The translations under genes were made by a program, and so were the position numbers. From the NCBI GenBank assembly GCA_031551255.1, contig JAVBNW010000066.1, forward strand, positions 8,955 to 72,954: 64,000 bases of DNA, given 5' to 3'. The notes under the pieces are model-generated. The model was not told where the DNA came from, did not search any database, and was given only the letters and a program-made list of their open reading frames with translations. The stretch's first letter is position 1. Every line of letters begins with the position of its first letter. Positions 1-64,000 of this stretch are shown here, piece by piece. Origin of the DNA: Eubacteriales bacterium (GTDB lineage Bacteria; Bacillota; Clostridia; Christensenellales; UBA1750).

Positions 1-388
1 CTGCCTTCTCCACGACCTTCACATAGGCTTCAAACTGCCCCTTGTTACAGGTAAACCCGGCCATCTGTTGCGTGTCGCTCGTGTTGACGGCCGCCATGCT
101 GTGTTCAAACTCCGGTTCGGGCAGATCGCCGAATACGGCTTTGTCCCAGCTGCTGTCCCCGCCCAGCAGGTCTCCAAGCGCGCTGCCCGGCGCGGGAGTG
201 TCGCTGGCCTTGGGCGAAGCATCGTCACCGGATTGTATGACATCAGAGCCGGGCGCTGGAGAGGTTTCGCCTGGCCTTACGGCGCCCGAGGCGTTACCCT
301 CCAAAGCATCGTTGATGGCTTCAGCGAAGCAGCCGGAAAGCGAAAGTGCCAATACGGCGGCAAATACCAGGCACGCCATTCTTTTCAT
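1..388 (-). CDS. Lipoprotein (3' end beyond window), paralog of 409..1266; absent from the ORF track
   Basis: Manual translation from ATG 388: MKRMACLVFAAVLALSLSGCFAEAINDALEG...WDKAVFGDLPEP...FEAYVKVVEKA. LSGC lipobox; frame open to the window edge. Confidence 0.85.
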   Translation of the reverse strand, partial: MKRMACLVFAAVLALSLSGCFAEAINDALEGNASGAVRPGETSPAPGSDVIQSGDDASPKASDTPAPGSALGDLLGGDSSWDKAVFGDLPEPEFEHSMAAVNTSDTQQMAGFTCNKGQFEAYVKVVEKA

Positions 389-408
389 CACTAAAATTAC
401 TCCGTTCG

Positions 409-1266
409 TCATGGAAGCCGCCCTCTAGCAGCCGCCCGTCCTTGCGCTTTCGTCAGCACGATAATCCCCGTGGGATGCTGAGGGTCGGTCATCGATAGCT
501 CGATCATGATCTGATCGCCCGCCTTGTTGAAAGCGGAGAACAGCAGATCGCCGTCATCCTCGCCCTCCACGAGCTCCAGCGTGTATCCGGCCTCCTTGCA
601 CCACTCGCGGTAGGCGATGAAATCCTCGGACGGCCACACTTCGGTTTGATATATATAGCTGCCGCCGCCCGTGGCCTCCGCCTCGGCGATGGCGACATCC
701 GGAACCGGCAGGTCGGGCCATTCCCCGGAAGGCCATTCCGGGCTGACCGGCGCATAGGGCCAGTATTGAATGGCGCCCGCGCCGTCGGCAAACGAAATCA
801 CGGCGCCGTCGCCTCCAGCGTTCATCCCGGCGTACAGCAGCCCGCCCGCCTCGGCAATGACGCCTTCTTCGCTGACAAAACCCGCAGCCTCCACGGCCTT
901 CGCATAGGCGCGGTAGTCCTCTTCGGTCGCAAGAAAACCCTGATACACGCCGCCTTCCTCGGCCGCGACGGGCGTGATGAGCTGGAGTTTATCCGGCTTT
1001 GGCAAGCCGCCAAACCGCGCTGCCTCCCATACGAATATCTCCTGCGCACTCGATGGGGAGGGAACGACCGTCGCCTGCACGGTCGGCTGCGCGCTCGCGC
1101 CGGTCTGCGCCGGAGTAGTCTGTGTCGGGACAGTCTCCGTGGATACGGGCGTTACGGGGTTTTCGGATGCGCTCCCCAGCACGCGATCGACGGCTTCGGC
1201 AAAGCAGCCGGAGAACAATGTTGTGATGAAGATGCAAACTATCAGATAAAGCGGTTTCTTGCGCAT
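409..1266 (-). CDS. Lipoprotein with P/T-rich linker and two copies of a ~60-70 aa W..LP.P...Y..Y....GF/Y module
   Basis: FSGC lipobox; modules WEAARFGGLPKP..DYRAYAKAVEAAGF and WPSGEWPDLPVP..DFIAYREWCKEAGY. Confidence 0.8.
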   Translation of the reverse strand: MRKKPLYLIVCIFITTLFSGCFAEAVDRVLGSASENPVTPVSTETVPTQTTPAQTGASAQPTVQATVVPSPSSAQEIFVWEAARFGGLPKPDKLQLITPVAAEEGGVYQGFLATEEDYRAYAKAVEAAGFVSEEGVIAEAGGLLYAGMNAGGDGAVISFADGAGAIQYWPYAPVSPEWPSGEWPDLPVPDVAIAEAEATGGGSYIYQTEVWPSEDFIAYREWCKEAGYTLELVEGEDDGDLLFSAFNKAGDQIMIELSMTDPQHPTGIIVLTKAQGRAAARGRLP

Positions 1267-1267
1267 T

Positions 1268-2443
1268 TCATTTCCCTCCAGGCGTTGCTTCTACTTGCTC
1301 ATCGGGCTCATCGCGCGGCGCACCCGACATGCCGTTATATACCGGCGAGTAGCGGATCAACCCCGATCCATCCTTGAAACTCAGCTTTACCTGGCGTCCA
1401 TCCATGTTGACGGTAAAGACGAGGCCGTCGAGACCCTTTCTCTCCACGTCTTCTTGCAAAACATAGCCCTCATCTTCCAGCGCTTGCGCATAGGCGCAAA
1501 CCGCTTCTTCGTCGGCGGTAAATCCTACCGTGCAGGGAAACTCGCTTTGGTGGATGGTGTTGTAGATCACAAAGCCCTCCGGTTGGAGGAAATCCGCCAG
1601 CGCCTCGGCGTCCCATCCATCGACGATGATCCTGCTATCCTCATAGGTCCTTCTTGTTCCGCCCACCATGATTTCTAGCGAATCCTTTACCGAGACCGTA
1701 TCCCGGCCGCTGCGCACATCCTGGGTGGACCGCACCTGAAACCAAGATGAAGCCGCGTACTCAATGGAGGCCTCGCGCTTGCCGTATACGTCCTGTGGGA
1801 GATAGCTCTTATCGACGGGGCCAGCGCCCAAAATGATGTCCTCGCTGCTAAAGCCGATCATCACGTTGACCGCGTTGGTGACGCCGTCGGCATCGGCGTT
1901 CGCCTTGGGCAGCACAATTTGCCCAATATAGCCGCCGACTTTCCGCCGGGCGTAGCTGAAAACCGAATCCACGCCGCCGATCTGCCAATGGAGCACCACC
2001 GATTCCGTCTTGGCATCATAGCGGCCCTCGCCCACGTAACGCGCCCCGTCATAATCGTAGGAGACGGAGAAGGTTGTCTCGGGCTTGCCCTTCCGGATGT
2101 CGATCACGGCGCTATTGATGGCGCTCTCGCCGAAGGTATCTTCCGCCGCTTCGTAATGCCCGTCGTTCTCCGAAGCCTTTTGTAGCAGATAGCTTAGCGG
2201 CGCGATGGCCCGATACGATGCCGCGATCCAGGCATACCGATCGCCTACAAACGCCTCCGCCCCGGGCGCAAGGCTTACGCGCGCATCCACGGACATCATC
2301 ACGCGGCCATAGTAGTTTTCATAGAGGGCAATGGAGGTACCGAGCGTACCGTCGGGCATCGAATCGCAGCCCGCCAACGCCAACGCCACGGCCAGCGCGC
2401 AGAGCATGAATGCGGGCACACGGAAATAAGTGTGACGTATCAT
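1268..2443 (-). CDS. Lipoprotein of unknown function with a C-terminal copy of the same module
   Basis: LAGC lipobox; C-terminal WDAEALADFLQP..AYAQALEDEGY; abuts 409..1266. Confidence 0.8.
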   Translation of the reverse strand: MIRHTYFRVPAFMLCALAVALALAGCDSMPDGTLGTSIALYENYYGRVMMSVDARVSLAPGAEAFVGDRYAWIAASYRAIAPLSYLLQKASENDGHYEAAEDTFGESAINSAVIDIRKGKPETTFSVSYDYDGARYVGEGRYDAKTESVVLHWQIGGVDSVFSYARRKVGGYIGQIVLPKANADADGVTNAVNVMIGFSSEDIILGAGPVDKSYLPQDVYGKREASIEYAASSWFQVRSTQDVRSGRDTVSVKDSLEIMVGGTRRTYEDSRIIVDGWDAEALADFLQPEGFVIYNTIHQSEFPCTVGFTADEEAVCAYAQALEDEGYVLQEDVERKGLDGLVFTVNMDGRQVKLSFKDGSGLIRYSPVYNGMSGAPRDEPDEQVEATPGGK

Positions 2444-2471
2444 CGCGCATCCATCCCTTGCGAAATCCGGC

Positions 2472-3035
2472 CTATTTCAGAATCGTGATGCCGCCGATGA
2501 GCGGTAGCTTCTTACACTCGCCCTTCGCCGCATGGACGATGCCGATGATAGCGAACGCCGCGAACCCAAACCAGAGAAGGCCCAGGATCGTGCCCATCGT
2601 CAGCGCCAAGCGCCATGAGATGACGGCGAAGATGGCGTTGAGGATAGTCGTCAGGATGATATAGGCGATCTCCGCAATGGCCAGCACCAGGCCTTGGTTG
2701 GCGTGAAAGCGGGCGAAGCGCGACTCCTTAGCCGCGAATATCGGGACGAGCACCAGGAAGCCCAAGTATGCCAGGATGCCCATCGCCTTGTTGTTAACAG
2801 CATCCTGCGCCTCGGGCACCAACGGCGCGGCATATCCGGTTCCAGGCTGTGCGCCCGTTTGCTGTTGGGTGGTGTATGTTTGCTGTTGCGGCTGCTGCGC
2901 ATAGGTTTGGGCTTGCGGCTGTTGTGTATAGGAAGCTGACTGGGCAGGCTGCGCGGCCTGAATCGACGCACCGCAACCGGCGCAGAACTTCGCGCCATCC
3001 TTAAGGGTTTTTCCGCATTGAGGACAAAAAGCCAT
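2472..3035 (-). CDS. Zinc-ribbon + DUF4870 (Tic20-like) membrane protein
   Basis: CPQCG..FCAGCG, Q-rich linker, ILAYLG..SRFARFHANQGL..LPLIG; RBS GAGGAG. Confidence 0.85.
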   Translation of the reverse strand: MAFCPQCGKTLKDGAKFCAGCGASIQAAQPAQSASYTQQPQAQTYAQQPQQQTYTTQQQTGAQPGTGYAAPLVPEAQDAVNNKAMGILAYLGFLVLVPIFAAKESRFARFHANQGLVLAIAEIAYIILTTILNAIFAVISWRLALTMGTILGLLWFGFAAFAIIGIVHAAKGECKKLPLIGGITILK

Positions 3036-3070
3036 GATCGCTCCTCTTTTCTATTCCAATTTGTTTACGT

Positions 3071-3556
3071 CTAGGGAATCCGCTGCCCGCACTCGCCGCA
3101 AAAGCGGACGCCCGGCACGAGTTCCGCGCCGCAGGAAGCGCAGACGGGCTTGCTGTCCGCGCCCAGCTTGGCGCCGCATCCCTGGCAGAACTTCATGCCG
3201 TCGGTATTGCGCATGCCGCAGGCGGGGCAGATCAGACGCTGCTCGGCCTCCTGCACGGCCTTTTCTCCGGCCGCCTTTTCCAGCTGGACACTCTCCAAGG
3301 TACCGCGCGCCAAGGCAAGGTTGCTCTGAATGAGCCTCAGCCGGTCGGCCAGCTCGCCAAAGCGCTCCAAGCCATCGGCCTTGACGGCCTGCTTGCCGAT
3401 TTGGGCGTAGGCTTCGGTTTCCTTTGCCTCCAGTTCCGAGACTTCGTTTTGCGCGTTCATCAGCTTGACGTTTGGATCGTCCTGCGGCATGAAGCCGGAA
3501 AGGCCCTTCATCAGCCCGCCAAGGCCGCCGAGCCCGCCTAAAAGATTGTTGGCCAT
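3071..3556 (-). CDS. Coiled-coil + double zinc-ribbon protein
   Basis: CPACG/FCQGCG/CASCG/FCGECG at C-terminus; helical N-terminal half. Confidence 0.85.
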   Translation of the reverse strand: MANNLLGGLGGLGGLMKGLSGFMPQDDPNVKLMNAQNEVSELEAKETEAYAQIGKQAVKADGLERFGELADRLRLIQSNLALARGTLESVQLEKAAGEKAVQEAEQRLICPACGMRNTDGMKFCQGCGAKLGADSKPVCASCGAELVPGVRFCGECGQRIP

Positions 3557-3594
3557 GATCTTCTCCCCCTGTATGTGTTCGGTAGCGTCAAAGG

Positions 3595-3912
3595 TCAGAG
3601 TTCATCCTCCGGAGGGATGTCTTCGGGGTTCAGAGGCGTGCGCGCGTAGATGCGAAGCACATCCTGTTCATCGACGGCGCCCAGCTTGCGAAAAACGCTT
3701 CCGAACAAGCTGCGCGCGGTGCGCCGGTCCAGCATCATGGTTTCCGCCGTCCAGCGCGCGGTGTAGCCCTGCTTAAACCATTGGAACGCTTTCGTTTCCT
3801 CCGTCGTGAGCGACGAGATGCGGCGAAGTTTTTCAGCTTCGGTATCGATCTCCTCACCCGGAGGCGGGATGGTTGCTCTGCCAGCGGCTGCTTTTTTCCG
3901 AAACCAGCACAC
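3595..3912 (-). CDS. Small stand-alone LuxR/GerE-type HTH protein (divergent)
   Basis: SLTTEETKAFQWFKQGYTARWTAETMMLDRRTARSLFGSVFRKLG matches the LuxR HTH pattern; RBS AAGGAGG. Confidence 0.65.
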   Translation of the reverse strand: MCWFRKKAAAGRATIPPPGEEIDTEAEKLRRISSLTTEETKAFQWFKQGYTARWTAETMMLDRRTARSLFGSVFRKLGAVDEQDVLRIYARTPLNPEDIPPEDEL

Positions 3913-3976
3913 CAGATTCCCTCCTTCCGGCTCCGTGATCCATGCATAGATTGCACCCTGGCCAATGCCGTGTCGA

Positions 3977-3995
3977 TCTCCTAAAACTAGGGGGA
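3977..3995. promoter_or_regulatory. Imperfect palindrome, candidate LuxR-type operator upstream of the 3912->1 operon
   Basis: TCTCCTAAAACTAGGGGGA abuts a weak minus-strand TCGACA-17-CAATCT; related sequence at 5621..5643. Confidence 0.4.
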
Positions 3996-4005
3996 AAGTC
4001 CAAAA

Positions 4006-4038
4006 TCAAGCCCCTCCCAATTTTGGGGAGGGGCTTGA
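4006..4038 (-). terminator. Hairpin downstream of the 4071..5549 regulator, probable intrinsic terminator
   Basis: 13-bp perfect stem TCAAGCCCCTCCC/GGGAGGGGCTTGA followed by TTTT on the minus strand. Confidence 0.65.
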
Positions 4039-4070
4039 AATACTTATATTGGGGTGTTTTCGTTTGCAGA

Positions 4071-5549
4071 CTAAGCCGGAGCGGACGGATCGGTTTCATC
4101 CATCGGCGGCGGCGTTTCATTGAACCAAAGGAACAATTCGGATCGGCTGTTGATCCCCAGCTTCCGGTAGATGGACTTGCAGTAGGTGCCAACGGTGGAG
4201 AAGGCGATGTCCATCTCCGGCGCGATCTGCCGCATGGTCAATCCCTCCAGCAACAGCGCCGCCACCTGCTTTTCTCGCGGCGTGAGGTTCGAGGCTTCCA
4301 GCCGATCGACCGGCTTCGGTGCGGGTGCTTCTTCCGCAACCTCATCGGAGCATATATCCACGCCCCGGAAATCCTCGATCCACCGCGGCATAAAGAGCTG
4401 CTGGCTGATGACCGGGGACAGGAGCAAAATCGCCACGAAGGCCGCACCGATGAACACCGTGAGGATGAGCAACGTATCCCCGGGCCAAATGGCGGACAGC
4501 GCGCCGCTGGCGGCGGCGGTCGACACCATGCCGATATACAGGATAAGCATAAAGCGCCGGAAGAACCGATAACGCCCGCAGCGCTTGATGATTCCGGATA
4601 GCATGGCAAAGAGCGCGTAGATGAATAATGTCATCATCATATCCAGCAGAAAGGGCCCTAGCGTTTGAGAGATGCTGCCCGGCAGCCAGAGCAGGATCAT
4701 GCCCGCGACGGCCAGCAGGAGCACTACGTTCCACATATGCCACATGCTGCGCCGGAAAACGCCTTGAATAATTAATGCGATTGCGATGATCAGCAGGCCC
4801 GCATAGATTTTCTCCATGCGAAAGATGGAGTTCGTGGCAACGATATACTCGCTGGCCAGCCAGGTGATGGCGATGAAGAAGATGGCGTAGAGCAAGAACC
4901 AATAGCTGCCCGCGACGCGCGGGCACTGCACATCGGCTCCGGGCTCCGAACCGGATTCATAGCGCAACGGCAAACCCAGGGCGAGGAGACTCAACCCGGC
5001 TGCAAGGATGATACCGTCGCGCCAGATGCCCGGAAGCCATGCGCCCGCGCCGCCGACCCAATATCCCCAATTAAGCGAAAGGCAGATAGGCATCAGTGCG
5101 GCGAAGCGTTCGGCGTTGTTTAGTTTCGTGCTGAATAAGAAGAACGAAACAACGGCGACAACGCCGTCGGCAAGCAGACATAAGCAGCGGGCGGTGGCGC
5201 GTGCCGAACCGACGGGCAAGAATAACGTTGCAATCCATGTGGTCACTACAACAAGTAGCGCTAAACGAAAGATCATCTGCAGTCGGCGCTCGGGAACGAA
5301 TACGCCCAGCATGCAGCCACCGCAGAAGCAAAGACCGCTTACAGCCACGCTTCCCAGCCTAAATACCTTGAACTCGGGTTCAGCCGTATAGAAAAGGGCG
5401 CAAAAAAACAGAATGCTGAGCGGAAACACGGCCATTGTGCGCAAGCTTTCCCGCCGTATATGTTTCAGCCTCAGTGGAATGGTCTCGCTCCACAGATGAC
5501 CGACAGAGGAGACCAGGCGTGAGGCATACCCCCGATGTTCGCTACCCAT
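4071..5549 (-). CDS. Polytopic-membrane LuxR-family regulator (single HTH)
   Basis: ~400 aa of repeated hydrophobic segments; C-terminal LTPREKQVAALLLEGLTMRQIAPEMDIAFSTVGTYCKSIYRKLGINSRSELF. Confidence 0.9.
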   Translation of the reverse strand: MGSEHRGYASRLVSSVGHLWSETIPLRLKHIRRESLRTMAVFPLSILFFCALFYTAEPEFKVFRLGSVAVSGLCFCGGCMLGVFVPERRLQMIFRLALLVVVTTWIATLFLPVGSARATARCLCLLADGVVAVVSFFLFSTKLNNAERFAALMPICLSLNWGYWVGGAGAWLPGIWRDGIILAAGLSLLALGLPLRYESGSEPGADVQCPRVAGSYWFLLYAIFFIAITWLASEYIVATNSIFRMEKIYAGLLIIAIALIIQGVFRRSMWHMWNVVLLLAVAGMILLWLPGSISQTLGPFLLDMMMTLFIYALFAMLSGIIKRCGRYRFFRRFMLILYIGMVSTAAASGALSAIWPGDTLLILTVFIGAAFVAILLLSPVISQQLFMPRWIEDFRGVDICSDEVAEEAPAPKPVDRLEASNLTPREKQVAALLLEGLTMRQIAPEMDIAFSTVGTYCKSIYRKLGINSRSELFLWFNETPPPMDETDPSAPA

Positions 5550-5762
5550 ACGAGCCCCCTGATATGTGATATTTCCGATGAATCCCTACCCCTTATTATA
5601 GGGAGAGGGTCATGAAAAACCATTCACTAATGTTAGGGGGATGCCGTGAAATGGGCGATTGCGGGTTTTCCCACCGTGGGCTCTTTATTGAGATCATGGA
5701 TGAAGGGCGTTATACTTAAATCACTTCTAACATGATGACAAGTTTATGGGGGACATTCTTGC

Positions 5763-6620
5763 ATGAAGAGATTCAGATGGTTTCTCCTTGTCGGGGCATA
5801 TATCATCATAGCTTTAGCTGGATGCACGAATTCTGTGTCACAAGAATGGGCGCAAGGCGATCGTTTATTCTTTGGCCGATATCTCCAAGGCGGCAAGGAT
5901 GCTTTGGAGTCGATTGCATGGCGTGTGTTGGATGCCAATGAGGAGGAGCTTTTCTTGCTATCCGAGAGAAACCTGGATACAGGCGCTTATTCGCCGCAAG
6001 GCAGCAATGATTGGGAGACTTCACAGGCAAAGGGCTGGTGCGATGCTTTTGCTGCGAACATAGAATATTTCGATGCGTGGGAAAAGGCGCTGATGCTCCC
6101 CTATCGATTCACGACCGATGAGGGTATCGCGGGGGCGGAGGCTTGCGGGTATGTCTTTCTACTCAGCGATGCGGAGGCCAGGAATAAGGCCTTTGGCTTC
6201 GGATCGAATGATGGCCCCGACCGCGGCCGCGTAGGAATCAACACTGCTTATGTTGCAGGTACATGGATGTTCTCTGGCTCCGACGCCGGTGATTACTGGC
6301 TTCTCCGCTCGCCTGGCAGTAAGGGCGCTAGCATAAAGTACGTGGAACGCGACGGTTCCATCGCCGAAGTGAAGGCTGATGTGCTCTATAACTGCTACCG
6401 CCCGGCTGTACGCCTTAGCCGGGCGGGAATGGAAATTCAATCTGGAAAGGGTACGCAGGAATCCCCGTATGAGATCGGTGCGGCGAAACACCATAGACGG
6501 ATGATGCGAGCCCACTACAGCCCGGGCGCTTTCGTCGTTTCCACCGGCTGCACGCCGAGCATCACATACAGTTCGGTACGGCTGTTCACATTCAGTTTTC
6601 GGTACAGACTCTTGCAATAG
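5763..6620 (+). CDS. Lipoprotein, DUF6273-like
   Basis: LAGC lipobox; FGRY..WRVLD..LLSE..W.TS..VFLLS..WLLRSPG..RPA motifs. Confidence 0.75.
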   Translation: MKRFRWFLLVGAYIIIALAGCTNSVSQEWAQGDRLFFGRYLQGGKDALESIAWRVLDANEEELFLLSERNLDTGAYSPQGSNDWETSQAKGWCDAFAANIEYFDAWEKALMLPYRFTTDEGIAGAEACGYVFLLSDAEARNKAFGFGSNDGPDRGRVGINTAYVAGTWMFSGSDAGDYWLLRSPGSKGASIKYVERDGSIAEVKADVLYNCYRPAVRLSRAGMEIQSGKGTQESPYEIGAAKHHRRMMRAHYSPGAFVVSTGCTPSITYSSVRLFTFSFRYRLLQ

Positions 6621-8218
6621 GTGTTGGTCGTGGAAAAGGCGATGCCCAGTTCATTGGAAATCTGCTGAAGCGTGCGCCCCGACAGGAGGAGCGTGCACAC
6701 CTCCTCCTCGCGCGGCGAAAGGTCGTAATCCGCCAATATGGCCGCTAAATCATTTATCTGATCCTTTCGCTTCAAGGAGCCGATCATTATAAGCAGCGCG
6801 GAACGCGAAGCCGCGCCGCACTTCTCGCATAGGCTTTTTTCCGCCGCGCGCACCTCGCGCAACGGCAGGCTGAGAAAATACGCGGTGACATCGCTATCAT
6901 GATCGTCGATGATGTAGGCCAGCACCTGGCGTTCGGTTTCGGTAAACGCCGTGCCCTGGGGCAGACTACGCGCCATATCCTCGCCGATGCGGGCGATATC
7001 GGGGCGGTCGTGCGGCGGCAGCACCTCGCGCACATCCTGGCGCTCGGCATACTGGCGACGCGCGCTCATGTTCCGGGCGAAGCGCTCGATGGGCGGGATG
7101 AAAAAGTATAGCCCAAAGACGAATGGGAAGATGAGCGCGATATAGCGTGGGTCGGCGGGAAAGAGCGGTATCACCAGGCTGGCGACAACCTCCGCCAAAA
7201 AGAGCGAGACGATGTTCACGCACAGGAACACGCGCAGCCTCATGAACTTGCGGCCGTAGGTGAAGAAGATGCTGTACATCATCCAGAAGAAATAAAGATC
7301 CCAAAAAAGGTATGCGGGCTGCATGAAGGTTTCCACGATGTTGCGGCCGCCGGAGCCCGCGAGCATGAAGGCGAAGAACCCCCCGGTAATGAGCACGAGA
7401 AAGATGCGCAGCGTCCTGCCGATGGTAAAAAAACGGCTGAAGAGCAAAAAAGCGATCAGCGTGACGGCATTGGGCAGGATTTGATAGACATCGGTCCAGA
7501 AACTCTGCTCCATCCTGGGTATCAATACCGCCTTGTAAAGGGAAAAGCAAATCTGCACCAGCAGCACGTAGGCCAGCATCGGCCAGGTCTCGCGCAGGCT
7601 GATCCTGTTCTCGGGCAGCAGCCACCGCGCCTCCACCACGTTGCCGTCGAACTTCAGGCTGAAGAAAAGGCCGGCGCACAGCGTAACGCCGCCGATAGCA
7701 AAGAAAAGCCAGGGCATATCGTTGATGGGCGCGATGGTGTAGAGGTGAATGACGCCTTGGATGAAGATGTAGGCGATGGCTACGGCCTTGACCGGACTGG
7801 GGTTGATGATAAAGAAGAACATCGAGTAAAACACGCGGTAGGCAATAGCGCCGAGAAACAGGCCAGAAAGGGCGGTGAGCACGTAGAAAACCATGGGATT
7901 GGGGGCTATAGGCAGGAGAAAGGCCGAGATCAAGCCACCCGCGTGCAATCCTATCCATAGCTTGCGGTGCTTGGCGAGATCAATATCGCGCAGTACGAAA
8001 AAGCCGGTAAGGATGGACACCGCACAGCAAAGGTTGAAGATGGTCGACAGCAAGCCGGGGTCCGCTCCGCGCATCGTCGCGATCGCACCCAGCGGCGAAA
8101 GGCTGAAATTATAGAAGAAGGCCGTGTACCAGCAGTACAGCGCCACAAACGAAGCGAATACGTAGACGGCGTTCTTTGAGCGGGCAGCGGGCGTATTTAC
8201 CGGCGAGGCCTGGATCAT
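6515..8218 (-). CDS. Polytopic-membrane LuxR-family regulator with tandem HTH
   Basis: Hydrophobic N-terminal domain; degenerate FTETERQVLAY..KCGAASRSAL followed by canonical LSPREEEVC..KLNVNSRTELY; RBS AGGAGG. Confidence 0.9.
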   Translation of the reverse strand: MIQASPVNTPAARSKNAVYVFASFVALYCWYTAFFYNFSLSPLGAIATMRGADPGLLSTIFNLCCAVSILTGFFVLRDIDLAKHRKLWIGLHAGGLISAFLLPIAPNPMVFYVLTALSGLFLGAIAYRVFYSMFFFIINPSPVKAVAIAYIFIQGVIHLYTIAPINDMPWLFFAIGGVTLCAGLFFSLKFDGNVVEARWLLPENRISLRETWPMLAYVLLVQICFSLYKAVLIPRMEQSFWTDVYQILPNAVTLIAFLLFSRFFTIGRTLRIFLVLITGGFFAFMLAGSGGRNIVETFMQPAYLFWDLYFFWMMYSIFFTYGRKFMRLRVFLCVNIVSLFLAEVVASLVIPLFPADPRYIALIFPFVFGLYFFIPPIERFARNMSARRQYAERQDVREVLPPHDRPDIARIGEDMARSLPQGTAFTETERQVLAYIIDDHDSDVTAYFLSLPLREVRAAEKSLCEKCGAASRSALLIMIGSLKRKDQINDLAAILADYDLSPREEEVCTLLLSGRTLQQISNELGIAFSTTNTYCKSLYRKLNVNSRTELYVMLGVQPVETTKAPGL

Positions 8219-8263
8219 GTCCCATCCTCCTTTTATTATGAAAATACTTATAAACCGTTCGAA

Positions 8264-9949
8264 TTACTCCTGCGATCCGTCCCCGACCGGAAGCGCCCCG
8301 AAGCGCGCGAAAAGTTCCGCGCGGCTTGAGATATCCAGCTTTTTATATATGTTCTTTCCGTAGTAGTTCACGGTGGAATACGCAACCCCCAGCATGCCGG
8401 CGATCTGCCGCAACGTAAATCCTCCCAGCAGAAGCAGGCAGACCTCCTCCTCCCGCTGGGTTAGATTATACCGCGATAACAGCGCGCTGAGAATCTCCTG
8501 CTTCGCGTCGCTTCCCGCGCGCGCGCCGGCCAGCATAAGCAGCTCGCTGCGCGACGCAACGCCGCATTTCGCGCAGACCGCCTTTTGCAGTTCGCGCGCC
8601 TCGGATATCGCGATGCCGATGAAGTGCGCCGCGACATCGACGTCGTGCCCGTCCAGCATATACGCAAGCATGGCGCGTTCTGCCTGTGCCAAGGGCGCTA
8701 TCATCTGCGGCATGCGCTCGATCTCCGCGCACAATGCCGCGATATCCGGGCGCTCCGGCGGAAGGACAATCTCGCTCTCATCGCCCCGTTCGGCATACAT
8801 GCGCCGGGCATGGGCGCTTTTGAGGAAGCGCTCGACAGCGGGCAAAAGGAGCAACAGCAAAAAAGCGCATGCAAGGGTGACCATGGCGCGTTCCAGCTGC
8901 CCGAATGGGAAACCCAGCGCCGTATCCACTAGCACGCCCGCTAGAAAGTGCGGGATCAGGATGGCGCAAAAACAGGCGCGCAACCGCATGAATTTGTTGC
9001 CATAGGTAAAGTATACGGCGTTCATCAGCCAGACGAAGAAGAGATCAGAAAAGAGGTAGGCCGGCTGCATGAAGGCGTCGACCGCGATCCGCTGCATCGG
9101 CCCTTCCAGCAGCAGATAGGCAAGAACTCCGCAGGCGAAGAATATGAGCAGCAAGCGCAGGGATTTCCCCGCCGTGAGATAACGGCTGAGGAAATACATG
9201 CCCGCAAGGGTGAGTGCGTTGGGAATGATCTGTACGACGTCCAATTGCACGCTCTTCGCCAGCTCGGGCCAAATGAAGGAATCGTATAGTGAGAAACCGA
9301 CCTGGACGAGCGCAAGAAACACGAGCGTCGGCCCTATATCTCGCAAGTTGAGCGTGTTTTCCGGGAGCAGGCGGCGGATCTCCATCTCGTTTCCATCGAA
9401 GCGATAGCTGAAGAACAGGCTGACGAGCAGCGTCGCGCACTCGATGGCGAAATACCAGCCGGGCATCGAAACGATGGGCACGATGGTGTACAGATGAACA
9501 TACGCCTGTATGAAGATATACGCCAGCACTACCGCGCGCACTGGATGGATGCCGATGATGAAGAAGAACACCGAATATACGACGCGGTTGACGATAGCCC
9601 CCAGGCATAGGCCCGCAATCAGCGCCGTGGCATAGACGCCCCATGCCCAGGGCATGAAGGGAATGAGCTGGATCGTTCCAAACGCGAGGATGTGCACGGC
9701 CAGCCAAACCGGGCGCGCGCTCGGGCGGTTCTGGTCGGTAAAGGCGAACAAGCAAAACGCGATGGAAGCCATGGTAGCCAACACGAAGATCGTCGACCAT
9801 ACATCGAGGCTTGCCCCGTGCGACGCGGCGATGCTGGCGACAGGCGAATGCTCAAGATCGTGAAAATAAGACGTATACCAACAGTACAACGCGATGAAGG
9901 AAATGATGATAGAAATGGTGTTGCCTTTTGCACGCATGGCAGAACGCAT
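8264..9949 (-). CDS. Polytopic-membrane LuxR-family regulator with tandem HTH, paralog of 6515..8218
   Basis: Shared blocks ALYCWYT, RVxYSxFFFII, QIxPNAxTL, FMQPAYLFxDL, LxxREEEVC; start chosen from RBS GAAGGAG. Confidence 0.9.
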   Translation of the reverse strand: MRSAMRAKGNTISIIISFIALYCWYTSYFHDLEHSPVASIAASHGASLDVWSTIFVLATMASIAFCLFAFTDQNRPSARPVWLAVHILAFGTIQLIPFMPWAWGVYATALIAGLCLGAIVNRVVYSVFFFIIGIHPVRAVVLAYIFIQAYVHLYTIVPIVSMPGWYFAIECATLLVSLFFSYRFDGNEMEIRRLLPENTLNLRDIGPTLVFLALVQVGFSLYDSFIWPELAKSVQLDVVQIIPNALTLAGMYFLSRYLTAGKSLRLLLIFFACGVLAYLLLEGPMQRIAVDAFMQPAYLFSDLFFVWLMNAVYFTYGNKFMRLRACFCAILIPHFLAGVLVDTALGFPFGQLERAMVTLACAFLLLLLLPAVERFLKSAHARRMYAERGDESEIVLPPERPDIAALCAEIERMPQMIAPLAQAERAMLAYMLDGHDVDVAAHFIGIAISEARELQKAVCAKCGVASRSELLMLAGARAGSDAKQEILSALLSRYNLTQREEEVCLLLLGGFTLRQIAGMLGVAYSTVNYYGKNIYKKLDISSRAELFARFGALPVGDGSQE

Positions 9950-10038
9950 ATTTTCATCTCCTTCATCGCCAAACTTATATGATCCGAAAGTAGCGGCGGG
10001 CGGCATTCCCGTTCGCCCGCCGCTGTTCCGCTGATAAC

Positions 10039-12891
10039 TCAGCCTACATTGGTGAGCGCAATGCCATCCCGTACCATAATGAGCCGTGTCTTGCCCGAGT
10101 TATTCCATATTGATTTAGTCTTGACGGAATAACTGCCTGTGGATAGATCGAATCGGAAAGCCTTGTCGACTCCCTTGAGCCAACGGGAGCCCAGGTAGAA
10201 ATCGACTCCCTTGATATCCTCAAATGCCGAAAGATCAAAGCTTACGATGGAGCCGACGCTTCCCGATATGGAGGCAATTTGCTCCTCGGTTGGCCGGAAT
10301 TCGGCAATTCCGTTTGTTACGGTAAACCCAAGCGTTACGCCGCATACGTCGACCTCATTCGAGCGAATAGGCCTATGACTTACCATAATATCAAAACTTG
10401 CAGCCTGGGTCACGCCGTTTTCGGTATAGCTGATGACGACGGCGTTGTCGCCCACGCTAAGTATCGCGCCGTCCGCAGGTGTTGTACCGTATTGCGCAAC
10501 TTGCTTGTCGGGCGCAATATCATACTTGGCCATCACCACAAGTCCGGCGAGATCCAGCGCTTCACCTGTGAAATAAGCCGTTTTCACCGGCAAGGATGTT
10601 GCCTCAATACCCGCGAGAACCGGCTCCCGCACCGCGTCGGTGACCGTAATGGCAAAGCTTGCGGTCATGATTATGCCGTTCTCGGCATAACGCACCGTAA
10701 CCGTGTCATCTTCCATGCCAAGAACCGTGCCATGGGCGGGATTGACTGTATAGTCCGAAACAGTTTTGGCGCCCGAGGCATATTCAGCCCCTACCACAAG
10801 TCCCGTGAGGTCCAGCGCTTCGCCTTCCGTATAGGCAGTCTTCACGGGCGGCTCGAGTATAATAAGCCCCAAAAGCCCCGGCACGTTCTGCTCGCCGTAT
10901 TCGAAGGTCTCAAGCATGCCGATGTCGATGCCGCGAATGGCGGCAGGAGACGGGAAGCGGTTGTTCCCGCACAGGAGCGTTTTGAGGGAAGGATTGTTCG
11001 AAAGGTCAAGTTCCGTCAGCAGGTTGCCGGAGCAGTTCAGGGAGAGGAGATTGGCACAAGCGGAGAGGTCGAGGGCTGCAAGCTGGTTATTTGAGCAGTC
11101 AAGCTCCTCCAGCAGGTTCCTCTCAGTTTGAGCCGCCGCGCGTGCGAATCCCACCACTTCAACGCCTCTGCTCAGCTGCAGAGTTTGGATGTTGTTTCCC
11201 GAGCAGATCAGGGTTTTCAGCTTATGGTTCTCGCGTAGGTCCAGATCGGTTAGCTCATTGTTCCGGCAATCAAGGAAAAAGAGTTCTTGGCAGCCGTCGA
11301 GCCACAAAAGATCAATCTCGTTGTCCGCGCATGTGAGCGCTTTGAGCGCGTTGGCATTAGGCAGGCTCAATGTCGTCAGACGGTTGTTCGAGCAATTGAG
11401 CATTTCGAGCGACGGTAGGTTATCCAAGGGCGAGATGTCGGTGAGCTCATTGTTGGAGCAATCCAGCGTCCTTAGGTTTCTGAAATTCTCGATCCCGCTC
11501 AAATCGGTGATGCCGAGGCCTTTGATATCCAATGTGACGATGTCTTCCGTATCCCGACGATAAACGTCCTCATTCTGGCCTTTGCGCAACTTGGCGAGTA
11601 TGGCGCTTTTCAAGGCGGGGTCGGCGAAAGTGATGGTCTCATCTTCCGGGAGAGGATCGCTTTGCGGATCAAAAAGATACTCCGTTAAATTCAGCAGATC
11701 AAGGCCCTGGATGGCGCTTTCATCCGGAAAGTAGTTCGCGGCGCAGTCTAAAATCGTCAGCGCGGCGTTGTTGCGCAGATCCAAGGTACGCAGCCTGTTT
11801 TCATAGCAGTAGAGGGTTTCCAGAAGCGGGTTGCCGGTTACGCTGAGTCGTTCCAGCCGGTTCACCGGGCAGAAGAGCTCCTTGAGCTCGGGCTGATAGA
11901 ATGTGTCCAGGGTTGTCAGCCGGTTATTGGTGCAGTCTAACGTTTCCAGCCTGGGGGACAGCACCACCAGATTGGTGATTACATTATCCCGACAGGATAG
12001 ATACAGCAGGTTGGGGCAGGCGACAAGCGAAAGCGAAGTAAGATAGTTGTAGCCGCAGAAAAGATACTCCAGGCTGTTGCCCGAAACCGAGATATAGGTC
12101 AGTGCGTTTTGTGAGCAGTCAAGCCGTTTGAGCGCCGGGCAGTTGTTGACGTTTAGAGTTTGAAGCTTGTTTTCCTGGCACTTCAGCAGCGTGAGATTGC
12201 TGCGTCCGTTAACATCAAGACGGGTGAGTTCATTTTCATAAACCTGCACCTCTTCAAGTGTGGGGGTATCAAAAATGTTAAGCGTCTGTAGCTTATTTTC
12301 CCAGGCATAAACGTTTTTAAGCAGCGGTTGTACGGAAACGTCCAGCGAGGCCAATTGATTCTCATAGCATTCGATATACCTGAGTTTCCCCGTTCTGGGC
12401 GCGCTTTTGAGGGTCAGGCTGGTCAACTGATTGTTGTTGCAGCCTAAGAAGTCCAGATCAGCCGCGTCGGACAGATCCAGACTCGTTAGCCGATTGTACT
12501 CGCAATAGACCTGGAACAGCGATGTACAGCCCTCCAGGTTGAGGCTTGTAAGAAGGTTGTTGTTGCAATGCAAGCTTCTCAGTTTCGATAGCCCGGAAAG
12601 GTTGAGCGATGTGATTTGGTTATCCTGACAACGAAGCGTTCCCAGGTTCACGGCATATTCGATGCCGGTTAAGTCGGCAATACCCTTGTTGTCTAGATCC
12701 AGTGAGGATAATCCCGCCATATCGGAGGGATAGATGGGATCGCCCGCAGCTTTGGAAAGCACGCTAAGTAGATTGGCACGGAACACTGGGTCGGGAATAG
12801 CAAGCGGCGTCTCCGCCGCAAGCGCTGTTAAGGGGAGAAGAGACATGATCAGCGCTAGGGCGAGCAGGATCGCCAAAAATTTTTGCTTCAC
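10039..12891 (-). CDS. Secreted internalin-like leucine-rich-repeat protein with two Ig-like (Big_3-like) domains
   Basis: Signal peptide from GTG 12891 (RBS AGGAGG); ~21-aa LxxLxCxxNxLxxL repeats; IPDPVFR and FADPALK caps; 2x PxKTAYxxGEALDLxGLVV. Confidence 0.9.
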   Translation of the reverse strand: MKQKFLAILLALALIMSLLPLTALAAETPLAIPDPVFRANLLSVLSKAAGDPIYPSDMAGLSSLDLDNKGIADLTGIEYAVNLGTLRCQDNQITSLNLSGLSKLRSLHCNNNLLTSLNLEGCTSLFQVYCEYNRLTSLDLSDAADLDFLGCNNNQLTSLTLKSAPRTGKLRYIECYENQLASLDVSVQPLLKNVYAWENKLQTLNIFDTPTLEEVQVYENELTRLDVNGRSNLTLLKCQENKLQTLNVNNCPALKRLDCSQNALTYISVSGNSLEYLFCGYNYLTSLSLVACPNLLYLSCRDNVITNLVVLSPRLETLDCTNNRLTTLDTFYQPELKELFCPVNRLERLSVTGNPLLETLYCYENRLRTLDLRNNAALTILDCAANYFPDESAIQGLDLLNLTEYLFDPQSDPLPEDETITFADPALKSAILAKLRKGQNEDVYRRDTEDIVTLDIKGLGITDLSGIENFRNLRTLDCSNNELTDISPLDNLPSLEMLNCSNNRLTTLSLPNANALKALTCADNEIDLLWLDGCQELFFLDCRNNELTDLDLRENHKLKTLICSGNNIQTLQLSRGVEVVGFARAAAQTERNLLEELDCSNNQLAALDLSACANLLSLNCSGNLLTELDLSNNPSLKTLLCGNNRFPSPAAIRGIDIGMLETFEYGEQNVPGLLGLIILEPPVKTAYTEGEALDLTGLVVGAEYASGAKTVSDYTVNPAHGTVLGMEDDTVTVRYAENGIIMTASFAITVTDAVREPVLAGIEATSLPVKTAYFTGEALDLAGLVVMAKYDIAPDKQVAQYGTTPADGAILSVGDNAVVISYTENGVTQAASFDIMVSHRPIRSNEVDVCGVTLGFTVTNGIAEFRPTEEQIASISGSVGSIVSFDLSAFEDIKGVDFYLGSRWLKGVDKAFRFDLSTGSYSVKTKSIWNNSGKTRLIMVRDGIALTNVG

Positions 12892-13050
12892 TTGGTTCTC
12901 CTCCTGTTGATTTATCATATCGAGCCGCATGCGTAGCAAAAACCCTGAGGCAGAGCAATGCGTTATCCGCTATTCATCCGGACACCCCCCTCCTCCAAGA
13001 CTTTCGTTTAGCCGTGTTCCATGGCAATGGTTGACCGACGACGAAGATGG

Positions 13051-13079
13051 TTGTCAGAGCTGCATGCCGTAGGTATAAT
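13051..13079 (+). promoter_or_regulatory. Sigma-A type promoter for the MalT/BTAD regulator
   Basis: TTGTCA-17bp-TATAAT. Confidence 0.75.
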
Positions 13080-13097
13080 TAAGAAATAGCACATCGG

Positions 13098-13117
13098 GCG
13101 TGAAATGAGCGTGAAAT
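13098..13117. promoter_or_regulatory. Direct repeat with 11-bp period, candidate SARP/winged-helix operator
   Basis: GCGTGAAAT at 13098 and 13109. Confidence 0.6.
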
Positions 13118-13162
13118 ATACCTTTGCATCCGGCAAAGTCATGTATTCTATGAAGGAATAGG

Positions 13163-16100
13163 GTGCAGATTCAAGTGAACTATGTTCCTCTATTGGAATC
13201 CAAGCTTGTGATTCCGGAAATCCCGGACAAAGCTCTTCTTAGCCAGAGAATTAATGATCTCGACATCGCCGGGCATAGGGCGACCATCATCACGGCCCCC
13301 GCGGGATTTGGCAAAACGACCGCGGTCCTCTTGTCGCTGCAAAACCACCGTGAGCATATCCGGTGGTATCGGCTGGAGGAAGACGATTCGTTTCTCCCCT
13401 TGTTTTACGCGCACTTGATGGAAACGCTTTTCCCGGAGAAGAATCGCGAAACGCTTGACAGCATCCATTCCCTCGCCAGCATCAACAATATTGCGAGCGA
13501 ATACTTGCTGCAAAATGCACTCATATGCCAGGATGCGTGGATGCTGTTTTCTCAAAGACCGCAGCCCTTATACTTGGTATTGGACGACTTTCACAACGTA
13601 CTGGAGAACTCGTTGATTGCCGAATCCATCCGTTACTTTATCGCAAATATGCCCAAGACCGTTCGAATCATCGTCATATCGCGGACGGAGACCGGGATTC
13701 TATCCGGCAAGCTGGCCTTTGATCAACGCATTTCGCGCATCGGCGCCGACGAACTGCGCTTTACCGAGGGGGAAGCGGAAAAGCTGCTTGCGGAGAAATA
13801 CCGGCTGGACCTTACACCCTGCCAAATGAAGCAAGTAATCACATATTCGGAAGGCTGGATCGCCGGTCTGACGATGATCTGCCGCCTTGACAACCCGATG
13901 TTTTTTCAGGAATCCAAAGGCTCATACATCATCGCAGCGCCCGACCTATCGGGTCGTTTCAGGCATTATTTCAGTGAATTTATTAACAAGATCGATCAGG
14001 CGATGCTGCTGAACCTTGCCAAAATATCGATCCTTCCCGATTTTTCCTGCGCCGATCTCGAGGCCGTGTTTCATATGCAGGATGCGGAAGACGTGGTGCA
14101 ATGGCTTGAGCAAAAAAACATGTACATCCAAAAATACATGACGAGGCCAGTTATGTATCGTTTTCACTCATTGTTTCGCATGGAGCTCGATGCCTATCTG
14201 CATGAGCATGTGAGCGAGATCGAGATTCAGGGCATGCATCTTGACGCCGCGAGGCATTATCAGCGCTGCGGCGAGCTATGCCTAGCCATCCGTTTCTATA
14301 TCATCGCTGGCCAGATCGATGCGGCCGTCAAGATCGCCGCGGATGAAGGCGTTCGCATCCTGCATTCCGGCAATCCGGAAAAAATTATCCCGGTCATCCT
14401 GGAGTTTCCGGACGATTGCGTGCAGTCCGATCCATACCTGCTGCTTTTTCGCGGGATTTCAGTCATGAACCTCAATCCCAAGGAGAGCTATCAGTGTTTT
14501 CTCAACTCCCTTCTGCTGTTCAGGAAAAGCCGCGACGTCACGCTGATGATGGATGCCTTGGGCATGACCATCCCGATGTCCTTCGTAAAGAACAATTTTG
14601 CCTATATCAAGAGCTCGCTCAGCCTTGTGCCGAAGCTCAGGGTCTTGCTAACGGACAAAGATGGGCGCAGAAAGCTGCTGCTTGCCGCCTTTATGGGCGC
14701 GGCCGGTTCGGACAGGCTGTGGTTGGGTGGGTTTCTCTATCGAATCCTAGAACATATGGATATTAGCGAACCGGTATGGGAGTACTGCTTTTATCTGGTC
14801 AAGGGCGTTGTCCTGTATCGAAGGGGTAAATTGACGGAAGCGCTAAAAAACAACGACAAAATACTGGGGCACGAGGTTGCCCGGCGCAGCGACCAGTGGA
14901 AAATCATAGCGCTATCAAGCTGCCACAACGGCCCCTGGCTTTCGGGAGATATGGAAGCGTCGCAAAGGTATCGGAGCGATTTCGCCGCATTGGCAGAAAA
15001 ATACGATTCGCCGTTTGCGCGCGGCTACGCCCTCCGGTTGGCGGCTTACAATAAGCATCAGACCTTGGATTTTTCCGGCATGATCGAACTGATGAACGAT
15101 GCGGCCTATGCGTTTTCGCAGGATGGCAATCCGGTCATGGTATGCGTCATCAACACAACGAGATACCTTTGGGAGGCGGAAGCGAAGGAACCGCAACCCT
15201 ACGCCGAACTGGCAGCGGAGGAACTGAATAAGCTTCAAGCGCTTCATCCTAGCCAAGGATTTATCGAACTATGCAAGACCATAACGGGAGCACTCTACAA
15301 GGAGTGTGGACGTTACGACGAAGCGGAAGCCCTGCTTAAGCACGCATATGAAACGTCGCGCCGTAAAGGGGCGAGGCAGAGCATGTGCGGGCCCCTGCTT
15401 CATATGGCCGACTTGTATTACAGAAGGAACAACTTCGATGCGGAGAGGAAATGCCTCGCCATCTTCGGGCGCATCGTGACGCGTTATGGCTACGAGTATT
15501 TTCGTGAGATGAACTATACCACGCTGATTCGCGTGTGCGCGCGTTGCATGGAAAAGGGCATATATCCCCATAAAATGCGCAGGATCATCACGCGCTACTT
15601 TGGCGAACGAGGAGCGGATCTCATATCCGAGAATCCATCGACGGCAGTCATCGATCCTAAAGCATTTATGGCCAATTTTTCGCCCTCCAAGCAAGGACCC
15701 AACATCATCAGGGTTGAGTTCTTTGGCAGCTTTAAGCTGTGCACCGAGGGAATGCAAATCGATGATACCGCCTGGAAGACGCGAAAAACCGGCGGCATTT
15801 TGAAGTATATATTGGCATCCGCCGGAAAAGCCGTTCCCAGGGAAGCTTTGGCCGCGATGTTCTGGCCGGAATCCGAGGCGAAGGCCGCCTCGACCTCCCT
15901 GCGGGCGGCGTTGTATGAGCTCCGAAAAGCATTGGCGCGTTTTGACTTAGCTTTTGAAAGCGAAACTGCATTGCTAGCCGAGAATAAAAACGGTTTCCTC
16001 GTTGCCGAGGATACGATTGTTCAAACCGATGTAAACGACTTCATCCGGCTATATGAAGGATATGGATCGGGAAAGCTGCCCTCAGAGGAAGTAAAGCATG

Positions 16101-16477
16101 CGCTCGTTGGCGTCACGCAGCTATACAAAGGCGATTTTCTTGAGGAAGATCCCTATGATGAATGGGTTATCATGTTGCGGGAGCGATACAGATCCATGTA
16201 CGTTGAGGCATCGCATAGTCTTGCGCAGATTTACTGGAGTGCTGGTGAGTTTGATGCGGCGCAATCGTTGCTGCAACGCCTTATGGAAATTGACCCGTTG
16301 GATGAGGAAGCATGCGGATTGCTGATCGGCGTCTATCAAGCAACGGATCAAAAAAACCGGGCGAGTTCGCTGAGGCGGCAGTTCGTTAAGCACTTTGAGG
16401 CGGAAATGGGCATAAAACCTGAACTAAGCGTCAAGAACAACATTCCAGCGGCCAAAAGCGCAGTTTTTCGGAAATAG
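13163..16477 (+). CDS. MalT-like STAND NTPase + TPR + winged-helix/BTAD transcriptional activator
   Basis: APAGFGKTT Walker A; LVLDDFH; SEGWIAGL; YRFHSLF; C-terminal FFGSF..REALAAMFWPE..LYKGDFL..DPLDEEA. Confidence 0.92.
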   Translation: MQIQVNYVPLLESKLVIPEIPDKALLSQRINDLDIAGHRATIITAPAGFGKTTAVLLSLQNHREHIRWYRLEEDDSFLPLFYAHLMETLFPEKNRETLDSIHSLASINNIASEYLLQNALICQDAWMLFSQRPQPLYLVLDDFHNVLENSLIAESIRYFIANMPKTVRIIVISRTETGILSGKLAFDQRISRIGADELRFTEGEAEKLLAEKYRLDLTPCQMKQVITYSEGWIAGLTMICRLDNPMFFQESKGSYIIAAPDLSGRFRHYFSEFINKIDQAMLLNLAKISILPDFSCADLEAVFHMQDAEDVVQWLEQKNMYIQKYMTRPVMYRFHSLFRMELDAYLHEHVSEIEIQGMHLDAARHYQRCGELCLAIRFYIIAGQIDAAVKIAADEGVRILHSGNPEKIIPVILEFPDDCVQSDPYLLLFRGISVMNLNPKESYQCFLNSLLLFRKSRDVTLMMDALGMTIPMSFVKNNFAYIKSSLSLVPKLRVLLTDKDGRRKLLLAAFMGAAGSDRLWLGGFLYRILEHMDISEPVWEYCFYLVKGVVLYRRGKLTEALKNNDKILGHEVARRSDQWKIIALSSCHNGPWLSGDMEASQRYRSDFAALAEKYDSPFARGYALRLAAYNKHQTLDFSGMIELMNDAAYAFSQDGNPVMVCVINTTRYLWEAEAKEPQPYAELAAEELNKLQALHPSQGFIELCKTITGALYKECGRYDEAEALLKHAYETSRRKGARQSMCGPLLHMADLYYRRNNFDAERKCLAIFGRIVTRYGYEYFREMNYTTLIRVCARCMEKGIYPHKMRRIITRYFGERGADLISENPSTAVIDPKAFMANFSPSKQGPNIIRVEFFGSFKLCTEGMQIDDTAWKTRKTGGILKYILASAGKAVPREALAAMFWPESEAKAASTSLRAALYELRKALARFDLAFESETALLAENKNGFLVAEDTIVQTDVNDFIRLYEGYGSGKLPSEEVKHALVGVTQLYKGDFLEEDPYDEWVIMLRERYRSMYVEASHSLAQIYWSAGEFDAAQSLLQRLMEIDPLDEEACGLLIGVYQATDQKNRASSLRRQFVKHFEAEMGIKPELSVKNNIPAAKSAVFRK

Positions 16478-16508
16478 CATTTTGCGGCATCGCGCAGTGG
16501 CCAACGAG

Positions 16509-16646
16509 CTATGAAGGTATCCGTGTGGAAGATGTGATGTCGCAGGTAACGCCGTAGTCCTTCATGAGCTGGGCTTTGATGAGGGAATACTCTTTTTCGG
16601 CAATGAGCCGTTTGGTTAGCAACTGCTTTAACATGGCGAGTTGCAT
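16509..16646 (-). CDS. Small SHOCT-like ORF of the type found before ICE serine recombinases (possibly a remnant)
   Basis: MQLAMLKQLLTKRLIAEKEYSLIKAQLMKDYG. Confidence 0.6.
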   Translation of the reverse strand: MQLAMLKQLLTKRLIAEKEYSLIKAQLMKDYGVTCDITSSTRIPS

Positions 16647-16942
16647 AAGGACCGAGGCCGAACCTCCGCGGCTAACGCCAAACCGTAGTGCACGGTTGCG
16701 GGAAACCCGCCGGCGTATGCGCGCCGCCAGCGAAGGAGAGAAATCAGGCTGCCCGGCGGCAAGGCAATCTGATCCGGATGGCCGCCCTGCCATCCTTAAC
16801 GGTTGGTTCGCTCGCGAGGCGCCGTCCACGCCGCCGCTGAGGAGATATGCAAGAGCTGCTGGTCGGAATTTAAGAGGATGGCTCGGCAATGGGCGCGCCG
16901 GGCGCTGGGGTTGTGAAAGGCGTGTAGTCTTTCATGGTGACG

Positions 16943-16976
16943 TGGGCGTTTTCTTCTTAAAAAAGAAAACGCCCAT
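16943..16976. terminator. Inverted repeat / hairpin
   Basis: TGGGCGTTTTCTT...AAGAAAACGCCCA. Confidence 0.5.
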
Positions 16977-17216
16977 TACGCACATGCGTAACGAGCGCTG
17001 TGTAACTCTGATACCGTGATCGCTCAAGGCGAACGAAGAAACTGTATGTGGTGAGTATAGATGGCCCGTCCATTGTTTATCAACGCATATCAGGGCTATT
17101 CTGAAAATAAACGCATGTTTTCGCCAGCGGAAAACGTATAACGGGCGTAATACGTTTTCGGGCAGTTTTTACGTTTTGTTTTTCGCATTATTATTGCTGC
17201 CCAGGATTCCGTCACG

Positions 17217-18067
17217 ATGAATGCGTCCGTCGTGTACAGGATGCCCGATAGCACCACTTTCCATATACCCGCAGATAAGGCCACCCCGATCGCCGAGACA
17301 ACGCCCACGCCATCGCCAACGAAGGCAACCCCGGAGCCGACGGATGCCGCCGCATATGCCGCGTATCTCAAGGGCTTGCCGGAAGATCAACTGGAGAGCA
17401 TCGGGCAAGCCATGAAACAACTTCAGCTCATCCTCACGCCGCTCTCGGATGAGACGGTGGACGCTTTCCTGGCGTTCATTGGCGCGGTTGGCAAAAAGCA
17501 GGATCTGCCGCAGAGCGTGCCGGACGAAAGCGTTTATGATAACGCAATTCTTCTGGTGTTTTCGCAGGAAGGCATGTCCTACACAAGACCGATCATGCGG
17601 CTGTGGGCGAAAAGCCGAAAGGATCGGTTAGCTCTGAGTATGCCGCGTACTTTGACCTGATGAGCAATCTCAAAAACAGCAGAATGATCGATCACTTCGA
17701 CGACGGCACGCTGCGCGTTTCGTGGGGCGTGTTCGGGGATGCCCTTGCATGGCGGCTGAATTTTTGCACCGCTCATCCGAGCTTCTGGCAAACATTGAAT
17801 ATGAAGGACCGACTGATGACCGATCTGGGCATCTATCTGGGCTGCATTGAGGTCGGCAACCCGCTTTACGTGTACAACGATGAAACGAAGGGGCTTTGGG
17901 ACGAAGTCAAGGAGAGCTACGAGCGCTTCGTTGCATCGTATCCCGATTCCGCAGCGATGCCCTTGGTTTCCGGCGCGCTGGCCGAATGGGAAAAGAACGG
18001 GTATAAGTACAACGACGCCATGGATGCGTATCTTGAAATCGTGAACTACAAAGGAATCCTCGAGTAG
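17217..18067 (+). pseudogene. 5'-truncated, frameshifted gene for a probable extracellular protein with P/T linker
   Basis: ORFs 17217..17660 and 17603..18067 join if one C is restored near 17590 (GMSYTRP-DHAAVGEKPKG). Confidence 0.65.
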
Positions 18068-18160
18068 TTAATAATCAAACGTGTTCTTGGGCGCGTCATC
18101 TGCCCATGGCCGAACGCGGGCATCATGCCGTCTCCGCGCCCCGGGGGCACGGGCCCCGCC

Positions 18161-19696
18161 CTATTCGCAGTCCACCAATGTGAACGATATCTGATGGACG
18201 CCCGGGCAGCGGCCCAGTTGCGTGGCGATGACGGTGTAATCGCCGATGGGCATCGGGGGGAACTCGGCCTGCCAGCTAAAGGCGCTGCTGACGGTCGCCG
18301 TGGTGCTATACGTGCCGTCGGGGCCTATGATCTCGAGCTGAATCTGGCTGTTGGGTTCTCCTCCGCCAAGGACGGTGGCAAACGGCGCGCAGTTGATCGC
18401 ATCGCCGAACGGCTCGAAGATGACGGGCTCAACACACGCGCGGCACAGCAGCGTGAAGCTGACGATGGCTTCGCCGCTGGTACATTGGGCGCTTGCTTGG
18501 CTGACGGTAATGGTATACGCGCCATCCGCAAGCGCGCCGGACAGAGGAACCTGCCAGGAACCGTTCGTATCGACGACGGCGGAACCACAGAACACGTTGC
18601 TGCCGCCGCTGTTTCTGATGCACAGGCTAACCGCCGCGCCGGGCGCGCCGGTGCCGGTCACGTCCGTCAGGTCGCATGTGATCAAACCGGGCTGAGGCTC
18701 CGCAATTTCCGGCGGCGGGCAGGCGCAGTCCACGGTAAACGCGTTGGCATTCTCGCCGCTCACGCAAACGGCGGTGGTTTGATACGCGGCCGCCGTATAG
18801 GCTCCGTTGGGCAGGATGACCGGCACGGCCAACCGCCACGAGCCGTCCGGGTCCACGGCAGCCGCGCCGCAGAACACCTCCTCGTTGCCGCCGTCACGGA
18901 CGCACGCGCTGACCACGGCTCCAGGCGTGCCTACACCCGAGAGGGCCGTCAACCCGCATACCGACCCGCCAGTGTGGGGGGAATGGATCTCGGGCGGCGG
19001 ACAGGCGCAATCGACGGTAAACGCGCTCCGCGCCTCCGCGCTCGCGCAGCCTCCACCGCTTTGCGCGACAGCCACGACATACGCCCCGTTGGGCAGATTG
19101 ACCGGCACGGATACCCGCCATGCGCCATCGGGCCCGACGGCCGCCGTATCGCAAAACACATCATCCGCGCCTCTGCGTATGCATAGGTCGATCCCGGCTC
19201 CAGGCGTGCCGACGCCGAAGAACTGCTCCTGCAGGCAGATCACGCTTTGATCCAGCGGAAACTGGATGATGGGAGGCGCGCATGGGCAGCTCACCTGAAC
19301 TGAAACGGACGTTTGCTGTGCGGCGCAATCCGCCCGCCGCTGAAGCGCCGTGATGGTACGCGCGCCGGGGACATCGAACAATAGGGGCACCCGCCACCTG
19401 CCGCCCAGATCAACCATAGTACTCGTGATCAAAACGCCGTCCACGAACACGTCCATTGCCGCGCCTCGCGCGCCCGTACCCGAAACGATCCGCATGCCGC
19501 AGGGCAGCGCGCCCCCCGCCGGTTCGAGGATGGTTGGCGCTGGACAGGCGATGGGCGTGCAGCATGGCGGGGAACAGCGCGGCGGACAAGACGAATAGCT
19601 GCTACTTTGGCATATGCAGCATAGTGTTCTTGAAATTCTGCAAGTTTTTATCCGTTGGTTTCCGCATGAAGGCATGCATGAGGTGAAGCGTCTCAT
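18161..19696 (-). CDS. Cys-rich protein with five Ig-like repeats, no signal peptide
   Basis: Five ~90-aa units CxCPPPxI..GxGxPG..GxW..GAY..FTVD; RBS GGGGAGG before ATG 19696. Confidence 0.85.
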   Translation of the reverse strand: MRRFTSCMPSCGNQRIKTCRISRTLCCICQSSSYSSCPPRCSPPCCTPIACPAPTILEPAGGALPCGMRIVSGTGARGAAMDVFVDGVLITSTMVDLGGRWRVPLLFDVPGARTITALQRRADCAAQQTSVSVQVSCPCAPPIIQFPLDQSVICLQEQFFGVGTPGAGIDLCIRRGADDVFCDTAAVGPDGAWRVSVPVNLPNGAYVVAVAQSGGGCASAEARSAFTVDCACPPPEIHSPHTGGSVCGLTALSGVGTPGAVVSACVRDGGNEEVFCGAAAVDPDGSWRLAVPVILPNGAYTAAAYQTTAVCVSGENANAFTVDCACPPPEIAEPQPGLITCDLTDVTGTGAPGAAVSLCIRNSGGSNVFCGSAVVDTNGSWQVPLSGALADGAYTITVSQASAQCTSGEAIVSFTLLCRACVEPVIFEPFGDAINCAPFATVLGGGEPNSQIQLEIIGPDGTYSTTATVSSAFSWQAEFPPMPIGDYTVIATQLGRCPGVHQISFTLVDCE

Positions 19697-19724
19697 GGAT
19701 TCCCATCCTCCCCTTATCACATTC

Positions 19725-19752
19725 ATGGTATGAAGGGGTTGATCGACGTGTT
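19725..19752 (-). promoter_or_regulatory. SigmaK-like (late mother-cell) promoter candidate
   Basis: Minus strand AACA-16bp-CATACCAT, matching mACm-N16-CATAnnnT. Confidence 0.5.
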
Positions 19753-19933
19753 CGGCATGAGGAGCGGGCCACCCATAGCAGAGCGGCTCCAGCGTATGAA
19801 CGCAGGGCGAACCCCGCCTCCCCTCCCGGAATACAGTGAAGGAGAAAACCATGCACGCCCTATGACAACGCGTGCTTTGCCGCGTCGACTTGAATATAGC
19901 CTGTTCCGGCCGATGCGTTAAGGAGAAAGCGCT

Positions 19934-21964
19934 ATGGAATTTTCTTTTCAGAGTATCGGTCCAAGGGGTGATCGTCTGGGATCCCTTCCGTACTTAGATA
20001 CCTTTATTTATACGCCGGTAAAATACGTGGGCAATGGGCCGGGCTTCAACGACAATATCCTCAAGAACCCCATCCCCGACGTGCCCATCGACATCGCACA
20101 GATCAACCACCCCCGCGGGCTGGCCGCCGACTATCTGGGCAACCTCTACTTCGCCGACGAGTACAACGGCTCGGTACGGGTCGTCATCCCGAACGCCGAT
20201 GGAGAATGGGTCGTGCGAACCATCGTCGGCACCGGCGTGGAGGCGGGCTCCGCCGAGCCGCCCAACGGCGTGCTGGCGCAGGGCATCGAGATGTATGAAC
20301 CGATGGCCGTCGATGTCGCGGCCTATTGCCGCTATGTGGTGTTCCTCAACACCGACAGCCACTTGGTGCAGATGCTCGACATGGAGCATCCGGCGGGCGT
20401 GTACGAGCGGGATATCTACTACAGGGGCTCGCTGCTTCACGCAGCGGGCCAGCCCTATCCCGCCGGGCCGTGGCTGACCACCATCGCCGGGGAATACATC
20501 GCGGGCTCGGCCGGCGGCTACTACGAACCGCCGGATCACGACCCGATGAAGGCGCGGTTCAACAACCCGCAGGGCGTCGCCATCACCGACGATGCGAACA
20601 CCATCTATGTCGCCGATACCGAGAACAACGTCATCCGGCTGCTGACCAGGACCGCGCAAGGCGCGTGGCAGATCTTTCCCTTCGCGGGCAGCCCATCCGC
20701 CGCGGCGGGCTACGGCGGGGACGGCGGCCCGGCGCTTAACGCGCTGCTCGACCAGCCTGTCGGCATCGCGCTGGACGATGCTGAGGAGAACCTGTACATC
20801 GCCGATATGAACAACCAGCGCGTGCGCAGGATCGACCTCGCGACCGGTATCATCACGACGGTCGCGGGCAACGGCGTCATCCCGCCGAATCAGTTTACCA
20901 ACGTCAACGACGGAACCGTGGCGCAACTCGGCGCGCCGCTCAATCAAGTCGCCCTGTTCAAATACCTCAGCGACGTGGCGCTGGACGCCAACGGGAATCT
21001 CTATATCGCCGACCAGGGCAACAACCGCATCCGCAAGATTCTGGCGGACCTGAGTGAAATTCAAACCATCTACGGCGACGGCACCCCGAACCTCATCCAA
21101 GCGCCCAGAGGCGTGGAGGTGAACTGGGCCGGCGAGGTGTTCGCTAGCGATACCGAGGGCGCGAAAATATGGAAGCTGACGCCCGACGGTTTGACGCCGG
21201 AGAACTATCCGCCTGCACCGCCGTGCCTTCAGGCCGCCACCGCGGTCAATCTCTCGGCGAATAAATTCGCCGTCAATGCCGATCTGCCATTGGGCCGGTT
21301 TGAGTTCGGAGTGTTCGATCAGGGCGGGAACCTCGTCGCCTCCGCGTTGAACGGCGTCAATGGCGAAGTGATCTTCCAGGCCATCGCCCTTACCGCGCCG
21401 GATATCTATGCCTATACCATCCGGGAAATTAGCCCAGACGGCGACGGCTGGGAGACCGACGCCAGCGAGTATCCGGCGATTATCACCGTGGCCATGAGCG
21501 AAGAAGGTACGCTCATCGCCTCGGTGAGCTACCCGCAGGGTCCGCCGGTCTTCACCAACACCTTTGTTTCCGAACCTCCCGTGCCCGCGACGGCGCGTTT
21601 GCGGGCGCTGAAAACGGTCTACGGAGCCTGCCTGTCCGCGAATCAGTTCGTCTTCGGCGTTTTCGACGCGAGTGGGAATGAGGCGGCGCGGGCGAGCAAC
21701 AATGGGAATGGGCAAATCACGTTTCCCGCTCTTTCGTTCGATCAAGCGGGCGCATACCCTTACACGATACGGGAGCTGAACGCTTCCGGCAATGGCTGGG
21801 TCACGGATACTCGAATCTTTTCCGCTATCATTACGGTAGCCGTCAGCGAGCAGGGCCAGCTTATAGCAACAGTGAACTATCCCGGCGGGTTCCCCGCCTT
21901 TGTCAATAGGTACTGCCAGCAGGCGTGCCGCTGCCGGCCAAGATGTTGCCGGTTCAGAGGATGA
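19934..21964 (+). CDS. NHL-repeat beta-propeller + two Spy0128-like (pilin isopeptide) domains + Cys-rich tail
   Basis: FNNPQGVAI..IYVADTENNVIR and similar NHL units; K..YTIRE..FxN domains; ends CQQACRCRPRCCRFRG; RBS AAGGAG. Confidence 0.88.
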   Translation: MEFSFQSIGPRGDRLGSLPYLDTFIYTPVKYVGNGPGFNDNILKNPIPDVPIDIAQINHPRGLAADYLGNLYFADEYNGSVRVVIPNADGEWVVRTIVGTGVEAGSAEPPNGVLAQGIEMYEPMAVDVAAYCRYVVFLNTDSHLVQMLDMEHPAGVYERDIYYRGSLLHAAGQPYPAGPWLTTIAGEYIAGSAGGYYEPPDHDPMKARFNNPQGVAITDDANTIYVADTENNVIRLLTRTAQGAWQIFPFAGSPSAAAGYGGDGGPALNALLDQPVGIALDDAEENLYIADMNNQRVRRIDLATGIITTVAGNGVIPPNQFTNVNDGTVAQLGAPLNQVALFKYLSDVALDANGNLYIADQGNNRIRKILADLSEIQTIYGDGTPNLIQAPRGVEVNWAGEVFASDTEGAKIWKLTPDGLTPENYPPAPPCLQAATAVNLSANKFAVNADLPLGRFEFGVFDQGGNLVASALNGVNGEVIFQAIALTAPDIYAYTIREISPDGDGWETDASEYPAIITVAMSEEGTLIASVSYPQGPPVFTNTFVSEPPVPATARLRALKTVYGACLSANQFVFGVFDASGNEAARASNNGNGQITFPALSFDQAGAYPYTIRELNASGNGWVTDTRIFSAIITVAVSEQGQLIATVNYPGGFPAFVNRYCQQACRCRPRCCRFRG

Positions 21965-22114
21965 GATGTCGATGCACATTCCCAAGGCATGGATGCTGAG
22001 CGCGATCACGCGAAGAATGTCACGAACAAGGTCACGAGGCTCCTTTATTAAGCATCTCTTTGTATAACGAATCCATGATTTCACGGGAGGAGGAACTCGA
22101 ATCAAGGAAATACC

Positions 22115-22140
22115 GCAACCTTCACACGTGCGGCAGCGTC
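22115..22140 (+). promoter_or_regulatory. ECF sigma promoter candidate
   Basis: GCAACC..., AAC-17bp-CGTC. Confidence 0.6.
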
Positions 22141-22195
22141 TAATGCGAGTGCACTCTATATCGCTCGTCTTAGGGCCAAATTAAGAAATGAAACG

Positions 22196-22684
22196 GTGGG
22201 AAGCACTTTGCGATTACTCTTCAAGCAGCGATTCTTCTCGTGGTTTGACAGCTATGACATTTATGATGAGAGTGGCAACACGGTATTTACCGTCCATGGC
22301 AAACTCGATTGGGGACACAGGCTTGAGATATACGACGGAGGTGGCCGTTATCTCGGCAGGGTGAAGGAAAAGGTCTTGACCTTCCTGCCGCGCTTTGAAA
22401 TTTACATCGGCGAGCAATATGCCGGACAGATCACCAAGGAGTTCACCTTTTTGAAGCCGGTCTTTTCCCTCGATTGCAACGGCTGGGAGGTTCGCGGCGA
22501 TTGGCTGGGTTGGGACTACGAGGTTCACGATCCCGTCGACCGGCCGATCATGACGGCTTCAAAGGAAATCCTCAACTGGACGGATACCTATGTCATCGAT
22601 GTAGTCGATCAGCGCGATGCCCTGCTGTCGCTCATGATCGTGCTGGCCATCGACGCGGCAAAATGCTCTCAGTCCTCATCATAG
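22196..22684 (+). CDS. LURP-one/scramblase family protein (YxjI-like)
   Basis: KQRFFSWFDSYDIYDESG..W.D.Y..LMIVLAIDA. Confidence 0.88.
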   Translation: MGSTLRLLFKQRFFSWFDSYDIYDESGNTVFTVHGKLDWGHRLEIYDGGGRYLGRVKEKVLTFLPRFEIYIGEQYAGQITKEFTFLKPVFSLDCNGWEVRGDWLGWDYEVHDPVDRPIMTASKEILNWTDTYVIDVVDQRDALLSLMIVLAIDAAKCSQSSS

Positions 22685-22705
22685 ATCCTCGACGGAGTAA
22701 ACTAT

Positions 22706-23530
22706 CTATAGAATATGCCCTGCCATTCGCTCAGATTGCCAATGATATGGTTTGCCCATCGCACATACCACAACGCTGTCTTTGATCGGGTCGCTTAAAA
22801 GGAGGGTTGACAAATCCTCGTGTTCGAGCATGTGCAGGTAGGCCTCCCACGCAGCCATGCCCGACGAAAGGATTCCCCTGATTTTATCGGTCCTGCGGGC
22901 GCGGGCGACGATGAGTTTTAGTTGCTCATGTATGCGCCGGCGCTCGGGGACGGGTTCCAGCCGATCTTTCAGCACGATATAATCCACCATGACCTCCTGC
23001 CGATTTGCATGTGCGAAGGTTTCGGCATCCCTGTGTTAGCCGCCCTCTGCGGGGCCCTCTCCATCGACCGCTTCCTTGCAGACGATGCGCCATCGTCCTC
23101 GTAGCCGATGGTGATGCTGTATCTGTGATTGTTGATGCGTCTTGATAGAATGGGACAGCCCTTGTCGATGGATTCGACGATATCGCGATTGATTTGCTCC
23201 GCGTCGGTGTCCAACATTCTGCCATCTTTGCCGCAGCTAACGGTAACATACTTAGCCGACCAGCCGATTGTTTTCAACAGCCGCAATTCCTCTTGAAACG
23301 GCGTTTCGTTGATGCATTCGAAGCACTCGCAGCCTCTTGAACCTACCCAGTCGCCCACGATCCGGCAAAAAAACGGTTTGCCATGCCGCTGTAAAACGCA
23401 AGTTCGGCTCTGTTCATTTTCGTGCCCGTGATGCTGCATGTTGCCGCCAGGAGGTTGACGCTATAGTCGGTTTCATTGCCGTAGTAACGATTTCGGATAT
23501 GGTGGATATGATTTTTCTGTTCATTCCAAA
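22706..23530 (-). pseudogene. Fragmented gene for a BtrH-like (papain-fold) protein
   Basis: Pieces YYGNETDY..YSGMANRF / IVESIDKGCPIL..ITIGYEDDG / VDYIVLKDRLEP lie in shifting frames with an in-frame TAA near 23037; boundaries approximate. Confidence 0.55.
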
Positions 23531-24703
23531 CCCGCCTTTCGAATTTTTTGCGCGAGCGTTCTTGCTCCGGCAATCGATTCATGATGTCAGTCGCCTTGCG
23601 CAGCAAGCCCAGCACCACGCGGTCGTTGGCAGAGACGATTCTGAAAAGGCGCTTGAGCTCGGCCCGTACCTCGGGCCTAAGCAATCGCTCGCCGGCATCG
23701 GGCGGCAGCGCGTAGCCCGTCTCGGGCTCGACGCCAAGCTGCGCCCATATCTTCCAGCACGTCCCGTGCGTCGCGTCGAGTTCACCATCGAACACGTACT
23801 GCCGGATCACGTCGAAGATCCTCTCCTGCGCTGCCTTGTTTTCGCATAGATGGTGCAGGTTTGAATCGGCGATATGGTAGCGGCCCTCGATGGGAAAGCC
23901 GACGATGGCAAGCAGCCATTCGGCGGTCTCCCGCGCGTTGCCGGGCGTCACCCCGTCCAGCCGCGCCATGAGGTCGCGTTCAAGCCGACCGTGCGCGGGG
24001 TGTTCCAACACCTGAATCAGGCGGCAAGGATGTCGGCATACGTCACGGTTTTCTCGGCGCGGCCCGCGATGATGACGGCATCGCGAAAATGCGCATGCCA
24101 GTCGGTCAGGATGAACCGGCCGTCGTCGGTGTAGCCCTGCGCCGCGACGACCTCGCGCGTGGGGCGCATCGTGTGATCGAAGTGCTTATGCGCGTCCAGC
24201 CCGTAAAGCGTGCCGCACTCATCGTAGCCCGCCGCGACGTGCCAGTCGGGGCCGTCGCCCAGCTTCATCAGCACGGGTAGCCCGGCATCGACCGATGCTT
24301 TCACGGCCGTGAAGATATCGTCACGCGCCGTCCCGCCCGACAAGCGCCGCCACGAGAGTCCGGCGAAGCCGAAGATGAAGCCGAAGTATTCGTCGAGCCA
24401 GCGCCAGCCCGGATACCAGACGGGCAGCGTCTGATATTCGGAGGTTTCCTCCGGCCATGCCCAGCCGGCCGAGACGCCGGTGAACGACTGATAGTCGTGA
24501 TAGAGCTGCGCGCGGTGCTTCTGCATGGCGGTGGTAGTGCAGTTTCCGCATTGGACGCAATCGGAGCCCTTCTGCCCGCAAAAATGCGGCGCTTCCTCGG
24601 TAAAGCCGAGCGCCGAAACCAATACCGTCTCCAGCGCGCCGAAAAAGGGACTCGATTCGGCGCCGTCGGGGAAGGGCAGCATGTCGGGCAGCCGCTTGAT
24701 CAT
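23531..24703 (-). pseudogene. Frameshifted BtrH-like protein gene
   Basis: VKASVDAGLPVL..WHVAAGYD; restoring one C near 24022 gives DILARLIQVLEHP and fuses 24017..24703 to the next ORF; 3' boundary approximate. Confidence 0.6.
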
Positions 24704-24767
24704 CGGTTCATCCTCCTATACCCTTTCGTTGCAGGCGATGGAATACCCCAGCAACGAGGCGATGCCG

Positions 24768-27428
24768 CTATGATGTCGGCAAGCGCTCGCGGAGTATCTC
24801 GAGCACTTCGTCCATGCACGCCGCCGCTTCCCGGATCTTCGCCGCGATTCTTGCGCGCTTCCCCTTATCCTGCAAATTCGGGAGCGTGACGTTGAAGCCG
24901 CCGCCGAGCGCCTCCAGGTCGCCGCCGTCGTCGTCGTTCCATATCTTGGCCGTGCGGTCATACAGCTCGCTGATGTCCGCGATAAAGGCGAGATCGGGAT
25001 TGAGCACCAGGGCGCGGTCGAGGAATAGCTGGGAGCAGCTTCCGTTGGTAGCCATGTTGCAGATGTTGCTCACATGCACGCCCCACGCGTTAAATGCTTC
25101 CGGCGTTATGCCGTCGAACTTCCCCGATTCAATGCCGCCGGCCCACGCGCGGAAGGCTTCCGGGCCAAAGCAGAACGCGTCGTTTTTCACGGCGAGCAGC
25201 CGGGGCATGTCCAGGATGACGCCCCGGTATGCCTGCTTAAGGTCGATCACGCGTTTCCTCTCCCCGACAAAGAGCCATCCCCTTGCGTTGCATTCGAGGG
25301 AAGGATCATCGGCAAACACCCGCTCGATCGGCACGCGCTCGGGCTCGGTCTTGTCCCCCGTCAGGAACAGAAGGGTCTTCCCGTGTTCCTCGTAGCCCAC
25401 GTAGATGCCCCACGGCGGCCCGCCCCGCGTGACCGCGATGACGGGGACGGCTTTATCGATGTAGGCGATGAGCGTCTGGAGGTACATCTCCTTGTTCGCC
25501 CGGAGCTGCTGCCCGGAGACGAAGGTGCTGGCATAGCCGCATTTCTCAAAGATGCCCTCGAAGTAGCTTCCGCCCTCGCGGTTGAACATGCAGGCCGACG
25601 CCGCCTCGCCCATGTATTCGCCATAGGAATACACCTGCGCCAGAACATCGCCCGTCAGCCCCGCGAAGAACCAGTAGCCGAAATCCGGCTCGTCCCGATA
25701 GGCGCCAAGGGATTCCATCACATACCGGGCGCAGCCGTTGAACCAGTAGTTTTCGCCATGCTCGCTGGTGATGAATCGATGGATGTTGGGGATCGCGTTG
25801 TTGCTTCGCTTGGTGATCACGGTAAGCGCGCCTTCCTTCATCTTGATTTTCGATGGCTGCACAAGCTGCGAAACGCGGATGGAGCGGAAGTATTTCTTGA
25901 TCGAGCTATCGGAGCCCAGGATGATCGGCCGGGCCTGCTGCCGCCTTAAATCCGCCGCCATATAGGGGAAATTGACGCCGCAATAGCGAACCTCGCCGTT
26001 GATGATCACGGCGAAGTGCTTCATGCCCACGATCCAGGTGAGATGGTTGTACGCATCCCGGTCAATCCCGCCTCGCTTGGGAACGCTGAAATAATCGCCA
26101 AAGACCGGCTGGTGAAAGCAGATGGCCTCTTGCGACAGCCGCTCGTCGGGACTGTTGTCCATATTGACGCCGAACAGAACATTCAAATCCTCGCCGTGAT
26201 GAAAACGGATGCTTTCTTCTTTTTTGCCATGCCCCCAGCCGCCGCTCTCCTCGCCGATGCGAAACTCGATATCCACGCGGAACGGCAGCTTCACCGCAAT
26301 GTTGGTTGACAACACACGCGTCGAAATCCACGAGATGTATTCAGCTTCGCCCTCCTCGGTCACGCGGTAATGCGGGCGGTTGATCGGGATCAGTTGATCC
26401 ATGCCGGCGTCCTGCGACCACAGGATGGGGTTCTGCGTCTCGATTTCCTCAACCGAAACCGTGCCGGGAGCCAACTCGTCCGGCCTACCGAACAGCGCCG
26501 CGTCGGCCAGCCGTTTCTTCACGGGGACGAGCAAAGAAACCAGCTCGCGCTTCTCATCGGGCGAGATGAGGTTCTCCAGCATGGCCTCGTGGCGCAGGCA
26601 ACCGTCATGCCCGTAATCGATCTCGTAGAACTTGTTCCCGTCGAAATCGGCTATGAGCGAGCGGAACCGCTCGCCCAAGTCCTCGTCAAGGTACACGTTG
26701 ACCGACGCGAACAACCCGCCCTCGAACGCTTCATCGGCATAGGGGCTGTCGTTGATAAAATCATCCGGGACGCGTAGGATAGCGGCGTCACCGGCACTCG
26801 TCTGAAACTCAAACCGCTCATGCTGCCCCGGCTCGCCGGTCAGGGGGCCATGAGCCTGCACCCAGCGCTGAAAGCCGTCCGGGTCGGAGGTTTCCGGGTT
26901 GCTCCGAGGCCGCGACGATAAAACGCGCATGGCCGGCAGCGGGATGATCGACGCTTCAACGGGCCTGGCAAGCCTGTCCGATAGATCGGAAAGCTCGTCA
27001 TAGATCACGGATTTCTTATGCTCCAGGGTATCCAGCCGCTCCTCCATTTTTTCATAGAGAATCGGCAGCGCGGAAATCCTCGTCACGCCGTTTTGGATCA
27101 TGGCCTGCAGAAACTCATTGACCACGCCGCGAAGCTCCGCCAGGGCGTCGACCTCGTCGTCGATGGCGCGTATGCGGTTGACGAACGTCTCCACCACGAC
27201 GCTCATATCCTCGCTCTCATAGATGCGGATGATATCCTTGATGGGAATCTGCATCTTGCGGAGCACCATGATTTGCTTTAATCGCTCGATGTTCCCGGTG
27301 TCGTAATACCGGTATTTTTCGGTATCCGATCTGACGCTTCGGATCAGTCCCGCCTGTTCGTAATACCGCAAGCTGCGGGAGGATATGCCCAGCGTGTTCG
27401 TGAGATCGGTGATCTTGACCAAATCCAT
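24768..27428 (-). CDS. Large MerR-family regulator fused to GyrI-like, beta-sandwich and BtrH-like domains
   Basis: ISSRSLRYYEQAGLI..YRYY MerR HTH; later NYWFNGC..FFAGLTGD..YIDKAVPVI..VGYEE. Confidence 0.85.
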   Translation of the reverse strand: MDLVKITDLTNTLGISSRSLRYYEQAGLIRSVRSDTEKYRYYDTGNIERLKQIMVLRKMQIPIKDIIRIYESEDMSVVVETFVNRIRAIDDEVDALAELRGVVNEFLQAMIQNGVTRISALPILYEKMEERLDTLEHKKSVIYDELSDLSDRLARPVEASIIPLPAMRVLSSRPRSNPETSDPDGFQRWVQAHGPLTGEPGQHERFEFQTSAGDAAILRVPDDFINDSPYADEAFEGGLFASVNVYLDEDLGERFRSLIADFDGNKFYEIDYGHDGCLRHEAMLENLISPDEKRELVSLLVPVKKRLADAALFGRPDELAPGTVSVEEIETQNPILWSQDAGMDQLIPINRPHYRVTEEGEAEYISWISTRVLSTNIAVKLPFRVDIEFRIGEESGGWGHGKKEESIRFHHGEDLNVLFGVNMDNSPDERLSQEAICFHQPVFGDYFSVPKRGGIDRDAYNHLTWIVGMKHFAVIINGEVRYCGVNFPYMAADLRRQQARPIILGSDSSIKKYFRSIRVSQLVQPSKIKMKEGALTVITKRSNNAIPNIHRFITSEHGENYWFNGCARYVMESLGAYRDEPDFGYWFFAGLTGDVLAQVYSYGEYMGEAASACMFNREGGSYFEGIFEKCGYASTFVSGQQLRANKEMYLQTLIAYIDKAVPVIAVTRGGPPWGIYVGYEEHGKTLLFLTGDKTEPERVPIERVFADDPSLECNARGWLFVGERKRVIDLKQAYRGVILDMPRLLAVKNDAFCFGPEAFRAWAGGIESGKFDGITPEAFNAWGVHVSNICNMATNGSCSQLFLDRALVLNPDLAFIADISELYDRTAKIWNDDDGGDLEALGGGFNVTLPNLQDKGKRARIAAKIREAAACMDEVLEILRERLPTS

Positions 27429-27462
27429 TGGCGCACGCCCCTTGTATGCCTTGATGGTCACA

Positions 27463-27493
27463 AGCATATCACTTGACCACGCGTCAATGTCAA
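27463..27493 (-). promoter_or_regulatory. MerR-type promoter with 19-bp spacer and dyad operator
   Basis: TTGACA-19bp-TATGCT; spacer contains TTGAC-gcgtg-GTCAA. Confidence 0.85.
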
Positions 27494-27736
27494 TGAAAAA
27501 CAATGATCCCCGCAGTATTTTCCTTTTTGCTATAGCTATGCTCTGCCATATCCGACGGCCTCTCCATGCTATACCTTAACGGAAACACCGCCGTCCGGCT
27601 ACGTGGCCGCGGCTCCATGCCCGTTCACGAACACCGAGGCGCGTGTCAACGGAACGCCGTTGAGCGCAATCGTCGGGAAACTTTTGTAGTATGGAGCGTG
27701 TATTTGCTGCCCTGGGGATACCTATCCTTATCGCCG

Positions 27737-28867
27737 CTATCCGTTCTCTCCAAACCAGTATACAATCGAGTCTCTCAACTGCTCAGGCGTACTCCTTTGG
27801 AACCCCTGCAACCCCGGCTCCGGCTTATACGCACTCCAGCAGTCATAATAACTCATATAATTCTTACGCTGAGAAAGATACGCGCGTATTATAGGGGTCG
27901 AAAGTGCAACACGACCTTCCTGCGGGGTGATAGAAGATGGCTGGGCCTGCCGTGTGGAAATCGATCCGCTGAACCAAGCGATCATGTGGTTGATATGTTC
28001 GCGGTCACTGCCTGCCCAATACATTTTACGGCCCCGAAAACGTATTTCGTCCAAAATACGTTTTGTTTTTTCTAGTGTGGGCATAGTTACCCCTTCGCCT
28101 GTTGGATACAGCGCATTGAAGATGATGCAGCCGAAAGAACCGGATAGCTTTTGCAGCGTAAACACATCGCCATGCTTTTGCAAGAATCGCCACACCTTGG
28201 TCTTTTCCCAGTTCCAGCGGCGGCCCAAAGTATCCAGCGTCAATGCGGCGCCAATGCGCTCAAACTGGATGACCGGCGCCAGTTGGGAGAACACATCACG
28301 CGGATTCCGATAGATTGTGTGGCACCAAAGGTCGAGCCAGGCGTCCGCCTCATCAAAGGTATAGCGCTGTTCCACAAGCCGCTGGGTGATGTCTCGCGGC
28401 ACGCAGAGGAAACCATACCCGTCCGTGGTGTACACGACACCCTCGGAGCATGCCGCGCCCGAGCATTTCACGACCCAATCCCTGATCTTATACGTGAGCT
28501 TCTTCGTAACGGGATCCAAGTCATAATCGATATATCCGAGTTCAGAAAGCTGATCCATGACCTCCAGCGTCTTTTGCCGGTTCTTGATCCACAGAATGCT
28601 CTTCAACCCCACAACGCCACCAGCCCAGGTTCCAGCCTCGACCTCGTTGATATAGCCGCAATAGGTGGAATGCCCCGCGCGAAAAGCGGCCCTGGAAGCC
28701 AATCCGACCCACGCGCCCATAATCCCCTTGCCCTGTGGTAGCAAGTTGCGCGGCGCCTTAACCCACGAGCATTTCATGACGATGCTCCTTTCAATTGCAA
28801 ATGAAAAGGCCGGCAAATACCGGCCATAGTTGAGATCAAGACGCCCTATTCTTTTGTGTTTCACCAT
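27737..28867 (-). CDS. Mobile-element protein, putative winged-helix replication-initiator-like
   Basis: AWLDLWCH..LGRRWNWEKTKVWRFL resembles phage/ICE replication protein N-termini; first gene after rlmD; start uncertain. Confidence 0.55.
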   Translation of the reverse strand: MVKHKRIGRLDLNYGRYLPAFSFAIERSIVMKCSWVKAPRNLLPQGKGIMGAWVGLASRAAFRAGHSTYCGYINEVEAGTWAGGVVGLKSILWIKNRQKTLEVMDQLSELGYIDYDLDPVTKKLTYKIRDWVVKCSGAACSEGVVYTTDGYGFLCVPRDITQRLVEQRYTFDEADAWLDLWCHTIYRNPRDVFSQLAPVIQFERIGAALTLDTLGRRWNWEKTKVWRFLQKHGDVFTLQKLSGSFGCIIFNALYPTGEGVTMPTLEKTKRILDEIRFRGRKMYWAGSDREHINHMIAWFSGSISTRQAQPSSITPQEGRVALSTPIIRAYLSQRKNYMSYYDCWSAYKPEPGLQGFQRSTPEQLRDSIVYWFGENG

Positions 28868-28990
28868 ACCAGATCAACGACGACTTTTACGGTTACACAC
28901 TTTTTAGGCGCTTATTTCAGCTTTTGTCACCGTTTTCATCCAACACGATATGGCCCGTAAAGTGCCTAAAACAAAGGGCTTCTACACACC

Positions 28991-30256
28991 TTAGCGTTGT
29001 AGTAAAACGATCGTCTCCACATGCGCGGTCCACGGAAACATGTCCACGGGAACCGCTTGGATGAGCCGGTATGCCCCGGACAGCGCCTTGACATCCCGCG
29101 CAAGCGTCGCCGGATCGCACGAGATGTACACGATCTTTTCGGGCCGGGCCTCGAGTGCCGCGGCAATCACCTTTTCGTCACAGCCCCGGCGCGGCGGGTC
29201 GAGCACGAGCACATCGCAGCGCATGCCCGGCAAAAGCGCCTCGCAAGCCCCGAGCAAAAAGCGTACGTTGCGTGCGCCGTTCATCTGCGCCGACTCGCGC
29301 GCCTGGGCGGTCGCGTCCGGAACGATCTCGATGCCCACCGCCTCCTTCGCACGCGCGGCCAGCAGCTGCGTAAGGCTGCCCGCTCCGCAGTAGGCGTCGA
29401 TCACCCGCTCCGAACCGTTGAGCTGCGCGAGATTGAGCGCAGCTTCGTACAGCCTGTCCGCCTGCGCGGGGTTCACCTGGCGAAAACTGCCGGGCGATAC
29501 CCTGGCGCGCACGCCCATAGCCTCTTCCTCGAGAAAAATTGCGCCCCAAAGTGGGCGATAGAGGCCTTCTTTTCCTTCTTCGCCCGCGCCCATGCCCCAA
29601 AGCGCCCCGGCAAGCTGCGGAAGTTTTTCGCGCATCCGCTGTGCCCATCGCCCGGCGAGGGGCGGCTTTTCGCGCGCATGCAGCGCCGCAAGCGCGGAAC
29701 CGCCCCGCGCGGTGCACATCAAAAGCGACAGCGCCTCTCCGCCCTCGCCGAGCCATGCGCGGGTAGCCTCCAGTGCAGGCGCAAACGCCCGCCCCTGCAA
29801 GAGACAGTCCGCCATAGGGACGATGCTGCGGCTATTCGCGCGGTAAAACCCGATTTCTCCGCCGTCAGCCGGTACGACGGCCTTGTTGCGGTAGCGCCAC
29901 GGGTCTTCCATGCCGGCGATTTGCGTAACCGGAGCATTCTTAAGGCCCCCAATGCGCGCAAGGCAATCGCAAACGCGTCGCCGCTTTTGCTCAAGCGCCC
30001 TTGTATAGCCCATATGCTGCATCGAGCAGCCACCGCAAGCCCCGTAATACGGGCATGGGGCAACCGCGCGCTCCGGGCTTGCGCACAGAACGTCCAAAAG
30101 ATCGGCAAATGCATGGCTCTTTTGCTCGCGAAGCATGCGCACGCGCACATTCTCCCCCGCAAGCGCCCCCTGCACAAACACGGCCTTGCGCTGCCAAAAA
30201 CCGATGCCCACGCCCTCTCCGCTCTCCCTGGAGATCTCCAAATCGAACTCGCGCAC
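28991..30256 (-). CDS. rlmD: 23S rRNA (uracil-C5)-methyltransferase, RlmD/RumA family
   Basis: CPYYGACGGC, YRNK, FRQVN, DAYCGAG, DPPRRGC, YISCDPATLARD, DMFPWTAHVE. Confidence 0.95.
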   Translation of the reverse strand: MREFDLEISRESGEGVGIGFWQRKAVFVQGALAGENVRVRMLREQKSHAFADLLDVLCASPERAVAPCPYYGACGGCSMQHMGYTRALEQKRRRVCDCLARIGGLKNAPVTQIAGMEDPWRYRNKAVVPADGGEIGFYRANSRSIVPMADCLLQGRAFAPALEATRAWLGEGGEALSLLMCTARGGSALAALHAREKPPLAGRWAQRMREKLPQLAGALWGMGAGEEGKEGLYRPLWGAIFLEEEAMGVRARVSPGSFRQVNPAQADRLYEAALNLAQLNGSERVIDAYCGAGSLTQLLAARAKEAVGIEIVPDATAQARESAQMNGARNVRFLLGACEALLPGMRCDVLVLDPPRRGCDEKVIAAALEARPEKIVYISCDPATLARDVKALSGAYRLIQAVPVDMFPWTAHVETIVLLQR

Positions 30257-30339
30257 GATACCTCCACGCCGGCCTCGCCGCCTCGTCGGTTGACGAGCGC
30301 CGCCTAATTCGCTATGCTGTTTGCATCTTCATCGGCATT

Positions 30340-30516
30340 TATGGCCGCCGACCTTGAAAACCGGACAAAACGAGCGAACAGCTTTTCAAGCTTTTCACCT
30401 CCTCGCGAAGGCGAAGAGAAGCGTGACCGACAGCCACGTCGACTGACGTCGACAACGCGGAGCGGAAAAAAGGCTGCTCAGGCGCCCGAACCGAATTTTC
30501 AGACTCGACGACTATA
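30340..30516. repeat. Diverged member of the TA-flanked hairpin repeat family (cf. 39125, 62083)
   Basis: Imperfect terminal IRs TATGGCCGCCGACCTTGAAAA / TTTTCAGACTCGACGACTATA; internal AGCGAAC, CTCGCGA, CGACT..GACAA in the same order. Confidence 0.65.
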
Positions 30517-30579
30517 TACATCGTTTTTAGTGTAACATATTCCCGCCCGGCATTTCAATGCGGCGAAGGAGGACGAACG

Positions 30580-31734
30580 ATGCGCATCAGCAACATCACA
30601 ACCTGGCTGGTATCCCCGACGGGCGTGTATTTAAGGATCGACACGGACGAAGGCATTTGCGGCTATGGCGAGGCGACGATACCCTACTTTCCCCAATCTG
30701 CCCACGGTATGCTCAAGGATATTAAGGCCTATCTGCTGGGCGAGGATCCATTCCGCATCGAATATTTGTGGCAGTCGCTGTTCCGTGATATGTTCATGCG
30801 CGGCGGGCCCTCGCACATGGCGGCGATCAGCGCGGTGGACATGGCGCTTTACGATATCAAGGGCAAGGCGCTGGGCGTTCCGGTGTACGAGCTGCTCGGC
30901 GGACTCGCGCGCGACAAGGTACGCCTGTACGGCCACGTCGCTGCCAAAAGCGCGGGAGAAATCGCCGCCAAGGCGAAAAAGCTGGCGGATACGGGCGTGA
31001 CGATGATCAGGTTCCGCGCATTTCACGGCTCGGATGCCCAAAGGGAGTTCGACTACGCCACGGGCGTCGCCGAGCAGCTCGATTACTTGGATGCAATCCA
31101 GGCTACAGTCGGCTCCGCCGCCGACATCATCGTAGAGTGTCACGGTCGCTACGACCTGCCCTGGGCCGTAAAGCTCGCCAAGCAGTTGGAAAAGCGCGAG
31201 CATATCTTCTTTATGGAAGATCCTCTCAGGCAGGAAAATCCCGCCATGATGGAAGCGCTGCGCCGCCAAACCTCCGTGCCCCTCGCCACCGGCGAACGCT
31301 GCCACAGCCGCTGGGATTTTCGCGAGCTGTTCACCGCCAACTCCATCGACTACGCAAGGCCCGATGTATGCCATTGCGGCGGGATCAGCGAGATGATGAA
31401 AATCGCCTCCTTCGCGCAGACATACGGCGTATCCGTCGTGCCACACAATACGCAGGGACCCTTGGGCATGGCCGCCTGCCTGCACGCGGCGTTTGCGATC
31501 GACAACATCTCGGTGGTCGAGGCTGCCTATGCCAACCCCGACAACGTGGATCGCAAGGCGGAGGCGTTTGCGCAAAGCTGGCCTGCCTGCGCAGGCGGCT
31601 ACTCCCTCCCGCCCAAAGGCCCCGGGCTGGGCGTTACGGTCGATGAGGCGGCGCTTGACGAGGCGCAGGCGAACTTTCGCCCGCCGGTTCAGCCCCGGCT
31701 GCGCGCGTACGATGGCTCCGTGCGGGATTGGTAG
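30580..31734 (+). CDS. Mandelate racemase/galactonate dehydratase-like enolase superfamily protein
   Basis: TDEGICGYGE, AISAVDMALYDIKGKALGVPVYELLGG, EDP, TGER, PHN, PGLGV. Confidence 0.92.
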   Translation: MRISNITTWLVSPTGVYLRIDTDEGICGYGEATIPYFPQSAHGMLKDIKAYLLGEDPFRIEYLWQSLFRDMFMRGGPSHMAAISAVDMALYDIKGKALGVPVYELLGGLARDKVRLYGHVAAKSAGEIAAKAKKLADTGVTMIRFRAFHGSDAQREFDYATGVAEQLDYLDAIQATVGSAADIIVECHGRYDLPWAVKLAKQLEKREHIFFMEDPLRQENPAMMEALRRQTSVPLATGERCHSRWDFRELFTANSIDYARPDVCHCGGISEMMKIASFAQTYGVSVVPHNTQGPLGMAACLHAAFAIDNISVVEAAYANPDNVDRKAEAFAQSWPACAGGYSLPPKGPGLGVTVDEAALDEAQANFRPPVQPRLRAYDGSVRDW

Positions 31735-31765
31735 GGCGCATAGGACAACATAAAGAGAAGGGTAA

Positions 31766-32311
31766 GTGCCCATGAAGCTTGCGGCAGGCGCGAAGGCTCC
31801 CAATTTTTCATATAACACTCCTTATGAAACGAACGTGAACTTCTACGCCTCGCTCAGGGCAAGGCATAACATCCTCATTTTTTCGCGCTATATCGGCTGC
31901 CCGCTCTGCCAGCTGAAGCTTATGCAAACGGCAAGCGAGTATGCCGCGGTTGCACGGGCAGGCGGCGAGATCTACTTCGTGCTGCAGTCCACTGTGGAAA
32001 GCGCGAAAGAACAGCTGGAAGAGATGGGCGTTCGTTTTCCGGTGATCCTCGATCCTGACGAAGCACTGTACAAACTCTACGGCGTATCGCCTGCAAAATC
32101 GAAGCTTGGGCTGGCATCGCCCACGGTAATAGGGCTAATCGGCCAAGCAAAGCGCGAAGGCATAGCGCATGGAAAACACGAGGGAAACGAGCTTCAGCTA
32201 CCGGCCACGTTTATCGTAGGCGAACACGGCGTCGTCGAGTATGCCCGCTACGGCAGGCACGGCGCGGATTATCCCAGCCTTACTACGCTGCTGTCGTTGC
32301 TGGAAAAATAG
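31766..32311 (+). CDS. AhpC/TSA (peroxiredoxin-like) family protein
   Basis: GAKAPNF, RYIGCPLC, QLPATFIV. Confidence 0.85.
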   Translation: MPMKLAAGAKAPNFSYNTPYETNVNFYASLRARHNILIFSRYIGCPLCQLKLMQTASEYAAVARAGGEIYFVLQSTVESAKEQLEEMGVRFPVILDPDEALYKLYGVSPAKSKLGLASPTVIGLIGQAKREGIAHGKHEGNELQLPATFIVGEHGVVEYARYGRHGADYPSLTTLLSLLEK

Positions 32312-32338
32312 CGCCCATACGGCGGAGGTGCTTGTGCT

Positions 32339-32890
32339 ATGCGCTATGTCGCCCTGTTCCGCGGCCTAAACGTCGGCGGCAGGAACATCGTAAAAATGGC
32401 GGAGTTAAAGGCGATGCTTACAGAGCTGGGCCTTGAGGATGTGCGGACGTACATCCAGAGCGGGAATGCTCTATTTTCGTCCGGCGAAGGGGAAGCGGCC
32501 CTATCGCTCGCCATTGAGCGGGCGTTTACGGATAGGTTCGGCTTTCACAGCGGCGTCGCGCTGCGGGCGCAGGATGAGTTGGCGGCGATTGTGTCGGGCG
32601 TTCCGTTTTCGCTGGAAGAAATCGTCGCGGCGGAAAAGGCGGCGGCGGGCGCCGAGGCCCTGTATTGCTATTTGCTCGCCGAAACGGCGCCCCGCGCCGA
32701 GATAGAGATGCTGTGCGCTTCGTATACTGGCCGGGACAGGCTTGTTGCATCCGGGCGCGAAATCTATCTTTTGTGTCGCCAGAGCATTCGCGATTCCAAG
32801 CCGGCGATGTCTCTTCAAAAGCTCGCATTGCCCATGACATCGCGCAATCTCAAGACGCTGCGGAAGCTATACGAGCTTATGATCGCGTAA
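32339..32890 (+). CDS. DUF1697 family protein
   Basis: YVALFRGLNVGG..VKMAEL..TYIQSGN..TSRN. Confidence 0.92.
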   Translation: MRYVALFRGLNVGGRNIVKMAELKAMLTELGLEDVRTYIQSGNALFSSGEGEAALSLAIERAFTDRFGFHSGVALRAQDELAAIVSGVPFSLEEIVAAEKAAAGAEALYCYLLAETAPRAEIEMLCASYTGRDRLVASGREIYLLCRQSIRDSKPAMSLQKLALPMTSRNLKTLRKLYELMIA

Positions 32891-32917
32891 AATCGGCGGG
32901 TTAGCGAGGTGCATAGT

Positions 32918-33541
32918 ATGAAACCGAAAACTGAAATCAGGGTAATACCCGCCCGGGAACTGGGCGACGGCGTCCGCGATGACATCGGCACAATTTTCAC
33001 GGAAGGCTTTTATCAGTGGCTGCATTTCTTTTCGAAGGATAAGGAAAGGCTGACGCGGGCCTTCCGGCACATGTTTCAGTTGGATTTATTTTATGTCGCC
33101 CTGATCGACGGAGACGTCGTCGGCATCGCTGCCTGTACCGACGGAAAAACCCCTTGCGTGAAGATCGAAACGCGCGAGCTGCGCCGCCATCTGGGCTTTG
33201 TGCGCGGAATCATCGCCGGAGCCGTTTTGAAAGATCAGCTCGAGCGGCACGCGTATCCCTTCGCGCTCGATCCGAGGGGTAAGACGGGCTCGGTCGAGTT
33301 TGTCGCGACATCGCCAAGATATCGCGGGCAGGGAGTGGCGTCGGCGATCATACGCCATTTTTTCAGCTTTCCACAGTACGATGAATTCGTGCTGGAGGTC
33401 GCCGACACCAATGCAGGGGCAGTTATGCTCTACGAAAAATTAGGGTTCTGCGAATGCATGCGGGTAAAAATGCAAAACCAGAAGAGGAGCGGCGTGAACT
33501 ACTTGGTGTATATGAGGGCAAACGCTCGTGGGTGGGAATGA
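32918..33541 (+). CDS. GNAT family N-acetyltransferase
   Basis: FVATSPRYRGQGVA, LEVADTN..LYEKLGF. Confidence 0.9.
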   Translation: MKPKTEIRVIPARELGDGVRDDIGTIFTEGFYQWLHFFSKDKERLTRAFRHMFQLDLFYVALIDGDVVGIAACTDGKTPCVKIETRELRRHLGFVRGIIAGAVLKDQLERHAYPFALDPRGKTGSVEFVATSPRYRGQGVASAIIRHFFSFPQYDEFVLEVADTNAGAVMLYEKLGFCECMRVKMQNQKRSGVNYLVYMRANARGWE

Positions 33542-33548
33542 CGCGGTG

Positions 33549-33925
33549 ATGGCCGTGCAGCGCGATCTTCTTAATCAACACGTCGCCGCCATGTTCGTGC
33601 TGGACGGATGCTCCCGGATGCTCCCGGCTGCTCACCGTCAACGAGCCGTGGGATAAAACCCGGCCGGCCCCGGCGGTTTATTTCAAGCCAGACCATACAA
33701 GGCGAAGCAGCTTACCACTTTCACCAGGCGCTGGCGCGAGAAACCATATCGCATTCCTGAGGATATAGGGCTGCCGGAGAACGAGGCCTTGCTCACGGGC
33801 GAAAACATCGGCGATTACGAACTCGGGGCCTTCCCGTGGCTCAAAGATGAAATTCCCTTCGCTCAGCCCTACGCCGCGCTCGTATGCGAAGGCCGCACCG
33901 CATCCGTGTGCCGCAGCGTGCGCGG
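33549..33925 (+). pseudogene. Truncated, frameshifted GNAT-like gene
   Basis: HVAAMFVLDG-RLLTVNEPW..ASVCRSVR; 10-bp tandem duplication GGATGCTCCC at 33606..33625 shifts the frame. Confidence 0.55.
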
Positions 33926-33929
33926 GCGG

Positions 33930-34348
33930 GAGGAGATGTGACGCCCGATCCCTCCGGCGAAGTCCTGCGGCAGGTGCGCCTGCGCTACCTGCTGACGGCT
34001 CATGCCGCCGGCGCCTATTGCGCGGCGGGCTTTTCCATTGTCGTTAAAGACTGCTACTTTGGTGCGGAGGCCATGGCGCTGCTCAGGGCCATCCGCTCGC
34101 GCCCATTGCACCTGACAACGCTCAACTAAAGCGCGAAAGCGGTGATGCGGCGCGAGGTGGCGCGCGGCAAGACGGACTATCGCTCATGGGATGCCGAGGC
34201 GCTACGCCGGGTGCTCGTCCAGGAAAACCCGCGCATCGGGCCATGGCTGGATACTTCGAATATGACGGCGGAGGAAACGGCGGCGCATCTCATAGCGCGT
34301 GCGCAGGAAGCGAGAATAAGCGAGGAGGCCTTATCATGGGAAACATAG
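33930..34348 (+). pseudogene. 5'-truncated P-loop phosphotransferase/AAA-family gene with internal stop
   Basis: QVRLRYLL..AGFSIVV..TTLN*SAKAVMRRE..RIGPWLDTSNMTAEET in one frame with TAA at 34127. Confidence 0.6.
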
Positions 34349-34950
34349 AAAAATTCGAAGCTATGGCCGGGCGATACGACACTGCCGAGCGGATTGCCGT
34401 TGCACAGGCAATCGCCCGGGCCATTCGAGAGCAGGTTCATCATGCCCACGAAAAGGAAGCGATCGATTATGGATGTGGAACCGGCCTTGTGGGGTTGGAG
34501 CTTACGGATCTGTTCCGTTCCGTCCTCTTCATCGACGCTTCGCCCGGGATGGTGGAGCAGGTAAGGCGCAAAATCGAGGCCGCCGATACGCCCGGCGCCC
34601 GGGCAATGTGCGCCGATTTCATGGCGGAACCGCCGCCCAACGTGCGCGCGGACTACATCATCGTGGCGCAGGTGCTTTTGCACATCCCGGATATCGAACC
34701 GTTTTTATCGCGCCTGCGCATGGCGCTGCGCCCGGGCGGCCATTTGCTGATCGTCGATTTTGACAAAAACGAAGCGGTGGAGTCCGTACTGGTGCACAAT
34801 GGCTTCGAGCAGCCTGCATTGGTGGAAACCCTGATGAAATTGGGGTTTACCGAGGCCGAATCCAAAACCTTTTACCATGGCGAAGGTATCTTCATGAAAA
34901 AGGATGCCTCGCTATTTCTGCTCGATGCAGTAAAAAATGGCGCGCCATAA
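34336..34950 (+). CDS. Class I SAM-dependent methyltransferase
   Basis: IDYGCGTG, DASPGM, LRPGG; RBS GAGGAGG. Confidence 0.92.
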   Translation: MGNIEKFEAMAGRYDTAERIAVAQAIARAIREQVHHAHEKEAIDYGCGTGLVGLELTDLFRSVLFIDASPGMVEQVRRKIEAADTPGARAMCADFMAEPPPNVRADYIIVAQVLLHIPDIEPFLSRLRMALRPGGHLLIVDFDKNEAVESVLVHNGFEQPALVETLMKLGFTEAESKTFYHGEGIFMKKDASLFLLDAVKNGAP

Positions 34951-35028
34951 TGCCGGAATCTGTGCGAGAAATCGCTTTCTTCGCCGAATATACTATCCTG
35001 TCTAACGGTTGAGGTTCAGCTCAATAGA

Positions 35029-35418
35029 TTATTGGGCAACTATTTCAATTCGATTCCCATCAGGATCGGAAACGCAGCTTTCACAATATCCATCGCCTGT
35101 AGTGCGTGGTTCGCTGAAAACGGTAAAGCCGTCGCTGCTTAAGCGCTCGGTAAGGAGTTCAACCGCCGTTTTACTTTCAGCACTGAACGCAATGTGTGTA
35201 TATCCCAAAAACTCCCCATGAATTCCTATTTCCGACAATTCCAGCTTCGGCATTATCTCAAGCATGCCATCATCTTCAAAATGCAAAAAATGCGCTCTTA
35301 GCCCCATTTTCGGGTTGTGATATTGCGCATTCGAGGTTGCATCAAAATATTTCTCATAAAATTCTCGTGTTTTTTCCAAGTCCCCGACAAAAACGGCTAC
35401 ATGATTTGCTCGCATCAT
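35029..35418 (-). CDS. VOC/glyoxalase family protein (lower GC)
   Basis: HVAVFVGDLE..FY, HIAFS, DPDGNRIE; RBS GGGAGG. Confidence 0.9.
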   Translation of the reverse strand: MMRANHVAVFVGDLEKTREFYEKYFDATSNAQYHNPKMGLRAHFLHFEDDGMLEIMPKLELSEIGIHGEFLGYTHIAFSAESKTAVELLTERLSSDGFTVFSEPRTTGDGYCESCVSDPDGNRIEIVAQ

Positions 35419-35549
35419 ATTCCTCCCGGGTGAACTATAAACGTTCTTCATCCCGCTTATACGGCGTATGGGGAAAACGCCAACAAAGAAACCACAAACC
35501 CGCTCGTAGAGCGGGTTTGTGGGAGGATGCTTTTTCATCCACACATTCT

Positions 35550-35639
35550 TGGCGGAGGAAGAGAGATTTGAACTCTCGCGTCGGTTTCCCGGCCTACTCC
35601 CTTAGCAGGGGAGCCCCTTCACCACTTGGGTATTCCTCC
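35550..35639 (-). tRNA. tRNA-Ser(GCT)
   Basis: GGAGGAATACCCAAGTGG..CTGCTAA..long variable arm..GTTCAAATC..CCA. Confidence 0.96.
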
Positions 35640-35645
35640 TCATCT

Positions 35646-35733
<88 letters not shown>

Positions 35734-35821
35734 CTGTCAGACAGGCACATCCGGCAGTTTGCCAGCCGATAACCCCACCCGGCGACCAAACCCCGCCGGC
35801 GGCAGCAAAGACTGCCGACAC

Positions 35822-35850
35822 AGTATATCGCACGCGAACACGGCTGTCAA
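35822..35850 (-). promoter_or_regulatory. Sigma-A promoter for the tRNA-Ser pair
   Basis: TTGACA-17bp-TATACT. Confidence 0.85.
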
Positions 35851-36045
35851 GGAGCGCCGGCAATCTCCCGGCTACGAAATCCACAGCGCACTTTACGCAT
35901 GCGCGCGCGGCGGTGTATCGGCCCTGTCAAAGGCCACATGCCGCCAAGAGCGACGCGCCACAAAGGCAAAACTCGCGCATAAACCATGTTGCCGATTGCA
36001 ATTTATGCGTTTTAGCCGGGCCATTTGTTCCACAGTGTGAAATAG

Positions 36046-36078
36046 CGATTAACCCCCGAATAACCGCCGATTAACAAG
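36046..36078 (+). promoter_or_regulatory. Pho-box-like triple direct repeat
   Basis: CGATTAACCCC CGAATAACCGC CGATTAACAAG, 11-bp period, upstream of the pstC-like gene. Confidence 0.65.
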
Positions 36079-36150
36079 GGGTTGTTGAGCCGCCCGTTTT
36101 CCTCCTTTACAATGCAATAGGGAATGTTTGCACGAAACGGAGGCGAAAAC

Positions 36151-36912
36151 ATGCAGCAAGCGCTTGGGCGCATGCCGGGCAGAGCTGCGCGGGTCTTCGC
36201 CGTGCTGCTTGTTTGTGCGCTGCCGCTCGCATATCTCGCCCTGTTTTTGCCTAACTGCGCCGGTGCGGCGTTCGCAGACGCGCTGGTGTCTCTGGGCGTC
36301 TCCTTTCTGCTGGCCATCGCCGCTCAACTTTTTATCGCCCCGCTTTCGCTATGCTATGCGTTTTCGCTGTTTGCCCTGTCCCCCTCGCCACGCAAACGAA
36401 TCCTCATGCGCGTCACACATTTTCTAAACGGCATCCCCCCCGTCGCCTGTGCGCTTGCCATACTCGCGCCTGCCCTCGCCTTGGGGGGCGGGCCTTCGGT
36501 TTTTATCGCGGTGTTGTCGCTTGCCGCCGCCTGCCTTCCCCGGGCATGCTCCATGCAAGCCCAAGCATTGGGCGATGTGCCCGATCGCTACTTGCTCGCA
36601 TGCGTCTCTCTTGGGGCGACGCGAGCTGAGGCAACCCGGGGTATCGTACTACGGCATGCCCGCAGGCCGATGATTGCGGCATGCCTCGTACTCTTGGCTA
36701 CCGCCATGGATCAGTTGGCCCTTATGCAACTCGCGCTCGGCCTCATACCCGGACTCTTTCCCGCCACAGGCGCGCTGCCTTTGCCTTCTTTACTACTGAG
36801 CGCAAGCGCATCGGGCGATACTTCGACCGCCGCGTTTTGCGCGCTGCTTTTGCTTGGCGCAGGCATGGCCTTCTCACTCGCCGCGCGCTGGGTCGCCAAG
36901 GGGAACCGATGA
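36151..36912 (+). CDS. Highly diverged PstC-like ABC permease
   Basis: Hydrophobic; LNGIPPV; EAA-like loop VPDRYLLACVSLGATRAE; operon context. Confidence 0.7.
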   Translation: MQQALGRMPGRAARVFAVLLVCALPLAYLALFLPNCAGAAFADALVSLGVSFLLAIAAQLFIAPLSLCYAFSLFALSPSPRKRILMRVTHFLNGIPPVACALAILAPALALGGGPSVFIAVLSLAAACLPRACSMQAQALGDVPDRYLLACVSLGATRAEATRGIVLRHARRPMIAACLVLLATAMDQLALMQLALGLIPGLFPATGALPLPSLLLSASASGDTSTAAFCALLLLGAGMAFSLAARWVAKGNR

Positions 36913-37619
36913 AATCGCCCCGTTTTACGATGCGAACCATCATGCACGCCTTCGGCGCGCTTGCGCTCCTTATCGGCCTTTACACGCCCGTCGCAATGGC
37001 TTTGGGTTCGCTGCGCGCTTCGTTTAGCGAAGTATGGCTCTTGGCCGTGCGCTCCTGTCTGCTGGCTATCGGCGCGGGCTGCCTCGCATCGGCGATAGGC
37101 GCGGCTGTAGCGTTGCTCTTATGGGAAGGCGTTCCGCGCCGCGCAAGGGCCACGCTGCTGAATATCCTGTACGCAACGGCGGGCATTCCGTCCGCCGCAA
37201 CGGCAGTGGCCGTGCTGCTGGCGTTCCCCAAGCTTAACGAAACCCTCCGCCTTGTAATCGCGCTTACCATCAGCATAGCGCCTTATGCCGCACGCTATTT
37301 GACAGAAGATTTAAGCTCCCTGCCCAAGTACGCGGTGGATGCTTCCCGGGCGCTCGGCTCAAACGGGCTGCGCATGGTGGTGGATGTCATCCTCCCCTAC
37401 GCGAAAAACTCGCTGCTCTCGACTTTTTTATATGCTGTTGCCCGTGCGTTTGTCGAAACGGCGGCGCTATCCATCCTGCTAAGTGGCGCGCCACGCTTCC
37501 TTGCGGTGAAGGTCGCTGCGGAGCCTCTATCGCCCGCGGCATTTCCCGCAGCCCTCATTCTGTGCATTGGGGCAATGCTGCTCTATGACCGCGCGCAGTT
37601 CCTGCGCGGAAGGAGATAA
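36909..37619 (+). CDS. Highly diverged PstA-like ABC permease
   Basis: AGIPSA; LPKYAVDASRALGS..VILPYA; ARAFVETA; ATGA overlap with the previous gene. Confidence 0.72.
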   Translation: MKSPRFTMRTIMHAFGALALLIGLYTPVAMALGSLRASFSEVWLLAVRSCLLAIGAGCLASAIGAAVALLLWEGVPRRARATLLNILYATAGIPSAATAVAVLLAFPKLNETLRLVIALTISIAPYAARYLTEDLSSLPKYAVDASRALGSNGLRMVVDVILPYAKNSLLSTFLYAVARAFVETAALSILLSGAPRFLAVKVAAEPLSPAAFPAALILCIGAMLLYDRAQFLRGRR

Positions 37620-37621
37620 TC

Positions 37622-38386
37622 TTGGATCATCAAGCGAAGCTTTCCACGCGTGCGCTGTGCGTGTTTATCGGTCGCCAGCAGATCTTAGGCCCGATCGACC
37701 TTTCGCTGGAGGATGGGCGCTTAACAGCGCTGATCGGCCCGCAAAGCGCCGGTAAAACAACGCTTTTGCGGGCCCTGAACCGGCTGATGGATGAGCGCTC
37801 GGGCGCGCGGGTCACCGGCAGCATACTGCTGGACGGTCAAAGTATCGACGCGATCGATCATAGGACGCTCACATCGCGGATCGGCATGATCTTCCCCGAG
37901 CCGGCAATCTTTCCGGGTACGGTTTTAGAAAACCTTGCCTACGGCCTGAGGCTGCGCGGCGTGCGCGATAAGGCGCTATGGCGGCTTGCCGCGGAACACG
38001 CGTTGAGAGAAGCTTTGTTGTGGAACGAACTGAAAGATCAACTCAACCATCCGGCAAGCGAACTTTCGGCGGAACAAAAACAGCGCCTATGCGTGGCGCG
38101 CACGCTGACACTCAACCCGGAGATATTGCTGCTTGATGAGCCGTGGAGCAGCATCGACGTGGGGTCCCGCTCGCGGCTGGAAGAATTGGTGCGCGAGCTT
38201 CGAGGCCGCTATACGATCCTGGCGACCGTCAGTGACATGAACCTGGCCGGGCGCATTTCGGACGACGCGGCGTTTTTGCTGGGCGGGAAGATCATCGAGC
38301 ACGGCCCGACGGAAGAATTGTTCTATCGCCCGAAGGATCAGCGCACAGGCGCTTTTATCACCGGACGCTTTGAGGCACAGTCGTAA
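37622..38386 (+). CDS. pstB: PstB-like ABC ATPase with degenerate catalytic motifs
   Basis: GPQSAGKTT, LNRL, LLLDEP, F.RPKDQRT..FITGRF. Confidence 0.85.
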   Translation: MDHQAKLSTRALCVFIGRQQILGPIDLSLEDGRLTALIGPQSAGKTTLLRALNRLMDERSGARVTGSILLDGQSIDAIDHRTLTSRIGMIFPEPAIFPGTVLENLAYGLRLRGVRDKALWRLAAEHALREALLWNELKDQLNHPASELSAEQKQRLCVARTLTLNPEILLLDEPWSSIDVGSRSRLEELVRELRGRYTILATVSDMNLAGRISDDAAFLLGGKIIEHGPTEELFYRPKDQRTGAFITGRFEAQS

Positions 38387-38467
38387 TTTAGTACTGCGCT
38401 GACGTACCCGGCGGACGAATCAGAAGGGTCTAAGCAGCGTGGCCGCCATACCGCGAGGAGGTATATC

Positions 38468-39106
38468 GTGACAAAAATGGATGCGGAACTTTTGTCGGTT
38501 AGACGCGAAGTCGTACGCATGGGCTCACTCGTGAGCGATATCGCTCTAAACGCCTCAAAGGTAGTTGCGCGCATGGACGCGGCGCTTGCGCGCGAAGTGA
38601 TCAGGGAGGACGAGTGGATCGACGAACTGCGCTTCCAGCTCGACGACAGGCTGATTCAGACGCTCGCGCTCAATCACCCGATGGGAGACGACCTCAGAGG
38701 CGTCGTGGGCGCGATGCGCATATGCGGCGATCTTGAGCGGGTAGGCGACTACGCGGTAAACATCGGCAAGGCGATGCTCAAACTTAACGAAGACGCGCGC
38801 GCGTGGCTGCACCCTTCTATACAGCCGATGGCCGACATCTGCGTGGATATGCTGGAAGGGGCGATGGATGCGTATTTTTCGCGCGACACCGACCGGGCGC
38901 GCGTGGTGAGCAAGCGCGACGACGAAGTGGATGCGTACTATAAAGAGGTCGAGCAATACTTCTCCGCCCAGCGCTCGCACTCCGGCGCGGTGTGCATCCA
39001 AAATGTGCTGATCGCGCGCGCGTTTGAGCGGATTGCCGACCACATCACCAACATCTGCGAGTGGGTGATGTTCGAAAGCACGGGGCTACACGAAGAACTG
39101 AACTGA
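38468..39106 (+). CDS. phoU: Phosphate signalling protein PhoU
   Basis: DLERVGDYAVNI, DDEVD, FERIADHITNICE. Confidence 0.95.
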   Translation: MTKMDAELLSVRREVVRMGSLVSDIALNASKVVARMDAALAREVIREDEWIDELRFQLDDRLIQTLALNHPMGDDLRGVVGAMRICGDLERVGDYAVNIGKAMLKLNEDARAWLHPSIQPMADICVDMLEGAMDAYFSRDTDRARVVSKRDDEVDAYYKEVEQYFSAQRSHSGAVCIQNVLIARAFERIADHITNICEWVMFESTGLHEELN

Positions 39107-39124
39107 CATTCCTAGAAAAATCTT

Positions 39125-39284
39125 TATCGTCGCCGACCCCAAAGCGCTCAAAAGACAGCGAACGGGAGGTTTTTCTCGCGAGGAAGGGGAAGGAGGCATA
39201 GCCGTAGCTATGGCGACTGGCCTGACAAAGCGTGGGGAACCGATCCGTCGCTGGACTTGTGTGCTTTGAGGGCCGGCGACGATA
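39125..39284. repeat. 160-bp TA-flanked hairpin element (MITE/REP-like), copy A
   Basis: Terminal IRs TATCGTCGCCG../..CGGCGACGATA; core nearly identical to 62083..62244. Confidence 0.9.
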
Positions 39285-39304
39285 TAGCAAAGGAAGCTGA
39301 GCTG

Positions 39305-39345
39305 AAAAAAGGGGCGCTTGACCACAGCGGGTCAAGCGCCCCTTT
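39305..39345. terminator. Bidirectional intrinsic terminator
   Basis: AAAAAAGGGGCGCTTGACC..GGTCAAGCGCCCCTTT between convergent genes. Confidence 0.85.
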
Positions 39346-39399
39346 ATCCTACCGGAAAATTTTCGGCCGCACCTTGGCAACCTTGCCTCAAGGCCCGCG

Positions 39400-40506
39400 C
39401 TACGCCTCGGGGATCGTATCGGGCAGGTGCGGCTCTCCCCCTTCGCCGCGCCCCTGAACCGGCGTCGCGCAGAACGGACAGATGTTCCACGCGTCCTCGA
39501 CGATTCTGCCACACTTCTCACATTGCTCGCGGTTGCGCGCACCGCACACCGGGCATACGACATAGTCTTTTCCAATGGGCTCCTTGCACTCGGAACACTG
39601 GATGATCTCCGGGCGCACCATCAGGTATACGATCAGCCCCACTACATTGGTGCACAGCGTCAGAATGCTCCACAGCGCCGGATGGTTATTGTCGCGGCGC
39701 GAGGCATCCAGGAACACCCACACGGCCGTCATCAGCCAGTACGCGAAGAAGGCGAGAAGCGCGCTGACCACGAAAAACTGTACCACCGGCTGGACGCCAC
39801 GCTCTCTTTCCTGGCTTTGCTCGGCAGCCAAATTGTCACCATCGTTAAAGAAGAACATGTGCAGGTTTTTCGTAGGAAAGCCCGCGTAGGTCACGCTGTC
39901 GCCGCCGGTGGAATACCCGTAATAAGAGTAGCTGGCGCTCGTGCCCGGCATGGCCATATCGCCGTACACCGTCACATAGGATGCACTCCCGCCGCTCTCA
40001 TATGCGGCTCCCTCCAGCTTCTCCAGCTTGGGCAAAAGGGGCTTAGAAAGGTTCATCAGCGACGCCAAATCGTCCGAAATCACATAGTGACTGGATACTA
40101 TATTGCCCTCGGCGTCGAGGATGCACAGTAAGTCGCCTTGACGGCTATCCAAGCAGGCGTATAGGGTGCCGGTGTCATCCAGATGCCCCTGGTTCTGCGC
40201 GTACACCACGCGAAAATTGTTGTCGATCAGCACAAAGTTGGAATAACGGTGGTATTTTGCGCTGTATTGCTGCATCATGTTGCCGAGCGTTTCGTCTTGC
40301 TCGTTAAACCCGTTGAACTCGATGTAGTTGACGATGGATTGAAGGTCGTTTTGCTTGGCCCTGTTCGCGGCGGTAATCGCATTCCAAGTATTTCTTTCCA
40401 CTACCTGCACGACGATGAGCACGAGCAGGCTGAACGCCGCGCAGATAAAAATCGCCAATCGCAGGATGTTTTGTAGCTTCCGTTGTTTCTTCGCGTTTTG
40501 CAACAA
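39400..40506 (-). CDS. Membrane protein with extracellular domain and C-terminal double zinc ribbon
   Basis: N-terminal TM; WVFLDASRR..W..GLIVYL; CSEC/CPVC/CEKC/CPFC. Confidence 0.85.
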   Translation of the reverse strand: MLQNAKKQRKLQNILRLAIFICAAFSLLVLIVVQVVERNTWNAITAANRAKQNDLQSIVNYIEFNGFNEQDETLGNMMQQYSAKYHRYSNFVLIDNNFRVVYAQNQGHLDDTGTLYACLDSRQGDLLCILDAEGNIVSSHYVISDDLASLMNLSKPLLPKLEKLEGAAYESGGSASYVTVYGDMAMPGTSASYSYYGYSTGGDSVTYAGFPTKNLHMFFFNDGDNLAAEQSQERERGVQPVVQFFVVSALLAFFAYWLMTAVWVFLDASRRDNNHPALWSILTLCTNVVGLIVYLMVRPEIIQCSECKEPIGKDYVVCPVCGARNREQCEKCGRIVEDAWNICPFCATPVQGRGEGGEPHLPDTIPEA

Positions 40507-40518
40507 GTGAGTCTCCTC

Positions 40519-40848
40519 CTATCCGTGATGCCGCCCGGGCAAGAATTGCTCGAGTATGGGCAGGGTCAAAAGCGTCAGCGCCGATACCGCGCCCAGCGCC
40601 ATCGCAAAGAGGCGGGCTTGTTCGCAGTGCCCCTTCAGCGCCGCGTCGGCGGCCAGCGCTACGACCACCACAAACGGTATCAGCGCCATAAGAAACAAAC
40701 GCCGCTCCCGCCTGAGCTTTTGCCGCCGCTTCGCCTCCAGCGCGGCCTTGGCTATGCTGGGCCTCAGCAGTTCCACGGCCACGCGGGTATCGGCCTGAAT
40801 GGCCTTGGTTCTGAGCGCGTCCGCCTTGATCAAATCCTCAAAATTCAT
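40519..40848 (-). CDS. Small 2-TM protein, putative anti-sigma factor
   Basis: 4-bp overlap with the ECF sigma gene; two hydrophobic segments. Confidence 0.6.
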   Translation of the reverse strand: MNFEDLIKADALRTKAIQADTRVAVELLRPSIAKAALEAKRRQKLRRERRLFLMALIPFVVVVALAADAALKGHCEQARLFAMALGAVSALTLLTLPILEQFLPGRHHG

Positions 40849-41372
40849 GCCCCCGCCTCCTTTCTAAGCTTTTCCAGAGCGTCGTGCAGCCGCCATTTTA
40901 CGCGCTGCGGGCTCGTGCCCATCGCCCGGGCGATTTCATCGTAACTCAGCTCGATGTAGTAGCGCAGAATGACCATGGAGCGCATTTCGGTATCCAGCGC
41001 CCGAAGCAGCGCCTCCACTTGCCCCCGGTCGTCGGTCAGCGCGTGCGCATCCGCGTCGTCCGCAACCCTCTCAAGGGTTTCCGCCTCTATGGGCGCGGGC
41101 TTTTTCCTGCGCGTCTCGTCGATAAACAGGTGGTAAGCCAACTTGAACAACCATGAAGAGAACTTGTTCCCCGATCCGTCGCGGTACTTGTGCACCTTTT
41201 CGATCATACGCATCAGCGCCGTCTGCGCAAGGTCTTTCGCATCCTCCGGATGCCTGGCAAGCTTTAAATAGTAGCGATACAGCGGCGGATGAAAGCGAAT
41301 GGCGAGCTCCTCCATGGCGGAGCGGTCGCCCACGGCGGCGCGCGCAGCGAGCTGTTCGTCGGTTGTGGACAA
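40845..41372 (-). CDS. ECF RNA polymerase sigma factor
   Basis: DAKDLAQ, FSSWLFKLA, LSYDEIA..VKWRLH.A; RBS AAGGAGG. Confidence 0.93.
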   Translation of the reverse strand: MSTTDEQLAARAAVGDRSAMEELAIRFHPPLYRYYLKLARHPEDAKDLAQTALMRMIEKVHKYRDGSGNKFSSWLFKLAYHLFIDETRRKKPAPIEAETLERVADDADAHALTDDRGQVEALLRALDTEMRSMVILRYYIELSYDEIARAMGTSPQRVKWRLHDALEKLRKEAGA

Positions 41373-41403
41373 CGCACCGCCTCCTTTCGGCTTTCATGCA
41401 TAC

Positions 41404-41429
41404 AACGGGCGGGAAGGCGCGGCGGTTGC
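41404..41429 (-). promoter_or_regulatory. ECF autoregulatory promoter candidate
   Basis: GCAACC..., AAC-17bp-CGTT. Confidence 0.7.
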
Positions 41430-41500
41430 CGCTATGGGAAAAGTTTTTTTCCTGTGCTATGATAAGAGGAGAGAAATGCCACAACGGAGGAGGAACCCCT

Positions 41501-42346
41501 ATGAGCATGCGCCTTGGAGGGCCTGTCTTTATCCAATCGGACGATCCTTTAGAACTTGCGAAGGAACACCGCCGCTTAGGCTATCGCGCGGCGTACTGTC
41601 CGCCCGATTCCATGCTGAAAACCAAGGCCGATATCGAGCGGGTGCGCAGCGCGTACGCCGCCCAGGACGTCGCCATCGCCGAGGTTGGCGCGTGGGTCAA
41701 CGCGCTGGACGCGGATGCCCAAAAGGCGAAGGAAAACCGCGCCTATATTGCGGGCCGCCTCACATTGGCGGACGAGCTCGACGCGCGCTGCTGCGTGGAT
41801 ATCGTAGGCTCCCTGCGCCCGGATAAGTGGGACGGCGCGCACGAGGGCGGCTATTCCGACGAGTTTTTTGATCGGGTCGTGGAGGCGTTCCGCGAAATCA
41901 TCGACTTGGCAAAACCCAAGCGCGCCGCCATGACGTTTGAAACGATGCCGTATTACTTCCTGGACGGCCCCGAAGAATACCTGCGCCTGCTCGCGGCGAT
42001 CAACCGCCCGGGGGCGGCCGTACACATCGACATGTGCAACTGCATCTCCAACCCTCGGGATTTTTACCAAAACGGCGACATAACCCGGCGCACGTTTAAG
42101 CTGCTGGGCAACCAGATACGATCCTGCCATTTGAAGGATCTTCGGCTGGACGACGCGGGCGGCACGGTGAAATTCTACGAAACCGTGCTCGGCACCGGCG
42201 GGCTGGATATCGCCGCCTACCTTAGGTGCGCCGACGCGCTGCCCGACTGCCCCGTGATGCTCGAGCACCTGCCGGACGAGGCGACGTACGAAATCGCGCG
42301 CAAGCACGCGCTTGCGATCATGCGGCAAAACGGCATAGCGGGTTAG
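41501..42346 (+). CDS. Sugar phosphate isomerase/epimerase (TIM barrel)
   Basis: ETMP, HIDMCN, HLKD, GTGGLD, LEH; RBS GGAGG. Confidence 0.88.
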   Translation: MSMRLGGPVFIQSDDPLELAKEHRRLGYRAAYCPPDSMLKTKADIERVRSAYAAQDVAIAEVGAWVNALDADAQKAKENRAYIAGRLTLADELDARCCVDIVGSLRPDKWDGAHEGGYSDEFFDRVVEAFREIIDLAKPKRAAMTFETMPYYFLDGPEEYLRLLAAINRPGAAVHIDMCNCISNPRDFYQNGDITRRTFKLLGNQIRSCHLKDLRLDDAGGTVKFYETVLGTGGLDIAAYLRCADALPDCPVMLEHLPDEATYEIARKHALAIMRQNGIAG

Positions 42347-42476
42347 CGAAAAACGCCCCATGCCAAAGCAAAAAGGCATAAAGGCGCAACAAAGTGCCGT
42401 TGGAAACGCATCCAACGGCACTGACTATTTGCGAATGAGAAGCGAAAGAGCCGCGGGTTATGCTTACACTGCGGAG

Positions 42477-43025
42477 TTATAACGAAAACTTTTCTTTTAT
42501 CTTTTTTGCAACGATATTAGGTAAAAGATTTGAATTATCAATCTTTATATAATTTTCAAGCAAAATTTCTCCGTCATTACTTACAAGCCTAACCTTTTTG
42601 TCAGTATCAATCAAGTGTTTATCAGAGTTTTCTATATCTCTTTTGGTCGGTTTGTGAAGTAGTCGGTTTTCGGTTTTGTTACGCTGAAGCCGAATTTCTT
42701 GCGAAGCCACCAATTCCACATAAAAAATTTCCGCGTTAACCTCTTTAAAATGTTTGGTTATGGAATTTAAGGAATCCTCCCAATCGGGTTCTGCATCAAA
42801 ATTTACGCAAACAGTAACAATTAAACCATAATTGTCCGACTTGGGAAATTCTTCATAAATAACATCCTTTAATCTGTCCGAAGCAAAATCATCTCCGAAA
42901 TGTTTGAACATAAACTCATACATAACATGATTGTGAAACAACCGCAAATCGGTTATTTTTTCCAGCTCCTGCCCGACAGTCATTTTGCCGACGGCAAGGT
43001 TGCCCATTAAAATTACTAATTTCAT
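42477..43025 (-). CDS. P-loop kinase (shikimate kinase/AAA-like), AT-rich
   Basis: GNLAVGKMTVGQEL..LFHNH..RLQRN..KIDNS; RBS GGAGG. Confidence 0.88.
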   Translation of the reverse strand: MKLVILMGNLAVGKMTVGQELEKITDLRLFHNHVMYEFMFKHFGDDFASDRLKDVIYEEFPKSDNYGLIVTVCVNFDAEPDWEDSLNSITKHFKEVNAEIFYVELVASQEIRLQRNKTENRLLHKPTKRDIENSDKHLIDTDKKVRLVSNDGEILLENYIKIDNSNLLPNIVAKKIKEKFSL

Positions 43026-43213
43026 TTTATCCTCCACATAAAACATCAATACCCCGCACTGTTTAAATAAGATCATACCATAATAAGGCGCCCTTATCCA
43101 TCATCTCGGTCAATATGCATAAAACCGAGGCAACCTACATCGGCCGCCCCGGCTTAATACTTTCATATATCTCTACCTAAAACCATGCAGAACCTATGTC
43201 CCGGCAAAACCTG

Positions 43214-43642
43214 CTACCACGCGTGCGCGCAGGCGGTCTTGGCGAGCTCCAGCATGGTGGGGTAGCCGCTGAGCACGCCGCGGTCGTCCACAAAATCGAT
43301 GGCCAAATCCGGACACTCGCTGCGTATGCGCCCGATGGTTTCGCTTTCCCTGATGGTGGAAGGAACGTCGGCGACCATACGCTTGGCGCCGTGGCAGCGT
43401 ATGTGCTCTACCGCGACCGTGGCGGGATCGTCGTTATAGTAAACCGTCATTTCCGCCCCCGCACTGCGGGCGGCGACGAACAGTTTTTCAAGCTCGGCCC
43501 CGGGGTTTTCCCGAAGCGCTCTGCGCGGCTTGACGCCGATCACCTTCAAAGGCCTTCCCTCGCTTTGGGCGATTTCCTCCCCCGCCCAAATCAACCGTTG
43601 GTATGCACACCTTTCAGACATCAACACGAGAACTTCCTGCAC
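43214..43642 (-). CDS. Universal stress protein-like (KdpD USP-type domain)
   Basis: VLVLMS..QRLI..G..IA..LEKLF..GAEMTV. Confidence 0.65.
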   Translation of the reverse strand: MQEVLVLMSERCAYQRLIWAGEEIAQSEGRPLKVIGVKPRRALRENPGAELEKLFVAARSAGAEMTVYYNDDPATVAVEHIRCHGAKRMVADVPSTIRESETIGRIRSECPDLAIDFVDDRGVLSGYPTMLELAKTACAHAW

Positions 43643-43879
43643 GGTAAGAGCCCCCTTTCCGGATCATCTGAAAATGTAACCGACCGGTTTACGGTCGTTC
43701 CGCTCATCGTCTTGTGACGATGGTAACAAGGAAATGCGGCGCAAATGCGGCCTTGCCTCTATAGCAATATGGATGTTTCGAGCAAAAAAAGACCGATGGA
43801 CGAGCCATCGGTTCATTTAGGGAAGAGCAGTGCTTGCACCTATTGTATAACGCAGCCCGCGCCGGATGAAACATCGAAT

Positions 43880-45979
43880 TTATTCGGCAACGGAAAACTC
43901 TATTTTCCATTGCTCCACATCCACGGATTCGCACCGCACCAAGACTTTGTCGCCCAGGCGGAACATATGCCCGGTTCTGCGGCTCTTGATGCAGTATTGC
44001 CCCTCCACCAGCGCGTAAGAATCGTCCGTAAGCGAGCGCAGCGGCACCATGCCCGACACGGTGTTGGGCAGATCCACAAAAAAACCGGTGGCGATCGCGC
44101 CGGAAACCACGCCCTCGAAGCTCTCGCCGACGTGCGCGCTCATGTACTCGGCCTTCTTCAGGCTGTCCCAATCCATCTCCGCGCCGGAAGCCGCGGTTTC
44201 CCGCTCGGAGCAGTGCGCCGCCGCCTCGGGGGCAAACGCCGCAAGCTCGGCCCCTCTGTCCTCGTCGAGTTCTCCTGCGAGCTGCATCCCCAGCACCCTG
44301 TGGATGAACAGATCCGGATATCGGCGGATCGGAGAGGTAAAGTGGCAGTAATCCTTCAGTGCCAGGCCAAAGTGCCCCTGATTGCGCGCATCGTAGCGCG
44401 CGCGCTGCATAGAGCGCAGCATGAGCGTGGAGAGCATCGTTTCCTCGGGCCGGCCCTTCGCCTGCCCAAGCAACGCCTGCAGATGCTTGGGGTGCACGCC
44501 GTGTTTGCCGACCTTGAGCGCATAGCCAAGGTTCGTTGCAAGCGCGGCATACGCCTTTATTTTTTCGGCGCCGGGCTCGCCGTGTACGCGATACAAAAAC
44601 GGTAGGTCTAAATTAACGGCATGCTGAGCGACGACTTCGTTGGCGAGCAGCATGCATTCCTCGATGATGCGGTTGGAGACGCCCCGCTCGGCGGCCTCTA
44701 CGCTGACCGCCCTGCCCTCGCCATCGAGGCGTATGTCGGCCTCCGGCAGGTTAAAGTCGATCGACCCCCTGCGATCCCGCCGCGCTGCAAGCACGGCCGC
44801 GAGGCGCTCAAGAAGCCCGAGAAGCTCTCCATGAGAGCCGAGCTTCTCGCGAGCGGCGTCGTCGCCTTCCAGCAGCGCGGTAACATCCGTATACGTAAGC
44901 CGCCCGTGCGAGCAAATGACGCTGCGCGAAAGGCGGTAGTCGGTCACGTCGCCGGTACTTTTATCGATATCCATGATGCAGCTGAACGCGAGCCGGGGCT
45001 CGCCGGGCATCAGCGAACAAATACCGTTGGAAAGCTCCTCCGGCAGCATCGGCAGCACGGTGCTAAGCAGGTATACCGACGTTGCGCGATCGTACGCGTC
45101 TCGGTCGATGGGCGAGTGCGGGCGCACATAGTGGCTCACGTCGGCGATGTGCACATGCAGGCGATAGCCGCCGGGAATCTCCTGCGCATACACGGCATCG
45201 TCGAAGTCCTTCGCGGTTTCTCCATCGATCGTCACGCAGGGCTGATCGGTAAAGTCTTCGCGGCCCTTGCGCGCCTTCGCGGTCACATGTTTGGGCAGGG
45301 CGCGGGCCTCCTCAAGCGCGGCGTCGGAAAACTTTTCCTCCAGGCCGTGCGAGCGGATGATCGCGCGCAGTTGGGTGCTGCTGTCGCCGCTCTTGCCCAG
45401 CACTTCGACGATCCGCGCCTGCGGCTCGTAGGGAGCATCCCAATCTTCCACCTCGGCCACGACCTGATCGCCCGGCGCCGCCCCCGCCGTGCCGCTCGCG
45501 GGAATGTGAAGCCGCGCGTGGATGCGCTGATCGCCGGGCACGACGATGCAATCGCCGCCTTTACCCGTTTCCATCGTGCCGATCACCGTGCCGTTTGCGT
45601 GGACGAGGATCGACTCCACCGTGCCCACAAACCTACCATCCGGGCGGTCTTTAATGGTTGCGAGAACCGCGTCGCCGTGAAGCGCGCCGCTGTTGCCCGT
45701 AAGCAGCGCATCCTTTTCTCTGCCTTCGCTCACGAGAAACGCGTGCCCGCTGCCCGTCGCCTGCACCCTGGCATACGTAAGCCCCAATTCGCCGGGCCGC
45801 ATGATGCGCTTTTTCGCGCTGAGCATGAGCTTCCCTTCGGCAAAAAGCTCGTCAAGAGCCTCGCCGATTTCCTTGGCGGGAATATCGCCAAACCTTGCGG
45901 GCAGGTCGCTTACCTTAAGTTTTTTACCCGCCTGCGAGCATAGTTCTTCGATTTGTCTTTTGAGTTTCGCTTTTTCCAT
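43880..45979 (-). CDS. rnr: Ribonuclease R
   Basis: TIDGETAKDFDDA, HIADVSHYV, HFTSPIRRYPDL, C-terminal S1 domain. Confidence 0.96.
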   Translation of the reverse strand: MEKAKLKRQIEELCSQAGKKLKVSDLPARFGDIPAKEIGEALDELFAEGKLMLSAKKRIMRPGELGLTYARVQATGSGHAFLVSEGREKDALLTGNSGALHGDAVLATIKDRPDGRFVGTVESILVHANGTVIGTMETGKGGDCIVVPGDQRIHARLHIPASGTAGAAPGDQVVAEVEDWDAPYEPQARIVEVLGKSGDSSTQLRAIIRSHGLEEKFSDAALEEARALPKHVTAKARKGREDFTDQPCVTIDGETAKDFDDAVYAQEIPGGYRLHVHIADVSHYVRPHSPIDRDAYDRATSVYLLSTVLPMLPEELSNGICSLMPGEPRLAFSCIMDIDKSTGDVTDYRLSRSVICSHGRLTYTDVTALLEGDDAAREKLGSHGELLGLLERLAAVLAARRDRRGSIDFNLPEADIRLDGEGRAVSVEAAERGVSNRIIEECMLLANEVVAQHAVNLDLPFLYRVHGEPGAEKIKAYAALATNLGYALKVGKHGVHPKHLQALLGQAKGRPEETMLSTLMLRSMQRARYDARNQGHFGLALKDYCHFTSPIRRYPDLFIHRVLGMQLAGELDEDRGAELAAFAPEAAAHCSERETAASGAEMDWDSLKKAEYMSAHVGESFEGVVSGAIATGFFVDLPNTVSGMVPLRSLTDDSYALVEGQYCIKSRRTGHMFRLGDKVLVRCESVDVEQWKIEFSVAE

Positions 45980-45999
45980 GTAACTGTCCTTCCGTATAC

Positions 46000-46258
46000 T
46001 ACGTCCTGCTGACACCAACGCTCAGCGCCGTTTTTCGCCCGTTTTTCGTGCCTGACTTTGTTGCCGTCGATTGCCTTCGGCTGGAAGCGTTGCCTACGGC
46101 AACGCCGGTTAAGGCCTCGGCAAGGCTGTTCGCAGCCCAGCGTAGCTGCCGGCATTTCACGCCGAAGGCGTATCCCGAAGGGTTGCCGCCTTCCTGCGCC
46201 TCATCAGGCGCAAAACCAGCTCGAAATTTAGCATTTCGGATTATGTCAACAGGTCCTA
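46000..46258. repeat. Degenerate TA-flanked MITE-like element between secG and rnr
   Basis: Ends TACGTCCTGCTGACA / TGTCAACAGGTCCTA (12/15 complementary); internal hairpin GCGTTGCC-TAC-GGCAACGC. Confidence 0.5.
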
Positions 46259-46337
46259 GACCATAAAACTACCATATTGGGTTTGCGCAGAAAATGAAAC
46301 GACCGGGCATCAAGCCCGGCCGCAATCGCCGTAAACA

Positions 46338-46592
46338 TTACGCCACGGGTATCTTTTGGATGAGCAGCATAACCAGCGCAAGCACGATGAATACCACGGC
46401 GCAGATCTTGGTAAGCCTTTCTAGAAGCCCCTCGATGGAGCGCGCCTTGCGCTTGCCGAAAAAAGTTTCCGCTCCGCCCGCGATCGCGCCCGAGAGCCCT
46501 GCCTGCTTGCCCTGCTGCGCGAGAACCAAAACGATTAGCCCTATCGCGAAGACGATTAGCAGGATGTTGAGAAACCATTGAAGCACGATCAT
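46338..46592 (-). CDS. secG: Preprotein translocase subunit SecG
   Basis: VLAQQGKQAGLSGAIAGGAETFFGK..LERLT; upstream of rnr. Confidence 0.95.
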   Translation of the reverse strand: MIVLQWFLNILLIVFAIGLIVLVLAQQGKQAGLSGAIAGGAETFFGKRKARSIEGLLERLTKICAVVFIVLALVMLLIQKIPVA

Positions 46593-46626
46593 GGAACGTT
46601 CACTCCCATTTTTAGATAGCTTGCCT

Positions 46627-46655
46627 AGTATAGCACGCTTTCATGCGCATGACAA
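46627..46655 (-). promoter_or_regulatory. Sigma-A promoter for secG
   Basis: TTGTCA-17bp-(TGc)TATACT. Confidence 0.75.
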
Positions 46656-46721
46656 GTTAAAACAAAGCTCGTCCGCACACCATGCGCGACGCGAAAAAAG
46701 GAAGGCCGAAACCTTCCTCAG

Positions 46722-46751
46722 CGCGATGACAAACTGTGGTTTGTCATCGCG
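46722..46751. repeat. Perfect 13-bp hairpin
   Basis: CGCGATGACAAAC-TGTG-GTTTGTCATCGCG. Confidence 0.7.
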
Positions 46752-47040
46752 GCAAAGTCCTTAAACCGACTGCGTCATTTCCGACCGGACTTGCATACCA
46801 GCCGGTATGAGCCTGCGGTCGTACACGTCGACCCTCAGTTCATGCGGGCTCCCGCCTCGCTCCCATGTGCGCACTGCGCACGCTCGGCTCCGGCCCCCGG
46901 CTCTTTTCAGGCGGGGCCTCGGCCCCGCACCCCTAGCAGGAACGTGAAATCGAGGCGTTCTGCTTCTTGTATCGTTGTTGCCTTGTTCAAAACGCTCGCA
47001 GCCGGAATGGCGCGGCATACGCAACCTTTTCAGCGTGTGC

Positions 47041-48006
47041 TTAAGCCCACCACATGCCGCCCGTCTCCTCGAAGCACAGGCACTCCTTGAGCATGGCGAT
47101 GGCCTTGGTAAGCCCCTCGTTCACCGACATCAGAGAATCCTCGTGCTCGATGGAGAGAACGTCGTCATAGCCTACCATGCGCAGGTTGGAAACCATATCC
47201 TTCCAAACCTCGGCGCCGTGGCCGTAGCCTACCGAACGGAATACCCAGCCGCGGTTGATCTCATCGCTGTAGTGCTTGGTATCCAGCACGCCGTTGCGCC
47301 CGGCGTTGATCGGGTCGATGCGGGTATCCTTCGCGTGGAAATAGTAGATCGCATCGGCCAGATAGCGAATCGCGCTGCAAGGATCGATGCCCTGCCAGAA
47401 AAGGTGGCTCGGGTCGAAATTCGCCCCGATGGCCGGGCCGACCGCCGCGCGCAGCTTCATAAGCGTTTCGGGGTTGTATACGCAGAAACTCGGGTGCATT
47501 TCCAGCGCGATGCGGGTGACTCCGTGTTCTTTGGCGAACTTGGCCATTTTGTCCCAATACGGAATCAGCACGTCGTTCCACTGGTATTCGAGAATCTTTT
47601 GATTGTCCTCCGGCCACGGCACGGTTACCCAGTTGGGCATGGCATCGCCGGGAGCCCCGCCAGGGCAGCCGGAAAAGCCCACGATGCGGTCGATGCCCAC
47701 TTCGCCCGCCAGGCGGATGGTGTTTTCAAGGTCCGTCTGAAAGCCCGCGGCAATATCCTTATCGGGGTGAACGTAGTTGCCGTGCACGGAAAACGCGGAG
47801 AGCTTGAGGCCATATTGCTCGTAAGAATCCTTAAAAGCCTTGACTTTGGCCTTGTCTCCCAGCAGTTCGGCGGGCTTGCAGTGCGCGTTGCCCGGGTAAC
47901 CGCCGGTGCCGATTTCAACCTCTTGCACGCCCAGGCCGGATAGGTATTTGCAGACATCGCTCAGGGACTTTTGGCCCAGCAGCACCGTCATAACGCCAAG
48001 TTTCAT
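47041..48006 (-). CDS. Sugar phosphate isomerase/epimerase (IolE/AP-endonuclease-2 fold)
   Basis: EIGTGGYPGNAH, LEMHP, NFDPSH, HAKD, SIEHED. Confidence 0.92.
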   Translation of the reverse strand: MKLGVMTVLLGQKSLSDVCKYLSGLGVQEVEIGTGGYPGNAHCKPAELLGDKAKVKAFKDSYEQYGLKLSAFSVHGNYVHPDKDIAAGFQTDLENTIRLAGEVGIDRIVGFSGCPGGAPGDAMPNWVTVPWPEDNQKILEYQWNDVLIPYWDKMAKFAKEHGVTRIALEMHPSFCVYNPETLMKLRAAVGPAIGANFDPSHLFWQGIDPCSAIRYLADAIYYFHAKDTRIDPINAGRNGVLDTKHYSDEINRGWVFRSVGYGHGAEVWKDMVSNLRMVGYDDVLSIEHEDSLMSVNEGLTKAIAMLKECLCFEETGGMWWA

Positions 48007-48230
48007 GGGAACCCTCCTCTTTTTAACAATCCATTTCCAATAGTATAAACCATCCTCTCGGGAAAGAAAAGGAGGCGCGGTAAAAGCAAGCGTCTGTAGA
48101 AACGCTTTCGCCTGATATTTGGCAATCCTCCCTTTCCTTTCTAAAGCTGGGCATGGTATACTTAGTGCCAGTATAATGATAGATGTGGCGGCTCAAGGAA
48201 AAGCGCGCCGCCCAAAAAGGAGAGGTCGCT

Positions 48231-49271
48231 TTGGACATCTCTGCGTTTTTAGCCGAGGTATGCGCGGCGCCCGGTCTTCCCGGCATGGAAGGGCCTGTCG
48301 CCGTGTGCATCGCCGAAGCTTTCCGGGGTGCCGGTGGAGAGGTTTCTTCCGACGCGCTGGGCAACGTGTTTGCCGTGCTGGGCGATGGCGGCCCAACTGT
48401 GCTTCTGTGCGCGCATATGGACGAGATCGGCCTGATCGCGACGGGGTTTGACGAGCGTGCCGGGGTTACGTTCGGCACGATGGGCGGGGTAGACCCGCGC
48501 ATTTTGCCGGGCATGGAAGTCACCATTCACGGGCGCGAGCCGGTGTACGGCGTCATCGGCGTCAAACCGCCCCATCTGACGGACGGCGCGCAAAAGGCCC
48601 CCAAGATCAAGGAACTGCGCATCGACACGGGGCTTGCGCGCGACGCGCTTGCAAAGCTTGTCGGGGTCGGCGATCCGATCTCCTTCAAGGCCCCCGTAAC
48701 GCGGCTGATGAACGGCCGCATCGCGGGCAAGTCGTTTGACGACCGCGCGTGCGTTGCCGCGCTTTTGTGTGCAATGGAAGAACTAAAAAATACAAATCTC
48801 TCGTGCCGCGCGGTGTTTTGCGCTACGGTGGCCGAAGAAGTCGGCTCGCGCGGGGCTATGACGGCGGGCTACGGGGTGAATCCCGATATGGCGGTTGCGC
48901 TGGATGTTACGCATGGCCCTTGCCCCGGCGCAGAGCGGTTTGAAACGTTCCCGCTCGATTCCGTAACGATGGTGAAAGGCCCCCTTCTTCACCCGGCGAT
49001 GTGTGAAAGGCTCGCAAGCGCCGCGGAAGCCTGCGGCGTAAAGGTAGAGATCGAAACCGCAGCGAGGCTGACCTACACCGATGCCGACATGCTGCAAACC
49101 GCGCGGGAAGGGGTGCCCACGGCGCTCTTGTCCGTGCCGCTTTCCTACATGCACACGACGGTGGAAACCATCAGCGAAAAAACAGTTAGGGAGGCGGGTC
49201 GCCTGCTCGCGCAGTTTATCAAGGGCATCGGCCCGGACTGGGGGGATTGGCTATGCTTCAAAGACTGTTAG
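48231..49271 (+). CDS. M42 family metallopeptidase
   Basis: AHMDEIG, DDR, EEVG, DVT, YMHT. Confidence 0.92.
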   Translation: MDISAFLAEVCAAPGLPGMEGPVAVCIAEAFRGAGGEVSSDALGNVFAVLGDGGPTVLLCAHMDEIGLIATGFDERAGVTFGTMGGVDPRILPGMEVTIHGREPVYGVIGVKPPHLTDGAQKAPKIKELRIDTGLARDALAKLVGVGDPISFKAPVTRLMNGRIAGKSFDDRACVAALLCAMEELKNTNLSCRAVFCATVAEEVGSRGAMTAGYGVNPDMAVALDVTHGPCPGAERFETFPLDSVTMVKGPLLHPAMCERLASAAEACGVKVEIETAARLTYTDADMLQTAREGVPTALLSVPLSYMHTTVETISEKTVREAGRLLAQFIKGIGPDWGDWLCFKDC

Positions 49272-50266
49272 CGGCCAGAGGCCCTTCGGGGAGCGAAGGC
49301 GAGGTGCGCCTGTTGGTAAAGGAGGCGGCAAAGCCGCTCGCCGACGAGATAACCGTCGATGCGCTGGGTAGCGTGCTAGCGAAAAAGAACGGTACAGACG
49401 CATCGGCGCCGCATGTGCTTCTATGCGCGCATATGGACGAAGTCGGGTTCCAGATCCAGGCCGTTACCGAAGACGGGCTGTTGCGCTACGCAATGCTTGG
49501 CGGCATCGACCCTGTCGTGCTCGCATCCAAGCGGGTTGTGGTGGGCAAAAACTCGGTGCCGGGCGTCATTGGCTCCAAGGCGGTTCACCTGCAGGAGCGC
49601 GGCGAGTACGAAAAGCCCTACCGCCATAAGGATCTATACATCGACATCGGCGCCAAGGATAAAAAAGACGCTCTGACGAAGGTATCCGTCGGCGACTTTG
49701 CAACATTTGACGGCGATATCGTAGAGTTTGGCGACGGGTTGATCAAGTCCCGCGCGCTGGACGACCGGGTGGGCTGCTACGCTCTGCTGCGCCTGATGGA
49801 GAAGACCTACCCCTGCGCGGTAACGTACGCCTTCACCGTGCAGGAGGAGGCGGGGCTTCGGGGTGCGACGGCCGTGGGAAACAGGGTTTTACCGGATCTC
49901 GCCATCGCGCTGGAGGGAACGACCGCCGGCGACGTTGGCGACGCCGAATCGTATGAAGAGGTTTGCCGCGTAGGCTCAGGCCCCGCGATCTCGTTTATGG
50001 ATCTAAGCTCCGTATCCCACCGGCCCCTGGTGCGGGCGCTATGCGACGCGGGCTCAAAGGCGGGCATTCCCTGGCAGGTGAAGCGCTATGTCTCCGGCGG
50101 CAACGACGCCGGGGCTATTCAGCGCGCCGGCGAGGGAACGCGCACCGCCGTGGTATCCGTGCCGTGCCGCTATATCCACTCGCCCGCAAGCGTGTGCTCC
50201 AAGGCCGACATCGACAACATGATTGCGCTGCTGGATGCGTTTCTCGCCTCCGGCGCGAAGATTTAG
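49253..50266 (+). CDS. M42 family metallopeptidase
   Basis: AHMDEVG, LDDRVG, QEEAG, YIHS. Confidence 0.92.
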   Translation: MLQRLLAARGPSGSEGEVRLLVKEAAKPLADEITVDALGSVLAKKNGTDASAPHVLLCAHMDEVGFQIQAVTEDGLLRYAMLGGIDPVVLASKRVVVGKNSVPGVIGSKAVHLQERGEYEKPYRHKDLYIDIGAKDKKDALTKVSVGDFATFDGDIVEFGDGLIKSRALDDRVGCYALLRLMEKTYPCAVTYAFTVQEEAGLRGATAVGNRVLPDLAIALEGTTAGDVGDAESYEEVCRVGSGPAISFMDLSSVSHRPLVRALCDAGSKAGIPWQVKRYVSGGNDAGAIQRAGEGTRTAVVSVPCRYIHSPASVCSKADIDNMIALLDAFLASGAKI

Positions 50267-50276
50267 GAGGATTGCC

Positions 50277-51269
50277 ATGAGTGCAAGGGATACGCTTCTT
50301 AAGCTGCTCGCCCCCTCCGCCCCCGCGGGTTTTGAAGGGGCGATCGCCGAGGTGATCGAGAAAGAACTCGCGCCTTACGCCGATTCGATCCGCACCGATG
50401 CGCTGGGCAACCTAATCGTCACAAAAAACGGCCCGGGCAAGCGGCTGATGCTCGCCGCGCACATGGATCAGATCGGTTTTATCGTATCGGATATCGACGA
50501 GAAGGGCTTCCTGCGCGTCGCGCGGCTCGGAGGCATCTTTCTCAAGCATACGGTCGGCCAGCACCTAGTGTTTGAATCTGGCGCGCGCGGCATTCTGTTT
50601 GACGAAGTCGACAGGGACGGCAAGGAATTGCAGTTTAGCCACCTGTTTGTAGATATCGGCGCCTCTTCCCGCGAGGAGGCCGAGAAAAAGGTGAAAATCG
50701 GCGACTGGGCCGTCTACGCGCCCAACGTTACGGAAATGGGCAACCGCGTCGCGTCGCCGTACATGGACAACCGCGCCGGCTGCGCGCTGCTCGTCGAGGC
50801 GTTTAAGCAGCTCAAGAGCCCGCAAAACGAAATTGTGGCGGTGTTTACCGTTCAAGAAGAACTGGGCCTGCGCGGCGCGACTACTGCCGCGTATGCGGTC
50901 GATCCGGACATGGGCATCGCGCTGGATGTGACGCTGACCGGAGACGCCCCCAAGGCCAACCGCATGTCGGTCAAACTAGGCGGGGGCATCGCGATCAAGG
51001 TAATGGATTCTTCGGTGGTTTGCCACCCCGCCGTGCGCAAGCTGATGGAATCCACCGCCCAAACCCACGGCATTCAGTGGCAGCACGAGGTGCTTACCGC
51101 CGGCGGAACCGATTCCGGGGCCATCCACAAATCCCGCGCGGGGGTGCCCTGTGGCGTATTGTCCGTTCCGTGCCGCTATGTGCATTCGCCTGCCGAAACA
51201 ATCGACCTTGGCGATTTGGAGGCGGGGATCCGTCTGCTAGCGGCCATCATGGAAAACCCTATCGGCTAA
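50277..51269 (+). CDS. M42 family metallopeptidase
   Basis: AHMDQIG, DNR, QEELG, DVT, YVHS. Confidence 0.92.
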   Translation: MSARDTLLKLLAPSAPAGFEGAIAEVIEKELAPYADSIRTDALGNLIVTKNGPGKRLMLAAHMDQIGFIVSDIDEKGFLRVARLGGIFLKHTVGQHLVFESGARGILFDEVDRDGKELQFSHLFVDIGASSREEAEKKVKIGDWAVYAPNVTEMGNRVASPYMDNRAGCALLVEAFKQLKSPQNEIVAVFTVQEELGLRGATTAAYAVDPDMGIALDVTLTGDAPKANRMSVKLGGGIAIKVMDSSVVCHPAVRKLMESTAQTHGIQWQHEVLTAGGTDSGAIHKSRAGVPCGVLSVPCRYVHSPAETIDLGDLEAGIRLLAAIMENPIG

Positions 51270-51391
51270 AGCGCATCAACTGCACCGGGAGACATGTCAA
51301 CCAGCATATACTGTGGGCGAGCCGGCAGCAATGCGGCGCATAATGCCGGCTCGCCCACATCCAATAAAAACCATATCGGGAGCATGAAAAC

Positions 51392-52378
51392 GTGAAGAAA
51401 ATCATACCGATTGTATTGCTCGCCGTCGCGGCGGTGATTGGCGTTGCGATTTGGCTTTTGCCCGCGGATCTTCCGCAGCAGGCCCTCGAGCCGCCGGTCG
51501 TGGCTACGCCTACGCCGCGTGCGGCGGAGGCCACCGAGCGACCCACGCCTACCCCCACGCCCGCGCCTACCCCGGAGCCGACGGCGACGCCCGAGCCCAC
51601 CCCAAAGCCCATAGAACTGCCCGCGGCCACGCCGGTGCCCGATCTTCCGATCGCCACCGAACCGGATTTTGACACCTCCGAAACCGGCAGCGCGGTCGTT
51701 TCCATACGCCTTTCTTCCGATAAAAAGATCAAGGTGCAAATCGCAAAGCAAAGCAAAAAGTATACGCACGACCTGCCCGGCGATAACCTGCCCGTACGCT
51801 ATCCTCTCAACATGGGCACGGGGGAATATTCCGCCTCGGTGCTCGAGCGGGTGGGTAGCTCGGGCAGCCAATACAGGCTGCTTGACAAAAAATCGTTCTC
51901 GGCCTCGTGGGACGATCCCAACACGCCGTATTTGCAAAGCGTGCAGCGCATACGTTGGGACAAGAGCATGATGCCCGTCCACGAGGCGCTCACCATCGAG
52001 CAGCGCGAGGGGGATGACGGCAAGCTTCAGGCGATTTACGAATTGCTCGCAGGATCTTTGCAGTACGATTGGGCGGTGCTCAACAAGCTTCCCACCGGCT
52101 ATCTGCCCGACATCGAGAAGACGTACGACACGCGCCTTGGCATCTGCTACGATTTTTCTTCCCTGCTCGCATCGATGATGCGCGCCGCCGGTATCCCCGC
52201 CAAGTTGATGATCGGCAACAGCGATTTGATCGACGGCCGGCACGCATGGAACGAAGTATTGGTAAATGGAGAGTGGATCGTGGTGGATCTGACGGTGGAT
52301 TCGATCTACCGCGAAGACGGCGAAGCCTATACGTTCGAAAAGATTAAGACTCAATATTACCCCGATATGGAATTTTAG
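51392..52378 (+). CDS. Membrane-anchored transglutaminase-like protein with P/T linker
   Basis: GICYDF, HAWNEV, DLT triad; N-terminal hydrophobic anchor. Confidence 0.9.
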   Translation: MKKIIPIVLLAVAAVIGVAIWLLPADLPQQALEPPVVATPTPRAAEATERPTPTPTPAPTPEPTATPEPTPKPIELPAATPVPDLPIATEPDFDTSETGSAVVSIRLSSDKKIKVQIAKQSKKYTHDLPGDNLPVRYPLNMGTGEYSASVLERVGSSGSQYRLLDKKSFSASWDDPNTPYLQSVQRIRWDKSMMPVHEALTIEQREGDDGKLQAIYELLAGSLQYDWAVLNKLPTGYLPDIEKTYDTRLGICYDFSSLLASMMRAAGIPAKLMIGNSDLIDGRHAWNEVLVNGEWIVVDLTVDSIYREDGEAYTFEKIKTQYYPDMEF

Positions 52379-52514
52379 GTAGCCGTTTTCCGGAGTTTTC
52401 CTGTTTTCAATCTTTTTTCAGTCACATAAGTCAACCATCTATTGGCAAAAAAGGTTTCTGTGTGATATGATGTGATTAAGCGGAATACAGATCGATACGA
52501 CTGTTCCTGATAAG

Positions 52515-53519
52515 GTGGTGAACCCCGTGCATCCTAAAAAGATCATGCCCATCGTGATTGCGCTGTTACTTACCTGTGCGATCACGGGTGTCGGAATCGC
52601 CGTCGTGTCGCAGGCCGGAAACGACGCCTTCTTGGGTACAATTCCGGAAATGGAATTGTATGCCACGATCGACGACGAGTCGGTTCCGTTTGGAACCACC
52701 AAAGCGCAGGCGGAACTGATCGGCCCGGTTGCCGGGCAGGATTTGGCGACGACGGCCGTCATCGTATACGACGGGGCGATTTCCGTCCGCTACTACAACG
52801 CCAGTTCCAATACGTTTAAGGTAAAGATATCCGCCAACGGCCGCACGAGCTCGTGCACCTATAAACCCGACAATTCCACGCTGCGCATTCCGCTGATGTA
52901 CGGCGAGGGCGAGTACATGATCATGATCATGGAAATGCTGGGCACTGAGGCCAGAACCGTCGTATCCCAGCGCGTACAGTGCGGGGGCACGGTTACGCAA
53001 GCAAGCGCGGGCACGGCCCAAACCGGAACCTCTTCCGGCAAGTGGACCATCGACACCACCGATCCGTACCTGACGGCGGTTTCCGACATCAACTGGTCCG
53101 ACGACCTCTCGTCGGTTAAGAAGGCCCGCGAACTGTGCGATACCCTGACGGGTGAAAAGGAAAAGGCGAAGGCGGTATACAACTTCCTAGTTGCAAGGCT
53201 CAGCTATGATTACTCCAAAGTCGGCAAGCTGCCGTCCGGCTATACCCCTACCATGGATACCACATATTCCACATCCAAAGGCATCTGCTACGATTTCGCG
53301 TCGCTCTACGCGGGCATGTTGCGCTCGGTGGGCGTCAAGACAAAGATGGTGACCGGGTATAACTCCATGATAGACGGCTATCATGCGTGGAACGACGTAT
53401 ACTACGACGGCGCGTGGCACAGGGTCGATTTAACGATCGACAGCCAGTTGCGCGAAAGCAAGGTCGCCTACGGGTTTGAGTCTCCGCAGGGCACGGTAAC
53501 GGTCTCCAAATCGTACTAA
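52515..53519 (+). CDS. Secreted/anchored transglutaminase-like protein
   Basis: GICYDF, HAWNDV, DLT; paralog of the preceding gene. Confidence 0.9.
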   Translation: MVNPVHPKKIMPIVIALLLTCAITGVGIAVVSQAGNDAFLGTIPEMELYATIDDESVPFGTTKAQAELIGPVAGQDLATTAVIVYDGAISVRYYNASSNTFKVKISANGRTSSCTYKPDNSTLRIPLMYGEGEYMIMIMEMLGTEARTVVSQRVQCGGTVTQASAGTAQTGTSSGKWTIDTTDPYLTAVSDINWSDDLSSVKKARELCDTLTGEKEKAKAVYNFLVARLSYDYSKVGKLPSGYTPTMDTTYSTSKGICYDFASLYAGMLRSVGVKTKMVTGYNSMIDGYHAWNDVYYDGAWHRVDLTIDSQLRESKVAYGFESPQGTVTVSKSY

Positions 53520-53538
53520 AATCAGCATATCGTACAAC

Positions 53539-53589
53539 GCCCTCCCCCTGCCGCCAGCAAATCCGCGCGGCGAGGGGAGGGCCGTTTTT
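53539..53589 (+). terminator. Probable intrinsic terminator
   Basis: GCCCTCCCC..GGGGAGGGC followed by TTTTT. Confidence 0.6.
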
Positions 53590-53823
53590 CAAAAGCGGCA
53601 ACTTTCAACATCGATTTGACGTTTTCCATAAAGTAATGCTTGTATCGGCGCACGCGGCGCGGTATGCTAAGAGTCGCACGGTATCGCATGGATAGGCTCA
53701 TACGTAAAACCGCCCGCCATGAGCGACCTTGTCCGCAAGGCGTTTGCCTACCTACGCACCGAGTCAAAGGAGCGCGAACGCGCATAGAATGCGCATATCA
53801 TAAAGAACGCAGGGAATGATCAG

Positions 53824-54615
53824 ATGCTGCTAAAAGTCGTTTCGTTCAACATGAAGCGCACCGCCACAGCGGTTGCAAAAAACCATTGGATGCGCCGGAT
53901 GGATGCGATCCGTTCGTTTTTTCAGGCCGAATGCCCGGATATCGTCGGCACGCAGGAGATGATCATCTCCTACCTGCGCAAGGCCGAGAGCATGCTGCCG
54001 GAATACGGCTGGGTGGGCGAAGGCCGGGGCGGTGGCGAAGAGGGCGAATTTACCGCGATCTTCTACCGCAAAGACAAGCTGCGCGTGCTTAACTGGGGCA
54101 CGTTCTGGTTGTCTCGCACGCCGTCAATCCCGGGCAGCCGCTCGTGGCTGTCCCTGTTTCCGCGCACCTGCACGTGGGCGATCTTCGAATCGATACAGTG
54201 CGGCGCGCGCGTGTGCATCTACAACACGCATCTCGATTGTTTGAGCATGTTTGCGCGCCTCAACGGCCTTGCGATGATTCGACGGCACATCGAAACCAAC
54301 ATGACTACCTGCCCCGAGGCGGTACTGATGGGCGACTTCAACGCGTCTCCCTACAGCCATACTCTCGCGCTTCTTGACGGAAATGACGGGCCCGCGCTGC
54401 AAAGCAGCTACCGCGTACATGTACAGGATCAAGACGGCCCCGGCCGCACATACCACGGCTTTAGAGGGAAGAAAGACGGGCACCCGATCGACTACATCTT
54501 CGCCTCCGATACGCTGAACGTCTTGAGCAACCATGTCGACCGGCAAACATACCAAAACCGCTATCCGTCCGATCATTACCCCGTGATCACGGTGCTGAGC
54601 ACACAGGGCACCTGA
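53824..54615 (+). CDS. Endonuclease/exonuclease/phosphatase family protein
   Basis: SFN, GTQE, NTHLD, GDFN, IDYIF, SDHYPV. Confidence 0.93.
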   Translation: MLLKVVSFNMKRTATAVAKNHWMRRMDAIRSFFQAECPDIVGTQEMIISYLRKAESMLPEYGWVGEGRGGGEEGEFTAIFYRKDKLRVLNWGTFWLSRTPSIPGSRSWLSLFPRTCTWAIFESIQCGARVCIYNTHLDCLSMFARLNGLAMIRRHIETNMTTCPEAVLMGDFNASPYSHTLALLDGNDGPALQSSYRVHVQDQDGPGRTYHGFRGKKDGHPIDYIFASDTLNVLSNHVDRQTYQNRYPSDHYPVITVLSTQGT

Positions 54616-54741
54616 GCGGAAACTACATAAAAAGAAGAGCCGCCGATGCACATTTCGTTGCATGGCGGCTTTTATAGTCTCCGACCTCCATAAAAGTCGT
54701 TATATCCATAAAACGCGTTCGCATCGGTGCGTTCATATTGT

Positions 54742-55227
54742 TTATTCGGCGTTTACCTTGAAAGAGGCGCGATCCAGCCCCAGGTATTCGGATGCGCCGC
54801 TTGCGAGAAGCCTGGCGAGCGCCGACCTGAACGGCCTTGGGTATAGCTCGATCCCCGCGATTTCTTCCACCGGTACCCACGCAAACCCGACCTGATCGAT
54901 ATCGGCTTCGGTGGGGGCGCGCTTCTCGTCATCTTCAACGCGGCATTCGAAAATATGATAGATTTTGTGCACGTGATCGGGGTAGCGCACCTTCATCGCT
55001 TCATCGTCCCAAATCTCCTCGCACAGGGCCAGAAACCTACCGACGGATACGACGTAGCCGGTCTCTTCCAGGCACTCCCTGCGCACGGCCTCCTGCATCG
55101 TCTCGCCCTGATGCTGGCCTCCGCCGGGCAGATCGTAGTATTCGCCCATCAGAGAATTTTTGTTTTTGTTCAGCAGCACCTTGCCATTCTTTAGAATCAC
55201 GGCCTTTGCAGCGCAGCGGATGCTCAT
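54742..55227 (-). CDS. NUDIX hydrolase
   Basis: LPGGG..GE..EAVRRECLEETG. Confidence 0.93.
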   Translation of the reverse strand: MSIRCAAKAVILKNGKVLLNKNKNSLMGEYYDLPGGGQHQGETMQEAVRRECLEETGYVVSVGRFLALCEEIWDDEAMKVRYPDHVHKIYHIFECRVEDDEKRAPTEADIDQVGFAWVPVEEIAGIELYPRPFRSALARLLASGASEYLGLDRASFKVNAE

Positions 55228-56144
55228 TGCGCGCCCTCCCCTTTTCTATCGAAGCATTGTTCCACCAGCTTAAGCACCGCGCGGCTTGTCTCCGTGCCGT
55301 TCACCAGCATCGCAAACTGCCCGCCGGAACCCAGGTCGCACAGTTGCGCGCCGGGGTACAGCGCGCGCAGGCAATCCTGCTCCTGCGCATAGAGCTTATC
55401 CTCGCCGCTGTACATGATGGAAACTCTGCCCTTCCAGCCCTCCATATCGCCGGGGGCAAACGGGCGCTGCGCGTATAAATCCGGCTGGGCGACGTAATTG
55501 AGGTTGACGTATTGCTTTTTGTACATGTGGTTGCAGTACGTATCCTCGATGAACGCGCGCCAGAAATCCAGCTGGGTCTCCATGCCTTCGGGGCAGTTAG
55601 AGTGAAACGCGTTGTCGGCCATGGCCATGCGGGCCGCGTTGTTAAAATTCATAAAGACCATCCGGGCAGCGTTGGCGCGGCGGGCCTTCCAGCGCTCCAG
55701 CGCGGCGGCGGGCAGATCGCGCGAAGGGGCTCCGGTGAGGCACAGCGCAGCCCCCACCACGCGGCCCGGACTCTTGCGCAGGATGATCTGTGCGATGAGC
55801 CCGCCCAGCGAATAGCCCACCAGCGCAATGTTTCCGATGCCCATCTGGTTAAGCGTAAAGAGGATGCCGTCCGCGGCTTCCTCAAGCGACTTGCACTCGG
55901 GCAGCGAAAAGGCCACGGCCCTGCGTATTCCGCGCAGCTCGAGCATCTGTGGAAACCAAACCTCGCCGTGCGCCATACCGCCCGGCAGGAACACCACGGC
56001 CTCGTCTCCCTCGCCGAGCGACCACGTGCGGTACACCCGCTTGCGATAGACTTCGGAAAATGCCGTCGTGCGCTCGCGAAACGCGTTGAGCATGCCGACC
56101 ATGCGCGGGTTGGCGCCCGCGTAGATGAGGCTGAGTTCGCGCAA
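55224..56144 (-). CDS. Alpha/beta hydrolase
   Basis: FLPGG, GYSLGG nucleophile elbow. Confidence 0.88.
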   Translation of the reverse strand: MRELSLIYAGANPRMVGMLNAFRERTTAFSEVYRKRVYRTWSLGEGDEAVVFLPGGMAHGEVWFPQMLELRGIRRAVAFSLPECKSLEEAADGILFTLNQMGIGNIALVGYSLGGLIAQIILRKSPGRVVGAALCLTGAPSRDLPAAALERWKARRANAARMVFMNFNNAARMAMADNAFHSNCPEGMETQLDFWRAFIEDTYCNHMYKKQYVNLNYVAQPDLYAQRPFAPGDMEGWKGRVSIMYSGEDKLYAQEQDCLRALYPGAQLCDLGSGGQFAMLVNGTETSRAVLKLVEQCFDRKGEGAQ

Positions 56145-56195
56145 GGCAAAGTCACTCCCTTCCCAATCGATGCTAAGGCATCACGGCAGGCTTTC

Positions 56196-56370
56196 TAGGG
56201 CGTGTCCCTAAAGTCACCGGGATGCAGATTGCGGCAGGTTTTTCGGCGGATCAAGGAGTTTCGCCGTTTTTCTTCGGCGGGGAATCGCGCAGGTACGCGT
56301 ACCCGCCCGCGAGGCGCAAAGCGCCGAAAAATGCCGCAAGATGCGCGTAAGAGTTTAGGGACACGCCCTA
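56196..56370. mobile_element. 175-bp MITE-like element with perfect terminal inverted repeats
   Basis: TAGGGCGTGTCCCTAAA / TTTAGGGACACGCCCTA (17 bp including terminal TA); internal stem TTTTTCGGCG/CGCCGAAAAA. Confidence 0.8.
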
Positions 56371-56379
56371 ATCGATCGC

Positions 56380-57345
56380 CTACCGTTCGATCGCGGCGAA
56401 AACCTTCCCCACCGTATCCATCAAATCCCTCGTAAGGCCGTGGGTGAGCAGTTCGTTCTCAAGCCGCCCCGCGCGGATATCCGCCATGGCCGCGTCAAAC
56501 TCAAACTGGAAACCCTCACCCTCAAAGCCGGGTTCGTAGCACTCGGTTTTGCCCTCCACTGTAAGCTCTGCGAATTTCGGAGCCCAGAAATGCGGTAGAC
56601 GGATGAAGCCCTTTTCGCCATACACCACCGCATCCTGAGGCTCATCCACCGAAAGCCCGCAAAACAGCCTGGCGACCGCGCCATCCTGGTATTGAAAGTT
56701 CATCGCGCACAGGTTATCTACGCCGTTGGGCGCAAAATCCGCAAGCGCGGAGATTTTTTGCGGTTGCCCGTCCATCAGGAAGCGCGCTATGGCGATCACG
56801 TAGATGCCCACATCCAATAGCGCGCCGCCGCCCAGTTCCTTGCCAAAGAGGCGGTGGGAGGCATCGAAGGGGCGGTTGAACGAAAACGCGGCTGTCAGCG
56901 AGCGCACACGCCCGATCCTGCCCTCCTTAACCCACTCCATCGCCTTGCGCACGGCGGGGTTGTGGCGCGTCCACATGCCGTCCATAAGATACGCACCCTC
57001 GGCCTTCGCGCAGGCGATGATCTCATTTGTATCCTGAAGATCCATGGCGATCGGCTTTTCGCACAGCACCGGCAGGCCCTTTTTAAGCGCCAGCATCGCG
57101 TATTCCTTGTGCGAAGGGTGCAGGGTTGCGACGTACACCGCCTTCACCGCCGGATCGTCCATGGCCTCCGCCGCCGCCCTGTAGGCCTTTGCCCCATACT
57201 CGTCGGCGAGCTTCTTAGCGTTTTCAAACGTCTTGGAATATACGGCGGCGAGGTAGCCCCCATCCGTCCGCCCCATGTCGCGCATGACCCGCCGGGTGAT
57301 GCCGCCCGAGCCTATGAAGCACCAGCCAAACCGCCTGTCGTCCAT
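56380..57345 (-). CDS. Gfo/Idh/MocA family oxidoreductase
   Basis: IGSGGI, VLCEKP, GGGALLDVGIY; RBS AAGGAG. Confidence 0.93.
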   Translation of the reverse strand: MDDRRFGWCFIGSGGITRRVMRDMGRTDGGYLAAVYSKTFENAKKLADEYGAKAYRAAAEAMDDPAVKAVYVATLHPSHKEYAMLALKKGLPVLCEKPIAMDLQDTNEIIACAKAEGAYLMDGMWTRHNPAVRKAMEWVKEGRIGRVRSLTAAFSFNRPFDASHRLFGKELGGGALLDVGIYVIAIARFLMDGQPQKISALADFAPNGVDNLCAMNFQYQDGAVARLFCGLSVDEPQDAVVYGEKGFIRLPHFWAPKFAELTVEGKTECYEPGFEGEGFQFEFDAAMADIRAGRLENELLTHGLTRDLMDTVGKVFAAIER

Positions 57346-57388
57346 ATATAGCGCTCCTTTATGAAAATATAGATAAAGATTCCTTGTG

Positions 57389-57417
57389 ATTCTACCGCCG
57401 GGCCGCCAAAGTGTCAA
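57389..57417 (-). promoter_or_regulatory. Sigma-A promoter
   Basis: TTGACA-17bp-TAGAAT. Confidence 0.8.
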
Positions 57418-57509
57418 CCAAGGCACCGCTATGCGAGCCTGGAGGAACCGGCGCATCCATGCGAGAAAGCCCTGTTTCCAGGGCTTTCTCCATCGCGCGT
57501 AAAACCAAT

Positions 57510-58535
57510 TTACGAATTCGGCGGCTGGGAGCCCCCTTGCTGCGGAGGCGCGGGCATCTGGGGCGGATACATGTGCGGCGGCGGCGCTTTGGGCTTGCGG
57601 TTCTTTTTGCTGAACGGCCAGCGCTTCGCGCAGAGCCTGAAGATGACTAAGAACACCCCAAACCCCGCCGCGAGCAGCGCGAACACGGGCAGAAGCATCG
57701 CCAGCACCACCAGCAGGCCGCGAAGGAACGCGAACACGCCGTTGCTCGAATTGACAAAGCCGGATGCGATGTTATCCCATAGGCTGCCGCTGCCGGTGTT
57801 GATCTGCGCTTCGAGTTGCTCGTGCAGGGTGACGGTTACGGTCGCGTAATCGATCTGCGCGTCCATATGCCGAAGCTCGGATGTCATGGATTCCAGCTGC
57901 AAGAGCACGTCGTTGATCTCCTGTTGCAGGCGGATGACGGTTTCGACGTCGTCGGACTGAAGCTGTAGCTCTTGCAAATGCTTAAGATTTTGCTCCAGCA
58001 CGTCGATGCGGATTTGGGTGTCGACATATCGTTCCGTCAAATCGGTATCGCGGGTGGATTCGTTCGTCACCTCGCCCACCGTGCGCAGGAACTCCAAAAA
58101 GCTGTCAAAGCGGGTTTCCGGAAGACGGGCTACCAAGTAGCCGCTGCGCGGCGTATCCCCGCCGTAGTTGGAGATATCGGCCTGTTCAAAAAAGCCGCCC
58201 GCATCCGAAACCGCCGCGCGCAGCGACGCGAGATCCTCGTCAAACCCCTTGGTGCTGATGCTGAAGTTGGCCGTGCGCACGATTTTGCGGCCTTGCGCGA
58301 CGGGCACGTCGGCGATGCCCGACTCGCCCGCCGCAAGTTCGAGCATCTCCCTTTCCATTGCGACGCCGCCATCCATATCCTGCGCGGCATAGGAAGACCC
58401 TCCAGAGCCGTAGTTGGCCGCGTAGGGCACGCTGTCCGGCGCCTTGCTCGGCGAGGCGGCGCAACCGCATGCGAGCAGGACGACCGACGTCAACAGGAAA
58501 CCGGCGAGCAGTTGCAAGCGTTTATGTGTTTTCAT
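57510..58535 (-). CDS. DUF4349 domain lipoprotein
   Basis: RKIVRTA..GG..RLP..DLTERYVD..DYATVTVTL; lipobox-like Cys; C-terminal TM. Confidence 0.88.
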   Translation of the reverse strand: MKTHKRLQLLAGFLLTSVVLLACGCAASPSKAPDSVPYAANYGSGGSSYAAQDMDGGVAMEREMLELAAGESGIADVPVAQGRKIVRTANFSISTKGFDEDLASLRAAVSDAGGFFEQADISNYGGDTPRSGYLVARLPETRFDSFLEFLRTVGEVTNESTRDTDLTERYVDTQIRIDVLEQNLKHLQELQLQSDDVETVIRLQQEINDVLLQLESMTSELRHMDAQIDYATVTVTLHEQLEAQINTGSGSLWDNIASGFVNSSNGVFAFLRGLLVVLAMLLPVFALLAAGFGVFLVIFRLCAKRWPFSKKNRKPKAPPPHMYPPQMPAPPQQGGSQPPNS

Positions 58536-58563
58536 ACTTTCCCCTCCTCTTCTTTGCCTGTTT

Positions 58564-58589
58564 GACGCGCTTTCCATGCAAATGGTTGC
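58564..58589 (-). promoter_or_regulatory. ECF sigma promoter candidate
   Basis: GCAACC..., AAC-17bp-CGTC. Confidence 0.65.
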
Positions 58590-58692
58590 AGTATTTTCCA
58601 ACAACATCGCACAAGATGCGCCAATATATGCGAATTAGCGCAAAAAGCAGGCCGCATCTTGGCAGCCTGCTTATTTCGTGCTCCCGCCCTTA

Positions 58693-59733
58693 TTACTCTT
58701 CGATATCGATCTTGAGCGCCTTCATCAGCGCGCGCATATAGCCGATGGCGTACGCGACGCCGGTCACCCAGGTCTCCTTCACGTTCATCTGCGGCACGTG
58801 ATCGGGGATCAGCATGCCCTTGTAGCCGTTGTCTCTGAAGATCTCCATCGCCCTGATCATATCCACATCGCCGGTGTCGATGAACTCTTCGTAATACTCG
58901 GGCAACTGGCCGCGCACGTTGCGGAAGTGGACATAGGCGACCTTTTTAAGCTTGGAGAAATGATCGATCGCCTGGTATACGTACTCGGGGCCGAACGGCA
59001 TTTCGCTGAACGTGCCCTGGCAGAACTCCACCATGCAGTTGTCGCTGGGGTGGCGCCCAAACATGCGGTCGTAGCGGTCGATCTTCACCAAAAGGCGGTT
59101 CACCTGGCGCATGACCGGCACGGGCGGATCTTCCGGATGCGCGGCGATCTTCACGCCGAACTCTTCGGCGACGGGCAGGATGTTGTCAAGGAAGTAATCA
59201 AGCCTCTCCCACATCGTCTCTTCCGACACATAGCCCTGGTCGCCCGGCTCGGGGTTTTCTTCGTTTTGACGGCCCCATGCATAGCCGTGGGGAACCGGGG
59301 TGTCGAAATCTTCGATATCGCTCTTTTTAAACACCGGCGTGTGCGCGCCGCCGCGGGCGAGCGGCAAAAGCTTGCGCCCCGCAACCGCCGCTATACTGAA
59401 GTTATAGCCCATCACCGGTATGCCCGCGCGGCCCATGTTTTCGATGGTGCGCTTTACGTTGTCCATCTGCTGCGCGCGGTCCGGCCTGCCCAGCAATACT
59501 TTATACCAATGCGCGGGCAGAAAGTTTTCAATCGCTTCAAGCTTAAGCCCGTGCGCCTCCACCTGCCCAACCAGCGCGGTCAGATCCTCGAGCGTCCAAT
59601 AGCCCTTATCGTCGTTTGGCATCATGCCGTGATCCGGAATGTGCACCATGATGTGACTCACGCCGATTTGCTTGGCAAACGCGAGCGTGTCCTCGGTGAA
59701 AATGCTGGGGTAGAAGCCTAATCCGACTTTCAT
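58693..59733 (-). CDS. uxuA: Mannonate dehydratase family protein
   Basis: HPEDPP, FCQGT, HFRNV, FIDTGDVDM, PDHVP. Confidence 0.88.
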   Translation of the reverse strand: MKVGLGFYPSIFTEDTLAFAKQIGVSHIMVHIPDHGMMPNDDKGYWTLEDLTALVGQVEAHGLKLEAIENFLPAHWYKVLLGRPDRAQQMDNVKRTIENMGRAGIPVMGYNFSIAAVAGRKLLPLARGGAHTPVFKKSDIEDFDTPVPHGYAWGRQNEENPEPGDQGYVSEETMWERLDYFLDNILPVAEEFGVKIAAHPEDPPVPVMRQVNRLLVKIDRYDRMFGRHPSDNCMVEFCQGTFSEMPFGPEYVYQAIDHFSKLKKVAYVHFRNVRGQLPEYYEEFIDTGDVDMIRAMEIFRDNGYKGMLIPDHVPQMNVKETWVTGVAYAIGYMRALMKALKIDIEE

Positions 59734-59783
59734 GGGGAATCCTCCTCGTTTTTTATGTGGCCGACCGCATTTGCTGCGGCTAC

Positions 59784-61907
59784 CTATTGGGAGCTCTTAA
59801 CGGAGGCCATCCGGTAGTGCGCGTGGCCGCCCTTATCCACCCGGAAGCCGATCATGCCGCTCAGATATGGGTTATTGTCATCCGTCGCGGCAAGAACAGG
59901 TTTCCCTTCGCTAAAGATCTCGATGGAATTGCCCTTCGCCCTCGCGGTGAAGACGTACTCTTTCCCGATCGCCAACGGCATATCCACAGAGGCAAGCGTG
60001 CGCCACGCGCCCAGTTCGTTCTTTTGCAGCAGAACCTTTTCGCCCTCGAGCACGATCGAATAGCCGCGGGCCGCACCCTGGTTGCGGAACGAAAAACCGC
60101 ACACCCCATCGATAACAGGGGTGAACGCGCACGTCATCTCCACATCCTTCCAGCGGACATCGCCGGTATAGCAGGCGCCAAAGTCTGCGCAGCTACCCGA
60201 AAGCAAGCCGTCCTCGAGCAGCCAGTGCCCTTTTAGATAGGTCGTTTGGCTCACCTCGCGGTGCAGCCCCGTGTAGCCTTCCATCCGCTCGCGCGAAAAG
60301 TCGAGTTCGTAATCCGCTCCGCCCGAAAAGTCCATGGAGCCCAGCAACACGGCGGCATCGCCGCCCTCCAGAGGCAGAAGCTCCACGCCCACCTGCTCGA
60401 TGCACGCGCCGCTGAGGCGCGGAATGGCGAGCCGCAAAACCTGCCATGCGCCCGAGGTGATCTCTTCCGCCGGTCCGCGATATATATTTCCGCTGTTGCC
60501 GTCCAGTGCATACACGCACGCGCGGACGCGGGGCGCCCAATCCGGGCGCTGAAGCGCCGCCTCGATCGTCTGGCCCGGGTATACGATCGGAGAAAAACAA
60601 GGGTCGTAGCGATTGTCGTGAAAGTGCTCGGGCCTATAGTACGTGCGGTGGTAAAGCCTGAGTGGGTTGCCCGCCGCCGCGCCCTTCCATACGGTCTTCA
60701 ATGCGCGCCCTCCGGAGGGCCGCGCCTCGTTGGCCAGAAACATTTCCGGGTTCTTGCGACCGTCGTGCTCCAACCTAAACGCGTGCGTGGAGCCGGGCAG
60801 CGCAAACGAAAAGCGCGGCCCGTTTAAAAAGGCGCGTACATCGGCAGGGGGCTCCACCCCCGCATTGCGATAGGCGATGCGCGCCATGGTTCGCACGTTA
60901 TCCGGCAAATCCATGATGTTCAGGCTGCCCACCACGCTGGAGGCGGCGAGGAAATCGTTAACGGGCCTGCGCCATTTTTCAAAATCGATGCCTGCAAGCC
61001 CCACCAGCGTGCCTATGATCGCGCCTACATTGCCCACGTTGCAGTCGGTATCCCAGCCCGCCATGTTGCAGATGTTGATCGTGCGGTCGAAATTCCCCTT
61101 GCCGTACAACATGGCCATGATCATCACCGCCGCGTTGGGGATGATGTGGCAATTGCCCGGATAGCGGTCGTAGCCCCAATGGCCGATGATGTGCTCCATG
61201 CACGCGCGCCAGTCTTTGGCCGCATCGGCGTCGTAAAACGCCATGACGTCCCGCGCAGCGCGCGCATACTCGCACTCGTCGGGGATGTGCCCGAGCGCGG
61301 TTTCCAGAACGCCGCGCATATTCGAGGCGGTAAAAGCTGCGGCGATCGCAGAGGCGACAAATACGCCGCCGTAGATGCCGTTGCCGCCATGGCTCACCGA
61401 CGCGGCTTTCGCGGCAAACTCGGCGGCAAGCCCCGGGTTGCCGGGGCAGATGAGCCCCCATGTATCGATAAAGATCTGCCCGCCGATCTGCTCGGCCACC
61501 ATCGCGCCGTTTTGCTCCATCGAGCCGGATCTTGGCGCCGGGATGCCTGCGCGCAGGTTGAGGTATGCGGTGTGCTCGGTGGATTTCCCGTACCCGCCCC
61601 ACCAGTACATGCCGTGCTCATAGGGCGCGTAGTTAACCCACGCGTGACCGATCTGCTCGGCCGTAACATCTCTTGGGGCCGCAAGCCGCTCATCCTCCAG
61701 CGCGCGAAGGAAGAACATCGGGCCGTTCGTGTCGTCGTCGGCAGCGAACTCGCGATAATCCACCAAATAGCCGTCGATTTCACCGAGCGCCCGCTGAATG
61801 CGCGCGTAATCCCAGCCTTCTATCGGCGCGCCGTGGCGCACGCCGATCACCTTCCCCAGCCAACCGGCATAGCACCTCTCCAGGTAATCCGAAGGAATTT
61901 CCCACAT
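59784..61907 (-). CDS. ADP-ribosylglycohydrolase family protein with C-terminal beta-sandwich domains
   Basis: YAGWLGK..G.P.EGW, DDDT, GWDTDCN; RBS CAGGAGG. Confidence 0.9.
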   Translation of the reverse strand: MWEIPSDYLERCYAGWLGKVIGVRHGAPIEGWDYARIQRALGEIDGYLVDYREFAADDDTNGPMFFLRALEDERLAAPRDVTAEQIGHAWVNYAPYEHGMYWWGGYGKSTEHTAYLNLRAGIPAPRSGSMEQNGAMVAEQIGGQIFIDTWGLICPGNPGLAAEFAAKAASVSHGGNGIYGGVFVASAIAAAFTASNMRGVLETALGHIPDECEYARAARDVMAFYDADAAKDWRACMEHIIGHWGYDRYPGNCHIIPNAAVMIMAMLYGKGNFDRTINICNMAGWDTDCNVGNVGAIIGTLVGLAGIDFEKWRRPVNDFLAASSVVGSLNIMDLPDNVRTMARIAYRNAGVEPPADVRAFLNGPRFSFALPGSTHAFRLEHDGRKNPEMFLANEARPSGGRALKTVWKGAAAGNPLRLYHRTYYRPEHFHDNRYDPCFSPIVYPGQTIEAALQRPDWAPRVRACVYALDGNSGNIYRGPAEEITSGAWQVLRLAIPRLSGACIEQVGVELLPLEGGDAAVLLGSMDFSGGADYELDFSRERMEGYTGLHREVSQTTYLKGHWLLEDGLLSGSCADFGACYTGDVRWKDVEMTCAFTPVIDGVCGFSFRNQGAARGYSIVLEGEKVLLQKNELGAWRTLASVDMPLAIGKEYVFTARAKGNSIEIFSEGKPVLAATDDNNPYLSGMIGFRVDKGGHAHYRMASVKSSQ

Positions 61908-62082
61908 GCGGCGTCCCTCCTGACGATAGACGATATAACAATGCCTGTCTCTATGCATTATAGCGCGAAGCACGGGCGAAGAACAGAGGCGCGCGGAAAA
62001 GGTTCCCGCAATCCCATTCCCATGGCAGATTTGCAAACGGCGCACAAACCCTTGTGTTTCCCGAAAGGCGATGATATTTTGA

Positions 62083-62244
62083 TATAGTCGCCGAACCCCA
62101 AAACGCTCAAAAGACAGCGAACGGGAGGTTTTCCTCGCGAGAAAGGGGAAGGAGGCATAGCCGTAGCTATGGCGACTAAGCCTGACAATGCGAGGGGAAC
62201 CGATCCGTCGCTGGACTTGAGCGTTTTGGGGTTCGGTGACTATA
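62083..62244. repeat. 162-bp TA-flanked hairpin element (MITE/REP-like), copy B
   Basis: 28-bp terminal IRs with one mismatch; core nearly identical to 39125..39284. Confidence 0.9.
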
Positions 62245-62281
62245 GTAAAACGCCGCGCACAGGAACGCAAAGGAGGGTACC

Positions 62282-63616
62282 ATGGGCAAGACTCGCATCT
62301 CCACCGACGGCATCGATTTTCGGATGAACGGTCGACTCACCTACAGCGACATCCCCGGCTCAAACCCCGCCGCCCACGGCCTTTTGATGAACGCCCGCTT
62401 CATACAGGGCATCTTCGACGACAAGGCCGCCCCTTCGCGCTTCCACCGCTTTGGCCTGGCGTTTGACCCCGAGCGCAACACCGACGACCTCATCGCGGCG
62501 CTGCCTCAGTGGTACGCCTGTGGGCTTCGCGCCATCACGGTGGGGATGCAGGGCGGCGGCCCGTGCTTCACCCTCAGAAACGAAACCATCGACAACAACC
62601 CCTTCGGCGAAGGCGGCGCGAGCGTAGACCTGCGGTATTTGGCCAGGCTTGACCGCCTTCTCACCGCTGCCGACGGCCTTGGCATGGCGGTGATCGTCAG
62701 CTGCCTATACGAGGGGCAGGTGAGCCGCCTCAAGGACGACGACGCCGTCATCAATGCGGTGAAGCTTACGTGCAACCACCTGCGCGACGGCGGCCACACC
62801 AACGTCATCGTCGAAACCTCCAACGAATATAACATCAAAACCGCGCACCCCATCGTATGCACCGAAGAAGGCATGCTACGCCTGATGGACATCGCGCGCC
62901 GAGAAAGTGGCGGCATGCCCGTAGGCTGCAGCGGAACGGGCGGCCATTTTAGCCGGGCGATCGTAAAGGCGTCCGACGTCGCGCTGATCCACGGCAACGG
63001 AATCACGCGCAACCGCCTTGCCCAGCTGATCGACCAATGCCGCCAGGCCAACCCCGATGTGCCCATCGTGTGCAACGAGGATTCCCAGGATATCACCCAA
63101 ATTCCGGTTTGTATGCGCGCCCATGCCTCCTGGGGATACTACAACAACATGACGAAGCAGGAGCCGCCCGCGCGCTGGGGCGTGCTGCCCGGCGAGGACG
63201 CGTATTTCGCCCGCCGCATGGCCAAGGCGCTAGGCATCGCCTCAGATTCCGCGGCTCCGGACGCGGAATATCGGCTCATGGGCATGGAGGCCGAGCGGTC
63301 GGGCGTGTTCGAGACGGCCGACAGCCCGAAGTTTGATAAGACGCTTCATCTTGACGATGGCAACAAGCCCGCTCCGCTTCGCTGGCTCAGGCTGGCGGCA
63401 CTCTACCCCGAGCAGATCGACCATGTGGTGTTTTACGCCGACGGAAAACAGATCGAAACGGTGTACGACACGCCGTTTCTCACCCGCATGATCGGCAACT
63501 GGTATCACGCGCCGGTGGCGGGCCTTTCCGCTTCCTCTTCCGTCTGGGCGGACGTGGCGCTGCGAAGCGGCGAAACGGTGCGGGTGGAGGCTTCGCGCTC
63601 TTGCGTGGAGCCGTAG
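62282..63616 (+). CDS. Putative glycoside hydrolase (clan GH-A-like TIM barrel)
   Basis: RLDRLLTAAD..GM.V, ETSNE, IHGN, PIVCNE. Confidence 0.6.
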   Translation: MGKTRISTDGIDFRMNGRLTYSDIPGSNPAAHGLLMNARFIQGIFDDKAAPSRFHRFGLAFDPERNTDDLIAALPQWYACGLRAITVGMQGGGPCFTLRNETIDNNPFGEGGASVDLRYLARLDRLLTAADGLGMAVIVSCLYEGQVSRLKDDDAVINAVKLTCNHLRDGGHTNVIVETSNEYNIKTAHPIVCTEEGMLRLMDIARRESGGMPVGCSGTGGHFSRAIVKASDVALIHGNGITRNRLAQLIDQCRQANPDVPIVCNEDSQDITQIPVCMRAHASWGYYNNMTKQEPPARWGVLPGEDAYFARRMAKALGIASDSAAPDAEYRLMGMEAERSGVFETADSPKFDKTLHLDDGNKPAPLRWLRLAALYPEQIDHVVFYADGKQIETVYDTPFLTRMIGNWYHAPVAGLSASSSVWADVALRSGETVRVEASRSCVEP

Positions 63617-63625
63617 CGCGTAAAA

Positions 63626-63655
63626 GAATGCCCGACTCAATGGAGCCGGGCATTC
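63626..63655. terminator. Hairpin between convergent genes
   Basis: GAATGCCCG..CGGGCATTC. Confidence 0.6.
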
Positions 63656-63670
63656 CCATGTCCCGCCGTG

Positions 63671-64000
63671 TTACATGTATCTACGGTACACTTTGGTGAA
63701 GTACTCTTTGTACATATCCGACGGGGTGGCGACTTGGCCCAATTCCTTGCTCGGCATAGAATTGATGCTCAGGGATTTTGTCCAGCTGATTACGGGATAG
63801 CGGCCGTACTCCTGGCCTGCTGATGTATAGATTCCCTTGAATCTTTCCGCCTTGCTCTCAGACATGAAAAGCACATAATCCTTTCCTGGGATGGAGGGCA
63901 TATAGTTCCCCTCATGATACAAGATCTCTTCGCCACTCGCATCGTCGAAATAGTACGGCTCCACAAATGGCACCTGATCGCCTACCGACAAATCCCCTTC
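63671..64000 (-). CDS. Hypothetical protein, 5' end beyond window
   Basis: Open frame to the edge; PGKDYVLFM..GRY C-terminal pattern. Confidence 0.7.
   Translation of the reverse strand, partial: EGDLSVGDQVPFVEPYYFDDASGEEILYHEGNYMPSIPGKDYVLFMSESKAERFKGIYTSAGQEYGRYPVISWTKSLSINSMPSKELGQVATPSDMYKEYFTKVYRRYM

Follow-up and report, generated by a model that had tools for sequence, protein, structure and literature searches.

Organization of the operon and its regulatory signals

Positions 36151-39106 of the window (the whole stretch of 64,000 nucleotides analysed here) carry on the forward strand an operon of four tightly coupled genes, which encode two short Pst-type permeases, a PstB-like ATPase and a PhoU protein. 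Permease 1 (36151-36912, forward strand, 253 aa), which has the Pst-type BPD_transp_1 fold, begins at an ATG with GGAGG 8 nt upstream, and its stop codon overlaps, as ATGA, the start of permease 2 (36909-37619, forward strand, 236 aa). The gene for the PstB-like ATP-binding subunit (37622-38386, forward strand, 254 aa) follows after a gap of 2 nt, with a TTG start and AAGGAG upstream, and the gene for the PhoU paralogue (38468-39106, forward strand, 212 aa) after a gap of 81 nt, with a GTG start and AGGAGG upstream. Our re-reading of the sequence agreed, for all four genes, with the coordinates and the intact, closely coupled frames given by the first-pass annotation, and the gene content of the operon and its flanks bore out its statement that the operon contains no pstS. 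Two tRNA-Ser genes, the only Rfam matches apart from a sub-threshold one, lie upstream on the opposite strand, and a hairpin terminator and then a convergent gene lie downstream; neither phoR nor phoB adjoins the operon, and there is no kinase gene beside it. A related contig, L061, has the genes for both permeases and the PstB-like protein in the same order, again with an ATGA overlap between the permease genes and a TTG start codon for the PstB-like gene.

A promoter scan placed a sigma-70-like promoter (TTGAGC, 17 nt, TACAAT) at 36085..36113 on the forward strand. It is preceded by three direct hexamer repeats, ATTAAC, AATAAC and ATTAAC (36048..36075, forward strand), which follow each other with an 11-bp phase, the last ending 9 bp before the -35 hexamer. 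Alignment with the L061 promoter indicated that the repeats and both promoter hexamers are kept, the repeats reading ATTAAC, AGTAAC and ATTAAC at the same positions, and that the spacers have diverged. The phased pattern occurs once in the window and was reached in none of 100 shuffles, a comparison to be read with the fact that the pattern was picked after the site had been seen; at up to one mismatch it is also the single occurrence in the whole genome. The repeats are likely a binding array for a winged-helix regulator of the OmpR/PhoB type, as judged from their arrangement. Inspection of the region upstream of the canonical pstS revealed no such repeats there, and since they are found neither at that gene nor elsewhere in the genome the operon is only a candidate member of the Pho regulon. 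Further 5' of the promoter, a near-palindrome (GTTCCAC-N2-TGTGAAA, 36027..36042, forward strand) is kept in the orthologous L061 promoter while its flanks diverge, and it is possibly a second operator.

Downstream, a hairpin whose perfect 14-bp stem has an A-run on one side and a T-run on the other (39305..39348, no strand assigned) was read off the sequence, the simple terminator scan not having listed it, and it likely serves both the operon and the convergent gene as a bidirectional terminator. A sub-threshold Rfam match at the hairpin was judged meaningless. Metatranscriptome contigs match positions 37445-38095 and 38403-38608 with zero mismatches and, given their low depth (2.7-3.8) and possible DNA carry-over, weakly hint at RNA from the operon; no contig covers 35832-37415, although such contigs cannot prove absence.

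The ATPase, the permeases and the PhoU paralogue

PstB is the best NCBIfam family for the ATPase by a wide margin (251 bits, against at most 118 for non-phosphate families), which argues that the protein is derived from PstB. Its score of 251.2 bits nevertheless falls below the cut-off of the TIGR00972 equivalog (343.2 bits); the canonical PstB of the same genome is in two halves that score 257 and 141 bits against this family. To place the motifs, the protein was aligned with E. coli PstB (chain 9k3x_C) and with five canonical PstBs, and the alignment upheld what had been read from the sequence alone: Walker A (GPQSAGKTT), Walker B (LLLDEP) and the catalytic Glu are kept, Pro replaces the Gln of the Q-loop (GMIFPEP), the signature reads LSAEQ instead of LSGGQ, and the altered H-switch has Ser at the position of the His. 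In addition, the A-loop reads VFIG against the canonical FYYG, so that the aromatic residue before the Gly is missing. All five canonical PstBs have the Q-loop Gln and the H-switch His, and four of the five have the signature GG. The description of the ATPase as catalytically crippled is thus well supported at the level of sequence motifs. An AlphaFold model of the ATPase, built from a six-sequence alignment, was set aside as poor (mean pLDDT 62.9; the other four models, 42-50).

The first-pass annotation had both permeases losing the GET motif and a clean EAA loop. This is true of permease 1, which has TAMDQ at the motif and a weaker EAA loop, but not of permease 2, where the alignment placed ARAFVET, with an Arg and, four residues on, a Glu, together with the EAA core DASRALGSNG...ILPYA. 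In E. coli, according to the accessible text of PMC12976172, the membrane phosphate site is formed by PstA R220/E224 and PstC R237/E241. Permease 1 has Thr at the position of the site's Arg and Gln at that of the Glu, and in its L061 orthologue the Arg is replaced by Met; the three aligned orthologues of permease 2 all retain the Arg/Glu pair. Alignment with the PstC and PstA of the same genome further indicated that the PstS-docking periplasmic loops are deleted or shortened in both permeases, and the deleted stretches coincide with the regions of the PstA/PstC contact residues named in the portion of PMC12976172 at hand. Permeases 1 and 2 pass the Pfam PF00528 cut-off of 26.4 bits (33.3 and 41.9 bits, respectively) and do not reach those of the PstC and PstA families TIGR02138 and TIGR00974 (196 and 193 bits), against which permease 1 scores 34 and 30 bits and permease 2 scores 49 and 38 bits. 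The AlphaFold model of permease 2 (pLDDT 78) has as its best PDB match a membrane chain of E. coli PstSCAB (9k3x_B, TM 0.79) and also matches ModB, PotC and MetI.

Permease 1 and its L061 orthologue share 42% identity with one gap in 250 residues, which suggests that permease structure is constrained. For permease 2, an exhaustive search (a word-index search matched the query alone) yielded three orthologues of exactly 236 aa each, 45-46% identical to it, and a fourth member of the cluster is also 236 aa long.

That the PhoU of the operon looks canonical was borne out by its score against the TIGR02135 equivalog (184 bits; cut-off 130.25), by the two PhoU stretches recognized by Pfam and by the presence of both E/DxxxD motifs (ERVGD and ERIAD); as a paralogue it has nevertheless diverged, sharing only 29% of its residues with the other PhoU of the genome. 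It carries clade-specific cysteines, and its orthologues are 55-70% identical.

Conservation, distribution and the canonical Pst system

Five metagenomic relatives of the PstB-like ATPase, at 53-71% identity, display the same class of motif changes. All six members of this clade have FPEP in the Q-loop, a signature of the form L[ST]x[ED][QR] without GG, and no His in the H-switch, so that the substitutions are kept in orthologues. FPEP, Walker A and DEP with the catalytic Glu are invariant across the six proteins, as are 103 other alignment columns; the H-switch stretch varies inside the clade. Two further loci from the metagenome scan, L063 and L067, were left out of the alignment because of stop codons at their given coordinates. 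Permease 2, the PstB-like protein and PhoU are encoded together on one contig of 62194 bp, and contigs carrying PstB-like orthologues match contigs carrying PhoU orthologues in length (2308, 2229 and 4449 bp).

Selection was gauged by hand counts of codons between the window and L061. The PstB-like N-terminus offered 74 usable codons, of which 28 were identical, 31 differed by synonymous changes only and 15 changed the residue; for the same two sequences, codons 1-60 of the neighbouring ftsY gave 27, 28 and 5, respectively. These counts imply equal synonymous divergence for the two genes and a dN/dS of roughly 0.1-0.2 for the PstB-like N-terminus, well below 1, and the frames are intact and the lengths conserved. 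As far as such codon comparisons go, the ATPase is under purifying selection and not drifting neutrally, and the relaxed selection or lineage decay that the first-pass annotation had kept as its alternative is rejected by the conserved substitutions, the intact frames and the low dN/dS. Between organisms whose FtsY fragments are 89% identical, the permeases share 42-46% and the PstB-like protein about 70% of their residues; these lower identities and the variable H-switch stretch imply that constraint is weaker than for housekeeping genes.

Searches of 40 relatives, of 400 genomes of the same order and of 400 genomes of the same class did not find the system. A search of GTDB representative genomes with exact peptides of the window protein, which could miss orthologues with other peptides, returned only relatives of at most 47% identity. 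No paper on a PstB with these substitutions, or on a pstCAB-phoU operon lacking PstS, was found among full texts outside subscription journals and supplements.

The same genome has a canonical cluster elsewhere, with pstS, pstC, pstA, pstB, genes for a PhoB-type regulator and a PhoR-type kinase, and phoU. Its pstB shows all canonical motifs and its PstS is the sole full PstS of the genome; two orphan PBP_like_2 proteins are encoded elsewhere, unlinked to the operon. Two other candidate PstB paralogues, C11 (224 bits) and C73 (213 bits), were rejected as polar amino-acid ABC ATPases.

A Pst derivative that may not pump

The order permease, permease, ATPase, PhoU, the assignment of the ATPase to PstB as top family, the model and Arg/Glu pair of permease 2 and the PhoU score above cut-off all liken the operon to canonical PstSCAB-PhoU (E. 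coli structures 9k3x, 9k3y and 9k3s; PMC12976172). It differs from that system in lacking PstS, the docking loops and the Arg of permease 1, in an ATPase that has lost the aromatic residue of its A-loop as well as the Gln of the Q-loop, the GG of the signature and the His of the H-switch, and in three transporter proteins that score far below the family cut-offs. We give about even chances to the reading that the operon encodes a conserved, selected derivative of PstCAB-PhoU that would have no canonical import cycle and would act as a non-pumping, PhoU-coupled regulatory complex. Since a second Pst copy has been kept in a few relatives, this copy probably regulates or senses instead of pumping.

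In such a complex, two minimal six-helix permeases without PstS-docking loops would still seat a PstB-like dimer through their EAA coupling loops, and the dimer would retain its nucleotide-binding core (Walker A, Walker B and the catalytic Glu). Each composite ATP site would be hit both on its cis side, at the Q-loop Gln and the H-switch His, and on its trans side, at the signature GG; with residues of both sides lost, no consensus hydrolytic site could form, either in a homodimer or with any partner. The membrane complex would then bind nucleotide with slow or no turnover and rest in, or slowly toggle between, defined conformations, and its own PhoU paralogue would relay this state to the PhoR kinase of the canonical cluster or to the canonical transporter. 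That the complex assembles, that it binds ATP without hydrolysing it efficiently, that PhoU docks and that a signal of either sign results are steps that we infer. The operon may provide a signalling scaffold or decoy acting on PhoR, as had been proposed from the sequence alone.

The invariant catalytic Glu and Walker A/B motifs, together with the Arg/Glu pair of permease 2, speak against a purely inert scaffold, and their conservation could reflect residual transport chemistry.

A more specific version of the regulatory reading, which we offer only tentatively and regard as rather doubtful, is that an ABC importer has turned receptor. With no binding protein and no ATP hydrolysis, binding equilibria alone would let it report on nucleotide or phosphate occupancy in the cytoplasm, and the cysteine-bearing PhoU would set the kinase/phosphatase balance of PhoR.

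Several known systems offer partial parallels. In E. coli, the PstB lock mutants Q160K and E179Q abolish transport while signalling through PhoU and PhoR persists, in opposite directions, according to the accessible part of Vuppada et al. 2018 (PMC5775613). Q160K affects the signature motif, one of those that differ in the window ATPase; yet those are laboratory point mutants in a full PstSCAB, whereas the window holds a natural, conserved, multi-motif variant in a genome that has a normal system as well. Degenerate ABC sites, as described in the available text of PMC8421411 and PMC7756269, hold ATP without hydrolysing it, and the signature at such a site in Pdr5, LNVEQ, resembles LSAEQ. The degenerate sites of Pdr5, TAP, CFTR and MRP1 likewise have non-consensus residues in the signature and the H-loop, but within the same accounts these exporters always possess one consensus site and their degenerate site usually lacks the catalytic Glu, whereas the window ATPase would have both sites degenerate and the Glu retained.

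On the metagenome contig L060, tandem pstB genes include one for a PstB-family protein with a non-GG signature (LQLEQ), followed by phoU. This variant, however, keeps the Q-loop Gln and the H-switch His and adjoins a second, different PstB gene, so that one consensus site can form there; the window has a single ATPase gene and both faces of the site changed. Paired PstB subunits are also encoded by pstBA and pstBB of B. subtilis. A further likeness is to the co-sensing of BceAB transporters and the BceS kinase, where the useful output is the state of the transporter and not a nutrient flux, although the families and architectures differ and the window operon has no adjoining kinase gene. UhpC is likewise a transporter-derived sensor.

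Among other explanations, it is possible but unlikely that the operon encodes a working, low-turnover transporter of phosphate or a related oxyanion, either without a binding protein or with an orphan protein of the PstS family. In its favour, no clade member departs from Walker A, Walker B or the catalytic Glu, permease 2 keeps the Arg/Glu pair that makes up the membrane phosphate site in E. coli, both permeases have conserved EAA cores, and the genome encodes two orphan PBP_like_2 proteins. Substitutions in the H-loop or the Q-loop are also tolerated in some ABC proteins; in ABCC1, for instance, Gln or Asn variants of the H-loop and changes of the Q-loop can still permit transport (PMC7756269, accessible text). 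On the other hand, changes in the A-loop, Q-loop, signature and H-switch occur together and affect both faces of the site, the permeases have lost their periplasmic docking loops and the orphan binding proteins are unlinked to the operon. The second Arg is moreover missing from permease 1, and in E. coli mutation of either Arg largely compromises transport, as stated in the available part of PMC12976172.

Still less probable, in our estimation, is a passive phosphate path, a channel or release valve gated by nucleotide or by PhoU, which, by analogy to ABC-derived channels, ATP binding and not its hydrolysis would open. A retained nucleotide-binding core with the hydrolysis residues gone, one Arg/Glu pair still in the pore region and a dedicated PhoU would suit such a valve, and an outward or bidirectional path requires no binding protein. 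In E. coli, PhoU keeps the flow of phosphate through Pst in check, which also counts in favour of a valve. Against it, no type I importer fold is known to act as a channel, and the acidic signature residue may block the ATP-driven closure that gating needs.

That the operon is a redundant paralogue under relaxed selection, with no present function and drifting to loss, is very improbable: its proteins evolve fast compared with FtsY, the H-switch region is variable and the distribution very narrow, but all four window frames are intact, the L061 frames and the lengths in other lineages are kept despite near-saturated synonymous divergence, the replacement FPEP is itself invariant, ribosome-binding sites, start/stop overlaps and the promoter/operator region are conserved, and the hand-counted dN/dS of the ATPase N-terminus is low (roughly 0.1-0.2).

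On how PhoR senses phosphate via PstSCAB and PhoU, the leading idea, that the signal is transporter conformation and not flux, comes from engineered PstB mutants. The regulatory reading preferred here would bear directly on this question, as a natural Pst complex without a binding protein and hydrolytic residues, and with its core, coupling loops and dedicated PhoU, would test the idea of a conformational signal. It would also be, to judge from its motifs, a rare case of an ABC importer without any consensus ATP site. Should the complex transport after all, it would follow that a PstB-type motor needs neither the Q-loop Gln nor the signature glycines nor the H-switch His. If the receptor version were true, the operon would be the counterpart in nature of the lock mutants of E. 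coli PstB and would give a direct handle on how the Pho system reads Pst conformation.

Operon layout and transcription signals

The four genes at 36151-39106 (+) have strong ribosome-binding sites and are tightly coupled. Permease 1 (36151-36912, +, 253 aa) is followed by permease 2 (36909-37619, +, 236 aa), whose ATG overlaps the permease 1 stop as ATGA, by a PstB-like ATPase (37622-38386, +, 254 aa) with a TTG start 2 nt past the permease 2 stop and, after an 81-nt gap, by PhoU (38468-39106, +, 212 aa, GTG start). The absence of pstS from the operon, already stated in the first-pass annotation, was confirmed: no binding-protein gene lies within it, and the flanking genes have unrelated housekeeping or miscellaneous functions. 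Both permeases exceed the Pfam BPD_transp_1 cut-off (33.3 and 41.9 bits; cut-off 26.4) and fall far under that of the PstC model (34 and 49 bits; cut-off 196). The ATPase scores 251 bits with the PstB model, below its cut-off of 343; because the next non-phosphate family reaches 118 bits, it is a PstB derivative and not another ABC ATPase. For permease 2, AlphaFold modelling from a seven-sequence alignment (pLDDT 78, pTM 0.73) predicts a six-helix type I importer subunit, the top PDB matches of which are the membrane chains 9k3x_B and 9k3y_B of E. coli PstSCAB (TM 0.79), with ModB, PotC and MetI ranking behind.

Upstream of the operon lie two adjacent tRNA-Ser genes (anticodons GCT and TGA; 35550-35733, -) with a strong promoter-like site of their own (35850-35822, -), and a promoter scan located a sigma-70-like promoter at 36085-36113 (+). 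The corresponding region of L061, a related metagenome contig with the orthologous operon, shares a near-palindrome, three hexamers and the -35 and -10 elements in register, with differing spacers. In both sequences the hexamers ATTAAC / A[AG]TAAC / ATTAAC recur at 11-bp phase, a putative operator layout typical of OmpR/PhoB-type regulators; the hexamer is similar to the B. subtilis PhoP box. This triple repeat, a pattern defined after the site had been seen, matched once in the window and in 0 of 100 shuffles and, with up to 1 mismatch allowed, occurs nowhere else in the genome; no such array was found in front of the canonical pstS, which makes a Pho link hypothetical. The conserved near-palindrome GTTCCAC-N2-TGTGAAA (36027-36042, +), immediately 5' of the phased repeats, may be a second regulator site. 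Downstream of the operon, the sequence contains a hairpin with a 14-bp stem (~39305-39348), a likely terminator, and a convergent gene for a membrane/zinc-ribbon protein. The segment 39136-39220, which separates this hairpin from the PhoU stop, is matched at ~4x local depth by several separate metagenome contigs differing in a few letters, and contigs end within it; a small repeated element is the probable explanation.

In one metatranscriptomic run, which belongs to the study that also supplied the best DNA match, mismatch-free contigs bridge the permease 2/ATPase junction (37445-38095) and the PhoU start (38403-38608). Their depth of 2.7-3.8, versus 52 for the neighbouring gene, gives a weak hint of low-level transcription, with DNA carry-over possible.

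The ATP site, the permeases and the probable mode of action

Alignment to the solved E. coli PstB and to five canonical PstBs upheld the earlier reading of the ATPase motifs. Walker A (GPQSAGKTT) and Walker B with the catalytic Glu (LLLDEP) are kept; the Q-loop Gln is replaced by Pro (GMIFPEP), the signature is LSAEQ in place of LSGGQ, the H-switch His is replaced by Ser and the A-loop carries Ile at the aromatic position preceding Gly. In the general ABC mechanism (PMC7756269), Q-loop and H-switch serve the ATP of their own subunit and the signature serves that of the partner, so that neither a homodimer nor a hybrid with canonical PstB would be expected to hold a consensus site. Degenerate ABC sites can retain bound ATP for long, and that of Pdr5 has the signature LNVEQ (PMC8421411 and PMC7756269), as compared with LSAEQ here. 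P0068, a PstB whose label gives a Kiritimatiellales MAG as its source, combines the signature LPMDQ with otherwise canonical motifs; degeneration of the signature is therefore recurrent among PstBs. Another metagenome contig (L060:1-2476) encodes two tandem PstBs followed by phoU; the second (333 bits) has the signature LQLEQ with Q-loop Gln and H-switch His intact, and the pair would form a heterodimer in which one site is degenerate.

The membrane phosphate site of E. coli comprises PstA Arg220/Glu224 and PstC Arg237/Glu241, and mutation of either Arg largely compromises transport (PMC12976172). The claim that both permeases had lost this motif and a clean EAA loop proved half right when they were aligned with PstA and PstC of the same genome: in permease 1 the Arg/Glu positions are occupied by Thr and Gln (TAMDQ; Met and Gln in its L061 orthologue), whereas permease 2 retains the pair (ARAFVET), which is also present in the three close orthologues aligned. 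Each permease has a recognisable and conserved EAA coupling loop, that of permease 2 being the better preserved. Both lack the greater part of the TM1-TM2 and TM5-TM6 periplasmic loops, the regions bearing the PstS-contact residues in E. coli (same source).

Conservation of the coupling loops and of the nucleotide-binding core makes a PstCAB-like assembly of the complex probable; judging from its sequence, the complex would be unable to run a PstS-driven, hydrolysis-powered cycle. Transport-dead E. coli PstB mutants still signal, Q160K (signature motif) reporting sufficiency and E179Q (Walker B) starvation (PMC5775613). Our best reading, for which we would put the chances at about even, is that the operon encodes a PhoU-coupled regulatory or sensory complex. 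A slow transporter independent of a binding protein would suit the intact site of permease 2, and sits poorly with the missing contact loops, the altered site of permease 1 and the degenerate ATPase; we consider it unlikely. Less probable still is a phosphate valve gated by nucleotide or by PhoU, which would draw on the kept Walker motifs and the linked phoU.

Conservation and distribution

A search of 5.8 billion proteins with the ATPase gave 7566 matches at E ≤ 1e-40 among 8000 candidates; in the best 120 of these, five metagenomic relatives (P0002-P0006) show 53-71% identity and all others 49% or less. The six members of this clade, query included, share FPEP, a signature that fits L[ST]x[ED][QR] and an H-switch without His; they also agree throughout Walker A and DEP and in 103 further columns. 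The invariance of the substituted Q-loop points to new constraint, and the variation of the H-switch stretch to constraint lost there.

The gene arrangement is conserved as well. On L061 (a JGI contig of 2314 bp), the 3' end of ftsY precedes permease 1, permease 2 and the N-terminal part of the ATPase; the ATGA overlap and the TTG start recur there. Orthologues of the ATPase and of PhoU come from contigs that match in length (2308, 2229 and 4449 bp), and those of permease 2, the ATPase and PhoU from contigs of 62194 bp; from the matching lengths and sources we infer that each length stands for one and the same contig. The permease 2 search (103 matches at E ≤ 0.001; 4 at E ≤ 1e-30, query included) yielded three orthologues of exactly 236 aa at 45-46% identity; a fourth cluster member is likewise 236 aa. 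Permease 1 orthologues are 42% identical with one gap in 250 residues.

By hand count, 74 usable codons among the first 76 of the ATPase comprise 28 identical to L061, 31 with synonymous changes only and 15 with residue changes; the first 60 codons of the ftsY fragment (89% protein identity over its full length) comprise 27, 28 and 5. The two genes thus do not differ in synonymous divergence, which affects about half of the codons whose residue is unchanged. The dN/dS of the ATPase N-terminal third, which stops short of the motif-bearing part past Walker A, is ~0.1-0.2, a rough hand estimate with dS near saturation. Permease sequences change far more rapidly; constraint on them is clearly weaker but not absent, because frames left to neutral drift would not have survived so much synonymous change. 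Relaxed selection, the alternative in the first-pass annotation, did not hold up: conserved substitutions, operon and permease orthologues, together with the codon counts, rule out decay, and a drifting relic is highly improbable.

No orthologue was found in 40 relatives (30 of 41 genomes, its own included, matched at E ≤ 1e-30; best non-self match 46% identical), in 400 same-order genomes queried with permease 2 (6 of 401 matched at E ≤ 1e-8, its own included, the other five at 38 bits or less) or in 400 same-class genomes queried with the ATPase (2 of 400 at E ≤ 1e-70, its own included, the other 46% identical; one genome gave no score). The operon follows ftsY in L061 and adjoins the tRNA-Ser pair in the window; another gene follows ftsY in the window's genome, and the operon has therefore moved, though its synonymous divergence matches that of ftsY.

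PhoU and the phosphate genes of the genome

A complete canonical pstSCAB is present elsewhere in the genome, in the order pstS-pstC-pstA-pstB-phoB-phoR-phoU (G000:C121:1-3113 and G000:C5:40471-43769); both contig ends break inside pstB, and the two contigs are therefore adjacent. The cluster (pstS 254, pstC 258, pstA 246, phoU 201 bits; split pstB 257 + 141 bits) includes a PhoB-type regulator and a PhoR/PnpS-type kinase, and its PstB has all canonical motifs. The operon PhoU had been described as canonical: it does pass the equivalog model (184 bits; cut-off 130), but is only 29% identical to the canonical PhoU. Its clade (alignment A6) has cysteines absent from the latter, Cys86 and Cys125 in 9/9 members and two more (...CIQN..., ...NICEW...) in most; these lie next to the two E/DxxxD metal-binding motifs and could therefore provide an additional metal-binding or redox site.

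Full-text literature searches brought up no account of a PstB or an operon of this kind. The nearest documented cases are dual Pst systems, engineered PstB lock mutants and one-sided degenerate sites; S. pneumoniae is reported to have dual functional Pst systems with two PhoUs (PMC4913102). Two orphan PstS-family (PBP_like_2) proteins of 389 aa (G000:C23:38245-39009) and 400 aa (G000:C30:11405-11959) have no adjacent ABC transporter genes. A sub-threshold PhoU-like domain (82 bits; G000:C43:2122-2682) lies in a 588-aa open frame that may encode a Na/phosphate cotransporter ending in a PhoU-like tail; if so, this genome would have a third phosphate-related system.
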